Origin: an uncultured Gammaproteobacteria bacterium
Lineage (GTDB): Bacteria > Pseudomonadota > Gammaproteobacteria > JAGOUU01
Length of the DNA stretch: 61,348 bases
Assembly (NCBI GenBank): GCA_964387745.1
Contig: CAYLXL010000006.1
Coordinates: 1 to 61,348, forward strand
Direction: 5' to 3'
The notes beneath the pieces were generated by a model. That model saw only the letters and a list, made by a program, of their open reading frames with translations. It was not told where the DNA came from and made no database searches. Of the stretch, positions 1 through 61,348 are shown piece after piece. Made by a program: the position numbers and the translations under genes. Each line of letters begins with the position of its first letter. Positions within the stretch are counted from its first letter, which is position 1.

Positions 1-7309: not shown

Positions 7310-8740
7310 CTATAAGCCTTTATAAGACTCCAACGCCCTATTCCTTGTTTCAGCCAGATCAACTATAGGCCTAGGATAAGTTTTACCTAACTCTACACCG
7401 GCAGCTTTCAAAACCTGTTCTGGTGCTGTCCATGGCTCAAATAAATACTTATCAGGTAAATTTTTAAGCTCAGGAACAAATTCACGAGTGTACTCACCGT
7501 CAGCATCAAATTTCTCACCCTGTGTAGTAGGATTAAAGATCCTAAAATAAGGAGCAGCGTCTACTCCGCAACCAGCCACCCATTGCCAACTCGCGCTATT
7601 ATTAGCAAGATCAGCATCAACTAAACAATCCCAAAACCAGTCTTCACCCTTGTGCCAATGGATACCTAAATTTTTTACCAAAAAAGAGGCAACAACCATT
7701 CTTACACGGTTATGCATATAACCTGTTTGCCATAGTTGGCGCATGCCAGCATCTATAAACGGATAGCCAGTTTTACCCTTTTTCCAGGCTTTCAATAAAG
7801 TCGTATTATTAGTAGTCCAGCCAAAATTATTGAATTTTTGATTAAAATTATCTTTATGCAATGTATTGAAATGATGCAATAAATAAACTGAAAATTCTCG
7901 CCAAATCAATTCACTTAAGAAATGCTCTATATCGATATTACTAGCTGTCAATTCAGCAAAACTACTGATTGAATCCAAAATTTGCGCAGGAGTAATCTCA
8001 CCAAAATGTAAATGTGGCGACAATAATGAAGTCTGTGCTTTAGCCGGATAATCTCGACCATGCTTATAACCTGATAAATGATTTTCAATAAAAAACTCAA
8101 CTTTATCATGGGCCGCATCCTCCCCTACTTCCCATAACTTTTCAATTTTTTGATGCCATGGGTGATCGGGAATTAAATTTAGATCTGTTAATTTCGTTTT
8201 ATTAGCAGTATCTTTAACACAATCCAATTTCGGAGTTTTGGCTAAGCATGCTCGGGCTTTGATAGTTTTAGCTTTGTTTTTATAAGCCGTAAAAACTTTA
8301 TAATAACTGCCATCATCTTTAAGTATATCTTTAGGAGACCATAAATAATTACTGTTAAATATTTTCCATTTTATATCAGCTTGATCACATATTTTTTTGA
8401 CTAAAAGTTCCTGATCTATATGCCAAGGCTCATAGCATTTATTCCAAAAGATTTTTTTAATTTTATGTTTTTTAATAAGTTCTGCAATGATCTTACTCGC
8501 ATTGCCAACATAAAGATTTAATTTTTTATCTAAAGTTGTATTTAGTTTTTCTAATGAATGAGATAACCATAATTTACTGACACTACCAGTTTGATAGAGC
8601 TTTGGTGCACAGTCATCGAAAATATAAATTGGTAATATTTTTCCTGCCTCTGCAGCAGAAGTAATTGCTGGGTTATCTGAAATTCTTAGATCTTGTCTGA
8701 ACCAGACTATCGAGATTTCTTTCGAGATTTCTTTTTGCAT
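7310..8740 (-). CDS. phrB: Deoxyribodipyrimidine photolyase (class I CPD photolyase/cryptochrome family)
   Basis: Motifs WREF, TGYPFIDAGMRQLWQTGYMHNRVRMVVASFL and WQWVAG. Confidence 0.9.
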   Translation of the reverse strand: MQKEISKEISIVWFRQDLRISDNPAITSAAEAGKILPIYIFDDCAPKLYQTGSVSKLWLSHSLEKLNTTLDKKLNLYVGNASKIIAELIKKHKIKKIFWNKCYEPWHIDQELLVKKICDQADIKWKIFNSNYLWSPKDILKDDGSYYKVFTAYKNKAKTIKARACLAKTPKLDCVKDTANKTKLTDLNLIPDHPWHQKIEKLWEVGEDAAHDKVEFFIENHLSGYKHGRDYPAKAQTSLLSPHLHFGEITPAQILDSISSFAELTASNIDIEHFLSELIWREFSVYLLHHFNTLHKDNFNQKFNNFGWTTNNTTLLKAWKKGKTGYPFIDAGMRQLWQTGYMHNRVRMVVASFLVKNLGIHWHKGEDWFWDCLVDADLANNSASWQWVAGCGVDAAPYFRIFNPTTQGEKFDADGEYTREFVPELKNLPDKYLFEPWTAPEQVLKAAGVELGKTYPRPIVDLAETRNRALESYKGL

Positions 8741-8772
8741 AACAAAACCTAATAAAACTATATTAACCTACA

Positions 8773-9471
8773 TTAATCCAACAGATAAGTTACGCTTGTT
8801 ACTATTCGAACAGTTTTGTTAACTGATGCTTCGCCACTTGGTCCTGCATCCTGAATACTAACCTGGCCTTGCGAAGCAGATTTAATTTTCCCTAAAGTAT
8901 TATTAGAATTTTGGGCAAAGCTTAAAGCAGTTTTTTTTGCATTAGCTGTAGCTTCATCTAAGATTTCAGACTTAATATCATTAAGCTTGGTATATTCATA
9001 AGTAATATAAGAACTGCTGACTACGAGACCTACTTCTATTAGTTCAAGTGTTTGTTGTGCCGCCTGTTTAATTTTATCTATTTTATTCGTGGTTACAATA
9101 ACCCCTGAGTCTGCTATATAACGTTTACTTTGTGCATTCGTACTGGCATAAGCATTACTTTGATTATCAGTAACTACAGCAGGCGGCAACTCTAACTCAT
9201 CTAAAGTAAAGCCTTTACTCAACATAAATTTTTTAATTTTGTCTTGCGAGCTTAATATAGAAGCATACAGATCTGCTAAGTTATCACTATTATTAGTGTA
9301 TCTTAGATTCCAAATAGCTTTATCAGATTTAACATCACGTTCTGCAAGGCCTTTAACTGCAACCGTGCGCTCATTATATTTAAATTTAATAATCCCGTTA
9401 CCAATAAAATAACCGCTGATAATTAATCCTAAGGATAAGACTACCGATGCTACTAAATTCTCTGATTTCAT
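8773..9471 (-). CDS. SIMPL/DUF541 domain protein (YggE-like), with an N-terminal membrane anchor
   Basis: Length, N-terminal TM segment, VAVKGLAERDV start and C-terminal beta-rich tail resemble SIMPL proteins. By-eye call. Confidence 0.55.
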   Translation of the reverse strand: MKSENLVASVVLSLGLIISGYFIGNGIIKFKYNERTVAVKGLAERDVKSDKAIWNLRYTNNSDNLADLYASILSSQDKIKKFMLSKGFTLDELELPPAVVTDNQSNAYASTNAQSKRYIADSGVIVTTNKIDKIKQAAQQTLELIEVGLVVSSSYITYEYTKLNDIKSEILDEATANAKKTALSFAQNSNNTLGKIKSASQGQVSIQDAGPSGEASVNKTVRIVTSVTYLLD

Positions 9472-9555
9472 ATAATTTTCTCAGTTTATGGTTACTTGAA
9501 TTTGTTCAAGATAACCCTATATATTAAGTAAATATTATATGAGGAATATATAAAT

Positions 9556-10404
9556 ATGAATAGTATTAAAACAACTTTATTATTAACCAGTCTGACTTTA
9601 TTATTACTATTTATTGGTAAAGTTTTGGGCGGCAGCAACGGCATGGTGATGGCTCTTGTATTTGCCGCCATCATGAATATTGGTGCTTATTGGTTCTCAG
9701 ATTCTATTGTACTGCGCATGTACAATGCCCAGCAAATTGGCCCCCGTGATCACCAGCTCTATTCTATAGTAGAAGACTTAGCTGCGCGTGCGAGAATTCC
9801 AATGCCGAAAGTTTATATTATTAATGACCAAGCTCCCAATGCTTTTGCGACAGGCCGAAATCCTGAACACGCTGCCGTTGCAGCTACAACCGGTATTCTG
9901 CAATTATTAACTAGAGACGAATTAACTGGCGTCATGGCTCACGAGTTAACGCATGTGACCAATCGCGACACTTTAATCAGCGCTATTGCTGCTACTATAG
10001 GTGGTGCTATCGGCATGTTGGCTAATATGGCACAGTACGCTGCGATGTTTGGTGGTCATAGAAACCAAGACGGCGAAAATAATGGCAGTATTATTGGCAG
10101 TATCTTAATGATGATCTTAGCTCCAATTGCTGCCAGCTTGATTCAAATGGCTGTATCAAGATCACGAGAATACTTAGCTGATGAAGGCGGTGCTAGACTT
10201 TGTGGTGATCCATTATCATTAGCTCGTGCTTTAGAAAAATTAGAGAGTTTAAATCAACGGGTATTAATGCCGGTTGCCGAACATAATCCTGCCACCGCTC
10301 ATATGTTTATTATAAACCCGCTAAAGAGTAACTGGCGCGGATTGTTTTCTACCCACCCTTTGACTTCAGAACGGGTAAAAAGATTGAAGGAAATGAGATT
10401 TTAA
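9556..10404 (+). CDS. htpX: Zinc metalloprotease HtpX (M48 family)
   Basis: HELTHV zinc motif, downstream EYLADEGGA, four TM segments. Confidence 0.9.
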
Positions 10405-10438
10405 AATAAAAAAGGCCGGTTAACCGGCCTTTTTTTAT
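10405..10438. terminator. Bidirectional rho-independent terminator (aaaaaaggccggttaaccggccttttttt)
   Basis: Perfect GC-rich palindrome flanked by an A-run and a T-run, between convergent genes. Confidence 0.85.
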
Positions 10439-10471
10439 TAACTTTAGTATTTATGCGGATCAGCATGGTTC

Positions 10472-11053
10472 CTATTTAGAATGGCAGCTGTCTTTAGCGC
10501 AGCAAAAACCAACATGCACACCATAAGCTAAACCCATACCGATTGCAGCTTCTAAAATTCTACCGATGGCGCCAGCCCATAGAGCTACATCTAATCTTAG
10601 ATAATAAGAAACCACTAATACCGCTAAAGATATAAGCGCTAATTCTTGATATTTTTGCCAATGGAAATACCCGCATAACCATGCAACTAACAATACCGCT
10701 AGCAATAAACCAAAATAATTTACGCCGAAAACAGATAATACAATAAACGCTGCACCTACGCCTAAAGCTACTGCGATTAAGCGTGATTGTAATAATCCGA
10801 TAAATCTCACATCTGAGTTTTCTTTGTGCGCAATTAAAGCAGTTATAATAACCCAAAAGCCAGAAAACTCCGCATTACCCCAACCTATTAAAGTACTAAG
10901 TAGGCGACCTGCAGCAAAACATAAAAACACCAAAATACTTAACTCGATTGCACGAGTAAGTTGCCATTTATCACAAAAACCCCAACCTGCCTTCATATAT
11001 TTACAACCTTGGTTGGCTAGGTCTTTTTTATTCATATCCATTATGAACTCCAT
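10472..11053 (-). CDS. Integral membrane protein, possibly FUSC/ArAE-like
   Basis: Five to six hydrophobic helices. The family assignment is tentative. Confidence 0.45.
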   Translation of the reverse strand: MEFIMDMNKKDLANQGCKYMKAGWGFCDKWQLTRAIELSILVFLCFAAGRLLSTLIGWGNAEFSGFWVIITALIAHKENSDVRFIGLLQSRLIAVALGVGAAFIVLSVFGVNYFGLLLAVLLVAWLCGYFHWQKYQELALISLAVLVVSYYLRLDVALWAGAIGRILEAAIGMGLAYGVHVGFCCAKDSCHSK

Positions 11054-11274
11054 TATTCAATATTAAATAAACTTACTGATAGTAATATAGCCTATATACC
11101 CTATCTATAAATTAGCTATATGAGAAATAATAGCGATATTTTTTTGATTCTGCTATAAATTTGAAAAAAATCATGGTAATAATACTAATTATAGGCAAAG
11201 TAATGCATTCTTATTTGTTTTTAGTTTGTTAGTTTATTTGTTTAATCACTGGGTAATTATAAAGGGACTTAACT

Positions 11275-11472
11275 ATGTCAAAAAACTCGTTAGAGCGTAC
11301 AGAAGATAGATTTGTAGAAGCTGTGAAAATTAAGAATGATTATATAGAAAGCTTGAAAGATCAGATTCAAATGCTTCAAGACCAAGTTAAATCGCATCAG
11401 GCGCAACACGAAGCGACTCAAAATAGATTAATGTCAATGTTGGAACAGTCTCAGAGATTATTGGAATCATAA
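11275..11472 (+). CDS. Small hypothetical coiled-coil protein (65 aa)
   Basis: ATG preceded by AAGGGA. Heptad-like, Q/E-rich sequence. No recognisable family. Confidence 0.3.
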   Translation: MSKNSLERTEDRFVEAVKIKNDYIESLKDQIQMLQDQVKSHQAQHEATQNRLMSMLEQSQRLLES

Positions 11473-11494
11473 AAGAGATCGTACGAAATCGAAA

Positions 11495-11550
11495 TCGACC
11501 CCTTCGACTTCGCTACGCACAGCCACTTCCCCGAAAGGGGAAGATACGGC
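11495..11550. repeat. GC-rich element downstream of ndk, containing the hairpin cttcccc-gaaa-ggggaag and the ttcgacttcgctacgca motif
   Basis: Shares cttcgctacgc with the reverse complement of 28809..28843, and tcgact(t)cgct with 12069..12085. Confidence 0.5.
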
Positions 11551-11560
11551 TGAGTGATTC

Positions 11561-11998
11561 TTATCCTCTAGTTCTTGATAAAACTTCTTCAGGTTTAAAA
11601 AAGAATGCTATTTCATTTTTAGCAGTTTCAGCTGCATCTGATCCATGAACTGCGTTTTCACCAACACTGTCAGCAAATAATGCTCTGATAGTTCCAGCAG
11701 CAGCATCTTTAGGATTAGTTGCACCCATAATGTCTCTGTGTTTAGCAACAGCATCAACGCCTTCTAGGCAGGTAACCATAACAGGGCCAGAAGTCATGAA
11801 ATCAACTAGTTCGCCATAGAATGGACGAGCTTTATGTACTTCATAAAAAGCACCAGCTTGTTCTTTAGTTAAATGCATCATTTTAGCAGCTACAATTTTA
11901 AGACCTGATTCTTCGAATTTGCTGTAAATTTTGCCAATAACATTTTTACCAACTGCATCTGGTTTAATGATTGATAATGTTCTTTCTGTATTAGTCAT
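11561..11998 (-). CDS. ndk: Nucleoside diphosphate kinase
   Basis: [12 protein letters not shown], the NAVHGSD active-site His region, 145 aa. Confidence 0.95.
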
Positions 11999-12038
11999 GA
12001 TTAAAGTACTCCTAATTAAATGATTAACCCTTCGCCTT

Positions 12039-12131
12039 TCAATCTGCAGCGTTGTTGCTCACTCGACTCGCTGCTCATGTACTAATGTACATTGCGCGGC
12101 TCGCCTTCATGTGCGCCTAGCTGCAAATTGA
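12039..12131. repeat. About 93-bp GC-rich imperfect palindromic element. Ends tcaatctgcagc / gctgcaaattga, central atgtac-taat-gtacat.
   Basis: Read directly. It is a GC-rich island in an AT-rich intergenic region between iscA and ndk. Confidence 0.6.
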
Positions 12132-12161
12132 AATCCTATGGGTAGATTTTCTATGAACTCT

Positions 12162-12548
12162 TTATTTAAACTTTTTATCTGTGTTGATGGTGAAACTTTC
12201 ACCACAACCACACTCTGCTGTCATGTTAGGGTTATTAAAAACCATTACGCTAGCAATATTTTTTTTAACGTAATCGATTTCGGTACCCGCAACAAACTCG
12301 TAACTTTTATTGTCAACATAGATAGAGATATCTTTACTTTGAAAAATATGATCTTCTTTTGATAATTGCTCCGCTGCTTTAACAAAGTCGACTACATAAG
12401 CATAACCAGAACAACCTGTTTTTTTAATACCTAGTCGTAAGCCAATAACACGATTGATTTCATCGTTTTTATCATTTAATTTTTTTACTTCCGTTTTAAT
12501 ATGCAAAGCTGCATTATCAGTCAAAGTAATTGGTCTATTGTTTGCCAT
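12162..12548 (-). CDS. iscA: Iron-sulfur cluster insertion protein, IscA/HesB family
   Basis: Conserved Cys in KKTGCSGY plus the C-terminal CGCGESF motif. Confidence 0.85.
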   Translation of the reverse strand: MANNRPITLTDNAALHIKTEVKKLNDKNDEINRVIGLRLGIKKTGCSGYAYVVDFVKAAEQLSKEDHIFQSKDISIYVDNKSYEFVAGTEIDYVKKNIASVMVFNNPNMTAECGCGESFTINTDKKFK

Positions 12549-12939
12549 GGATTTGCTTATACTGGATTAAAATATTTTCTAAGGCTTCTTTAAGTAATTT
12601 TATTTGGTTATTCTTAGCAACGGGAATTGTTAAACTTGTCGTTACTTTAGTTAAGCTATAATTAGTAGCTCGGCTTATTTTCATCCCCGGCAACTCTTCA
12701 GACATAAGCCCAAGTGCTGCAATGATATAGCCATCACCATAAACTAAATACTTAACACGCGTAATTATATCACTCTTTATTTCTATATATAATTTTATTT
12801 TTACCCCTAGTTCGATGTCACCTACTTGGGCCATGAATACTGAGTTATTATCAACGTTCAAAGCCCCTGAATTGGGTAAAACGCGTAAATAATTCATGAT
12901 AGGTTCTGGATAAAAACTGCTTTGGTTTTGTTGCTGCAT
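12535..12939 (-). CDS. IscU-like protein lacking all canonical cluster ligands (degenerate scaffold)
   Basis: Aligns by eye along its length with IscU: GDIELGV vs GAPACGD, YGDGYIIAA vs YGCGSAIAS, NNQIKLL vs IHCSIL. Sits in the iscU position between iscS and iscA. The start is uncertain (ATG 12939 or 12897; the ORF opens at GTG 12969). Confidence 0.65.
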   Translation of the reverse strand: MQQQNQSSFYPEPIMNYLRVLPNSGALNVDNNSVFMAQVGDIELGVKIKLYIEIKSDIITRVKYLVYGDGYIIAALGLMSEELPGMKISRATNYSLTKVTTSLTIPVAKNNQIKLLKEALENILIQYKQIHGKQ

Positions 12940-13015
12940 GACTACAATTACTACATTATTACAGTTCACCTGATAGTAAATTAGTCTACAATTATATATG
13001 CTTTAAAGTTATAAT

Positions 13016-14215
13016 TCAAATGCTTTCGGGATCAAGCCCCCTCAGTTTGCTAATAACTTCAACAAGATGCGCGATGGTTATATCTATATCTTGATCTGTC
13101 GTGTATCTACCCAAACTGATTCGAAGAGAACTTTGCGCCTGGCGCTCACTTAAGCCCATGGCTCTTAACACATAAGAGCCCGCAGAGACTGCGCTGCTAC
13201 AGGCAGAACCAGAAGAAACCGCAATTCTATCGAGTGAGGCGATTAGCGCCTCACCATGGATGTCGCTCACGCATAAATTGATATGCCCTACTTTTTTATG
13301 CTGCTGACAGCCATTAAAATTAATTCCAACCAGTGATCTAAGACTAGTAACTAATTTATGCTCCAAGCTTTTTAGCCGAGAAGCTTCTTCTTCCATCTCT
13401 TCAACAGAATATTTAAGTGCATAGGCCAAACCAACAATTTGGTGGGTAGCTAAGGTACCAGAGCGCCAGCCGAATTCATGCCCACCGCCATGCATTTGCG
13501 CCATAAGATTTACTTTCGGATTACGGCGAATATATAGCGCTCCTATCCCCTTGGGTCCATACATTTTATGACCCGAAATTGATAACAAATCTATATTTAA
13601 CTTGTTTAAATCCATTGGAATTTTACCGACACTTTGTGCTGCATCAACATGAAATAGTATCTTAGACTCAGTTGCAAGTTTACCAATATTTTCTATATCT
13701 TGAATAACACCTGTCTCATTATTAACATGCATTAATGATATTAAAATAGTATCCGGCCTAATAACTGCCCTTATTGCCTCAATACTAATCAACCCTTTAT
13801 TATCGGGTTTTAAATAATCAACATCATAACCAACTGACTCTAAATAACGGCAAGTATCCAAAACTGCTTTATGTTCTGTACTACTAGTTATAATATGCTT
13901 GCCTTTATTTTGATAACCGCCTGCAACTCCTAATATTGCTAGATTATCAGACTCAGTTGCACCCGATGTAAAAATAATTTCTTTGCGTGTTACCCCAAGC
14001 AGATCAGCAATAAGAGCTCGTGACTCTTCGACTGCTTCTTTAGCCTGCCAACCATAAAGATGAGTGCTTGAAGCTGGGTTACCAAATATTCCATGTTTAT
14101 CGATGCCGTACATATACGGCAACATCTTTTCTAGTACTCGGCTATCTATGGGTGTGCTTGCGGCATAGTCTAAATAAACAGGTTTAATATTATTACCCAT
14201 AGTCATTGCAGTCAT
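13016..14215 (-). CDS. iscS: Cysteine desulfurase, IscS/NifS type
   Basis: PLP-lysine motif SGHKMYGPKGIGALY. Active-site loop SSGSACSS. Confidence 0.93.
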   Translation of the reverse strand: MTAMTMGNNIKPVYLDYAASTPIDSRVLEKMLPYMYGIDKHGIFGNPASSTHLYGWQAKEAVEESRALIADLLGVTRKEIIFTSGATESDNLAILGVAGGYQNKGKHIITSSTEHKAVLDTCRYLESVGYDVDYLKPDNKGLISIEAIRAVIRPDTILISLMHVNNETGVIQDIENIGKLATESKILFHVDAAQSVGKIPMDLNKLNIDLLSISGHKMYGPKGIGALYIRRNPKVNLMAQMHGGGHEFGWRSGTLATHQIVGLAYALKYSVEEMEEEASRLKSLEHKLVTSLRSLVGINFNGCQQHKKVGHINLCVSDIHGEALIASLDRIAVSSGSACSSAVSAGSYVLRAMGLSERQAQSSLRISLGRYTTDQDIDITIAHLVEVISKLRGLDPESI

Positions 14216-14235
14216 TAGATGTTCTCCCTAACATA

Positions 14236-15036
14236 CTAATCGTGATTAAGATTTTTTTGATCACATACTCGTTCACAGGCAGCTAATATACCACGCATGA
14301 TGTTCAATTCTTGAGTACAAGGCTGCGCTCGATTGTATAATCTTCGTAAACGTCGCATTAATAATTTTGGTTGTTTTGGATCTAAAAAATTGGTTTTTAG
14401 CATTAATCTTTCCAGATGCTCATAAAACAACTCCATTTCATAAGCATCAGCTAAAACAACATTGTCTCTTTTATTATTAAATTTATTATTAAGTTTATTA
14501 TTTAAGTCTAATTTAAAACTCTCTTGCACACAATCAAGTGCTGCTAAATTCAATTCATAACAGATCAACTGCACAGCACTTGCTATGTTAAGTGAGCTAT
14601 ATTCTTTATTAGTAGGAATTAAGATTTGCGCATGACATATGGATAACTCTTCATTGGTCAAGCCCATACGCTCTTGGCCAAAGATAACCCCAACTTTGCT
14701 ATTGTTCACAGCATAATCATTGATAGCGATGTTTGCAGCTTTTCTTGGATCAATGACTGGACTTGAAAGAGATCGCGACCGTGCGCTCGTTCCTAATAAA
14801 TACTGACAGCCATTTATAGCCTCTTTAAGAGTAGAAACAATAACTATATTGTTTAATATATCATCCGCACCGCAGGCGCGGGCAATAGCATACTCATTTA
14901 TTATATTACTGTCTTGAGAAACCAGATATAATTCGGTCACTCCCATGGTTTTCATGGCACGAGCAGCTGAGCCTATATTGCCAGGTTCAGTAGTATTAAC
15001 TAAGATGATGCGACAATTGTTCAAATAATTATTCAT
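14236..15036 (-). CDS. trmJ: tRNA (cytidine/uridine-2'-O)-methyltransferase, SpoU/TrmH family (TrmJ-like)
   Basis: SpoU motifs NIGSAARAM, FGQERMGL and LNIASAV. Sits upstream of iscS as in enterobacteria. Carries an N/K-rich low-complexity insert (LNNKLNNKFNNK). Confidence 0.8.
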   Translation of the reverse strand: MNNYLNNCRIILVNTTEPGNIGSAARAMKTMGVTELYLVSQDSNIINEYAIARACGADDILNNIVIVSTLKEAINGCQYLLGTSARSRSLSSPVIDPRKAANIAINDYAVNNSKVGVIFGQERMGLTNEELSICHAQILIPTNKEYSSLNIASAVQLICYELNLAALDCVQESFKLDLNNKLNNKFNNKRDNVVLADAYEMELFYEHLERLMLKTNFLDPKQPKLLMRRLRRLYNRAQPCTQELNIMRGILAACERVCDQKNLNHD

Positions 15037-15047
15037 TGCAGTCTATT

Positions 15048-15704
15048 ATGATCGTCATTAAAAATTTATACAAAACTTATGATTTAAATAATACTAATGT
15101 GTTAGATAATATAAATCTAGAAATTAATGCTAATTCTTTTGTAGCCCTTTTAGGGCGCTCTGGTTCTGGCAAAACCACACTTATGAACATCATCGGTTGC
15201 TTAGATAAAGCCAGTAGTGGTGACTATTATTTAGATGGTCAAGATACTCAAAACTGTAGTATAAATGAACTTGCCGTACTACGGAATCGTTATATAGGCT
15301 TTGTCTTTCAACAATTTTATTTACTGCCGCAACTCAATGCACAAGAGAATGTCGCCTTGCCTCTATTTTATCGTGGCGTTGATCAAAACACGAGAATGCA
15401 GGATGCTGCCAGTATTCTTAGTAAACTAGGACTTGGTGAACGGCTTACTCATCGACCAAGTGAATTGTCAGGAGGTCAACAGCAACGGGTTGCTATTGCA
15501 CGTGCACTAGTTACAGATCCTAAAATTATACTAGCTGATGAACCTACAGGTAATTTAGACAGTGCAACCGGTGAGTATATTATGTCTATTTTTGACGAAT
15601 TACATCAACTTGGCAAAACGATTATTTTAATTACCCATGATCAATCTATTGCTACCCTCGCCCAACAACAGATTAATCTTATTGATGGGCGCATAGCACA
15701 ATAA
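15048..15704 (+). CDS. ABC transporter ATP-binding protein (MacB/LolD-type ATPase domain only)
   Basis: Walker A GRSGSGKT, signature LSGGQQQR, Walker B ILADEPT, H-loop ITHD. The start is placed at ATG 15048; the ORF track opens at TTG 15036. Confidence 0.9.
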   Translation: MIVIKNLYKTYDLNNTNVLDNINLEINANSFVALLGRSGSGKTTLMNIIGCLDKASSGDYYLDGQDTQNCSINELAVLRNRYIGFVFQQFYLLPQLNAQENVALPLFYRGVDQNTRMQDAASILSKLGLGERLTHRPSELSGGQQQRVAIARALVTDPKIILADEPTGNLDSATGEYIMSIFDELHQLGKTIILITHDQSIATLAQQQINLIDGRIAQ

Positions 15705-15722
15705 CTATATCAATATAGAGTA

Positions 15723-16850
15723 TCAAGCTACCTCTAATCTTTTTCTCTCTCTTATTTTTAAAACAATATTCACTAAGCACAACAGCATCAGTAATGGATA
15801 CAATATATTGAGTATTGGCTCAGCAATAGACATGATCTCATCAAAGCCCAAAATAGCCATAACATACATAGTAACTAATGTCAGTAATACGCAAACTATT
15901 CTTGGGATTTTATTGGCAAAAACTGTTTCGTGAAAAAACTCAGTAGTTACTTCCGCCAATGCAGACGCGGTAGTCAAACAAGCCAAAGTCACACATACTC
16001 CCACAAACAATGCCCCATATTGCCCTAATAACAGATACGAAATCTTACCTAAAAGCCCTGCTGTGCTATACCCTTGTAATGCTTCAGCATGAGTTGCAGC
16101 GACAAAAATAAAACCCGTGTAAATCAAACTAATTAAAATAGCGCCAATAACACATGCATATAAAGTCATGCGCATAATTTCTTTGTGCGAGCTCAAACCA
16201 TGTGTTTCACACTTATGTTGAATATTTCTATAGGCTACTGTACAAAAAAATAGTGAGGCTAATAGATCCATCGTACTATAGCCTTTAGTAAAAGCATTGC
16301 TAAATATATCTTTCGCAGGCGTATCAACAAAAGTAATCGGATTAGCATAATATAAACCTAATACGATTAGCATGGTAAATGTAAAAATTTTTACCGGCGA
16401 CAAAATGCAACCAATGATATCAACCACTCGAGACTCTTTGGAAATTACCAAGTAAACTGCAAAGAAATATAAAAAATCAAATATATACGGATTTTGTAAA
16501 TTTTCTGGCAAACTCGCTAATAACGTATTATAGGCTACTGTCTCTGTCCTAGGTGCAGCGAACAAAGGCCCTATAATTAAAATAAGAAACGTTACAACTA
16601 TAAACGCTGGAATATTACCTAGTCGGCGGAAGAAAGCCCAATAATCTCCTTCATAAAGCGCACCGGCATACAGGCCTAAAAACGGCACCCCCACACTGTA
16701 AATAAGAAAGCCACATAATGCTAGCCACGTGTGTTGACCAGAGATACTGCCTAATTCTAAAGGGAAAATCATATTCCCGGCGCCAAAAAACATAGCAAAT
16801 AAAGCAAGCCCGGTAGGGATAATAACTTTTAGTTTATTCTGTAAATTCAT
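15723..16850 (-). CDS. brnQ: Branched-chain amino acid transport system II carrier (LIVCS family)
   Basis: N-terminal FAMFFGAGNMIFPLELG motif, about 12 TM helices. Confidence 0.8.
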   Translation of the reverse strand: MNLQNKLKVIIPTGLALFAMFFGAGNMIFPLELGSISGQHTWLALCGFLIYSVGVPFLGLYAGALYEGDYWAFFRRLGNIPAFIVVTFLILIIGPLFAAPRTETVAYNTLLASLPENLQNPYIFDFLYFFAVYLVISKESRVVDIIGCILSPVKIFTFTMLIVLGLYYANPITFVDTPAKDIFSNAFTKGYSTMDLLASLFFCTVAYRNIQHKCETHGLSSHKEIMRMTLYACVIGAILISLIYTGFIFVAATHAEALQGYSTAGLLGKISYLLLGQYGALFVGVCVTLACLTTASALAEVTTEFFHETVFANKIPRIVCVLLTLVTMYVMAILGFDEIMSIAEPILNILYPLLMLLCLVNIVLKIRERKRLEVA

Positions 16851-16980
16851 AATTCTCCAATGTATAGGAACAAAGCCAGAGGTATAGATCTATCAATATT
16901 ATTACAGGTTTGCTGCTGACACAAGACACTGCTGTGAGAAATAACTATATAAACAACTTAATTCTTAGGATAATGCTTCT

Positions 16981-17028
16981 ATCAATAGCCAGATCAATAG
17001 CCAGATTAGTAGCTAGATTAGCTATCCT
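16981..17028. repeat. Four degenerate 12-bp tandem units (atcaatagccag x2, attagtagctag, attagctatcct), about 80 bp upstream of ORF 17107
   Basis: Read directly. Confidence 0.7.
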
Positions 17029-17106
17029 ATTATAATTGCAAAAATATTTTAATTTATAAACACTTTTGTTAGTATCGTGTTTCGTATTTAAAATAAAAGG
17101 GAAATT

Positions 17107-18174
17107 ATGACTATTGAATACTCCTTGCTAAAAAGCTTGCTTGAAGATCTCTCGATGACTAATCTAGAAACCGCAATTAAACTGTTTAAAGAAGCTATAA
17201 CCGAATTTAAAGATAGTAAAACTTTGACAGAGAGTAATTCCATTCTAAAAGCTCTGACCAGTTTTCAGCACGAACATGTCAGCCAAGATTTGGCTCATAA
17301 GATAGACCTAGCTACTGAGATTAACTCTAAGTATATTAACTCCCTCGAGCAATACTTAGATCAATTAAAATCTGTCTATGATGATTTAAACCATCTAGAT
17401 ACTGCAAAAACTGAAATAATTGCTCTTGGGCAAAAAATCAATCTTGTTGAATCACGTTTAGAAATAATTAATTCAGCCCGTGATGAGAATCTGGTTAAAC
17501 TGAAAGAAGTCACTTTTATATTAAGTCAGCTTGAGTTCAAGATAGTAGAAATGAGTTTTGAAAAAAATCCTTCTATTACCGAACTACAAATCAAATTAAC
17601 TGATATGCAACTTCAGAGCAGTGACTTACTTGCTAACCAAAGCAGCTTATTAGAAATGCATGCAGAAAATTCATTAGAACTAAGAAATCTAGAGGACTCA
17701 TTGAAAACAGCCAGACACCTTCTTGCTAAAAATGAACAAACATTAATTGACCAAAAAACATCTATATTACAAACTTTGGAGGAGCTAGTTTTAGACAGTG
17801 AAAAAGTTCAGACGGAGTTCTCAGAATTAAATTGTGCTGTAAGCGTTGCGAATGAAGCTCTACTCAGCTTCACACCTGGCTCAGCTGTCCCTACATCAAG
17901 CGGTTTACCGTACACTGGCTGGCTATGGAATATGTTTACGTCAGCGCCAGCTAAACAAGAGCAAGAAATTGTTGGTTCAGCGCCAGCTAAACAAGAGCAA
18001 GAAATTGTTGGTTTAGAATCACCTACCAGCTTACTTGATGATACTGAAAGCATGCCCCCAGAGCTGATACCAGCACACACACCCACAGCTGAAACACCCT
18101 TCACATTCACAGCCTTGCCAGAAGCAAGCAGCTCTGATGTCCTAATTGCAGGCTACAACTATGGCATGAGATAG
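17107..18174 (+). CDS. Hypothetical coiled-coil protein with a tandem SAPAKQEQEIVG repeat and a Pro/Ser/Thr-rich tail
   Basis: Long heptad-rich N-terminal 250 aa. AAGGGA Shine-Dalgarno sequence. No recognisable catalytic motif. Confidence 0.6.
   Translation: MTIEYSLLKSLLEDLSMTNLETAIKLFKEAITEFKDSKTLTESNSILKALTSFQHEHVSQDLAHKIDLATEINSKYINSLEQYLDQLKSVYDDLNHLDTAKTEIIALGQKINLVESRLEIINSARDENLVKLKEVTFILSQLEFKIVEMSFEKNPSITELQIKLTDMQLQSSDLLANQSSLLEMHAENSLELRNLEDSLKTARHLLAKNEQTLIDQKTSILQTLEELVLDSEKVQTEFSELNCAVSVANEALLSFTPGSAVPTSSGLPYTGWLWNMFTSAPAKQEQEIVGSAPAKQEQEIVGLESPTSLLDDTESMPPELIPAHTPTAETPFTFTALPEASSSDVLIAGYNYGMR
17941..18012 (+). repeat. Perfect 2 x 36-bp tandem duplication inside ORF 17107..18174
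   Basis: tcagcgccagctaaacaagagcaagaaattgttggt occurs twice back to back. Confidence 0.95.
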
Positions 18175-18186
18175 CAGCTTACTTCT

Positions 18187-18212
18187 CTGCCCTAGAACAC
18201 AACCTAGGGCAG
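18187..18212. terminator. 9-bp stem hairpin (ctgccctag-N8-ctagggcag) between convergent genes
   Basis: Read directly. It lacks a clear U-run, so terminator function is tentative. Confidence 0.45.
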
Positions 18213-18215
18213 TTA

Positions 18216-18653
18216 CTATGCTATTTCAACAACTAACCGATTACCATCAACTGCTATAACTTTTACTTTGGTGCCTATAGCTAAATCATCTTTAGACTCA
18301 ATTTGCCATACTGTATCTGAGATTCGCAGATGTGCTCTGCCATTAACAATATTTTCTTCCAGTGTATAAACTTGACCAATATACTGATTACCACGCTGAT
18401 TTAGCATGCTGGAATTAGTAATATGGGTTTTAGAACTTTTGAAATATTTTGCCCCTATCATCAAGCCTGCTACTGAAGCAATCGCAAATACAATAACTTG
18501 AGTAGTTAAACTAACGCTGGGCAAAAACAGCACAATAAGAGCTGTGATGGCCGCACCAATAGCTACCCATAATGCATAAGTTGAAACCGTCAGCATCTCA
18601 AAAATTAATAGGACACAGGCTGCAATTAACCATAACCAAAAAGGACTAAGCAT
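18216..18653 (-). CDS. NfeD family membrane protein (YbbJ-like)
   Basis: N-terminal TM helices plus a C-terminal OB-fold tail (GTKVKVIAVDGNRLVVE). Lies downstream of an SPFH gene. Confidence 0.85.
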   Translation of the reverse strand: MLSPFWLWLIAACVLLIFEMLTVSTYALWVAIGAAITALIVLFLPSVSLTTQVIVFAIASVAGLMIGAKYFKSSKTHITNSSMLNQRGNQYIGQVYTLEENIVNGRAHLRISDTVWQIESKDDLAIGTKVKVIAVDGNRLVVEIA

Positions 18654-18685
18654 AAGTAGTTCCTAATCAATAGTATTAAGTAAGA

Positions 18686-19615
18686 TTATTTAATTTTAGC
18701 ATCTTTTAATAATTCAGTTATGCCGCCCAAAGAGCTGATAACGCTAGTAGCTTCCCATGGCATAAAGATAACTTTTTGATTCTCAGCAGAGCCTATCGCA
18801 CTCATCGCTTTGATGTATTCTTGAGCAACGAAGTACTGAATAGCTTTTGGATCACCTTTTGCAATAGCATTTGAGACTGATTCTGTAGCCATAGCCTCTG
18901 CTGCTGCACGGCGCTCACGAGCTTCAGATTCTCTAAAAGCTGCTTCTTTTTGACCTTCTGCTTCTAAGATTACAGCTTGTTTTTCACCTTCAGCCTTTAA
19001 GATCGCAGATTGTCTAAAACCTTCTGCTTCTAAAATATTCGCACGCTTCTCACGCTCCGCTTTCATCTGTCTACCCATTGACTGTACTAAGTCTTCAGGT
19101 GGTTTGATATCTTTGATTTCAATTCTGGTAATCTTCAATCCCCATGGCGAAACTGCTTCATCAACTACTGCTAATAATTTAGTATTAATTTTATCGCGGT
19201 GTGATAATTGCTCATCTAAATCTAAAGAACCTAGCACTGTTCTTATATTAGTCATAATTAAATTTCTAATAGCATGAACCAAATAATTTACTTCATAAGC
19301 AGCACGTGCTGAATCGACGATTTGATAAAACACCACGCCATCAACTTGTACCATAGCATTATCTTTACTAATCACTTCTTGCGAAGGGATATCTAAGACC
19401 TCTTCTTTCATACAGACTTTAAAGCCTATGCGTTCTATTAGAGGCGTAATAAAGTGTAATCCTGGTTGTAATGTTTTGACATAACGACCAAAGCGCTCAA
19501 CTGTCCACTCATAACCTTGCGGAACCTGTTTAACGGCTAGAACGATATAAGTTAAAACTAGTGCTAAAAGTACAACTACTGCAGCTGGTACATAGAATAC
19601 TGAATCAACCATCAT
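18686..19615 (-). CDS. qmcA: SPFH/band-7 (stomatin-like) protein, QmcA-type
   Basis: N-terminal TM helix, SPFH core, and an A/E-rich coiled coil (EAEGFRQSAILKAEGEKQAVILEAEG). Confidence 0.88.
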   Translation of the reverse strand: MMVDSVFYVPAAVVVLLALVLTYIVLAVKQVPQGYEWTVERFGRYVKTLQPGLHFITPLIERIGFKVCMKEEVLDIPSQEVISKDNAMVQVDGVVFYQIVDSARAAYEVNYLVHAIRNLIMTNIRTVLGSLDLDEQLSHRDKINTKLLAVVDEAVSPWGLKITRIEIKDIKPPEDLVQSMGRQMKAEREKRANILEAEGFRQSAILKAEGEKQAVILEAEGQKEAAFRESEARERRAAAEAMATESVSNAIAKGDPKAIQYFVAQEYIKAMSAIGSAENQKVIFMPWEATSVISSLGGITELLKDAKIK

Positions 19616-19719
19616 AAACCTCTCCTATTTATATTTAAATATATCAGACCTTATTATACACTAGGATTTTGTGAATTTATAGGCTAATAAGGACAAGTGT
19701 TATTTGTAAAAAAATCACT

Positions 19720-20157
19720 TCAAGGACTATCTTTACTAGTTTTAGTATTTAAAGATGCAACTTTAATTAGTAGCGTTTGTGTAGCAATTAATAAATCATT
19801 TAACAATTGTTGATCTATGTCAAAACAACCTTCATATTCAACAAGATTACGTTGATTATGACACTTTGACAATACACGCCAAACTTCTGGCCCCACTCCA
19901 AGAGTATAAGGCAATACTTGAAATAGAATATAGCGATTCCCTGATCGATAGCCTTGCCAGCGTAATGCTGCCAAAGACAATGCATGCGCTGCATTATAAG
20001 CTAGGTCAAAACGACTTTCTGAAGAAAGTAATTTATTTTTTGCATCAAGTAAACGCGCCTCAGCGGAGTGAATCAGTCCCGTAAACTCCAACTGATTGAT
20101 CGGCTCAACTTTCAGTAGACCAGTTTTTACCAAATTGTCCAAGTTTGGCAAGCTCAT
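19720..20157 (-). CDS. HEPN-like helical protein, putative partner of the upstream nucleotidyltransferase
   Basis: All-alpha, 145 aa. C-terminal HNQRNLVEYEG resembles the HEPN RNxxxH region, but Tyr stands where His is expected. Overlaps the MNT gene by 53 nt. Confidence 0.5.
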   Translation of the reverse strand: MSLPNLDNLVKTGLLKVEPINQLEFTGLIHSAEARLLDAKNKLLSSESRFDLAYNAAHALSLAALRWQGYRSGNRYILFQVLPYTLGVGPEVWRVLSKCHNQRNLVEYEGCFDIDQQLLNDLLIATQTLLIKVASLNTKTSKDSP

Positions 20158-20740
20158 CTTCAGTCCCTTTCAAAAAAATTTTGGGTTGCTTAATAATTTG
20201 TGTTACAAAATTATTGTCTGCTTGATATTTCTTGAACCAGTCTATTGGGGAATAAAAAGTTGGATTTATTATGCGCCCTAATTTTACTTCCGCTTTCTCT
20301 AGTAGTATAAATACATCAGCATATGTTAAGTCATCACATATTAACATTAAATCAATATCACTAGTAGCTGTGTCTTCTTTTTTTGCTATGGAACCATAGA
20401 TAAAGGCAAGGTAAATATGTGATGCTATAGGTAGCATAGCCTCTCTTAAAACATCGGCTAATCCAAATGTCTTTAATACAATACTGCGTAATTCTCCAAA
20501 TAGTGGTGAGACGCTATTAGCTTGATAATGTTTCTGGTTACCAATAGCACGAAATGTAATTAACCCTGCACCGGCTAGATTCTCAAGTTCTCGCTGCACA
20601 GCTCCCCTGCCTGAATCAGTCAATCTGATAATTTCATTAGTATGAAAACTACTGTCAGGTTTAGCATATAATAATCCTAATACGCGCTGACGTACCTGGG
20701 GAAAAAGTGCATTTGAGAGACTGTAATATAATGTACTCAT
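20105..20740 (-). CDS. Winged-helix (ArsR-like) + minimal nucleotidyltransferase (MNT) fusion protein
   Basis: wHTH region FHTNEIIRLTDSGRGAVQRELENLAGAGLI. NTase signature YGSIAKKEDTATSDIDLML (GS...DxD). The start is placed at ATG 20740. Confidence 0.75.
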   Translation of the reverse strand: MSTLYYSLSNALFPQVRQRVLGLLYAKPDSSFHTNEIIRLTDSGRGAVQRELENLAGAGLITFRAIGNQKHYQANSVSPLFGELRSIVLKTFGLADVLREAMLPIASHIYLAFIYGSIAKKEDTATSDIDLMLICDDLTYADVFILLEKAEVKLGRIINPTFYSPIDWFKKYQADNNFVTQIIKQPKIFLKGTEDELAKLGQFGKNWSTES

Positions 20741-20835
20741 ATTGGGTATTATAGTACCCACAATAGGTATGATCAAGTTTACACGTCTGTAACCTATTGA
20801 TCCAATATAAACTCAACCATATGAAACAAAAAACC

Positions 20836-21010
20836 GGGTCTATTAAGATTTGAGTGGATAAAACAAATTATACACTTTAACGTATTAAATTTAGATTCTT
20901 ACTTTTGTGTAACTGCGATTGCTAATGTAGGGCGAGCGCCACTCGCCCCTACACTTGCATAGTGCTTGTAAGGATGATCGGTTAAACCCGACTCAAATCT
21001 TCATAGACCC
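20836..21010. mobile_element. MITE-like element, copy 1, 175 bp, with 20-bp terminal inverted repeats (gggtctattaagatttgagt / actcaaatcttcatagaccc, 1 mismatch)
   Basis: Read directly. Contains an internal GC-rich hairpin at 20927..20952. Ends 8 nt before the ssb stop codon. Confidence 0.65.
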
Positions 21011-21018
21011 AATAAATT

Positions 21019-21516
21019 TTAGAACGGGATATCATCATCAAAATTTGTATCCATAGCCGGCTCAGGGAACGACTGGTTACTATTGTTATTATTAGCAGCA
21101 CCGTAAGATGGACTGTAGCCCATGTTTTGTCCACTATCCATGCTTTGATCGAATCCGCCAGTAGAACCACCAGCACCACCACGACTGTCTAACATTTGCA
21201 TTTCACTACCAACTATCTCAGTCGTGTATCTATCAACGCCATTTTTATCCTGCCATTTACGAGTTTGCAAGCGGCCTTCTACGTAGACTTTTGAACCTTT
21301 TTTAAGATACTCAGCAGCTATCTCACCAAGGCGATTAAAAAATATAACACGGTGCCATTCAGTACGCTCTTGCGCTTGACCTGTTTGTTTATCTTTCCAA
21401 GTATCGCTAGTTGCTATGCTTAAATTAGCAATTGCACCACCACTTGGCATATATCTTACTTCTGGATCCGCACCTAAGTTTCCTACGAGAATAACTTTAT
21501 TAATTCCTCTTGCCAT
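21019..21516 (-). CDS. ssb: Single-stranded DNA-binding protein
   Basis: Start [16 protein letters not shown], Gly/Asn-rich linker, acidic tail DDDIPF. Confidence 0.96.
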
Positions 21517-21554
21517 TGTTGACCCCTGTTTTAATTATAATTTTATATAAATTG

Positions 21555-22742
21555 TTAAATCTGTTTAAACTTGTATCCAGATAATAAGTTGCATAACCAC
21601 AAGCTTGCCCAAAATAAACTAAATACGAAGATAGACACCAATCCGTAGTATTTAAATAGTATACCAGCTATTGCACCTCCCAACATAGGGCCAATAAACT
21701 GAGCAGTTGAGTAAACTCCCATAACTGCGCCTTTATTATTCGCTGGAGCAATTTTAGAGATTAATGATGGTAAACTTGCTTCTAGAATATTAAATCCGGT
21801 AAAAAAAAGTACCAACCCAATAATTATACCCCAAAATTTAGCATTTAAAAGCGAGAATATTATTTGCGCTAAAATTATTAATACGACAGCAAACATAATT
21901 ATTTCTTTTTGACAACGCTTGCGCTCACTTATCGCTAAAAGCGGGCCCATAAACATAACGGCCATTAAAAAAACTGCAACGTATAATCCACCTTGCGTTG
22001 AGCCTGACATACCTAAACTTTTGAAAATAATTGGGATCGCTAAAAAATTAGCAGTCAATATACCATGCAGCGAAAACACGCCAAAACTATGGAGTTTAAG
22101 TTGATTAAAAATATTTTTATAAGCTATATCTGTGCGCCATTTTTTAATCAGCGATCGATCTTGTCTTTCGGTTTTTTTATTAACAGCAGGAACAATACCC
22201 CATAATATACATAAAATAGGCAAAACTAAAAAACCTATAAGATAAAACATATTATTGACTGATATCAATGTATTCAACAATGGCCCCAAGATAAAAGCAA
22301 GCATAAAAGCTGCGCCAATACTGACGCCGATGATAGCCATTGCACGCGTTCGAGAATAATCTGTAGTCAAATCTGATAATAACGCTATAGTTGTGCCCGA
22401 AATAGCACCACAACCTTGTAAGGCCCTTCCTAACATAATTATATAAATATTCTGACTCATGGCTGCGACAATGCTACCAAGCAAAAAAACTAATAATCCT
22501 AGAGTTATTACTTCTTTGCGACCTATATAATCTGATAGAATGCCTAATGGTATTTGAAAAATTGCTTGTGTTAGACCGTAAATGCCCATCGTAAAACCAA
22601 TTAATAAAGGCGTAGCATTGTTAAGACCTTGTAAGTATGGAGAGAATACGGGAATTATAATAAATAGTCCCAGCATCCTGAAAGCCAAGATTAACGCTAG
22701 ACTGAAAACTGCGGTGCGTTCTTGTGGCTTAAACATTAGCAA
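21555..22742 (-). CDS. MFS transporter
   Basis: Twelve predicted TM helices. The loop 2-3 motif GILSDYIGRKE fits the MFS signature. Confidence 0.8.
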   Translation of the reverse strand: MLMFKPQERTAVFSLALILAFRMLGLFIIIPVFSPYLQGLNNATPLLIGFTMGIYGLTQAIFQIPLGILSDYIGRKEVITLGLLVFLLGSIVAAMSQNIYIIMLGRALQGCGAISGTTIALLSDLTTDYSRTRAMAIIGVSIGAAFMLAFILGPLLNTLISVNNMFYLIGFLVLPILCILWGIVPAVNKKTERQDRSLIKKWRTDIAYKNIFNQLKLHSFGVFSLHGILTANFLAIPIIFKSLGMSGSTQGGLYVAVFLMAVMFMGPLLAISERKRCQKEIIMFAVVLIILAQIIFSLLNAKFWGIIIGLVLFFTGFNILEASLPSLISKIAPANNKGAVMGVYSTAQFIGPMLGGAIAGILFKYYGLVSIFVFSLFWASLWLCNLLSGYKFKQI

Positions 22743-22781
22743 ACTTCCTAATTTTTAAAATTTTCGTCATTGTAACCGTTT

Positions 22782-25613
22782 ATGCAAAATATTACTATCC
22801 AAGGGGCTCGCACACATAATCTTAAGAATTTGAATATTACTATTCCCAGAGATGAATTAGTAGTAATAACTGGCCCATCAGGATCAGGTAAGTCATCGCT
22901 AGCTTTTGATACGCTGTATGCTGAAGGGCAAAGACGTTATGTGGAATCGCTCTCTGCTTATGCTAGGCAGTTTCTTGCTATTATGGAAAAACCTGATGTC
23001 GATCACATTGAGGGTCTATCCCCTGCTATTTCTATTGAACAAAAGTCCACCTCGCATAACCCGCGCTCGACTGTTGGAACGATTACTGAGATTTATGATT
23101 ACTTAAGATTATTATTTGCCCGAATAGGCACACCTGAATGCCCTGATCATAGAATAGCCTTGTCAGCACAAACTATTAGCCAAATGGTTGATTCGGTTTT
23201 AGATTTACCCAAAGATACTAAATTAATGCTTTTAGCCCCTATCGTACGGGATCGCAAAGGCGAGTATTTAAAATTATTCAGTGATCTTCACAAACAAGGA
23301 TTTATTCGTGCTCGCATCAATGGTGAAATTTATGAACTAGATGATGTAACCAATTTACCGACTCTGGCTAAAAATAAAAAACATACTATCGAAGTGGTTG
23401 TCGATCGATTTAAAGTTAACCCAGATATTAAAACAAGATTAGCTGATTCATTTCAAACGGCGTTAAATCTTAATCAGGATATGGCTTATATCAGCTACAT
23501 CGATGAACAAAAACCTGACATTATTTTTTCTGCCAGCTACTCTTGCCCACACTGCGGTTATAGCCTTACTGAATTAGAGCCTCGTATCTTTTCTTTTAAT
23601 AGTCCGCATGGTGCTTGTAGTGGCTGTGATGGCCTGGGTGTCAAAGAGTATTTTGATCCGCAAAAGCTTATTCCGGATCCAAGTTTAAGCTTAGCTGCCG
23701 GCGCTATCAAGGGCTGGGATGGTAGAAATACTTATTATATGCAAATGCTGGAATCATTAGCTAAGCATTATAATTTTAGTTTAGATACGCCGTTCGAAAA
23801 ACTAAGTAAAAAGAATAAAGATATATTAATGTACGGCAGTGATGATACGAAAATTACTTTTAGCTTTACTAATCAGCGCGGCAATGAACGTACACGTAAA
23901 TTTATCTTTGAAGGCGTAGTCAATAATTTTACACGCCGCTATCATGAAACAGACTCTAATCTTATTCGCGAAGCTATCAGTAAATATTTATCGAAACAGC
24001 CCTGCCCTGATTGTGAAGGCACAAGACTAAGCAAAAAAGCACGACATGTTTTTATTAATAACAATAATTTATCAACTATTGCCAGCCTTACTATTGAAGG
24101 CGCTTTAGAGTTTTTTCAAAAGTTAAAGCTTAGCGGTAGCAAAGCAAAAATTGCTGACAAAATTGTTAAAGAAATTTCGGAACGCCTACATTTTTTAAAC
24201 AATGTAGGTTTAGATTATTTAAATTTAAATCGTAGCGCTGATAGCTTATCAGGTGGTGAAGCACAAAGAATTCGACTTGCCAGTCAAATCGGCGCAGGTC
24301 TTGTAGGCGTCATGTATATTCTGGATGAGCCTACTATAGGGTTGCATCAACGCGACAATGATAAATTAATAAAAACTTTATTACATCTCAAAAACTTAGG
24401 TAATACAGTGATAGTTGTTGAGCATGATGAAGAAGTTATTTTAAATGCAGATTATGTTTTAGATATTGGCCCTGGCGCTGGCGTACACGGAGGGGCAGTT
24501 GTTGCTGAAGGCACCCCTGATCAAATCAAGAAAAATAAAAATTCCATTACTGGACAATTTTTATCCGGTAAAAGAAAAATTGCTGTACCTAAGACTCGTG
24601 TTAAAAATGATCCAAAAAAACAAATTACTATAACCAAAGCCTGTGCTAATAATTTAAAAGACGTTTCAGTTAATATTCCAGTAGGATTAATTACCTGCGT
24701 TACTGGCGTCTCGGGCTCAGGTAAATCGACGCTGATTAATGATACTTTATATCCTTATATAGCCAATCGTTTAAACAATGCTAGTTTGACAATTGCGCCT
24801 GTAAACAATATTACTGGCATTGAGTTTTTTGATAAAGTGATTGATATTGATCAAAGCCCTATCGGTCGCACGCCGCGTTCAAACCCGGCTACTTATACCG
24901 GCTTATTCACACCCATTCGTGAATTATATGCCGGCACACAAGATGCACGCGCACGTGGTTATGAGATTGGCCGCTTTAGTTTTAATGTCAAAGGCGGACG
25001 CTGTGAAGGCTGCCAAGGCGATGGCTTAATTAAAGTTGAAATGCATTTCTTACCTGACATCTATGTTACGTGTGATGTTTGCCAAGGCAAGCGTTATAAT
25101 CGCGAAACTTTAGAAATCACTTATAAAGGCAAAAACATTAATCAAGTATTAAACATGATTGTCGAGGAAGCTTATGAGTTTTTTAAATCAGTACCGACAC
25201 TAGAAAAAAAATTAAAAACTTTAATGGACGTGGGTTTAGGTTATATAGGCCTCGGGCAAAGTGCAACTACTCTATCAGGTGGTGAAGCGCAACGTGTAAA
25301 ACTCGCCAAAGAGTTATCTAAACGCGATACTGGCAACACGCTCTATATATTAGACGAACCTACAACAGGTCTGCACTTTCAAGATATAGAGTTATTACTA
25401 AAAATAATTCATGAACTAAGAGACCGAGGTAATACTGTAGTTATTATTGAGCATAATTTAGATGTTATTAAAACTGCTGATTGGCTTATAGATTTAGGCC
25501 CTGAGGGCGGTTATAAAGGTGGTGAAATCATTGCGACTGGCACGCCAGAGGACGTTTGTAAAAATAAGAAATCTAAAACTGGTGAATATTTAAAAAAATA
25601 CTTATCTGAGTAA
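22782..25613 (+). CDS. uvrA: Excinuclease ABC subunit A
   Basis: Two ABC modules (GPSGSGKSS and GVSGSGKST), zinc-finger Cys clusters, 943 aa. Confidence 0.97.
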
Positions 25614-25719
25614 AATTACCAGCCGCTTACAAAGGCTTTTTTATTATCAAATATACCTATACTTAATATCCTCAATAAGTTAATATTTTTTATCACACTA
25701 TAAATTTAATGAGTACGAT

Positions 25720-26691
25720 ATGGACATCGAATACTTAATTAGAATTTTAAAAAGTGCTAGCCGTTTTATAAAAACAAGTAGCCTTGACGACGACCCTATT
25801 TTTGTTCCTAACTTCGCTAGAATCAAATCCAAGCTTATAGAATACCAAGTCTTCAACAAACCCAGTATCAACGTTCATCTGGACCGGCTAAAAGATGAGT
25901 TAAAACTAGGTATCTGTGTTTTTGCAGAGGCTATTGAAGCATTTAAAAACTCCGAAACACCAGAAAATAAAGGTGATGTAACAATTTTGAGAGTTTATTT
26001 AAACACAATTATTGATTATATTGACATGTCTGCGATGTTTCCAGTAACTCAAGCCCCGGCAAACACCAGCGATAATTTTAAAATTAGCTTTCAAGAAATA
26101 CTTGCTGATTTATCTAATTACTTTGAAAATCTAATCAATAAAATACTACGCTTGGAAAAATTGCCTGAGACAATAACCAACATTGACTCAATGAATCTTC
26201 ATCCTATTTTCGCACAGATATTAATCAAATTAAAAAGTTATCTAGAAAATGAACCTGAGTTTTTTCAACTTTATTTTATTAGCGCTATAAATGAAATCAT
26301 CCATCACCTTAATCTTATAGAGTTTTTCTTCTCTGAAAACAATTATGCGAGCTTAAAAATACAGCTCTTCTTACTTAATAAATACTTGGACTGTTTAGGA
26401 ATAAAAGTTATGGTCAGTGCAACATACTCTCTGTGGGACTTTAGCAAGATATTGACTGAAGAACCAGATAAAATAGTAAACACTTTATCAACACAATCAA
26501 CTCCACCGGTCACCTACCTCGGCTCTGCTAGCTCCACGTTACAAATTGGCGACTACTCAATAAGCTCACCTCATGAAGTGCATCGCAGGTATTCATCTAG
26601 CTACTGTTTAAACTGTTATCCAAATTTTGTACGCAGCAGAGCTAATAGCGATTGCAAAGCAGGTACTCAGCAAACCAATCCCAGACCTTAA
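25720..26691 (+). CDS. Hypothetical helical protein with a Ser/Thr/Pro-rich C-terminal tail (orphan)
   Basis: Long ORF in an AT-rich context. I recognise no motif. Confidence 0.5.
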   Translation: MDIEYLIRILKSASRFIKTSSLDDDPIFVPNFARIKSKLIEYQVFNKPSINVHLDRLKDELKLGICVFAEAIEAFKNSETPENKGDVTILRVYLNTIIDYIDMSAMFPVTQAPANTSDNFKISFQEILADLSNYFENLINKILRLEKLPETITNIDSMNLHPIFAQILIKLKSYLENEPEFFQLYFISAINEIIHHLNLIEFFFSENNYASLKIQLFLLNKYLDCLGIKVMVSATYSLWDFSKILTEEPDKIVNTLSTQSTPPVTYLGSASSTLQIGDYSISSPHEVHRRYSSSYCLNCYPNFVRSRANSDCKAGTQQTNPRP

Positions 26692-26799
26692 TCAAAAGCT
26701 ATCATAAGTTTTTTTTAAGTCTGCACAAATTATTTTAATAGGAAGTTAGTTACTCGCATAATTTGTATTCTCTAATATACTTAAGATTATATGTAAATT

Positions 26800-27933
26800 A
26801 TGTATGGTATTAACGATATGAAGAATGTAACTATTATTGGTTGTGGACATGGCGGGCAAGTATTAGCCTACGATTTGACCAAGAAAGGCTGTAAAGTGAC
26901 TCTAGCAGCCCTACCAGACCATCCAGGGTTTGCGACTGAACTAATAAAAAGTAAACAAATAACCTGCACAGGGATGATTGAGGGCACTACCAGTATCCAT
27001 AATGTCACCACTGATTTAGCCATTGCTTTAAAAGATGCAGAAGTTATTTTTATAGTGGTCCCAAGTTTTGCTCAAGAACAAGTTATTTTAGCCTGTATGC
27101 CTCACCTTCAAGATAACCAATGGATTGTCACTCTAGAGGCTAATTTCTCAAGCCTAGTCTACATGGACTTATTAAAGCGCTTAAACTTTAAAAAGCAGGT
27201 TAATTTTGCAGATATATCAACTCTGCCCTACGCCTGCCGTAGCACTAAACCTGGTGAAGTAGTTATTCTTGGTATCAAGAAAAAAATGGGCATTGCAGCT
27301 ATTCCTGCAGATAAAACAAAGTATGTTGCCGAAGAACTAAACAAAGTCTTTCCTTCACAATTGATGGCTTATAATAATGTCTTAGAAATTGGCTTAAACA
27401 GTTTAAGTGGGATTATTCACCCAGCAGTGACCTTATGTAATGCAGGCCGTATTGGCAAAGAAGAATTTTATTTCTATAAAGAAGGCATATCGCCATCTGT
27501 AGGACATCTATTAGAACAATTAGATTTAGAACGTCGCCAAATCGGTAAATTATATGACCTTGATTTGCCACATTGTATGGTAATTGAAGAAGAGTTCTAT
27601 GGGATTAAATATAATAATATTTATGACTTTTTTTATGAAAGTGAAATCCATTCTGGTACTTTCGCACTTTGTCCTAAATCTTTAAAAGAACGTTATATCT
27701 CACAAGATGTGCCGTATGTATTAGTCCCGTGGTATGCTTTAGGTAAAGCAGTTGGTTATGAAGCTCGTGTTACTAAAAGTCTAATAGATATGGCTTCTGC
27801 TTTAAATGGCGCAAATTATTTAGCTGATGGACGTAATTTAGCTCATATGAACTGTCATGATTTGAATAAACGTGAATTGATTACTTATGCTAACTCAGGC
27901 AATCACTATGGTGAGCATAAATGGGCTGGCTAA
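26800..27933 (+). CDS. NAD(P)-dependent opine (octopine/nopaline) dehydrogenase family protein
   Basis: N-terminal Rossmann motif VTIIGCGHGGQVLAYDL. STLPYACRS matches the conserved opine dehydrogenase hinge motif. An alternative start exists at ATG 26818. Confidence 0.7.
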   Translation: MYGINDMKNVTIIGCGHGGQVLAYDLTKKGCKVTLAALPDHPGFATELIKSKQITCTGMIEGTTSIHNVTTDLAIALKDAEVIFIVVPSFAQEQVILACMPHLQDNQWIVTLEANFSSLVYMDLLKRLNFKKQVNFADISTLPYACRSTKPGEVVILGIKKKMGIAAIPADKTKYVAEELNKVFPSQLMAYNNVLEIGLNSLSGIIHPAVTLCNAGRIGKEEFYFYKEGISPSVGHLLEQLDLERRQIGKLYDLDLPHCMVIEEEFYGIKYNNIYDFFYESEIHSGTFALCPKSLKERYISQDVPYVLVPWYALGKAVGYEARVTKSLIDMASALNGANYLADGRNLAHMNCHDLNKRELITYANSGNHYGEHKWAG

Positions 27934-28793
27934 GTAATTACTGGTTATTAACTTCAATATTAAGCGCAATATTTTTTGCTGTCGCTAGTTTTATTATTAC
28001 TATTGGTGCCAAAAAACATTATTCGATTTCGCAAATGTTAGTAGGTTTGTATATCTCAGGCGCTGTAATGTTTGCTTTTTATATTTCTTTACATAATGGT
28101 TTCAGTATAGATAAACAGACTTTTATGTGGGGGATTATTATTGGTATAGGGTCATCTTTAAGTAATGCTTTTTTTACTTATGCACTCAAACTTGGGCCAG
28201 TGAGCCTAACTGGACCACTAGCCAACACTAATGTTATCTTAGTTATTATCATGTCGGTATTTTATTATGGTGAAATACTAAGCTTACCGCAAATATTGGG
28301 AATTTCTTTACTGCTTTTAGGTTGTTTTTTACTGCCGTTTGATCCCCAAGAGAATAAACATGTAAGAAAAAATATGTGGTTTTTAATTATGTTATTAACT
28401 ATATTTTTTATGTTTTTACTAAATGGCGGCTTGAAAATCACCCGTGAATTATTATTAGATAATAGCCTTGTTTTATTTTACTCTTATATTTTTGCAACAG
28501 TGTTATTTTTTAGCAGTATAGTATTTACGAAACTTTATTCCCCTAGGACTTTTAAGTTTAAATATCAAGCTATAAAGATTGGCTTGCTGGCAGGGGTATT
28601 TTCGTTTCTTGGCTTACAGTCTTATGCTATTGCGTTAGAAGGTGGACCAGCTAGTGTAGTTGTTCCTATTTTCTCATCTCGTAATGCAATAGTAGCAGTA
28701 TTATGCATTTGGTATTTTAAAGAGACATTATCAAGATTTCAGAAGATGGCACTTGCTTCTTTATTGTTTGGTTTGTTGTGTGTGAGTTTTTAG
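27921..28793 (+). CDS. DMT superfamily (EamA-like) transporter
   Basis: Ten hydrophobic helices arranged as two 5-TM halves. Overlaps the dehydrogenase gene by 13 nt. Confidence 0.75.
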   Translation: MGWLSNYWLLTSILSAIFFAVASFIITIGAKKHYSISQMLVGLYISGAVMFAFYISLHNGFSIDKQTFMWGIIIGIGSSLSNAFFTYALKLGPVSLTGPLANTNVILVIIMSVFYYGEILSLPQILGISLLLLGCFLLPFDPQENKHVRKNMWFLIMLLTIFFMFLLNGGLKITRELLLDNSLVLFYSYIFATVLFFSSIVFTKLYSPRTFKFKYQAIKIGLLAGVFSFLGLQSYAIALEGGPASVVVPIFSSRNAIVAVLCIWYFKETLSRFQKMALASLLFGLLCVSF

Positions 28794-28808
28794 AGATTGT
28801 CAGTAAAT

Positions 28809-28887
28809 TGTCATCCAGATCCAGAGCGTAGCGAAGGATCTCAGATTTTTTTTAATCGGAGATTCCTCGCAAAAGCTCAGAATGACA
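28809..28887. repeat. GC-rich palindromic element: inverted pair of about 30-nt units (tgtcatccagatccagagcgtagcgaaggatctc / gagattcctcgcaaaagctcagaatgaca)
   Basis: Read directly. Lies between convergent genes. Same family as 60032..60148. Confidence 0.75.
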
Positions 28888-28892
28888 AAATC

Positions 28893-29480
28893 TTACTTAA
28901 TTTTCGTAAAAGACTTCATCAAGCTTTTGAACTTTTTAATTTTAACTTTTTGATCGCCATCAGAGCTCAATCCTAATAATTCAAGTATAAGACCTTGTGG
29001 TGCAACTCTGACGTGCAATTCTTTATCGTTAGAACCTTTAAAACTTAAAGCAGCATCAGTGACATTAGTATATAGACTCAAGCTGGTATTTTTACTGCCA
29101 TCCAATTCATTTAATGCTACTTTAGCATAATTAGGGAAGCCTGGTGTACCTTCATCTATAAAGAAATATATAGTGTTTTTATCTGACGATAAATATAACT
29201 TACCGGAAACTGGACTACCACCATCATCATCTTCATCAGCGCCGTTTTCATCACTTTCATCATTATCACCAAGATTTAAGTCGAGTTTCGTAAAACTTGT
29301 ATCAGTGGTAACCTGTTTAAACTTTGACTTTAGAGCTTCTGTAGTGTCTTTAGTAATAGCAACTGAGTAAGTTTCAGACTGAAAAAATCTTTCAGTAAGA
29401 TCTGACATAGTCGCTGCATAAGTGAACGGGGATAAACAAAACATCGCGAACGCCGATGCAGTTAATAAGAACTTTTTCAT
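28893..29480 (-). CDS. Hypothetical secreted protein with an acidic DE-rich segment
   Basis: Signal-peptide-like N-terminus MKKFLLTASAFAMFCLSPFTYA. Acidic run DNDESDENGADEDDDGG. Confidence 0.6.
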   Translation of the reverse strand: MKKFLLTASAFAMFCLSPFTYAATMSDLTERFFQSETYSVAITKDTTEALKSKFKQVTTDTSFTKLDLNLGDNDESDENGADEDDDGGSPVSGKLYLSSDKNTIYFFIDEGTPGFPNYAKVALNELDGSKNTSLSLYTNVTDAALSFKGSNDKELHVRVAPQGLILELLGLSSDGDQKVKIKKFKSLMKSFTKIK

Positions 29481-29675
29481 AATTACTTCCTTATATGAAT
29501 TTATAATATGTATAATTTAAATCAGTATTAAAATATTATTAATAATATTGATACTCGATCATCCTAAAGCAACTAGATAAAAAATCAATATGTTAGTTTC
29601 AAAATTTGCTTTTAGATTTTTTAGAACGGTCGACAAACTTATGCCGACCTTTAAGATTTTGAGATTTGCAGGGTT

Positions 29676-30026
29676 CTACTTTCTCAATCCTTTATTTTTA
29701 GATTTGTCAGGTTCAACTTTATTTGTTTTTCTTGAGTTATCTAAAGCTGCCTCATATTCATCCCTAACTGCAAAGTAATTATCTACGTACCCATGGTAAC
29801 CATCCAACCAGGCTTTATAATCAGGGTCATTTCTATAACCATCAAGCTTATTGTTGGCATCTGTAGTGCTACGATGATCTTCAAGCCATGTTTTATAGTC
29901 AGGACAATTTTTATTACCCTGTTTATCGTCCCGCTCGCTAGTATAATACCCAGCCAACCATTGCTCCATATATTGATCTTGAGTACTATAAATTAACCGA
30001 TAATACTTCTCTTCATTCTTGTCCAT
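29676..30026 (-). CDS. Hypothetical small protein with three WL(A/E/D)G(Y/H) repeats (PDYKTWLEDH / PDYKAWLDGYH)
   Basis: Internal repeat read from the translation. No known family recognised. Confidence 0.45.
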   Translation of the reverse strand: MDKNEEKYYRLIYSTQDQYMEQWLAGYYTSERDDKQGNKNCPDYKTWLEDHRSTTDANNKLDGYRNDPDYKAWLDGYHGYVDNYFAVRDEYEAALDNSRKTNKVEPDKSKNKGLRK

Positions 30027-30402
30027 TTCGTCTCCAATTACTGATTGTATAGGTACTAATATTTATTATTAACAGCATTACAGCCATCTATATTAAAAAG
30101 TACAGCTCACATCATTAATGCAAACGCGAACAGATCAAACAAATTATTGAATCAGCGTTTTATATCATTCTAGAATACGCCGGTCTTATAGTTAAATAAA
30201 TCACATTAGTCTAAAGATAATGTGAGTAAATACTCTTACGATTTATAAGAAGTTCGATCAGAAGTTAAGTGTTTTGATCGAGTTTGATCAAGGATTTAAG
30301 CTAGAAACCCGTAAGAAGTTGCCCTGTAGTAACTACAGATCTAAGCCTGGGAATTAAAGGCCCCCACCGCTTCGCGGCGAGAGCTTTTTTGTTCCCAGAA
30401 CG

Positions 30403-30431
30403 AAAAATCCCGGCACTATGTCCGGGATTTT
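30403..30431. terminator. Rho-independent terminator after rplQ (aaaaatcccggcactatgtccgggatttt), usable on both strands
   Basis: GC-rich hairpin flanked by an A-run and a T-run, 27 nt beyond the rplQ stop. Confidence 0.85.
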
Positions 30432-30457
30432 AATTAATTTCTTGCTGATCTAGAAGA

Positions 30458-30835
30458 TTAAGCTGCAGACTGATCCGATTGTCTATCAACTAATTGAATG
30501 ATAGCCATTGGAGCAGCATCGCATTTTCTAAAACCATACTTTAATACTCTTACATAACCACCTGGGCGAGTCTTAAAATGAGGTCCTAATTCAGAAAATA
30601 GTTTACCTACTGCTGATTTGCTTTGTAATCTATCAAAAGCTAATCTACGGTTTGCTACAGAATCAACTTTAGCAAGAGTGATTAGTCTTTCAGCTACTCT
30701 TCTTAATTCTTTAGCTTTTGGTAAGGTTGTTTTTATAGTTTCATGTTCGAATAATGAAACCGCCATGTTTTTGAACATTGCTTTACGGTGAGAACTGTTT
30801 CTATTTAGTTTTCGACCACTTTTATTATGACGCAT
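30458..30835 (-). CDS. rplQ: 50S ribosomal protein L17
   Basis: [20 protein letters not shown] start; last gene of the alpha operon. Confidence 0.97.
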
Positions 30836-30871
30836 TGTCTGTACCCTATATTTAAATCTATCTTATGTTTA

Positions 30872-31864
30872 TTACTTACGATCTGCTGGCGGCCAATTGT
30901 CAATATGCATGCCCAAGCTTAGATTTTTTGATGATAATAATTCTTTAATTTCATTTAAAGATTTTTTACCTAAATTAGGTGTTTTCAGTAGTTCGTTTTC
31001 AGTTCTTTTAACCAAATCACCCAAATAATAAATATTTTCAGCTTTTAGGCAGTTTGCCGATCTTACAGTAAGATCTAATTCATCAATAGTCTGCAATAGT
31101 GCAGGATCAATTAACGCTTCAGGAGCTTTAACCGTTTCCTCAGCTACCGTTTTAATATCAACAAATACTGATAACTGATCTTTAAGAATTGCTGCAGCGA
31201 AGTTGATAGCATCTTCTGGATCAATAGTACCGTTAGTTTCAATATCGATAATGAGTTTATCGAGATTAGTCCTTTGTTCAACACGTGCATTTTCAACAGT
31301 GTAAGTAACACGATTTACTGGTGTAAATGTAGCATCCAATTTTAATGTACCGATTTGGACAGTATCAGATGAAAGTTGATCGGTAATTACATTAGATGAA
31401 GGCACGTAACCAATACCACGCTTAACTTTAAGCTTCATAGAAAGCTTGCCGTTATTTGCTAAGGTAGTAATAACTTGTTCAGGATTTACTAACTCAACAT
31501 CACCTTCTAATTTAATGTCAGCACCTGTGACCACGCCCGGAGTATCTTTTTTGATGGTAACAGTAACTTCATCACGGCCTTTTAAGATAAATGCCAATTT
31601 CTTAATATTCAATATAATTTGAATAACATCGTCTTGAACACCTTCTATAGTGCTGTACTCATGTAAAACACCATCGATTTCTAGCTCCGTCACTGCAGCG
31701 CCTGGCATAGATGACAACAATGTACGTCGTAATGCATTACCGAAGGTATGAGCAAAACCACGTTCAAACGGTTCAAGCACAATACGTGATCGGTGACCAC
31801 TAATAAATTTCTCTACTTTTACGTTTGGTTTTAAAAAGTCATTTACCGATGCTGGTAACATCAT
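30872..31864 (-). CDS. rpoA: DNA-directed RNA polymerase subunit alpha
   Basis: The translation is unmistakably RpoA. The start is placed at ATG 31864, 8 nt after a GAGGG Shine-Dalgarno sequence; the ORF track opens at TTG 31879. Confidence 0.96.
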
Positions 31865-31882
31865 TAGCAGTGCCCTCAATAA

Positions 31883-32509
31883 TTATTTAGAATATAGCTC
31901 AACAACTAGATGTGGTTGTAAAGTTGATGATAATTCTTTAATATCTGGTTTTTGTTTATACATAGCAGTTAGCTTATTTACATTTACATCAATCCACTCT
32001 GGGAATTGACGCTCTTCAGCAAACTTCACAGAAGCTTTTACTCTTAACTGATTAGCAGCGTCTTCCGAAAGTGAAATCTCGTCGCCAGCTTTAACTTCAT
32101 AGCTTGGAATGTTTACTAGTTTGCCATTTACTCTAATTGCATTATGTCTTACTAATTGTCTTGCTTCTGACTTTGAAACGCCGAAGCCACTTCTGTAGAC
32201 GACGTTATCTAATCTTGCTTCAAGAAGCTGTAACAAGTTTTCACCTGTAGCACCACGGCGACGTTCAGCTTCTTTATAAATTTTTCTAAACTGTACTTCA
32301 CCAATGTGACCATAGGTTGTACGCATAGACTGCTTAGCTCTTAACTGACCTACATAGTCACCAGTTCTTGGTCTTTTTGTACCATGTTGTCCTGGGCGAG
32401 TACTTTTCTTCTCAATAGCACATTTACTTGTATAACATTTAGTGCCTTTTAAAAACAACTTTTCACCTTCGCGGCGGCACAATCTACAAACTGGTCCTGT
32501 ATATCTCAC
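31883..32509 (-). CDS. rpsD: 30S ribosomal protein S4
   Basis: MRYTGPVCRLCRREG start; alpha operon order. Confidence 0.97.
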   Translation of the reverse strand: MRYTGPVCRLCRREGEKLFLKGTKCYTSKCAIEKKSTRPGQHGTKRPRTGDYVGQLRAKQSMRTTYGHIGEVQFRKIYKEAERRRGATGENLLQLLEARLDNVVYRSGFGVSKSEARQLVRHNAIRVNGKLVNIPSYEVKAGDEISLSEDAANQLRVKASVKFAEERQFPEWIDVNVNKLTAMYKQKPDIKELSSTLQPHLVVELYSK

Positions 32510-32530
32510 AGTAATATCTCCAAAAAACTA

Positions 32531-32929
32531 CTAACTACGACGTTCTTTTTCAGCACGGCACCCATTATGTGGGATTGGCGTGATGTCTAATAATTCAATA
32601 ACTCGGCCAAACTCTCCAAGAGCACGAACCGCTGACTCGCGACCTGGTCCTGGTCCTTTTACTTTCACAGTAAGGTTTTTTATTCCATACTGGCTTGCAG
32701 TATTCATAGCGTTTCTTGTTGCCACTTGAGCTGCGTAAGGAGTACTTTTGCGAGAGCCACGGAAACCTGAGCCACCTGCCGTAGACCATGCTAGAACATT
32801 GCCCTGCATATCTGTAACGGTTACTATAGTATTGTTGAAGCTAGCGTTAATATTTACTACAGCATCAAGCACATTTGCTCTAATTTTTTTCTTTACTTTA
32901 GTAGCAGTATTTTTATCTGGTCGACTCAT
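32531..32929 (-). CDS. rpsK: 30S ribosomal protein S11
   Basis: Translation and operon position. Confidence 0.97.
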
Positions 32930-32972
32930 GTTTGGTTTTACTCTCTAACAATTACGTTATCTGATTATTAAG

Positions 32973-33323
32973 TTATTTTTTGCCACCACGTTTTTTACGT
33001 GTTTTAGCATTGGTTCTAGTTCTTTGACCACGACATGGTAGATTCATTCTATGTCTTCTACCGCGGTAAGCAGAGATATCCATAAGTCGTTTAATATTCA
33101 TTGAAACAGTACGTCTGAGATCGCCTTCGATTTCAAACCCAGTGACTGCTGCTCTTATTAAATCTTCTTCTTTTTCTGTTAAATCAGCTGCTTTTCTTGA
33201 GGGATCTATACCAAGCTCGCGGCATATTTTAAGTGCCCTGCTTCTACCTATACCATATACGGCTGTTAGCCCTATTTCTAAGTGCTTTTTTGGCGGTATG
33301 TTTACCCCTGCTATACGAAGCAT
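32973..33323 (-). CDS. rpsM: 30S ribosomal protein S13
   Basis: [10 protein letters not shown] start and operon position. Confidence 0.97.
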
Positions 33324-33495
33324 TAAGTGACTCCTAAGTGTTTATTATTATTCAAACAAAACAAAAATGAGTATCAGACTATAATATATGTAAATAGTAA
33401 ATATATAGTCGCAATACTTATTAAGTTGCTATTTTATATAGTTGTTGAGACTTAATCAATAGCAAACTTAATTTATCATTTCACGAAATTGATTA

Positions 33496-33609
33496 TTACC
33501 CTTGTTTTTGATTATGACGTTGTTCGCTACAAATCACTCTAACATGACGATGTCTTTTGATAATCTTACATTTTTTACAACGTACTTTTACTGATGCTTT
33601 TACTTTCAT
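33496..33609 (-). CDS. rpmJ: 50S ribosomal protein L36 (zinc-ribbon form)
   Basis: Hand-translated: [37 protein letters not shown]. Too short for the ORF track. Lies between secY and rpsM as expected. Confidence 0.93.
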
Positions 33610-33655
33610 AAACGTAACCTATTGATTTACTACATTAATAATTTATTCTAATATT

Positions 33656-34969
33656 TTACCTGGCTGGCAAGCCACGTAAGTTTGCTTTTTTCATTAAACT
33701 TGCGTATTGCTGGCTCATTAAATGAGACTGTACCTGTGCCCAAAAGTCCATTATTACTACAACCACGATCAACAATGAGGTGCCACCGAAATAAAACGGT
33801 ACTTGCCATGCATAATTCATAATCTCAGGAACCAAGCACACGGCTACTAAATATACGGCACCTATTGCTGTTAATCTAGTCATAACTTTGTCAATGTACT
33901 CAGCAGTTTGTTTACCTGGACGTATTGCAGGCAACATTGCCCCTGACTTTTTAAGGTTTTCAGCCGTTTCTGTTGGATTAAAGACTAAAGCCGTATAAAA
34001 AAAACAGAAGAATATTATGGCCACACACATGAAAAACAAGTAAAGTGGTTGACCCGGCGATAACAACAGGCTTATATTAGCTAATATGCCTGACTCTCCA
34101 GAGGCAAAAAAGGAGCTTATCGTCGCTGGAAACAATAATATACTTGAAGCAAATATTGGTGGAATAACCCCTGCCATATTAATCTTTAATGGTAAATGGC
34201 TAGTCTGACCACCCATAATTTTTCTACCTTGCTGTCTACGAGCATAATTTACCGTAATACGTCTTTGTGCTCTCTCAACAAAGACTACAAAAGCAATAAT
34301 CGCCAGCATAAATAAGAAGATTAAAATGGCCTGTATAAACAATATGTCTCCATCGCGTATACGATCTAAAACTCTAATTACCGTCGATGGCAGATTAGCG
34401 GCTATTCCTGAAAAGATAATAAGTGATATACCATTTCCTATACCGCGCTCTGTCATCTGTTCGCCTAGCCAGACTAAAAACATTGTACCCGTGACTAAAG
34501 TCACCACTGTAGTAAAATAATAGCCATAACCTGTAAACAGTGAAATATTTTCAGCTGCTAAATATCTAGCCATACCTAAAGCTTGGAAGGAAGCGATAAG
34601 CAACGTTCCATATCTGGTATATTGTTTAATTAAACGCTTACCATGCTCACCTTCTTTTTTTAATTCCATAAGTTTAGGATGAACAGAACTTAAAAGCTGT
34701 ATAACTATAGACGCTGAAATATACGGCATTATCCCCAATGAGAACAATGTAAAACGCTGTAATGCACCACCAGAAAACATGTTAAACAAACCAAAAATAG
34801 TATTTTTGCTCTGATTAAATAATTGAGCGAGTTTCACAGGGTCCATACCAGGGACAGGTATATGCGCACCTACTCTGTAAACGAACAAAGCAGCTAGTAC
34901 ATATACTAAACGTCTAATCAGTTCGTTATAGCCAGAAGCATTTTGGCTACTATGATTTTTAGTTTGCAT
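33656..34969 (-). CDS. secY: Preprotein translocase subunit SecY
   Basis: Ten-TM protein; the translation is typical SecY; end of the spc operon. Confidence 0.97.
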
Positions 34970-35022
34970 TAAACTTAACGTCCCTTAGTCTATTGTTATT
35001 TTCGCTCAGTTAATAGTCGGCA

Positions 35023-35463
35023 CTACTCAACTTTACCACCGGCATTAACTATTAAGGTTTTAGCACCTTCAGACACTCTAATTTCTTCGCTAATGATTAC
35101 ATTTAAAGGCTTGGTAACTTCGCCATTGGCAAATATTTTTACAAACTTTGTATTACGCTTAATTAAATTAGACATTTTCAAAGTATCTAATGTAATTTCA
35201 TTAGCATCTAAATTGATTAAATCACCTGATCTTAACTGTTCAGTGAGTAAACCACTAATAGATTTGAAACCGAACTTCGGTAAACGACGGTGTAATGGAT
35301 TTTGACCACCTTCGAAACCTCGTCTAGGGTTACCGCTCTTACGAGCTTTCTGACCTTTATGACCTTTACCAGAAGTTTTACCTAAACCACTTCCGATACC
35401 ACGTCCTAATCTTGTTTTTGCTATTTTTGAACCTTCAGCTGGTGATATTGAATTTAATTTCAT
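35023..35463 (-). CDS. rplO: 50S ribosomal protein L15
   Basis: Translation and operon position. Confidence 0.97.
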   Translation of the reverse strand: MKLNSISPAEGSKIAKTRLGRGIGSGLGKTSGKGHKGQKARKSGNPRRGFEGGQNPLHRRLPKFGFKSISGLLTEQLRSGDLINLDANEITLDTLKMSNLIKRNTKFVKIFANGEVTKPLNVIISEEIRVSEGAKTLIVNAGGKVE

Positions 35464-35666
35464 TATACTTCTTTTACCTCTACAAGATAATCTATAACAT
35501 TAATCATACCAGCGATTGGTGCCGTATAGTTATGTTCTATGGTGCTATGTAATTTGCGCAAGCCCAATGCTTTAATTGTATCAATATGTTGTTGCTTACG
35601 GCCGATTAAACTTTTAACTAATTTAATACGGACTTTTTTGTTTTCTGCTTTAGCTTTTTTAGTCAT
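35463..35666 (-). CDS. rpmD: 50S ribosomal protein L30
   Basis: Translation. The start is placed at ATG 35666, next to the rpsE stop. Confidence 0.93.
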   Translation of the reverse strand: MTKKAKAENKKVRIKLVKSLIGRKQQHIDTIKALGLRKLHSTIEHNYTAPIAGMINVIDYLVEVKEV

Positions 35667-35667
35667 T

Positions 35668-36183
35668 CTATTCACCTGCTGCAACTAGTTGATCCACGCT
35701 AATTCCGCGCTTATTAGCAACATGATTAGGTGTTTCAGTAGATTTAAGACCATTTATTGTTGCAAGTACAACGTTAACCGGATTAGTCGAACCTATACAT
35801 TTTGCAAGTACATTTGTAACGCCTAATACTTCAAATACAGCACGCATTGCACCACCTGCGATTACACCACTACCTTGGCTTGCAGGTTGCATGATAACTT
35901 TAGATGCACCATGTCTAGAAATAATTGGGTGGTATAATGTACCATCGTTAAGCTCTATGCGCACCATATTTTTACGGGCTGCTTCTAAAGCTTTTTGAAT
36001 AGCTGCCGGAACTTCACGTGCTTTACCACGTCCAACACCAATTTTACCTTTACCATCGCCAACAACTACCATTGCAGCAAAACTAAATATTCTACCGCCT
36101 TTAACAACTTTAGCGTTTCTGTTGACAGTAATTAACTTTTCGAAAATTCCGTCGCTTTTTGTATTCTGATCGAAACCTGACAT
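35668..36183 (-). CDS. rpsE: 30S ribosomal protein S5
   Basis: Translation and operon position. Confidence 0.97.
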
Positions 36184-36191
36184 ATTATCTC

Positions 36192-36557
36192 CTAAAACTG
36201 TAGACCAGCTTCTCTAGCTGCATCAGCTAGTGCTTTTATTCTGCCGTGGTATTTATTACCAGAGCGATCAAAGGCGATTGAATCAATACCTTGATTTTTT
36301 GCCCGTTGTGCGATTAATTGACCAATCTTTTTGGCAGATTCAACGTTACCAGAATAAGTATCCATTCCAGCTCTGATTTCTTTATCAACAGTTGAAGCTG
36401 AAACAACTACGGTATCACTTACGCCTGGCTTAATAATTTGCGCATAGATATGTTTACTAGTTCTAGTTACTACTAAACGTAATACGTTTTGATGTTTAAT
36501 CTTAGCACGAGTTTTTTTTGCTCTTTTAAGACGTTTTAACTTTTTTTGAAATTGCAT
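36192..36557 (-). CDS. rplR: 50S ribosomal protein L18
   Basis: Translation and operon position. Confidence 0.97.
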
Positions 36558-36599
36558 TTCTATTCACCAGTTATTGCGTAATTTAAATTAATTATTCAC

Positions 36600-37136
36600 T
36601 TATTTTTTCTTAGTTTCTTTAATTTCGATAACTTCATCAGAGTACTTAACACCCTTACCTTTATATGGTTCTGGTGGTCTAAACGCTCTGATTTTAGCAG
36701 CAACTTGACCAACTGCTTGCTTATCTTTGCCCTTGATAACAATCTCAGTTTGAGCTGGTACCTCTATTGTTACTCCTTCTGGCGGAGTAAATTCAACAGG
36801 GTGAGAGAAACCTAAACTTAAACTAAGAGCCTTACCTTTTAATGCGGCACGATAACCAACACCTACCAATAATAACTTTCTTTCGAAGCCTTTAGTAACA
36901 CCTTTTAACATATTGTTAATGTTTGCGCAGGTTGCACCTATGATAGACTTTGTTCTTTTATCATTACTTTGAGATGTGATAGTTATCTTTTTATCTACAC
37001 ATGTCATTTCAAGTGCTTGATCAACGTCTAACACCATTTCGTTGTTGCCGGACTTAATAGTAAGCTTATTTGATGCAAAGCTTACATCTACTTTATCTGG
37101 AACACTTATAGGCTTTTTTGCAGTTCTTAGGCTCAT
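36600..37136 (-). CDS. rplF: 50S ribosomal protein L6
   Basis: Translation and operon position. Confidence 0.97.
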   Translation of the reverse strand: MSLRTAKKPISVPDKVDVSFASNKLTIKSGNNEMVLDVDQALEMTCVDKKITITSQSNDKRTKSIIGATCANINNMLKGVTKGFERKLLLVGVGYRAALKGKALSLSLGFSHPVEFTPPEGVTIEVPAQTEIVIKGKDKQAVGQVAAKIRAFRPPEPYKGKGVKYSDEVIEIKETKKK

Positions 37137-37185
37137 TATATATTCTCGTTAAATTAATCTATATTAAGATGTACAGCATGTCTTC

Positions 37186-37581
37186 TTATGAAAGTATGCA
37201 GATAACTTCACCACCAAGTGATTGTTGTTTAGCCTGGTGACCTGTCATTACTCCTTTAGAAGTACTGACAATGCTAATACCTAAGCCTGCTTTAACCACA
37301 GGGAATTGATCGTAGCCTTTATATACTCTAAGACCTGGTCTGCTACATCTCTTTACGTTAGAAATCACCGGTAAACCTTGATAGTATTTCAGCTCAACTT
37401 TTAATACTAATTTTTTATCAACAGTTTCCATTTTGAAATTTTCAATATAGCCTTGTTCTTTCATCACTTTAGCTATAGAAGCTTTCATATTTGATCCTGG
37501 CATAGTTACCGTCAAAGACTTTGCTTTGTGCGCATTTCTTATTCTTGTAAGCATGTCTGAAATAGGATCTTGCATACTCAT
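37186..37581 (-). CDS. rpsH: 30S ribosomal protein S8
   Basis: MSMQDPISDMLTRIRNA start. Confidence 0.97.
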   Translation of the reverse strand: MSMQDPISDMLTRIRNAHKAKSLTVTMPGSNMKASIAKVMKEQGYIENFKMETVDKKLVLKVELKYYQGLPVISNVKRCSRPGLRVYKGYDQFPVVKAGLGISIVSTSKGVMTGHQAKQQSLGGEVICILS

Positions 37582-37617
37582 ATTTTTATCTCCTAAATTT
37601 AAACTAAGATTATTATG

Positions 37618-37917
37618 TTACCAACTTGATTTGGTCATACCAGGAATTAGGCCCTGGTTGAACATTTCTCTTAGTTTGTTACGGCAAATACCAAACTTTT
37701 TATAAACACCACGTGGTCTACCAGTAATCTGGCATCTAGATCTTGTTCTAACAGCATGTGCATTTCTAGGTAAGGCACTTAGTTTCAATCTTGCTTGCCA
37801 TGCTTCTTCAGGCGTACCTGTTTTAATAATTTTCTTTAGCATTTCTTTTTTAGCAGCAAATTTTGCAACTGTTTTAAACCTTCTTGCTTCACGTACTATT
37901 ATTGAAGTTCTTGCCAT
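37618..37917 (-). CDS. rpsN: 30S ribosomal protein S14 (long form)
   Basis: Translation ends GMTKSSW; 99 aa. Confidence 0.96.
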   Translation of the reverse strand: MARTSIIVREARRFKTVAKFAAKKEMLKKIIKTGTPEEAWQARLKLSALPRNAHAVRTRSRCQITGRPRGVYKKFGICRNKLREMFNQGLIPGMTKSSW

Positions 37918-37970
37918 AATTAACCTATATTGTTACTTATAATTACTATTTTAATTTATCTATAATGTTA

Positions 37971-38510
37971 TTAATCACGAATTGGTAAGCCAAAAGCCTT
38001 TAACAATGCAAGGCATTCTTTATCGTTTGCTGCTGTTGTTGTAAGAGTTATGTCAAAGCCTCTGATTGCATCTACTTTATCGTATTGAATTTCAGGACAT
38101 ACGATCTGTTCTTTTATACCTAGACTGTAGTTGCCTCTACCATCAAAAGATTTCTTACTTAAACCTCTAAAGTCGCGTACGCGTGGTAAGTATATAGTTA
38201 TTAGTCTATCTAGAAACTCATACATTTCTTTAGATCTTAGTGTTACTTTACAACCTATTGGCCAACCATCTCTGATCTTAAAACCAGCAATTGACTTTTT
38301 AGACATAGTAGTAAGTGGTTTTCTACCAGTAATTTTTGTCATGTCATCGATCGCATTCTGCAACTGTTTCTTATCAGAAGCAGCTTCACCTACACCCATA
38401 TTGATCGTTATTTTTTGTAGTTTTGGAACCTGCATGACGGTCTCAAAACCAAACATTTTGTGCAAGTCTTTAACAATTTTTTCTTTATATGCGGTTTGCA
38501 ATCTAGCCAT
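37971..38510 (-). CDS. rplE: 50S ribosomal protein L5
   Basis: Translation and operon position. Confidence 0.97.
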
Positions 38511-38547
38511 TATGCTACCCTTTACCTTTAAACCTTTTATTTACTAC

Positions 38548-38865
38548 TTATATATCAATTTTTTGACTATTGGATACAAACGCTCTGAATTTGTTACCGT
38601 TTTCATCAGTTAGCATTTTTACACGATCTGCTTTATTGGTCACATCGTTAAATATTGCCACATTAGATATATGGATTCCTGTTTCTTTTTGCACGATTCC
38701 TGGCTGTATACCTTTTTGCGGATTCCCTTTCTGATGTTTTTTGATCATATTGACACCTTCAACAAGAACGCGATCGTTAGATAGCATTTTTATAATAGTG
38801 CCTTTTTGACCTTTATCTTTACCAGCAATAACTACTACTTTGTCATTTCTTTTTAATTTTGCCAT
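38548..38865 (-). CDS. rplX: 50S ribosomal protein L24
   Basis: MAKLKRNDKVVVIAGKDKG from ATG 38865, 1 nt after the rplN stop. The longer ORF in the track is a 5' artefact. Confidence 0.95.
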   Translation of the reverse strand: MAKLKRNDKVVVIAGKDKGQKGTIIKMLSNDRVLVEGVNMIKKHQKGNPQKGIQPGIVQKETGIHISNVAIFNDVTNKADRVKMLTDENGNKFRAFVSNSQKIDI

Positions 38866-38866
38866 T

Positions 38867-39235
38867 TTATAACACCTCGGCTGCCAATGAGACGATACGC
38901 ATGAATTTTTCATTACGTAATTCTCTAGTTACTGGTCCAAAAATACGCGTGCCAACTGGTTGATCTTGCGCGTTTAATAAAACCACAGCATTAGAATCAA
39001 ACCTTATAAGTGAACCGTCCGTTCTACGTACACCTTTTTTAGTTCTAACTACAACTGCGCGCAAAAGATCACCTTGCTTTACTTTACCCTTAGGGATAGC
39101 TTGTTTAACGGTTACTCTTATAATGTCACCAATCTTTGCATATCTTTTATGCGAACCGCCAAGTACTTTAATACACTCAACAATTTTTGCACCGCTATTA
39201 TCAGCTACGGCTAATTCAGTTTGCGTCTGAATCAT
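38867..39235 (-). CDS. rplN: 50S ribosomal protein L14
   Basis: [17 protein letters not shown] start. Confidence 0.97.
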
Positions 39236-39345
39236 AAAGCTTCTCCAGGATTACTTATCTTATTATTACCACGCATCGTAGGCGAAAATTATATCACATG
39301 GTCACTTATTGTAAACAATTAAAAAATATCATTAATTATTCGCAA

Positions 39346-39618
39346 CTAAGCCATCTGACTATTAACGACCTCATCTAATACCCATCTTTTTAGTTTTGAT
39401 AATGGACGTGAATGCTTAATTCTTACAGTATCACCAACTTTTAGTACGTTTTCTTCATCATGAACGTAATATTTAGTTGTTTTCTTAACAAACTTACCGT
39501 AAACAGGGTGAGCAGTCTTTACCTCTACAGTAACTACAGCGGTCTTGTTCATCCCATTGCTTACAACCACACCTTCAATGAATTTAGGCTGTTTTTCATT
39601 ATTTGCTTTTTCTATCAT
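39346..39618 (-). CDS. rpsQ: 30S ribosomal protein S17
   Basis: Translation and operon position. Confidence 0.96.
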
Positions 39619-39619
39619 A

Positions 39620-39838
39620 CTAATTACCTTTCAATAAATTCAATGAATGTAGTTGTGTCTTGGTCCTTGCAATGTTTCTTCTCACTATGCGTAGCATATG
39701 AGGAGAAGATAATTGACCCATTGACTTTTGCAACTTCAAGTTCACCTGTTCTTTAGTCAGATCTTCAAGTAATTGATATAAATCATCTACTGATTTATTT
39801 TTAAAATTTTCGGTACTTTCTTTTGTGTTCTTAGCCAT
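39620..39838 (-). CDS. rpmC: 50S ribosomal protein L29
   Basis: Translation and operon position. Confidence 0.95.
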
Positions 39839-39858
39839 TTCTCAATCCGATATCTTTA

Positions 39859-40275
39859 TTACATTGGGGTTCTAGTTTCAAAAGTTGTCTTGAATGGCAG
39901 CTTAGCAGAAGCCAAAGCAAAAGCTTCACGTGCTACTTCTTCAGTTACACCGTCCATCTCATATAAAACGTGACCTGGTTTGATTTCACACACCCAGTAT
40001 TCTACGCTACCTTTACCTTTACCTTGACGTACTTCAAGTGGCTTTTTACTGATAGGTTTATCAGGAAAAACTCTGACCCAAATACTACCACCGCGCTTAA
40101 TAAATCTAGTCATGGCACGTCTGGCAGCTTCAAGTTGTCTAGCTGTTAAACGTCCTCTAGTAGTTGATTTTAAGCCATACTCGCCAAAGCTAACTTTGTT
40201 ACCAGTCGTCGCTATACCGCGATTACGTCCTTTTTGACATTTTTTAAATTTTGTTTTCTTAGGTTGCCTAAGCAT
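39859..40275 (-). CDS. rplP: 50S ribosomal protein L16
   Basis: [12 protein letters not shown] start. Confidence 0.97.
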
Positions 40276-40297
40276 TACGTACCTCTTTGTTCAACTC

Positions 40298-40990
40298 TTA
40301 TGCTTTTTCAGTTTTTTGTTCGGCAGGTGCGTCTTCTTCTTTTTTCAAAGTTTTTAACTTATCTAAAATGTCACCTTTATATATCCAAACCTTAACACCA
40401 ATGATACCGTAGGTAGTTAAAGCTTCCGCTGTATTATAATCAATGTCAGCTCTGAACGTATGTAATGGCACGCGTCCTTCACGATACCACTCAGTTCTAG
40501 CAATTTCAGCACCGCCTAATCTACCAGCCACACACACTTTAATACCTTTTGCACCAAGTCTTAATGTACTAGAAACCGCTCTTTTCATGGCACGTCTGAA
40601 CATAACACGCTTTTCAAGCTGTTGTGCTATGGTTTCAGCCACTAATTTAGCATTAAGCTCAGGTTTTTTAATTTCCTGGATACTTATCTGTGCAGGCACA
40701 CCAGCAATTTTAGACACGGCATTTTTTAGACGTTCTACATCTTCGCCTTTTTTACCAATAATGATACCTGGTCTTGCTGCATGTATTACAACACCAACTT
40801 GGTTTCTTTGGCGTTTAATCATGATCTTACCAACACCTGCTGGGTTAAGTTCTTTTTGCAACCAATCACGTATTTTTTTATCTTCAAGTACATATTTTGA
40901 AAATATTTTTTTATTGTTTTCGAACCATATAGAATCAGATTCTTTATTGATTCCCAATCTTATGCCGTTTGGATGTACTTTCTGTCCCAT
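40298..40990 (-). CDS. rpsC: 30S ribosomal protein S3
   Basis: [13 protein letters not shown] from ATG 40990, in an ATGA overlap with the rplV stop. Confidence 0.97.
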
Positions 40991-41331
40991 CATTTACTCT
41001 CTTTTTCTGCTAGTTCTACGGAAATATGACTCATTTTCTTTTCAATGCGATTGCCACGACCTTTTGCTCTAGCATGCATTCTTTTAAGAGTTGGGCCTTC
41101 ATTTACTTGTATCATTGCAACAAATAAGTCATCAATATCTAAGCCAAAATTATTTTCTGCATTAGCAATCGCAGATAATAAAAGCTTTTGAATCATAGTT
41201 GCTGCTTTCTTTGGCGTATAAGCTAATACATCAAGCGCTTTATCTATTGATTTACCCCTGATCATATCTGCAACTAATCTTGCTTTTTGTGATGAAATAC
41301 TTGCGTACTTTAAATGTGCTTGCACCTGCAT
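40990..41331 (-). CDS. rplV: 50S ribosomal protein L22
   Basis: Translation and operon position. Confidence 0.97.
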
Positions 41332-41341
41332 AAACTACCTC

Positions 41342-41638
41342 TTACTTACCTGCAGACTTTGCTGCTGGCTTACTTTTTTTATCACCAGAATGGCCTTTGA
41401 ATGTTCTTGTTAAAGAAAACTCTCCTAATTTATGGCCAACCATGTTTTCAGAAATAAATACTGGCACATGATTTTTACCATTATGAACGGCAATTGTAAG
41501 CCCAACCATGTTGTCAAGAATCATTGATCTTCTAGACCAGGTTTTTATAGGCTTTTTTCCGCCTTCTGCTTGAGCTTTTTCTACTTTTTCTAATAAATGA
41601 CCATCGACAAAAGGGCCTTTTTTCAGTGAACGTGGCAC
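41342..41638 (-). CDS. rpsS: 30S ribosomal protein S19
   Basis: [12 protein letters not shown] start. Confidence 0.97.
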
Positions 41639-41660
41639 AATTCTACCTCATTATATTTTA

Positions 41661-42491
41661 CTATTTTTTATTACGCGCTCTAACAATAAACTTATTAGAT
41701 TTTCTAGCTTTTCTGGTTTTATAACCTTTAGTTGGAGTACCCCAAGGAGAAACCGGGTGTCTACCACCAGAAGTTCTACCTTCACCACCACCATGAGGGT
41801 GATCTACTGGGTTCATCGCCACACCTCTTACAGTCGGACGAATGCCAAGCCATCTTTTAGCACCAGCTTTACCAATTTTACGCAAGTTATGAGCGTTGTT
41901 TCCAACCTCACCTACAGTTGCATAACAATCAGCTAAGACTTTACGCATTTCTTTCGAATTCAAACGAATCGTAGCGTATTGACCTTCAACTGATACTACT
42001 TGTATAGATGCGCCTGCACTCCTAGCTAATTGCGCGCCTTTACCTGGTCTAAGTTCTACTGCGTGTACAACTGTACCCACAGGGATATTACGTATAGGTA
42101 GTGCATTACCTGTTTTGATTTCAGAAGTACTACCAGATTTTACTACATCTCCAACTTTAAGGTTACGCGGAGCAAGCATATAACGACGCTCACCATCTGC
42201 ATAAACTAATAATGCTAAATTAGCTGTACGATTAGGATCATACTCTAATCTTTCTACTGTAGCAGGTATACCTTCTTTATCACGACGATTAAAATCAATT
42301 ACACGGAAATTTCTTTTGTGTCCGCCGCCTTTATGTCTAACAGTGATATGACCAATATTGTTACGACCACCATTCTTAGTTTTTTTAGTCACTAAAGCTC
42401 TATGTGGTTTACCTTTATGAAGTTCTTTATCAACTACGCTGACTACGAATCTTCTGCCTGGTGATGTTGGTTTTCGTTTTAAAACTGCCAT
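41661..42491 (-). CDS. rplB: 50S ribosomal protein L2
   Basis: Translation, including the HPHGGGEGR motif. Confidence 0.98.
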
Positions 42492-42502
42492 TATTCTTAC
42501 CC

Positions 42503-42814
42503 CTATTCCGCAGCGCCGATAAAGTCAAGTTTAAAGCCTTCTTGAAGCTTTATATAAGCTTTTTTCCAATCTTGACGCTTCCCGACTCTTTGTTTGAATG
42601 ATTTTGTCTTACCCAGCACATTTAGTACTTTTACAGACTCTACTTTTACATTATAGATTTTTTCAACAGCAGTTTTAATTTCTGTTTTATTAGTAGTTCT
42701 ATTCACTTTAAAGACATATTGGTTTTGTTTATCTGCCACCCTGTAAGCTTTCTCAGTCATGTGAGGACCGACAACTGCTTTAATGACTTCTATTTCCTTT
42801 ATTTTATTGCTCAT
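42503..42814 (-). CDS. rplW: 50S ribosomal protein L23
   Basis: Translation and operon position. Confidence 0.96.
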
Positions 42815-43431
42815 ACGAAACTTTCCTCTAAATCTTTAAGTGCATCTTTAGTGATGAAAACTTTATCAGAGTCAACCAGGCTTACTGGATCTACTAAACC
42901 AACATCAACCATATAAACATTTTTCAAATTACGGCTTGATAGAAATAAATCCATATCGAATGTTTGAGTTATCAACATGATTCTTTGGTCTAAATAAGGC
43001 TTAAGAATCTTTAACAAATCTTTAGTTTTCGGCTGATTAATATTAAATTCTTCTACTACAATTAGGCGGCCAGTTCGGTATAGTTCCGATATGATTGAAC
43101 GCATTGCACCAGCATACATTTTCTTATTAATTTTAACATCATAGTCTTTGGGTACCGCAGCAAACACTTTACCACCTTTACGCCAGATTGGGCTTCGGCT
43201 TGAACCTGCACGAGCACGGCCTGTACCTTTTTGTTTCCATGGTTTTGCACCACCGCCGCTTACTTGTGCGCGTGTTTTTTGTGCCTTGGTACCAGATCTT
43301 GCATTTGTTAAAGCACCAGTAACTACCTGGTGAATTAATGATTCATTATAAGCAGCATCAATAAACCCTTCGGCTATATCGATTGCGTTATTTGAATCTT
43401 TTAATTCTGAACTCATCAAATTAACTTTCAT
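42811..43431 (-). CDS. rplD: 50S ribosomal protein L4
   Basis: Translation and operon position. Confidence 0.97.
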   Translation of the reverse strand: MKVNLMSSELKDSNNAIDIAEGFIDAAYNESLIHQVVTGALTNARSGTKAQKTRAQVSGGGAKPWKQKGTGRARAGSSRSPIWRKGGKVFAAVPKDYDVKINKKMYAGAMRSIISELYRTGRLIVVEEFNINQPKTKDLLKILKPYLDQRIMLITQTFDMDLFLSSRNLKNVYMVDVGLVDPVSLVDSDKVFITKDALKDLEESFV

Positions 43432-43465
43432 TTCGTAATACTCTATATTTCTCTATTAAACTTTA

Positions 43466-44098
43466 TTAATTAGCAGGGAAAATAATAACATCTCCGCCGG
43501 CAAATCCTGGTACTGCGCCTTTAATTAATATAAGGTTTTTATCAGCACTTACTCTTACTACTTCAAGGTTTTCAATAGTTCTTTGTACATTACCCATGTG
43601 ACCAGACATCTTTTTGCCTTTGAATACTTTACCAGGGCTTTGATTTTGACCAATAGAACCTGGTGCACGATGTGATAATGAGTTACCGTGAGTCATATCT
43701 TGCGTTCTAAAATGATGACGTTTTACAGCACCTGCATAACCTTTACCTTTAGTGGTACCAGTTACATTAACTTTTTGGCCTTCGGTGAATAAATTAATAT
43801 CGATTACGTCACCAACATTGTAACTTGTAGCTTTATCTGCAGAAAGTCTAAATTCTTGCAATAATCTTGCTGGCTCAACATTTGCTTTTGCATAATGACC
43901 GCGTAATTGCTTTGTCACGCGGTTCGCAGGTTTGCGCCCAACGCCTACCTGGATGGCATCATACTGATCATTGCTTTTTGTTTTAACTTGTACGACCGTA
44001 TTAGGTTCAACCTGGATAACTGTTACTGGTACAGCCAAGCCCTCTGGCGTGAAGACTCTCGTCATTCCACATTTGCGCCCGATAATTCCAACTGACAT
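43466..44098 (-). CDS. rplC: 50S ribosomal protein L3
   Basis: Translation and operon position. Confidence 0.97.
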
Positions 44099-44159
44099 CT
44101 TAACCTCTTACTTACTCTCAATAATTTTCAAAATATAACGCTAATATAACAGCTATCTT

Positions 44160-44492
44160 TTAGCCTTGCTTATCACCTAGTCTTAACTCAATTTCAACAC
44201 CTGAAGGTAAATCAAGTTTCATTAAGGCATCAATAGTTTTATCGTTATGATCAACGATATCTATTACTCGTTTATATTTTCTTATCTCATACTGATCTCT
44301 TGCATCTTTATCTTTATGCGGAGAAACTAATATACAAAACTTTTCAATTTTTGTTGGTAATGGAATTGGGCCACGAACACGCGCACCAGTTCTCTTAGCC
44401 GTTTCAACAATCTCACTAGTAGATAAATCAATTAACTTATGATCTAAAGCTTTAAGTGAAATTCTAATTTTTTGTTTTTGCGGTAAACTCAT
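44160..44492 (-). CDS. rpsJ: 30S ribosomal protein S10
   Basis: [16 protein letters not shown] start. Confidence 0.97.
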
Positions 44493-44526
44493 AATAAATT
44501 CTTTATTTAGATAAATTTAGATAATT

Positions 44527-45717
44527 TTATTCAATAATTTTAGTTACAACACCAGCGCCTACTGTTCTGCCGCCTTCACGAATCGCGAAACGAACACCCT
44601 CTTCCATCGCAATCGGTACGATTAGGGTAACAGTCATCTTAATGTTGTCGCCAGGCATTACCATTTCAACACCTTCAGGCAACTCTACTGAACCAGTTAC
44701 GTCTGTCGTTCTGAAGTAGAACTGTGGTCTGTATCCCTTGAAGAACGGAGTATGTCTACCACCTTCTTCTTTAGATAATACGTAAATTTCTGCTTCAAAA
44801 TGCGTATGCGGCGTAATTGTACCTTTTTTAGCCAATACTTGTCCACGCTCTACGTCATCTCTCTTTAAACCACGCAATAACACACCTACGTTGTCTCCAG
44901 CGCGACCTTCGTCTAGTAACTTACGGAACATTTCCACACCAGTACATGTAGTTACTTGTGTATCTTTGATACCAATAATTTCTAATTCGTCACCTACGTG
45001 AACTATACCTCTTTCTATACGGCCAGTTACTACTGTTCCACGACCAGAGATAGAGAATACGTCTTCAATCGGCATTAAGAATGATTTATCGATTTCACGC
45101 TTTGGCTCTGGTATATAAGTATCCATTGCTTCTACTAATTTTACGATTGCGCCTTCGCCTATATCACTTGCATCACCTTGTAAGGCTTTTAAAGCTGAAC
45201 CAATTATAATTGGCGTTGTATCGCCAGGGAAATCATAAGAGCTTAATAAATCACGTACTTCCATTTCTACTAGCTCTAATAACTCTGCATCATCTACCAT
45301 GTCCGCTTTGTTCAAGAATACTAATATGTATGGTACGCCTACCTGCTTTGATAATAAGATATGCTCTCTTGTTTGTGGCATTGGGCCATCTGCAGCTGAT
45401 ACTACCAAGATTGCTCCGTCCATCTGTGCAGCACCTGTGATCATGTTTTTTACATAATCCGCGTGACCTGGACAGTCTACGTGTGCATAGTGGCGGTTTG
45501 CTGAATTGTATTCAACGTGTGAAGTTGCAATCGTGATACCACGCTCTCTTTCTTCTGGTGCGTTATCGATTTGGTCAAAAGCTCTAGCTTGTCCACCATT
45601 CTTCTTAGCCATTACTGTCGTAATCGCCGCTGTTAAAGTGGTTTTACCATGATCAACGTGCCCAATTGTACCCACGTTTACATGGGGTTTTGTGCGTTCA
45701 AACTTTTCTTTTGACAT
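44527..45717 (-). CDS. tuf: Elongation factor Tu (copy 1, in the str operon)
   Basis: [18 protein letters not shown] and NKAD motifs; 396 aa. Confidence 0.99.
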
Positions 45718-45774
45718 TTAAGTTTACCTCACTAGAAAGTATATTTTTATTTAATTTTTCGAGCAGCGTCTTAT

Positions 45775-47874
45775 TTAGGCACTGCGTTCTTTTATAATTG
45801 CGTCAGCCACATTCGATGGCGTTTCGCTATATTTTTTAAACTCCATTGTATAAGTTGCACGACCCTGCGACATAGAGCGCAAATCAGTAGCATATCCAAA
45901 CATCTCTGATAATGGGACCTCAGCTTTGATGTGCTTATTGCCAGTAGGACCATCTTCCATACCAAGCAAGATACCACGACGTCGACTGATATCGCCCATC
46001 ACGTCACCCATATATTCTTCAGGAGTAACTGCTTCTACATCCATAATCGGCTCTAATAACACGGGCTTAGCCTTTTTGCCGCCCTCTTTGAAGCCCATAG
46101 AGCCTGCTATCTTAAATGCCATCTCATTAGAGTCAACATCATGGTAAGAACCATCAAATAATGTAACTTTAACATCGACAACCGGATAGCCTGCTAGGAT
46201 ACCATTTTCCATCTGCTCTTGTATACCTTTATCTACAGCTGGAATGTATTCTTTTGGTACTGTACCACCGACAATCTTATTTTCGAACTCATAACCAGCA
46301 CCTGGCTCTCTAGGTTCTAGCTTAAGCCATACGTGACCATACTGACCGCGACCACCTGACTGACGAACGAACTTACCTTCTTGCTCTACAGTGGTCCTAA
46401 TAGTCTCACGGTATGCTACTTGTGGCTTACCTACGTTAGCTTCGACTGAAAACTCACGTTTCATACGGTCTACAATGATTTCTAAGTGTAATTCACCCAT
46501 ACCAGAAATAATGGTTTGACCAGACTCCTCGTCTGTATGAACACGGAAAGAAGGGTCTTCTTGAGCTAATTTGCTTAAAGCCATACCCATTTTTTCTTGA
46601 TCCTGCTTAGTTTTTGGCTCAACCGCAACCGATATTACTGGCTCCGGGAAAACCATTTTTTCTAGGACAATAATATTATTTGGATCTGATAAAGTATCAC
46701 CAGTTGTAGTTAGCTTTAAGCCAACCGCTGCTGCTATATCTCCAGCTCTAACTTCTTTTATTTCTTCACGTGAGTTAGCATGCATCTGTAGCAAACGGCC
46801 AAGACGCTCTGGCTTACCTTTTACAGAGTTAATCAAGCTGTCACCCGACTTTACAACACCCGAATAGACTCTAAAGAACGTCAAGTTACCCACATACTTA
46901 TCACTAGCAATCTTAAAAGCGTATGCTGAGAATTTTTCTTCATCCGTAGCCTTTCTTGTAATTTCCGCACCAGCTTCATCTTCGCCTGTTACTGGGGGTT
47001 TGTCGGTAGGTGATGGCAAATATTCAATAACGGCATCAAGCATCGCTTGTACACCTTTGTTTTTAAACGCTGAACCACATAAAACCGGCACCACTTCATT
47101 CTTAAGTGTTCTCGCTCTAATTCCAGCTTTTATTTCTACTTCTGTTAAATCACCTGTTTCCAGATACTTTTCCATTAATTCTTCACTAGACTCAGCTGCA
47201 GCTTCAAGAATAGATTCGCGTAGCTCATTGCATTTATCAACCAAGCTGGCAGGAATGTCGCCATATTCAAATTTGACGCCCTTAGATTCCTCATCCCAAA
47301 TAATGGCTTTCATCTTGATTAAATCCACTACGCCTTGGTAGTTTTCTTCTTGACCAATATTCATTTGTAATGGCACTGCATTAGCACCTAAACGTGTTTT
47401 TATTTGCTTAACAACACGCAAGAAATCTGCACCTTGACGATCCATTTTGTTAACAAAAGCTAATCTTGGTACACCATACTTATTCGCTTGACGCCAAACT
47501 GTTTCTGACTGCGGCTCTACACCACCTACAGCACAAAACACAGCACATGCACCGTCTAATACGCGTAAAGAACGCTCTACTTCAATAGTAAAATCAACGT
47601 GACCCGGTGTATCAATAATATTGATTCTATGCTCAGGAAAATTCTTACCCATTCCGCTCCAAAAACAAGTTGTAGCAGCTGAAGTAATAGTAATACCACG
47701 CTCTTGCTCTTGCTCCATCCAGTCCATCACAGCTGCGCCATCATGAACCTCACCAATCTTGTGTGAAACACCGGTATAAAACAATACACGTTCAGTAGTT
47801 GTTGTTTTACCAGCATCAATATGTGCCATGATACCTATATTACGGTATCTATCGATTGGTGTTGTACGAGCCAT
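45775..47874 (-). CDS. fusA: Elongation factor G
   Basis: [20 protein letters not shown] and NKMD motifs; 699 aa. Confidence 0.99.
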
Positions 47875-47929
47875 TAATAATCCTTCTCAAATATTTATCA
47901 ATTGTATTTTTACTAAAATAAGCAGCTAA

Positions 47930-48397
47930 CTACCATTTATAATGTGCAAATGCTTTGTTCGCTTCTGCCATTTTATGCATGTCTTCACGCATTTTTAATG
48001 ACGCACCACGACCTGCAATAATATCTTTAAATTCAGCAGTCAATTTAGCGATGAAACCTTTTTCATGACGCTTACGAGCAGCTTTAATAATCCAACTCAT
48101 CGCGATTCTGGTTTTTCGAATTGGTCTTACTTCGATAGGAACTTGATAAGTAGCACCACCAACACGTCTAGATTTAACCTCAACTAACGGACCTACTTTA
48201 TCTAGAATTTCTTCAAATTTAGTTAAAGCATTATTTTGACCTTCTCTGATGTTCTCTAGTACTTTATAGACTGTTCTTTCAGCAACTGATTTCTTACCTG
48301 ACTTCATGATCAAGTTCATAAACTGTGCTAGTAACTCACTCCCATGAACTGGATCTGGTAATATACTTCTTTTCTCTGCTTGACGTCTTCTAGACAT
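47930..48397 (-). CDS. rpsG: 30S ribosomal protein S7
   Basis: Translation ends AFAHYKW. Confidence 0.97.
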   Translation of the reverse strand: MSRRRQAEKRSILPDPVHGSELLAQFMNLIMKSGKKSVAERTVYKVLENIREGQNNALTKFEEILDKVGPLVEVKSRRVGGATYQVPIEVRPIRKTRIAMSWIIKAARKRHEKGFIAKLTAEFKDIIAGRGASLKMREDMHKMAEANKAFAHYKW

Positions 48398-48437
48398 TTG
48401 ATTTCACCTATCTGTTTCTAATTAATTAATGTGGCTA

Positions 48438-48857
48438 CTATTTCTTCTTACCTTTTACTGCGCCCTTTGTAGCTGCTGCATCTTTGCCGCCTTTAGCTTT
48501 CTTAGTACCATACTTAGAACGACTTTGATTACGACCATTAACGCCAGCAGTATCTAAGCTACCACGTACAATGTGATATCTCACACCTGGTAAATCTTTT
48601 ACCCTTCCACCACGAATAACAATTACAGAGTGTTCCTGCAAGTTATGGCCTTCACCTGGTATATAAGCTGTCACTTCTTGACCGTTAGTTAATCTAACTC
48701 TGGCTACTTTACGCAATGCCGAATTTGGTTTCTTAGGTGTCGTTGTATAAACGCGCGTACATACACCACGTCTTTGAGGACAGCGCTGTAACGCTGGTAC
48801 TGCACTCTTTCTTACGTTTTCTTTACGTGGCTTACGAACCAATTGCCCAATTCTCAT
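48438..48857 (-). CDS. rpsL: 30S ribosomal protein S12, with a Lys/Ala/Gly-rich C-terminal extension
   Basis: Core region [16 protein letters not shown]...[14 protein letters not shown]. The tail [21 protein letters not shown] runs past the usual C-terminus. Confidence 0.97.
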
Positions 48858-48914
48858 TTATTTACTCTCCTGTGCTATTCTCTATAGCTTTTAACTTTAA
48901 TTTCTATTTCAATT

Positions 48915-48941
48915 TTAAAGAAATCAACCGCGTGATGCGGA
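48915..48941 (-). terminator. Weak hairpin (ccgc-N5-gcgg) plus a U-rich tract after rpoC
   Basis: Read directly. The stem is short, so confidence is low. Confidence 0.3.
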
Positions 48942-48975
48942 TTCTACCCAGCATTCAATCATTAGTCAAGTATAA

Positions 48976-51900
48976 TCAACTAGTTCCAGAAGAATTTAAT
49001 GCGTCGCTTAGTGCACTCTCAATCTCACTAGCTGTAACTTTATTTACTTCTTCAACATTTTTAGGCCTATCATGACTACTTTTGTAGTTTTTGGCTTTTA
49101 ATTGCTTTGCTCTGAGTCGCTTTTCTTGATGGTAAGCAGCGCCTGTACCTGCTGGAATTAAACGCCCTACCATAACATTTTCTTTAAGTCCCCTTAACTC
49201 ATCTCGCTTACCAGTAACTGCTGCTTCAGTTAATACTCTCGTAGTTTCTTGGAAAGAAGCGGCTGATATAAATGAATCTGTATTTAATGAGGCTTTAGTA
49301 ATACCCATTAGTAATTGTTCATAAATAGCAGGGACTTTACCTTGATCCTGTAACTTAGCATTACTTTCTAGTAATGCAGAGATATCTACTAATTCACCTG
49401 CAATATATCCACTGTCTCCAGAAGATGTAACTTCAGCTTTTCTAATCATCTGACGAATGATAACTTCAATATGTTTATCATTGATCTTCACACCTTGTAA
49501 CCTGTAAACATCCTGAACTTCGTTAATAATATAATTAGCTAGTTCATTAGTACCCGCCAATCTTAAGATGTCATGTGGATTTGCAGCACCTTCAGAAATA
49601 ACCTCACCTTTTTCAACTATTTCCCCTTCAAATACAGCCACTTGGCGCCACTTTGGAATCAATAGCTCATAAGGATCGCTACCATCTTTAGGACTGATCA
49701 CCAATCTTCTCTTACCTTTAGTTTCTTTACCAAAGCTAACAATACCAGAAATTTCAGCTAAGATAGCAGATTCTTTTGGCTTTCTGGCTTCAAATAAATC
49801 AGCTACTCGTGGTAAACCACCTGTGATATCGCCAGTTTTTGATGTTTCTTGTGGTATACGAGCAACGGTGTCACCGACTTCTACTCTTGAACCATCTTCT
49901 AACGATAAGATAGCATCAACCGGTAAGAAATACTGCGCTGGCAATGTTAAACCAGGTAAATTCAAATCATCGCCGTTTTCATCAACCAACTTAATCATTG
50001 GACGCAGCTCTTTACCACCTACACCACGCTGTTTGGTATCAATGATAATAATGCTTGATAAACCAGTAATCTCGTCTGTTTGACGACGCATGTTTACGCC
50101 ATCGATCATATCAGTTAGAACAATTTTACCCGCTACTTCAGTAATAATTGGGTGAGTATGTGGTTCCCAATTCGCGACCACTTCACCAGCTCTAACTTTT
50201 TCACCTTCTTTTTTGTCAATGATAGTACCATAAGGGACACGATAACGTTCGCGCTCACGGCCGTAATCATCGATAATTGCAACTTCACCAGAACGTGAAA
50301 CTACTACGTTTTTACCAACTTTATTCTGCACAGTTTTCATATTATGCAGTTTAATTTGGCCATCGGCTTTAACTTGAATGTTATTAACAGCCGTTGCACG
50401 TGAAGCAGCACCACCAATATGGAACGTACGCATAGTTAACTGTGTACCTGGTTCACCGATAGATTGAGCTGCGATAACACCAACAGCCTCTCCGTAGTTC
50501 ACCATATGTCCACGAGCTAAATCGCGACCATAACAGTTTGCACAAATACCAAAACTGTAATCACAAGAAATTGGCGAACGCACTTTAATTTTATACAGAC
50601 CAGCTTTCTCGATGAACTCAACATTATTCTCATCTAGTAATGTATTGACCGGCAAGAACACTTCGTTGCTTTCAGGATCTAAAAGATCTTGCGCTAGCAC
50701 ACGACCCAACACACGCTCACGCAATGGCTCAACTACGTCACCACCTTGAATTAATGGCGCAACCCAAATACCATTATTTGTACCACAATCATCACCCATA
50801 ACTACTACGTCTTGGGCAACGTCTACTAAACGGCGAGTTAAGTAACCTGAGTTAGCTGTTTTTAAAGCTGTATCAGATAGACCTTTACGCGCACCGTGCG
50901 TAGAAATAAAGTATTGTAATACGTTTAGACCTTCTCTAAAGTTCACCGTAATAGGTGTTTCCATAATAGAGCCGTCTGGTTTTGACATCAAACCACGCAT
51001 ACCCGATAACTGTTTAATCTGCGCAGCAGAACCCCTCGCACCAGAGTCAGCCATCATGTAAACAGAGTTGAAAGACTCTTGTTTGACCATATTGCCTTTA
51101 GAATCTTTAACTTCATCAGTCGCAAGTTTTTCCATCATCGCTTTGGCGACTTGGTCACCTGCAACCGTCCAGATATCGACTACTTTATTGTAGCGTTCGC
51201 CGTTAGTAACTAGACCTGAAGCATATTGTGTTTCAATTTCTTTTACTTCTGCTTCTGCAGCTGCGATGATGTCAGCTTTTTCATCTGGAATAACTAAATC
51301 ATCAACACCAATTGATGTACCAGAACGTTTTGCAAATTCAAAACCTGTATACATTAACTGATCAGCAAAAACTACAGTTTCTTTCAAACCTACTTTTCTG
51401 TAACAAATATTGATTAAACTCGATATCTGTTTTTTGTTCATTGTTTTATTAACAAGAGCAAACGGCAAGCCTTTCGGTAAAATATCAAATAAAATAGCGC
51501 GTCCTACAGTACTGTCGACTATAGATGATACGCCATTTTCAATAATTCTTACTTTAACCTTCGCATGTAAAGAAGCGTTTTTATTATAATAAGCACGCTT
51601 TACTTCAGCCGTATCAGAAAACACCATGCCTTCACCAAGCACATTAATTTTCTCGCGAGTCATGTAATACAACCCTAAAACCACGTCTTGCGATGGAACA
51701 ATAATAGGCTCACCATTGGCTGGTGATAATATATTATTACTAGACATCATTAATGTTCTAGCTTCTAATTGTGCTTCCGTAGTAAGTGGAATATGGACAG
51801 CCATCTGGTCACCGTCAAAGTCAGCGTTAAATGCTGCGCATACTAGAGGATGTAACTGAATAGCTTTACCTTCAATTAATACCGGTTCAAATGCCTGAAT

Positions 51901-53220
51901 ACCAAGCCTGTGTAATGTAGGTGCACGGTTTAATAAAACCGGATGTTCACGAATAACTTCTTCCAAGATATCCCAAACTTCCGACTCTTCGCGCTCAACC
52001 ATTTTCTTAGCAGCTTTAATAGTCGTAGCAATGCCACGTAATTCTAATTTACTAAATATAAATGGCTTAAATAATTCTAGCGCCATTTTCTTTGGTAGAC
52101 CGCATTGGTGTAACTTCAATGTAGGGCCTACTACGATTACTGAACGACCAGAATAATCAACGCGCTTACCAAGAAGATTTTGTCTAAATCTACCTTGTTT
52201 GCCTTTAATCATATCAGCCAAAGATTTAAGCGGGCGTTTATTAGAACCAGTAATTGCACGACCACGGCGACCGTTATCTAATAATGCATCGACTGATTCT
52301 TGTAACATTCTCTTTTCATTACGAACGATAATGTCTGGAGCATTAAGATCTAACAATCTTTTTAAACGATTATTACGGTTAATAACACGACGGTATAAAT
52401 CATTAAGATCAGACGTAGCAAACCTACCGCCATCTAATGGCACTAAAGGACGTAAATCTGGTGGTAGTACTGGTAATACATCCAAGATCATCCATTCAGG
52501 CTTATTATTAGACTGCACGAAGTTCTCAAGTAGTTTAAGACGCTTACTTAACTTTTTGATTCTGGTTTCTGAATTAGTAGTTGGCAACTCTTCTCTAATC
52601 TTAGTTATTTCATCTGGAACATTGATTTGATTTAATAAATCTCTGACTGCTTCAGCACCCATACGCGCTGTAAACTCATCACCATATTGTTCTACAGCAT
52701 CTAAATACGCTTCATCAGACATCAACTGCCCTTTTTCTAAAGGTGTCATGCCTGGATCAATAACAACAAAGGCTTCAAAATATAGAACTCGCTCTATATC
52801 TCTTAATGTCATATCAAGTAATAGACCTATTCTTGACGGCAAAGATTTTAAAAACCATATATGCGCAACTGGAGAGGCTAATTCGATATGCCCCATGCGA
52901 TCACGTCGAACATTAGATTTGGTAACCTCAACACCGCATTTTTCACAGATAATGCCACGGTGTTTTAATCTTCTATATTTACCACATAAACACTCATAAT
53001 CTTTGACCGGTCCAAAGATTTTTGCACAAAATAAACCATCTCTCTCTGGTTTATAGGTGCGATAGTTTATAGTCTCGGCTTTTTTTACTTCGCCATAAGA
53101 CCATGAACGGATTGTTTCTGGGGAGGTCAAACTAATGCCAATAGAGTTGATCTCTAATTCCTGCCCTTGTGGTTTGAGTACTTTAAGTAGATCTGTCAAG
53201 TTCGAGTTCGCCAAGATCAT
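48976..53220 (-). CDS. rpoC: DNA-directed RNA polymerase subunit beta'
   Basis: NADFDGDQM catalytic motif; 1414 aa. Confidence 0.99.
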
Positions 53221-53245
53221 TCTCCTAAATATTATCTAATAAACT

Positions 53246-56200
53246 TTAATTACTTTGAGTATCGATATCTATCGCCAATGAACGTATTTCTTTAATCAAT
53301 ACGTTGAATGACTCAGGAATATTAGCATCCATCTTGTGGTTGCCATCGACTATGTTCTTATACATTTTTGTTCTGCCATTAACGTCATCAGACTTAACGG
53401 TTAACATTTCCTGTAATGTATAAGATGCTCCATACGCTTGTAGAGCCCAAACCTCCATCTCACCAAAACGCTGACCACCAAATTGTGCTTTACCACCTAA
53501 CGGTTGTTGCGTAACCAAGCTGTAAGATCCGGTTGAACGCGCATGCATCTTGTCATCAACTAAGTGATTTAATTTTAACATGTACATATAACCAACCGTT
53601 ACTGGTCGATCAAAAGCATCACCTGTACGGCCGTCAAACAGAACAGTTTGGCCACTTGTTGGTAAACCTGATTTAGCCAGCATTTTTTTGATTTCTTCTT
53701 CACTCGCACCATCAAATACTGAAGTAGCCATTGGAACGCCTGCAGATAAATTCGTTGTTAAATCAACAATTTCCTCATCTGATAGGCTGTCAATTTCCAC
53801 TTTTTGACCAGAGCCATCATTATAAATATCATTAAGCGCCGTTTTTAAATCTTTTACACTAGCGTTGTTAATTAACATCTTTTCTAAGTTTAAACCCAGA
53901 GCTTTTGCTGCCCAGCCTAAGTGAGTTTCTAAGACCTGACCAACGTTCATACGTGATGGAACACCTAATGGGTTTAAAACTATATCCACTGGCGTACCAT
54001 CTGCCATATACGGCATATCTTCGATAGGTATAATAGTTGAAATCACACCCTTGTTACCATGGCGACCTGCCATCTTATCACCCGGTTGAATTCTGCGCTT
54101 AACTGCCATGAAAACTTTTACTATCTTTAAGATACCTGGAGATAAATCATCGCCGCTTACTAGTTTTCTACGCTTTTCTTCAAGTAATTCGTCATATCTA
54201 ACACGTTGCTGCATCAATTGACGTTGGGTAGCTTCAAGCTGATCATTGATTTCATCATCTTTGACCACAACTTCGAACCAACGATCTTTTGGCATGCCGT
54301 TTAGATATTCTTCATTCACGACGTTACCAGACTTTAAGCCTGCTGGACCACTATTCGCAGTTTTGCCGATTAACATTTTTGCAACACGTGCAAATAAATC
54401 GCGTTCCAAGATTCTATACTCGTCATTTAAATCTTTTTTGATTTTTTCTAATTCGTATTTCTCTATTTGCAAAGCGCGTTCATCTTTCTCAACAGCGTCA
54501 CGAGTAAATATTTGTACATTAATTACTGTACCGCTCATACCTGTTGGCACACGTAAAGAAGTATCTTTTACGTCCGATGCTTTTTCACCAAAGATTGCTC
54601 TTAATAATTTCTCTTCAGGGGTTAGCTGAGTTTCACCTTTAGGGGTAACTTTACCGACTAAGATATCACCAGCTTGTACTTCAGCACCAATATAAACAAT
54701 ACCTGCATCATCAAGCTTAGATAAGCTAGATTCGCTTACGTTAGGAATATCTGCAGTAATTTCTTCTACGCCTAATTTAGTGTCACGAGAGATACAGGTC
54801 AATTCTTCTATATGAATAGATGTAAAGCGATCCTGTTGTGCTACACGCTCAGAAATTAAAATCGAATCCTCAAAGTTATAACCATTCCATGGCATGAAAG
54901 CCACAAGCAGGTTTTGGCCTAAAGCTAATTCGCCCATATCTGTCGATGGACCGTCTGCAATAATTGTTCCCTTATGGATTACAGTACCAGCTTCTACTAA
55001 AGGTTTTTGATTAATACAAGTATTATGATTAGATCTGGTGTACTTAATAAGGTTATAGATGTCAACACCAGCTTCACCAGCTGTTGTTTCTTCATCATTA
55101 ACTTTGACAACGATTCTTGATGCATCTACTGAATCAACAATACCACCACGCTTAGCGACGATAGCGACACCTGAATCACGAGCAACAGTACGTTCCATTC
55201 CTGTACCTACTAGTGGCTTTTCAGCACACATCAATGGTACTGCCTGACGTTGCATGTTTGAACCCATTAACGCACGGTTAGCATCATCATGCTCTAAGAA
55301 TGGTATTAACGAAGCAGCCACAGATACAATCTGTCTCGGCGACACATCCATAAAGTCAATCTTATCTGGCGTCGTTAAGGTAAATTCATTTAAATGGCGG
55401 CATGGTACCAAGTCATCTGTAAATTCTAAATTTTCATTTAGATTAATATTAGCCTGTGCAATATGATGATTGCCTTCTTCAATAGCTGACAAATACACGA
55501 CTTCATCAGTTACTCTATTATTAACTACGCGACGAACTGGCGTTTCAATAAACCCATATTCATTAATTCTCGCATAAATAGCTAAAGAGTTGATCAAACC
55601 AATATTCGGTCCCTCTGGTGTTTCAATCGGGCAAACACGACCATAGTGAGTATTATGTACGTCGCGAACCTCAAAACCAGCACGTTCTCTTGTCAAACCA
55701 CCGGGCCCTAGAGCTGATACACGTCTTTTGTGTGTAATTTCAGACAATGGATTATTTTGGTCCATGAACTGAGATAATTGACTTGAGCCAAAGAACTCTT
55801 TAATCGCTGCTGAGACAGGCTTAGCATTGATTAGATCTTGTGGCATTAGATTTTCAGAGTCAGCAACGCTTAATCTTTCACGTACTGCGCGCTCTACTCT
55901 AACTAAACCAATTCTAAATTGGTTTTCAGTCATCTCACCAACGCTTCTTACACGTCTATTACCTAAGTGATCGATATCATCAACTTGACCATTACCATCT
56001 CTGATAGCTATTAATACTTTAATAACGTCAATAATATCTTGTTTAGATAAAACCCCAGGGCCAGTAATCTCTTCTCGACCTACACGACGATTGTATTTCA
56101 TTCTACCAACAGCAGATAAATCATATCTTTCTTCGCTAAAGAATAATGATTCAAATAAAGCTTCTGCAGCGTCTTTAGTTGGTGGTTCACCTGGACGCAT

Positions 56201-57346
56201 CATACGATAAATTTCAACCAATGCGTCTAATTGCGTTCTTGTGCTATCTACACGCAATGTTTCAGATATGTAAGCACCTTTATCTAAATCATTAGTGTAA
56301 AGAACTTTAATTTGAGTGATACCTGAGCCAACAATAAGACTCAACAAATCCATCGTAATTTTTGCATTAGATTCTGCCAAAAGCTCACCTGTTTGTGGGT
56401 GAATGATGTCTGTTGATAATGTCTGTTCTAATAAATACTCGCTTGGTACAACTAAACTAGTTATACCAGCATTTTTAATTTTTCTGATGTGAGCAAATGT
56501 TATGTGTCTACCAGCTTCAATAATGACATTACCGTCTTTATCTTTAATATCTGAATAAGCAGTTTCACCACGTAATCTTTCAGGAATTACATCTAATACA
56601 AACTGACTGCCTTGAATGTTAATTACATTGCTAGCAAAGAAGATATCTAAGATCTCTTCTTGTGACAAACCTAAAGCACGTAAGATAACACTTACAGGTA
56701 ACTTGCGACGTCTATCGATTCTTACATAAATATTTTCTTTAGGGTCAAATTCGAAATCTAACCAAGACCCCCTGTATGGGATAATACGCGCAGAATAAAG
56801 CTTTTTACCTGAAGTATGGGTTTTGCCTTTGTCATGTTCAAAGAACACACCAGGAGATCTGTGTAACTGGGATACAATAACTCTTTCAATACCGTTAATA
56901 ACAAACGAACCTGTATCGGTCATTAATGGTAATTCACCCATGTAAACTTCTTGTTCACGGATGTCTTTAACAATTTGTTTATCTTCTACAGAACCTTCTT
57001 CTAATAATACTAATCTAATTTTGACACGAAGAGGAGCTGCATAAGTAGTACCACGAATACGACATTCATTAACATCGAATGTAGGGGTACCTAATTTGTA
57101 GCCAACATATTCTAAGATTGCGAGCCCTGAATAGCTTTTAATAGGAAATAAAGATTTAAATGCTGCTTCTAAACCTGAATCAGCACCATTTTTACTATAA
57201 AGAAAGTTTTGATATGACTCAGTTTGAACATTCAATAATGGTGGTACATCAAAAACTGAAGGTAATTTACTAAAATCCTTGCGAAAACGTTTTTTAATAA
57301 AACGCGCAGGGTTAGCAGATTGAGCAATTTTACTAGTAGATGTCAT
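53246..57346 (-). CDS. rpoB: DNA-directed RNA polymerase subunit beta
   Basis: The translation is unmistakably RpoB; 1366 aa. Confidence 0.99.
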
Positions 57347-57406
57347 GCACTTTCCTCAAAAGTAATTGTTATACAATCATCGAATATAAAACATCGAATA
57401 TAAAAT

Positions 57407-57453
57407 AACGTCATCAGAAGTATTTCACTCTTAGAGTGACTCCTGATGACGTT
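57407..57453 (-). terminator. rplL-rpoB intergenic attenuator hairpin (aacgtcatcag...ctgatgacgtt, 11-bp outer stem) followed by a U-rich tract on the mRNA strand
   Basis: Read directly. The position matches the known partial terminator between rplL and rpoB in enterobacteria. Confidence 0.55.
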
Positions 57454-57468
57454 ATCGGTGTGTTAAGA

Positions 57469-57843
57469 TTACTTAACTTCAGCAGCAGCGCCTGATTCTT
57501 CAAGTAGTTTCTTGATTTTAGCAGCTTCGTCTTTATTAACACCTTCTTTGATAACAGCAGGAGAGCTTTCAACAAGATCTTTAGCTTCTTTTAAGCCTAG
57601 ACCAGTGATTTCTCTTACTACTTTAATAACAGCTACTTTATTAGCACCAAAGCTTGTCATATGTACGTCAAACTCGGTTTTCTCTTCAGCAGCTACAGCA
57701 ACGCCACCAGTAGCCGCAGCCACAGCAACAGGTGCTGCCGCAGATACGTTGAATTTAACTTCCATTGCTTCAACTAGTTCAACAACTTCCATTACGCTCA
57801 TTGATGCGATTGCATTTAATATATCGTCTTTACTTAAGGCCAT
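57469..57843 (-). CDS. rplL: 50S ribosomal protein L7/L12
   Basis: Translation with an Ala-rich hinge. Confidence 0.98.
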
Positions 57844-57891
57844 GATTTTACTCCTAACAATTTTTAATCACTAAAGCTAATTTGTTTAATC

Positions 57892-58419
57892 TTACTGAGC
57901 TTTCTTTTGTTCTGCTACAGCATTGATTACGCGAACAACTTTCGCATACGTTTCAGCAAATGTACGTACTAATTTACTTACAGGTGCTTGTGTCACTGAT
58001 GCCAACTGACCTAAAGCCTGTTGTTTAGTAGGTAAGGAAGCAATTCTATCTAAAGCATCGCCGCCATACATTTGTCCACCAACTGATAAAACCTTTACTT
58101 CAAGACGGCTGTTGTCTTTAGCAAATGCTTTCATCAATCTGGCTGGAGCACCAGGATCATCTTTACAAAAGCCCAATAGCATTGGTCCTCTAAGCGCATC
58201 TGTCATGCACTCAAATTTCGTTCCGGCTACTGCGCGTCTAGCTAACGTGTTGCGCACGACCATGAGTTCAACACCCTCAGCACGTGCTTTTTTTCTAAGA
58301 TCGGTTACTTGATTACCAGCAAGACCATTATAATCCACACCTACAGCAGATACGGAATCATTAGCATACTGAGCAACTTTAGCAACTATCTCTTTTTTAT
58401 CATTTAGTCTTAAGACCAC
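57892..58419 (-). CDS. rplJ: 50S ribosomal protein L10
   Basis: Translation and operon position. Confidence 0.96.
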   Translation of the reverse strand: MVLRLNDKKEIVAKVAQYANDSVSAVGVDYNGLAGNQVTDLRKKARAEGVELMVVRNTLARRAVAGTKFECMTDALRGPMLLGFCKDDPGAPARLMKAFAKDNSRLEVKVLSVGGQMYGGDALDRIASLPTKQQALGQLASVTQAPVSKLVRTFAETYAKVVRVINAVAEQKKAQ

Positions 58420-58803
58420 TAAACACCTCCAATTGTAATTATTTTACAAAACTACATAAACATAATTGCCATTTATGATAGTCTCGTAGGCTTATAGTTT
58501 ATGGTTCTAAGTCCACAGTTTATACGGGCGCCACTATATTCTATTTGCTTTTTAGTATATTTTTTATAATATACAAGCAGTTAGTATTTAGTTTCACACC
58601 ATCTGCGTCGGCCGTTTAACCATTATAAGATAAACATTTAAATATATTTCTATATGCCCACGGTCTTTGACGATGCCTAAATATTAGGCAACTCCAAATT
58701 CTTAACAGTGCTGCCCCATGTAGGACACGAGCAGCACACAAAAACTATAGATTGTATAGCAAATTGCTTATTAAATCTATGGTAATGTATTATTTTAATA
58801 ATA
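58420..58803 (-). promoter_or_regulatory. Long rplA-rplJ intergenic leader, the expected site of the rplJ promoter and the L10(L12)4 autoregulatory leader
   Basis: 384-nt non-coding gap at the position of the well-known L10 leader. The structure was not modelled. Confidence 0.4.
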
Positions 58804-59538
58804 TTATAACGACAGGCTAGATTGATCGACAGTCACACCTGGGCCCATAGTAGATGAAAGGGTAATCTTTTTAAAATAAACACCTTTTGCATTACTTGGC
58901 TTAGCTTTCTTCAATGCTTCTATTAAAGCACCTAGATTTTCTTTTAAAGCATTTGCTTCAAAACTTACTTTACCAATCGTAGAATGTACTATACCTGCCT
59001 TATCAGTTCTGTATTGTACTTGTCCGCCTTTAGCGTTCTTAACCGCAGTTTCAACGTCCATAGTAACTGTACCGACTTTTGGGTTCGGCATAAGTCCTCT
59101 TGGACCTAAAACCTGACCTAGTTGACCCACAATACGCATAGCATCAGGAGTAGCAATCACTATGTCAAAGTTCATGTTACCAGCTTTTATATCTTCAGCT
59201 AGATCTTCAAAGCCCACTATGTCAGCACCTGCAGCTTTTGCTTTATCTGCGTTAGGACCTTGAGCAAACACCGCTACTTTAACAGTTTTACCGGTACCAT
59301 TAGGTAATACTAAAGCGCCACGAACTACTTGATCAGATTTGCGAGAATCAATACCTAATTTAATAGCCACATCGAATGATTCATTAAATTTAGTTTTTGA
59401 ATCATTAGCAACTTTTTTTATAATCTCAATAGTCTTATCAAGAGCGTATGTTTTACCCGCTTCAACATGTTCAGCAAACATTTTTCTGCGCTTACTTAAG
59501 TTAGAAGCAACTTTTTGATTTTTATTTGATGTACTCAT
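58804..59538 (-). CDS. rplA: 50S ribosomal protein L1 (about 11-aa N-terminal extension relative to E. coli)
   Basis: Translation. [18 protein letters not shown] aligns with LTKRMRVIREKVDATKQY. Confidence 0.96.
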
Positions 59539-59972
59539 TATTCAACGCCCTCAACAGTTATACCCATACTACGAGCACTACCAGCAATTGTTCTAACCGC
59601 TGCGTCTAAACTAGCTGCAGTTAAGTCTTCTTGTTTAAGTTTTGCGATCTCTTCAAGTTGAGCGCGAGTTACTTTGCCCACTTTATCAGTATTAGGTTTA
59701 CCACTACCTTTCTGCACGCCAGAAGCTTTCTTAAGCAAATGTGATGCAGGTGGTGTTTTTAGGATAAATGTAAAACTGCGATCACTGTAGACTGTAATAA
59801 TTACAGGAATCGGCATGCCTTTTTCAAGATTTTGAGTTTGTGCGTTAAACGCTTTACAAAACTCCATGATGTTAACACCATGCTGACCTAATGCTGGACC
59901 GATTGGTGGACTCGGGTTTGCAGCACCAGCTGCTACCTGTAGCTTAATATAAGCATCAATTTTTTTAGCCAT
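59538..59972 (-). CDS. rplK: 50S ribosomal protein L11
   Basis: [30 protein letters not shown] start. Confidence 0.98.
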
Positions 59973-60031
59973 TGTTATGTACTCACTTCTATGGGTTTAA
60001 CGCTATTGATTTTACAACTCCACGCAGGTCT

Positions 60032-60148
60032 CGTTATTCCGAGTTTTTGCTTGGAATCTCACACAAAATCTTTTAGCTTCCCTTGTTATTAACATTAAAT
60101 CATTATTTGTTATTTATTCTGAGATTCCTCGCAAAGCTCGGAATGACA
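60032..60148. repeat. GC-rich palindromic element inside the nusG-rplK intergenic leader. Arms cgttattccgagtttttgcttggaatctc and gagattcctcgcaaagctcggaatgaca, with a 60-nt spacer.
   Basis: Read directly. The right arm is near-identical to 28859..28887. Confidence 0.75.
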
Positions 60149-60158
60149 AAACAAGTAA

Positions 60159-60695
60159 TTAAATAATCTTTTCTACTTGACCAAACTCCAATTCAACTGG
60201 CGTTGAACGCCCGAAGATTGAAACTGCCACACGTAATCTGTTTTTCTCGTAATTAACGTCTTCCACCACGCCATTGAAATCAGCAAATGGTCCATCATTC
60301 ACACGAATGACCTCTCCAGCCTCAAACAATACTTTTGGTCTTGGGGAATCAACTCCCTCTTGCACACGTTTTAATATTTTGTTTAATTCTTTTTCACTAA
60401 TCGGAGCCGGTTTATCGGCTTTGCCACCAATAAAACCAATAACTTTCGGGACTTCACAAATTAAATGCCATAAGTCATCATCTAGATCGACTTCTAATAG
60501 CACGTAGCCAGGAAAGAATTTGCGCTCACTTTTACGCTTTTGACCAGCCTTCATTTCCATAACCTCTTCGGTAGGAACTAAGATTTCACCAAAACGCTCT
60601 TCAAGCTTTTTAACAGCGATCCTTTCTTCAAGCAGCTTCTTTACTGCAAGCTCTTGACCTGAATAAACTTGTAATATATACCATTGCATTGGCAT
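60159..60695 (-). CDS. nusG: Transcription termination/antitermination factor NusG
   Basis: [11 protein letters not shown] start; C-terminal KOW region. Confidence 0.97.
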
Positions 60696-60698
60696 GTG

Positions 60699-61043
60699 TT
60701 ATACCTCTTGCCCAGTTATCCACGCCATTATTTTAAATAACAACGTATCGATACCCCAAAAAACTATCGACATTATTAAAACCATTATCATCACTACTAT
60801 TGTCGCCTGCACGGTCTCTTGCCTTGTTGGCCAAATAACCTTTCTGGCTTCATTTTTCGCGCCTATAACAAATGCCCAAGCTTGTTTACCATAAACAGTC
60901 GTACTAGCCACAAAAGTAGCAAGCATAAAAGATAGCACAACAGTAACTATTCTTACGAAATAAGGTATTTGTTCTGCATATCCGGAGGCAATACCCAATA
61001 TTAGAATGGCACCGGCTACGGTCCACTTAATATAATCGTTCAT
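60699..61043 (-). CDS. secE: Preprotein translocase subunit SecE
   Basis: Three-TM protein with a conserved KVIWPTRQE segment, immediately upstream of nusG. Confidence 0.93.
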   Translation of the reverse strand: MNDYIKWTVAGAILILGIASGYAEQIPYFVRIVTVVLSFMLATFVASTTVYGKQAWAFVIGAKNEARKVIWPTRQETVQATIVVMIMVLIMSIVFWGIDTLLFKIMAWITGQEV

Positions 61044-61151
61044 GGGACAACCTTAACTTTGTTTTAAACACTTTAGTATAATAAGTAACTTAACTTAATG
61101 ATTCGATACCAAGTTATTGATTTATTTATTAAGTAAGTAGTAAGTTATTGA

Positions 61152-61227
61152 TGGCAGGCCAGGAGGGTCTCGAACCCACAACCTGCGGTTTTGGAGACCG
61201 CCACTCTGCCAATTGAGCTACTGGCCT
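61152..61227 (-). tRNA. trnW: tRNA-Trp (anticodon CCA), 76 nt, with the 3' CCA encoded
   Basis: Folded by hand: acceptor AGGCCAG/CTGGCCT, anticodon loop CTCCAAA, T-loop TTCGAGA (one U-U mismatch in the T-stem). Canonical position between tuf and secE. Confidence 0.9.
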
Positions 61228-61292
61228 ATCAATAACTGCCTAACTTAACAAACTTTTCAACCTAATGGCACATAATATATTATTGACAGCAA

Positions 61293-61348
61293 CTATTCAA
61301 TAATTTTAGTTACAACACCAGCGCCTACTGTTCTGCCGCCTTCACGAA
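61293..61348 (-). CDS. tuf: Elongation factor Tu, second copy (3' end only; truncated by the window edge)
   Basis: The 53 nt upstream of the stop are identical to 44530..44582. The stop codon is TAG here and TAA in copy 1. Confidence 0.9.
   Translation of the reverse strand, partial: REGGRTVGAGVVTKIIE

Follow-up and report, generated by a model that had tools for sequence, protein, structure and literature searches.

A cysteine-free IscU homologue in a stripped-down gammaproteobacterial isc locus: a possible non-catalytic partner of IscS

IscU is among the most conserved of proteins, and its three cysteines are treated as defining. The question raised by the isc locus described here, part of a 61,348-nucleotide stretch of DNA from an uncultured Gammaproteobacteria bacterium (hereafter the window; G+C content of the source contig 37%), is what role might be served by an IscU homologue that has lost each of the residues with which IscU holds a cluster. 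The gene concerned, designated iscU*, and its immediate surroundings are as follows:

12535..12939, minus strand: iscU*, coding for a 134-residue ligand-free IscU/NifU_N homologue with L44, V46, D69, N111 and Q112 at the former ligand positions and no cysteine
13016..14215, minus strand: iscS, coding for a cysteine desulfurase that scores 526-532 bits against IscS profiles and has its catalytic residues intact
12162..12548, minus strand: iscA, coding for an A-type carrier with all three cysteines kept
14236..15036, minus strand: trmJ, with iscS directly after it and no iscR between
11561..11998, minus strand: ndk, directly downstream of iscA, at the usual place of hscB-hscA-fdx-iscX
12940..13015, minus strand: spacer of 76 nt between iscS and iscU*, with no terminator-like site

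The gene order thus bore out the initial annotation, made from the DNA letters, which had placed an open reading frame between iscS and iscA exactly where iscU belongs; the same position is occupied in all related loci, and trmJ is the usual upstream neighbour of an isc operon. The first 14 nt of iscA are shared with the end of iscU*. Of the two in-frame starts available to iscU*, the ATG at 12939 is favoured over an upstream GTG at 12969 because conservation among homologues reaches upstream as far as the motif SFYPE, the equivalent of IscU Tyr3; the sole cysteine that this frame could encode lies in the unlikely GTG-start extension. A sigma-70-like site (TTGAAT-17-TATAAT, 13019-12991, minus strand) overlaps the end of iscS and could provide iscU*-iscA-ndk with a promoter of its own, sites of its type being no more frequent in the region than chance would give. 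As a candidate internal promoter before iscU* it was rejected, consisting of one 10-of-12 match in AT-rich DNA where sites of this kind are not enriched over shuffled sequences.

No iscR, hscB, hscA, fdx or iscX gene was found within the 61-kb window or within the related loci (flanks of up to 20 kb), and no canonical scaffold gene was found within the window or the 20-kb related loci. The order common to the related contigs is uvrA, MFS-ssb ... (ABC) trmJ-iscS-iscU*-iscA-ndk, beyond which lie an opposite-strand 65-residue open reading frame and then FUSC_2, htpX and SIMPL genes. In the window that frame (11275-11472, plus strand) codes for a coiled-coil product that matched no Pfam family above threshold, and a called 65-residue gene stands at the equivalent place in most related loci (L001, L007, L009/L010, L016 and L017). 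Wherever a related locus runs on far enough, iscU* and iscA are adjacent, their stop and start codons often overlapping. In locus L001 two phosphatase-like genes (~4.2 kb) split iscS from iscU* while leaving iscU* beside iscA, an arrangement that makes iscA, not iscS, the gene more tightly linked to iscU*. The interposed genes (L001, 5892-9842) code for tyrosine-phosphatase-like proteins of 1080 and 225 residues with PTP-SAK/Tc-R-P domains, and their effector-like nature hints at a host-associated lifestyle.

Several other features of the window were recorded. At 5903-7188 (minus strand) a membrane rhodanese gene (Rhodanese plus YgaP-like TM domains) adjoins a gene of the TauE/SafE sulfite-exporter family, the two forming another sulfur-handling pair some 5 kb from the isc locus. 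At the start of the window (429-5481), Fic-domain proteins are encoded at 429-1589 and 4381-5481 and, between them, an ATPase_2/AAA_14 protein at 1912-3396 and a CAAX-protease-like membrane protein at 3605-4288; this cluster may represent a mobile or defence-type island. At 19720-20740 (minus strand), overlapping open reading frames for a 211-residue HTH plus Pol-beta nucleotidyltransferase protein and a 145-residue partner without a Pfam match resemble a toxin-antitoxin pair of the MNT/HEPN type. At 26800-28793 (plus strand) the gene for a protein of the opine (octopine/nopaline) dehydrogenase family overlaps that for an EamA transporter, content that is unusual for a small AT-rich gammaproteobacterial genome.

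Comparison with profile libraries confirmed that iscU* is homologous to IscU along its whole length, as had been proposed by eye. The product scored 43.2 bits (E 5e-11) against Pfam NifU_N (PF01592; gathering cut-off 22 bits) over profile positions 6-124 of 127, but only 41.5 bits against the IscU equivalog TIGR01999 (cut-off 192.4) and 20.1 bits against SufU TIGR01994 (cut-off 92.5); neither Pfam nor NCBIfam holds a model specific for it. A profile built from the iscU* family found E. coli IscU (PDB 3lvl/2kqk) to be the closest protein of solved structure (E 8e-12), and the two aligned collinearly from end to end with a single one-residue gap. This alignment reproduced every ligand position previously assigned by eye, together with the claim that all the canonical ligands had been replaced: Cys37 has become Leu44, Asp39 Val46, Cys63 Asp69, His105 Asn111 and Cys106 Gln112, so that GAPACGD reads GDIELGV, YGCGSAIA reads YGDGYIIA and IHCSIL reads NNQIKL, and the whole 134-residue product contains no cysteine. 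The LPPVK motif, which is the recognition site of HscA, reads IPVAK, and across the family only Pro100 and Lys103 of this motif are kept, positions 101 and 102 being variable. The neighbouring proteins are intact, again as first described, IscS with SSGSAC(328)SS and IscA with its GCSG and CGCG cysteines. Mutational bias towards AT was rejected as the cause of the cysteine loss, given that IscS and IscA, coded for by the same operon, keep every functional cysteine.

The AlphaFold2 model of iscU*, calculated from a 31-sequence alignment, was highly confident (pLDDT 93.8, pTM 0.86) and showed the IscU order of secondary structure, the fold being one of an N-terminal helix, a three-stranded sheet and a helical bundle. 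A Foldseek search of the PDB with this model matched only IscU, ISCU2 and SufU chains, the best being ISCU2 and E. coli IscU, the chain in complex with IscS among them (TM 0.81-0.85, target-normalised 0.86-0.92; rmsd 1.2-1.8 Å). By sequence and by fold, iscU* is a true member of the NifU_N/IscU superfamily. It nonetheless fails every feature by which an IscU scaffold is defined: the equivalog score, the three cysteines, Asp39 and His105, the LPPVK motif and the hscBA-fdx context.

The close relatives of iscU* form a discrete group. A word-indexed search of 5.8 billion proteins returned five at 51-71% identity, and an exhaustive profile search of 1.84 billion representatives returned four family representatives at E < 1e-30, with a gap from 1e-31 to the next match at 1e-14 that sets this window family (YLVYGD[GS]) apart; among the matches listed, only one GTDB species representative, GCA_964609155.1 (an uncultured Gammaproteobacteria bacterium MAG), carries it. 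Two further members were found beside related IscS genes. The resulting alignment comprised 12 sequences, all full length, with 19 invariant columns that include LPN[SA]G, Y[LQ]VYG[DN][GS][YF] and P106. Certain invariant residues (Lys108, Lys111, Leu59, Leu14 and the LPNSGA motif) are the family's own, being absent from canonical IscU.

At the former ligand positions the family shows little constancy. Ten members have Asp at position 63 and the other two Asn, while position 37 may be L, S, A, R, K or Q, position 39 V, T or L, position 105 N, S, E or K, and position 106 N, Q, S, K or D; four of the five are accordingly variable or hydrophobic. This bears directly on the suggestion, made in the initial annotation, of a scaffold that uses non-cysteine ligands. 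A scaffold or metal-binding protein with carboxylate, amide or Tyr ligands might draw on the Asp/Asn at 63, the near-invariant Tyr65 and the invariant Lys108, all of which lie in the old pocket; the variability at 37, 39, 105 and 106, however, means that no more than one potential ligand is conserved, and even at position 63 Asp gives way to Asn in two members. Such a metal site is disfavoured by this variation and must be regarded as highly improbable.

Selection was assessed at the DNA level in eight syntenic loci, in all of which the iscU* reading frame is intact, as are those of all five genes of the locus wherever present. Between the window and L010, the closest pair, iscU* gave a dN of 0.21, a dS of 1.07 and a dN/dS of about 0.2, a value that indicates purifying selection and that, like all such ratios among these loci, is approximate because synonymous sites are saturated (dS > 1). 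Mean dN was 0.43 for iscU*, 0.35 for iscA, 0.31 for trmJ, 0.27 for iscS and 0.14 for ndk. From these sequence comparisons iscU* is relaxed relative to its neighbours, yet clearly under purifying selection. In the former respect normal IscU shows the opposite pattern. The faster divergence of iscU* than of all four neighbours, and the loss of iscR, hscBA, fdx and iscX from the locus, could be taken to mean that ISC is being dismantled, with iscU* a functionless remnant or a gene kept only for the sake of iscA translation. Against such a decaying relic, which the initial annotation had also considered, stand reading frames without stops or frameshifts in eight loci whose synonymous sites are saturated, the full length of all 12 family members, the low dN/dS, the invariant columns and the confident structural model. 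A pseudogene was rejected on these grounds, and the relic reading, now very unlikely, is largely refuted.

The partner desulfurase is altered in a different manner. The window IscS keeps Cys328, the PLP lysine and His104, together with W45, E49 and R55 of the TusA-binding helix, and ends at about E. coli position 388 with the 386-404 tail missing. The same was found for every IscS encoded beside a ligand-deficient IscU (12/12: window, L001, L005, L007, L010, L012, L014, L016, L017, L019, L020 and L021): all end near E. coli 385-388, without the tail LWEMYKxGVDLxxVxWAHH, one of them bearing an unrelated C-terminal extension. All five canonical IscS controls, 404 residues long, have the tail. 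In E. coli IscS, helix alpha12 (Arg379-Lys391) contacts IscU, and deletion of 376-404 abolishes IscU binding (PMC2854127). The window-clade IscS also differs at E. coli partner-binding positions (R225N, R237F/Y, with R237F in the window, and E347R), and LEP333-335 has become SAG.

The combination of a ligand-deficient IscU, a tail-less IscS and no hscBA or fdx nearby was found at all 12 loci, which represent at least four IscS groups that are mutually no closer (49-52% identity) than they are to canonical IscS; for the window-clade IscS, identity is 49-52% with the IscS proteins from the other degenerate groups and 52-58% with the canonical form. These identities imply that the combination either arose several times or had one very early origin.

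The wider set of such proteins is considerable. Of 156 proteins retrieved, 146 single-domain ones were aligned to E. coli IscU; 42 have all three cysteines and 100 are ligand-deficient, which makes at least 100 ligand-deficient sequence clusters in metagenomes. None of the three cysteines is kept in 53 of those 100 clusters, and Cys37 survives in two. Persisting across all groups are Tyr3, Gly33, Gly38, Tyr/Phe61, Gly62, Pro100 and Lys103. The members outside the window family are 23-30% identical to the window protein, many of them keeping Asp39, His105 or Cys106, and their IscS partners are no closer to the window IscS than canonical IscS is. These proteins, of which the 'YGNPY' group with P0021 is an example, have the same type of locus as the window, trmJ-iscS(short)-iscU*-iscA without hscBA, and like the window protein they have lost Cys37 and kept Tyr3, Gly38, Gly62, Pro100 and Lys103; in a word-indexed search with a 'YGNPY' profile most matches were canonical IscU, and none had an informative name. 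In P0021, P0015 and P0016 both Cys37 and Cys63 are lost, in P0024 Cys37 alone among the cysteines, and all four have genes for a short IscS and for IscA as neighbours, with neither hscBA nor fdx close by; the P0021 and P0015 loci follow trmJ, the P0024 locus an Rrf2/IscR gene. The initial annotation, sound in its factual core, had missed this wider ligand-deficient radiation, as well as the missing IscS tail and the absence of iscR, hscBA, fdx and iscX.

Two members of the wider set merit separate description. In the P0024 locus (L021, 8265-11634) the order is IscR-IscS(395 residues, no tail)-IscU-IscA followed by an unannotated 290-residue gene, and the IscU has Gln and Ala in place of Cys37 and Asp39 with Cys63, His105 and Cys106 kept; the protein also occurs on contigs longer than 1 Mb, which are probably complete genomes of a free-living bacterium, and the lineage is a possible tractable model for early IscU degeneration. 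P0011 (482 residues) and P0017 (472 residues) each consist of three tandem IscU-like domains that lack Cys37 and Asp39 ('ASRGG' instead) and keep the Cys63 equivalent, with His-Cys in some repeats, and their N-terminus resembles an organelle targeting sequence.

The reading best supported by these data, and one that is advanced tentatively at somewhat less than an even chance, is that iscU* is a non-catalytic pseudo-scaffold, a structural or regulatory partner of IscS, of IscA or of both in a stripped-down ISC locus. It would have descended in situ from a housekeeping gammaproteobacterial iscU, losing all Fe-S and persulfide chemistry while being retained as a folded protein, a change that would have accompanied both the reduction of the locus to trmJ-iscS-iscU*-iscA-ndk (iscR, hscBA, fdx and iscX being lost) and the loss of the IscS tail. 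As the likeliest mechanism, the protein may still dock on IscS by the old IscU face, with contacts through its N-terminal Tyr, strands beta2/beta3 and the Lys that remains from the LPPVK loop. Bound there, it would serve in a structural or regulatory capacity, stabilising or gating the desulfurase, and might in addition position the co-translated carrier IscA. The former metal pocket looks like one that has been filled, by Asp/Asn63, Tyr65, Lys108 and hydrophobic residues at 37, 39 and 66, which would lock the protein in a metal-free structured state. At position 108, where the family has its invariant Lys and which lies close to Cys106, 369 of 429 prokaryotic IscUs carry Ile, Leu or Val (PMC4440780). 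Acceptance of persulfide and holding of a cluster are excluded by the absence of cysteine; of the proposals in the initial annotation, that of a regulator or adaptor of IscS is the best supported, as an inferred role, whereas its particular form as a persulfide shuttle is excluded.

Docking on IscS is suggested by the distribution of conserved residues. In E. coli, IscU contacts IscS through Tyr3, Tyr11, Gly38, Val40, Lys42, 59-64 and Lys103 (Shi et al. 2010, PMC2854127), and the equivalent positions are the most conserved part of the iscU* family, with a mean entropy of 0.45 bit against 1.41 elsewhere (permutation p ~1.5e-4). Tyr3 is invariant and position 103 is Lys in 9 of 12 members; K103E in E. 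coli IscU abolishes IscS binding (PMC2854127). The HscA-specific Pro101-Val102 pair, by way of contrast, has not been kept, in agreement with the lack of hscBA. Against docking, the residue differs at four of the contact positions (Y11L, V40K, K59L and C63D), several such positions are Gly or lie in beta-strands and could be conserved for folding alone, and the loss of IscS 386-404, including half of alpha12, may mean that the old interface has been weakened rather than kept. This tail loss, taken with the tighter linkage of iscU* to iscA, constitutes the chief evidence against the favoured reading, beside which stand two main alternatives.

One of these places assembly on IscA: IscS, IscU* and IscA would form a minimal machine in which the cluster is built on IscA and IscU* bridges or orients the carrier at the active-site loop of IscS, with no HscBA. 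The adjacency of iscU* and iscA everywhere, even where iscS is displaced, is in its favour, as are the three cysteines of IscA and the lack of hscBA, fdx or a canonical scaffold in the window and the 20-kb related loci; a radical-SAM RlmN near the L019 locus further implies that these lineages still need Fe-S clusters. This alternative is nevertheless judged rather unlikely, since iscU-iscA adjacency is plain ancestral gene order, contact between IscU* and IscA is purely putative and SUF elsewhere in the genome may well do the job. A bolder extension, in which tail-less IscS, ligand-free IscU* and IscA would make up a self-sufficient variant of ISC, assembling clusters on the A-type carrier or at the IscS-IscA interface with the IscU fold as structural adaptor and without HscBA or ferredoxin, and in which the at least 100 Cys37-less clusters would represent a widespread 'ISC-lite', is to be regarded as improbable. 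The other alternative dispenses with IscS, supposing a neofunctionalised IscU-fold protein that has acquired a new partner or role and remains in the locus merely by inheritance. The family's own invariant residues would suit such a change, as would the missing tail that once held IscU and a net charge that moves from about -7 in E. coli IscU to between +1 and +7 in the family. The charge shift (family pI ~8.7, against 5.8 for canonical IscU) was, however, rejected as proof of a new partner because the basic shift extends over the whole AT-rich window proteome, IscS included; moreover, the most conserved surface is still the one that formerly faced IscS, and gene order has been preserved across saturated divergence. 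A new role apart from IscS is on balance unlikely, and a pseudo-scaffold acting on IscS, IscA or both is retained as the preferred reading.

A full-text search of the literature for a cysteine-less or degenerate IscU found no description of one, a preprint on a Legionellales symbiont citing IscU and IscS in passing. A phylogenomic survey of prokaryotic IscU adopted the three cysteines as an inclusion criterion and discarded homologues without them (PMC4440780), so that proteins like iscU* would have stayed hidden; should the 'ISC-lite' proposal be true, it would constitute an unrecognised system filtered out of IscU surveys by that same requirement. Database labels carry a related risk: P0021 (MBS0357979.1) is annotated by NCBI as 'iron-sulfur cluster assembly scaffold protein', a label that is almost certainly wrong for the iscU* family and would lead astray any metabolic reconstruction for these uncultured Gammaproteobacteria. 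With its ligands gone, and still folded, constrained and in its operon, iscU* amounts to a natural separation-of-function allele, one that isolates the tasks of IscU besides cluster holding, be they docking, gating, stabilising the desulfurase or handover to IscA. The recurrent loss of the IscS tail with that of HscBA and Fdx suggests, in turn, a repeatable evolutionary route by which ISC is dismantled or re-purposed.

Of the known systems, housekeeping IscU (E. coli, PDB 3LVL/2L4X; TIGR01999) is among the closest to iscU*. The two have a common fold (TM 0.81, rmsd 1.8 Å to 3lvl_A), the gene of each stands downstream of trmJ, flanked by iscS and iscA, and iscU* retains Tyr3, Gly33, Gly38, Lys42, Tyr61-Gly62, Pro100 and Lys103. 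They differ in that identity is about 26%, the five ligands are replaced, the centre of LPPVK is lost, position 108 is Lys in place of Ile, Leu or Val, the protein is basic where E. coli IscU is acidic, and the locus, unlike an ISC operon, has no hscBA, fdx, iscR or iscX. SufU of Bacillus and Mycobacterium, a zinc-dependent sulfurtransferase, offers a precedent for an IscU fold serving as a non-scaffold accessory partner of a cysteine desulfurase. SufU, however, keeps its Cys/Asp zinc ligands and a persulfide-accepting cysteine, of which iscU* has none, and given in addition a score of 20 bits (cut-off 92.5) and a TM of ~0.65, iscU* is not SufU. Non-catalytic partners of desulfurases are also familiar in ISD11/LYRM4, IscX and CyaY, the folds of which are unrelated to IscU; the likeness of iscU* to these proteins, and to pseudoenzymes, would lie in its proposed action alone, that of a cysteine-free protein tuning or stabilising IscS/NFS1.
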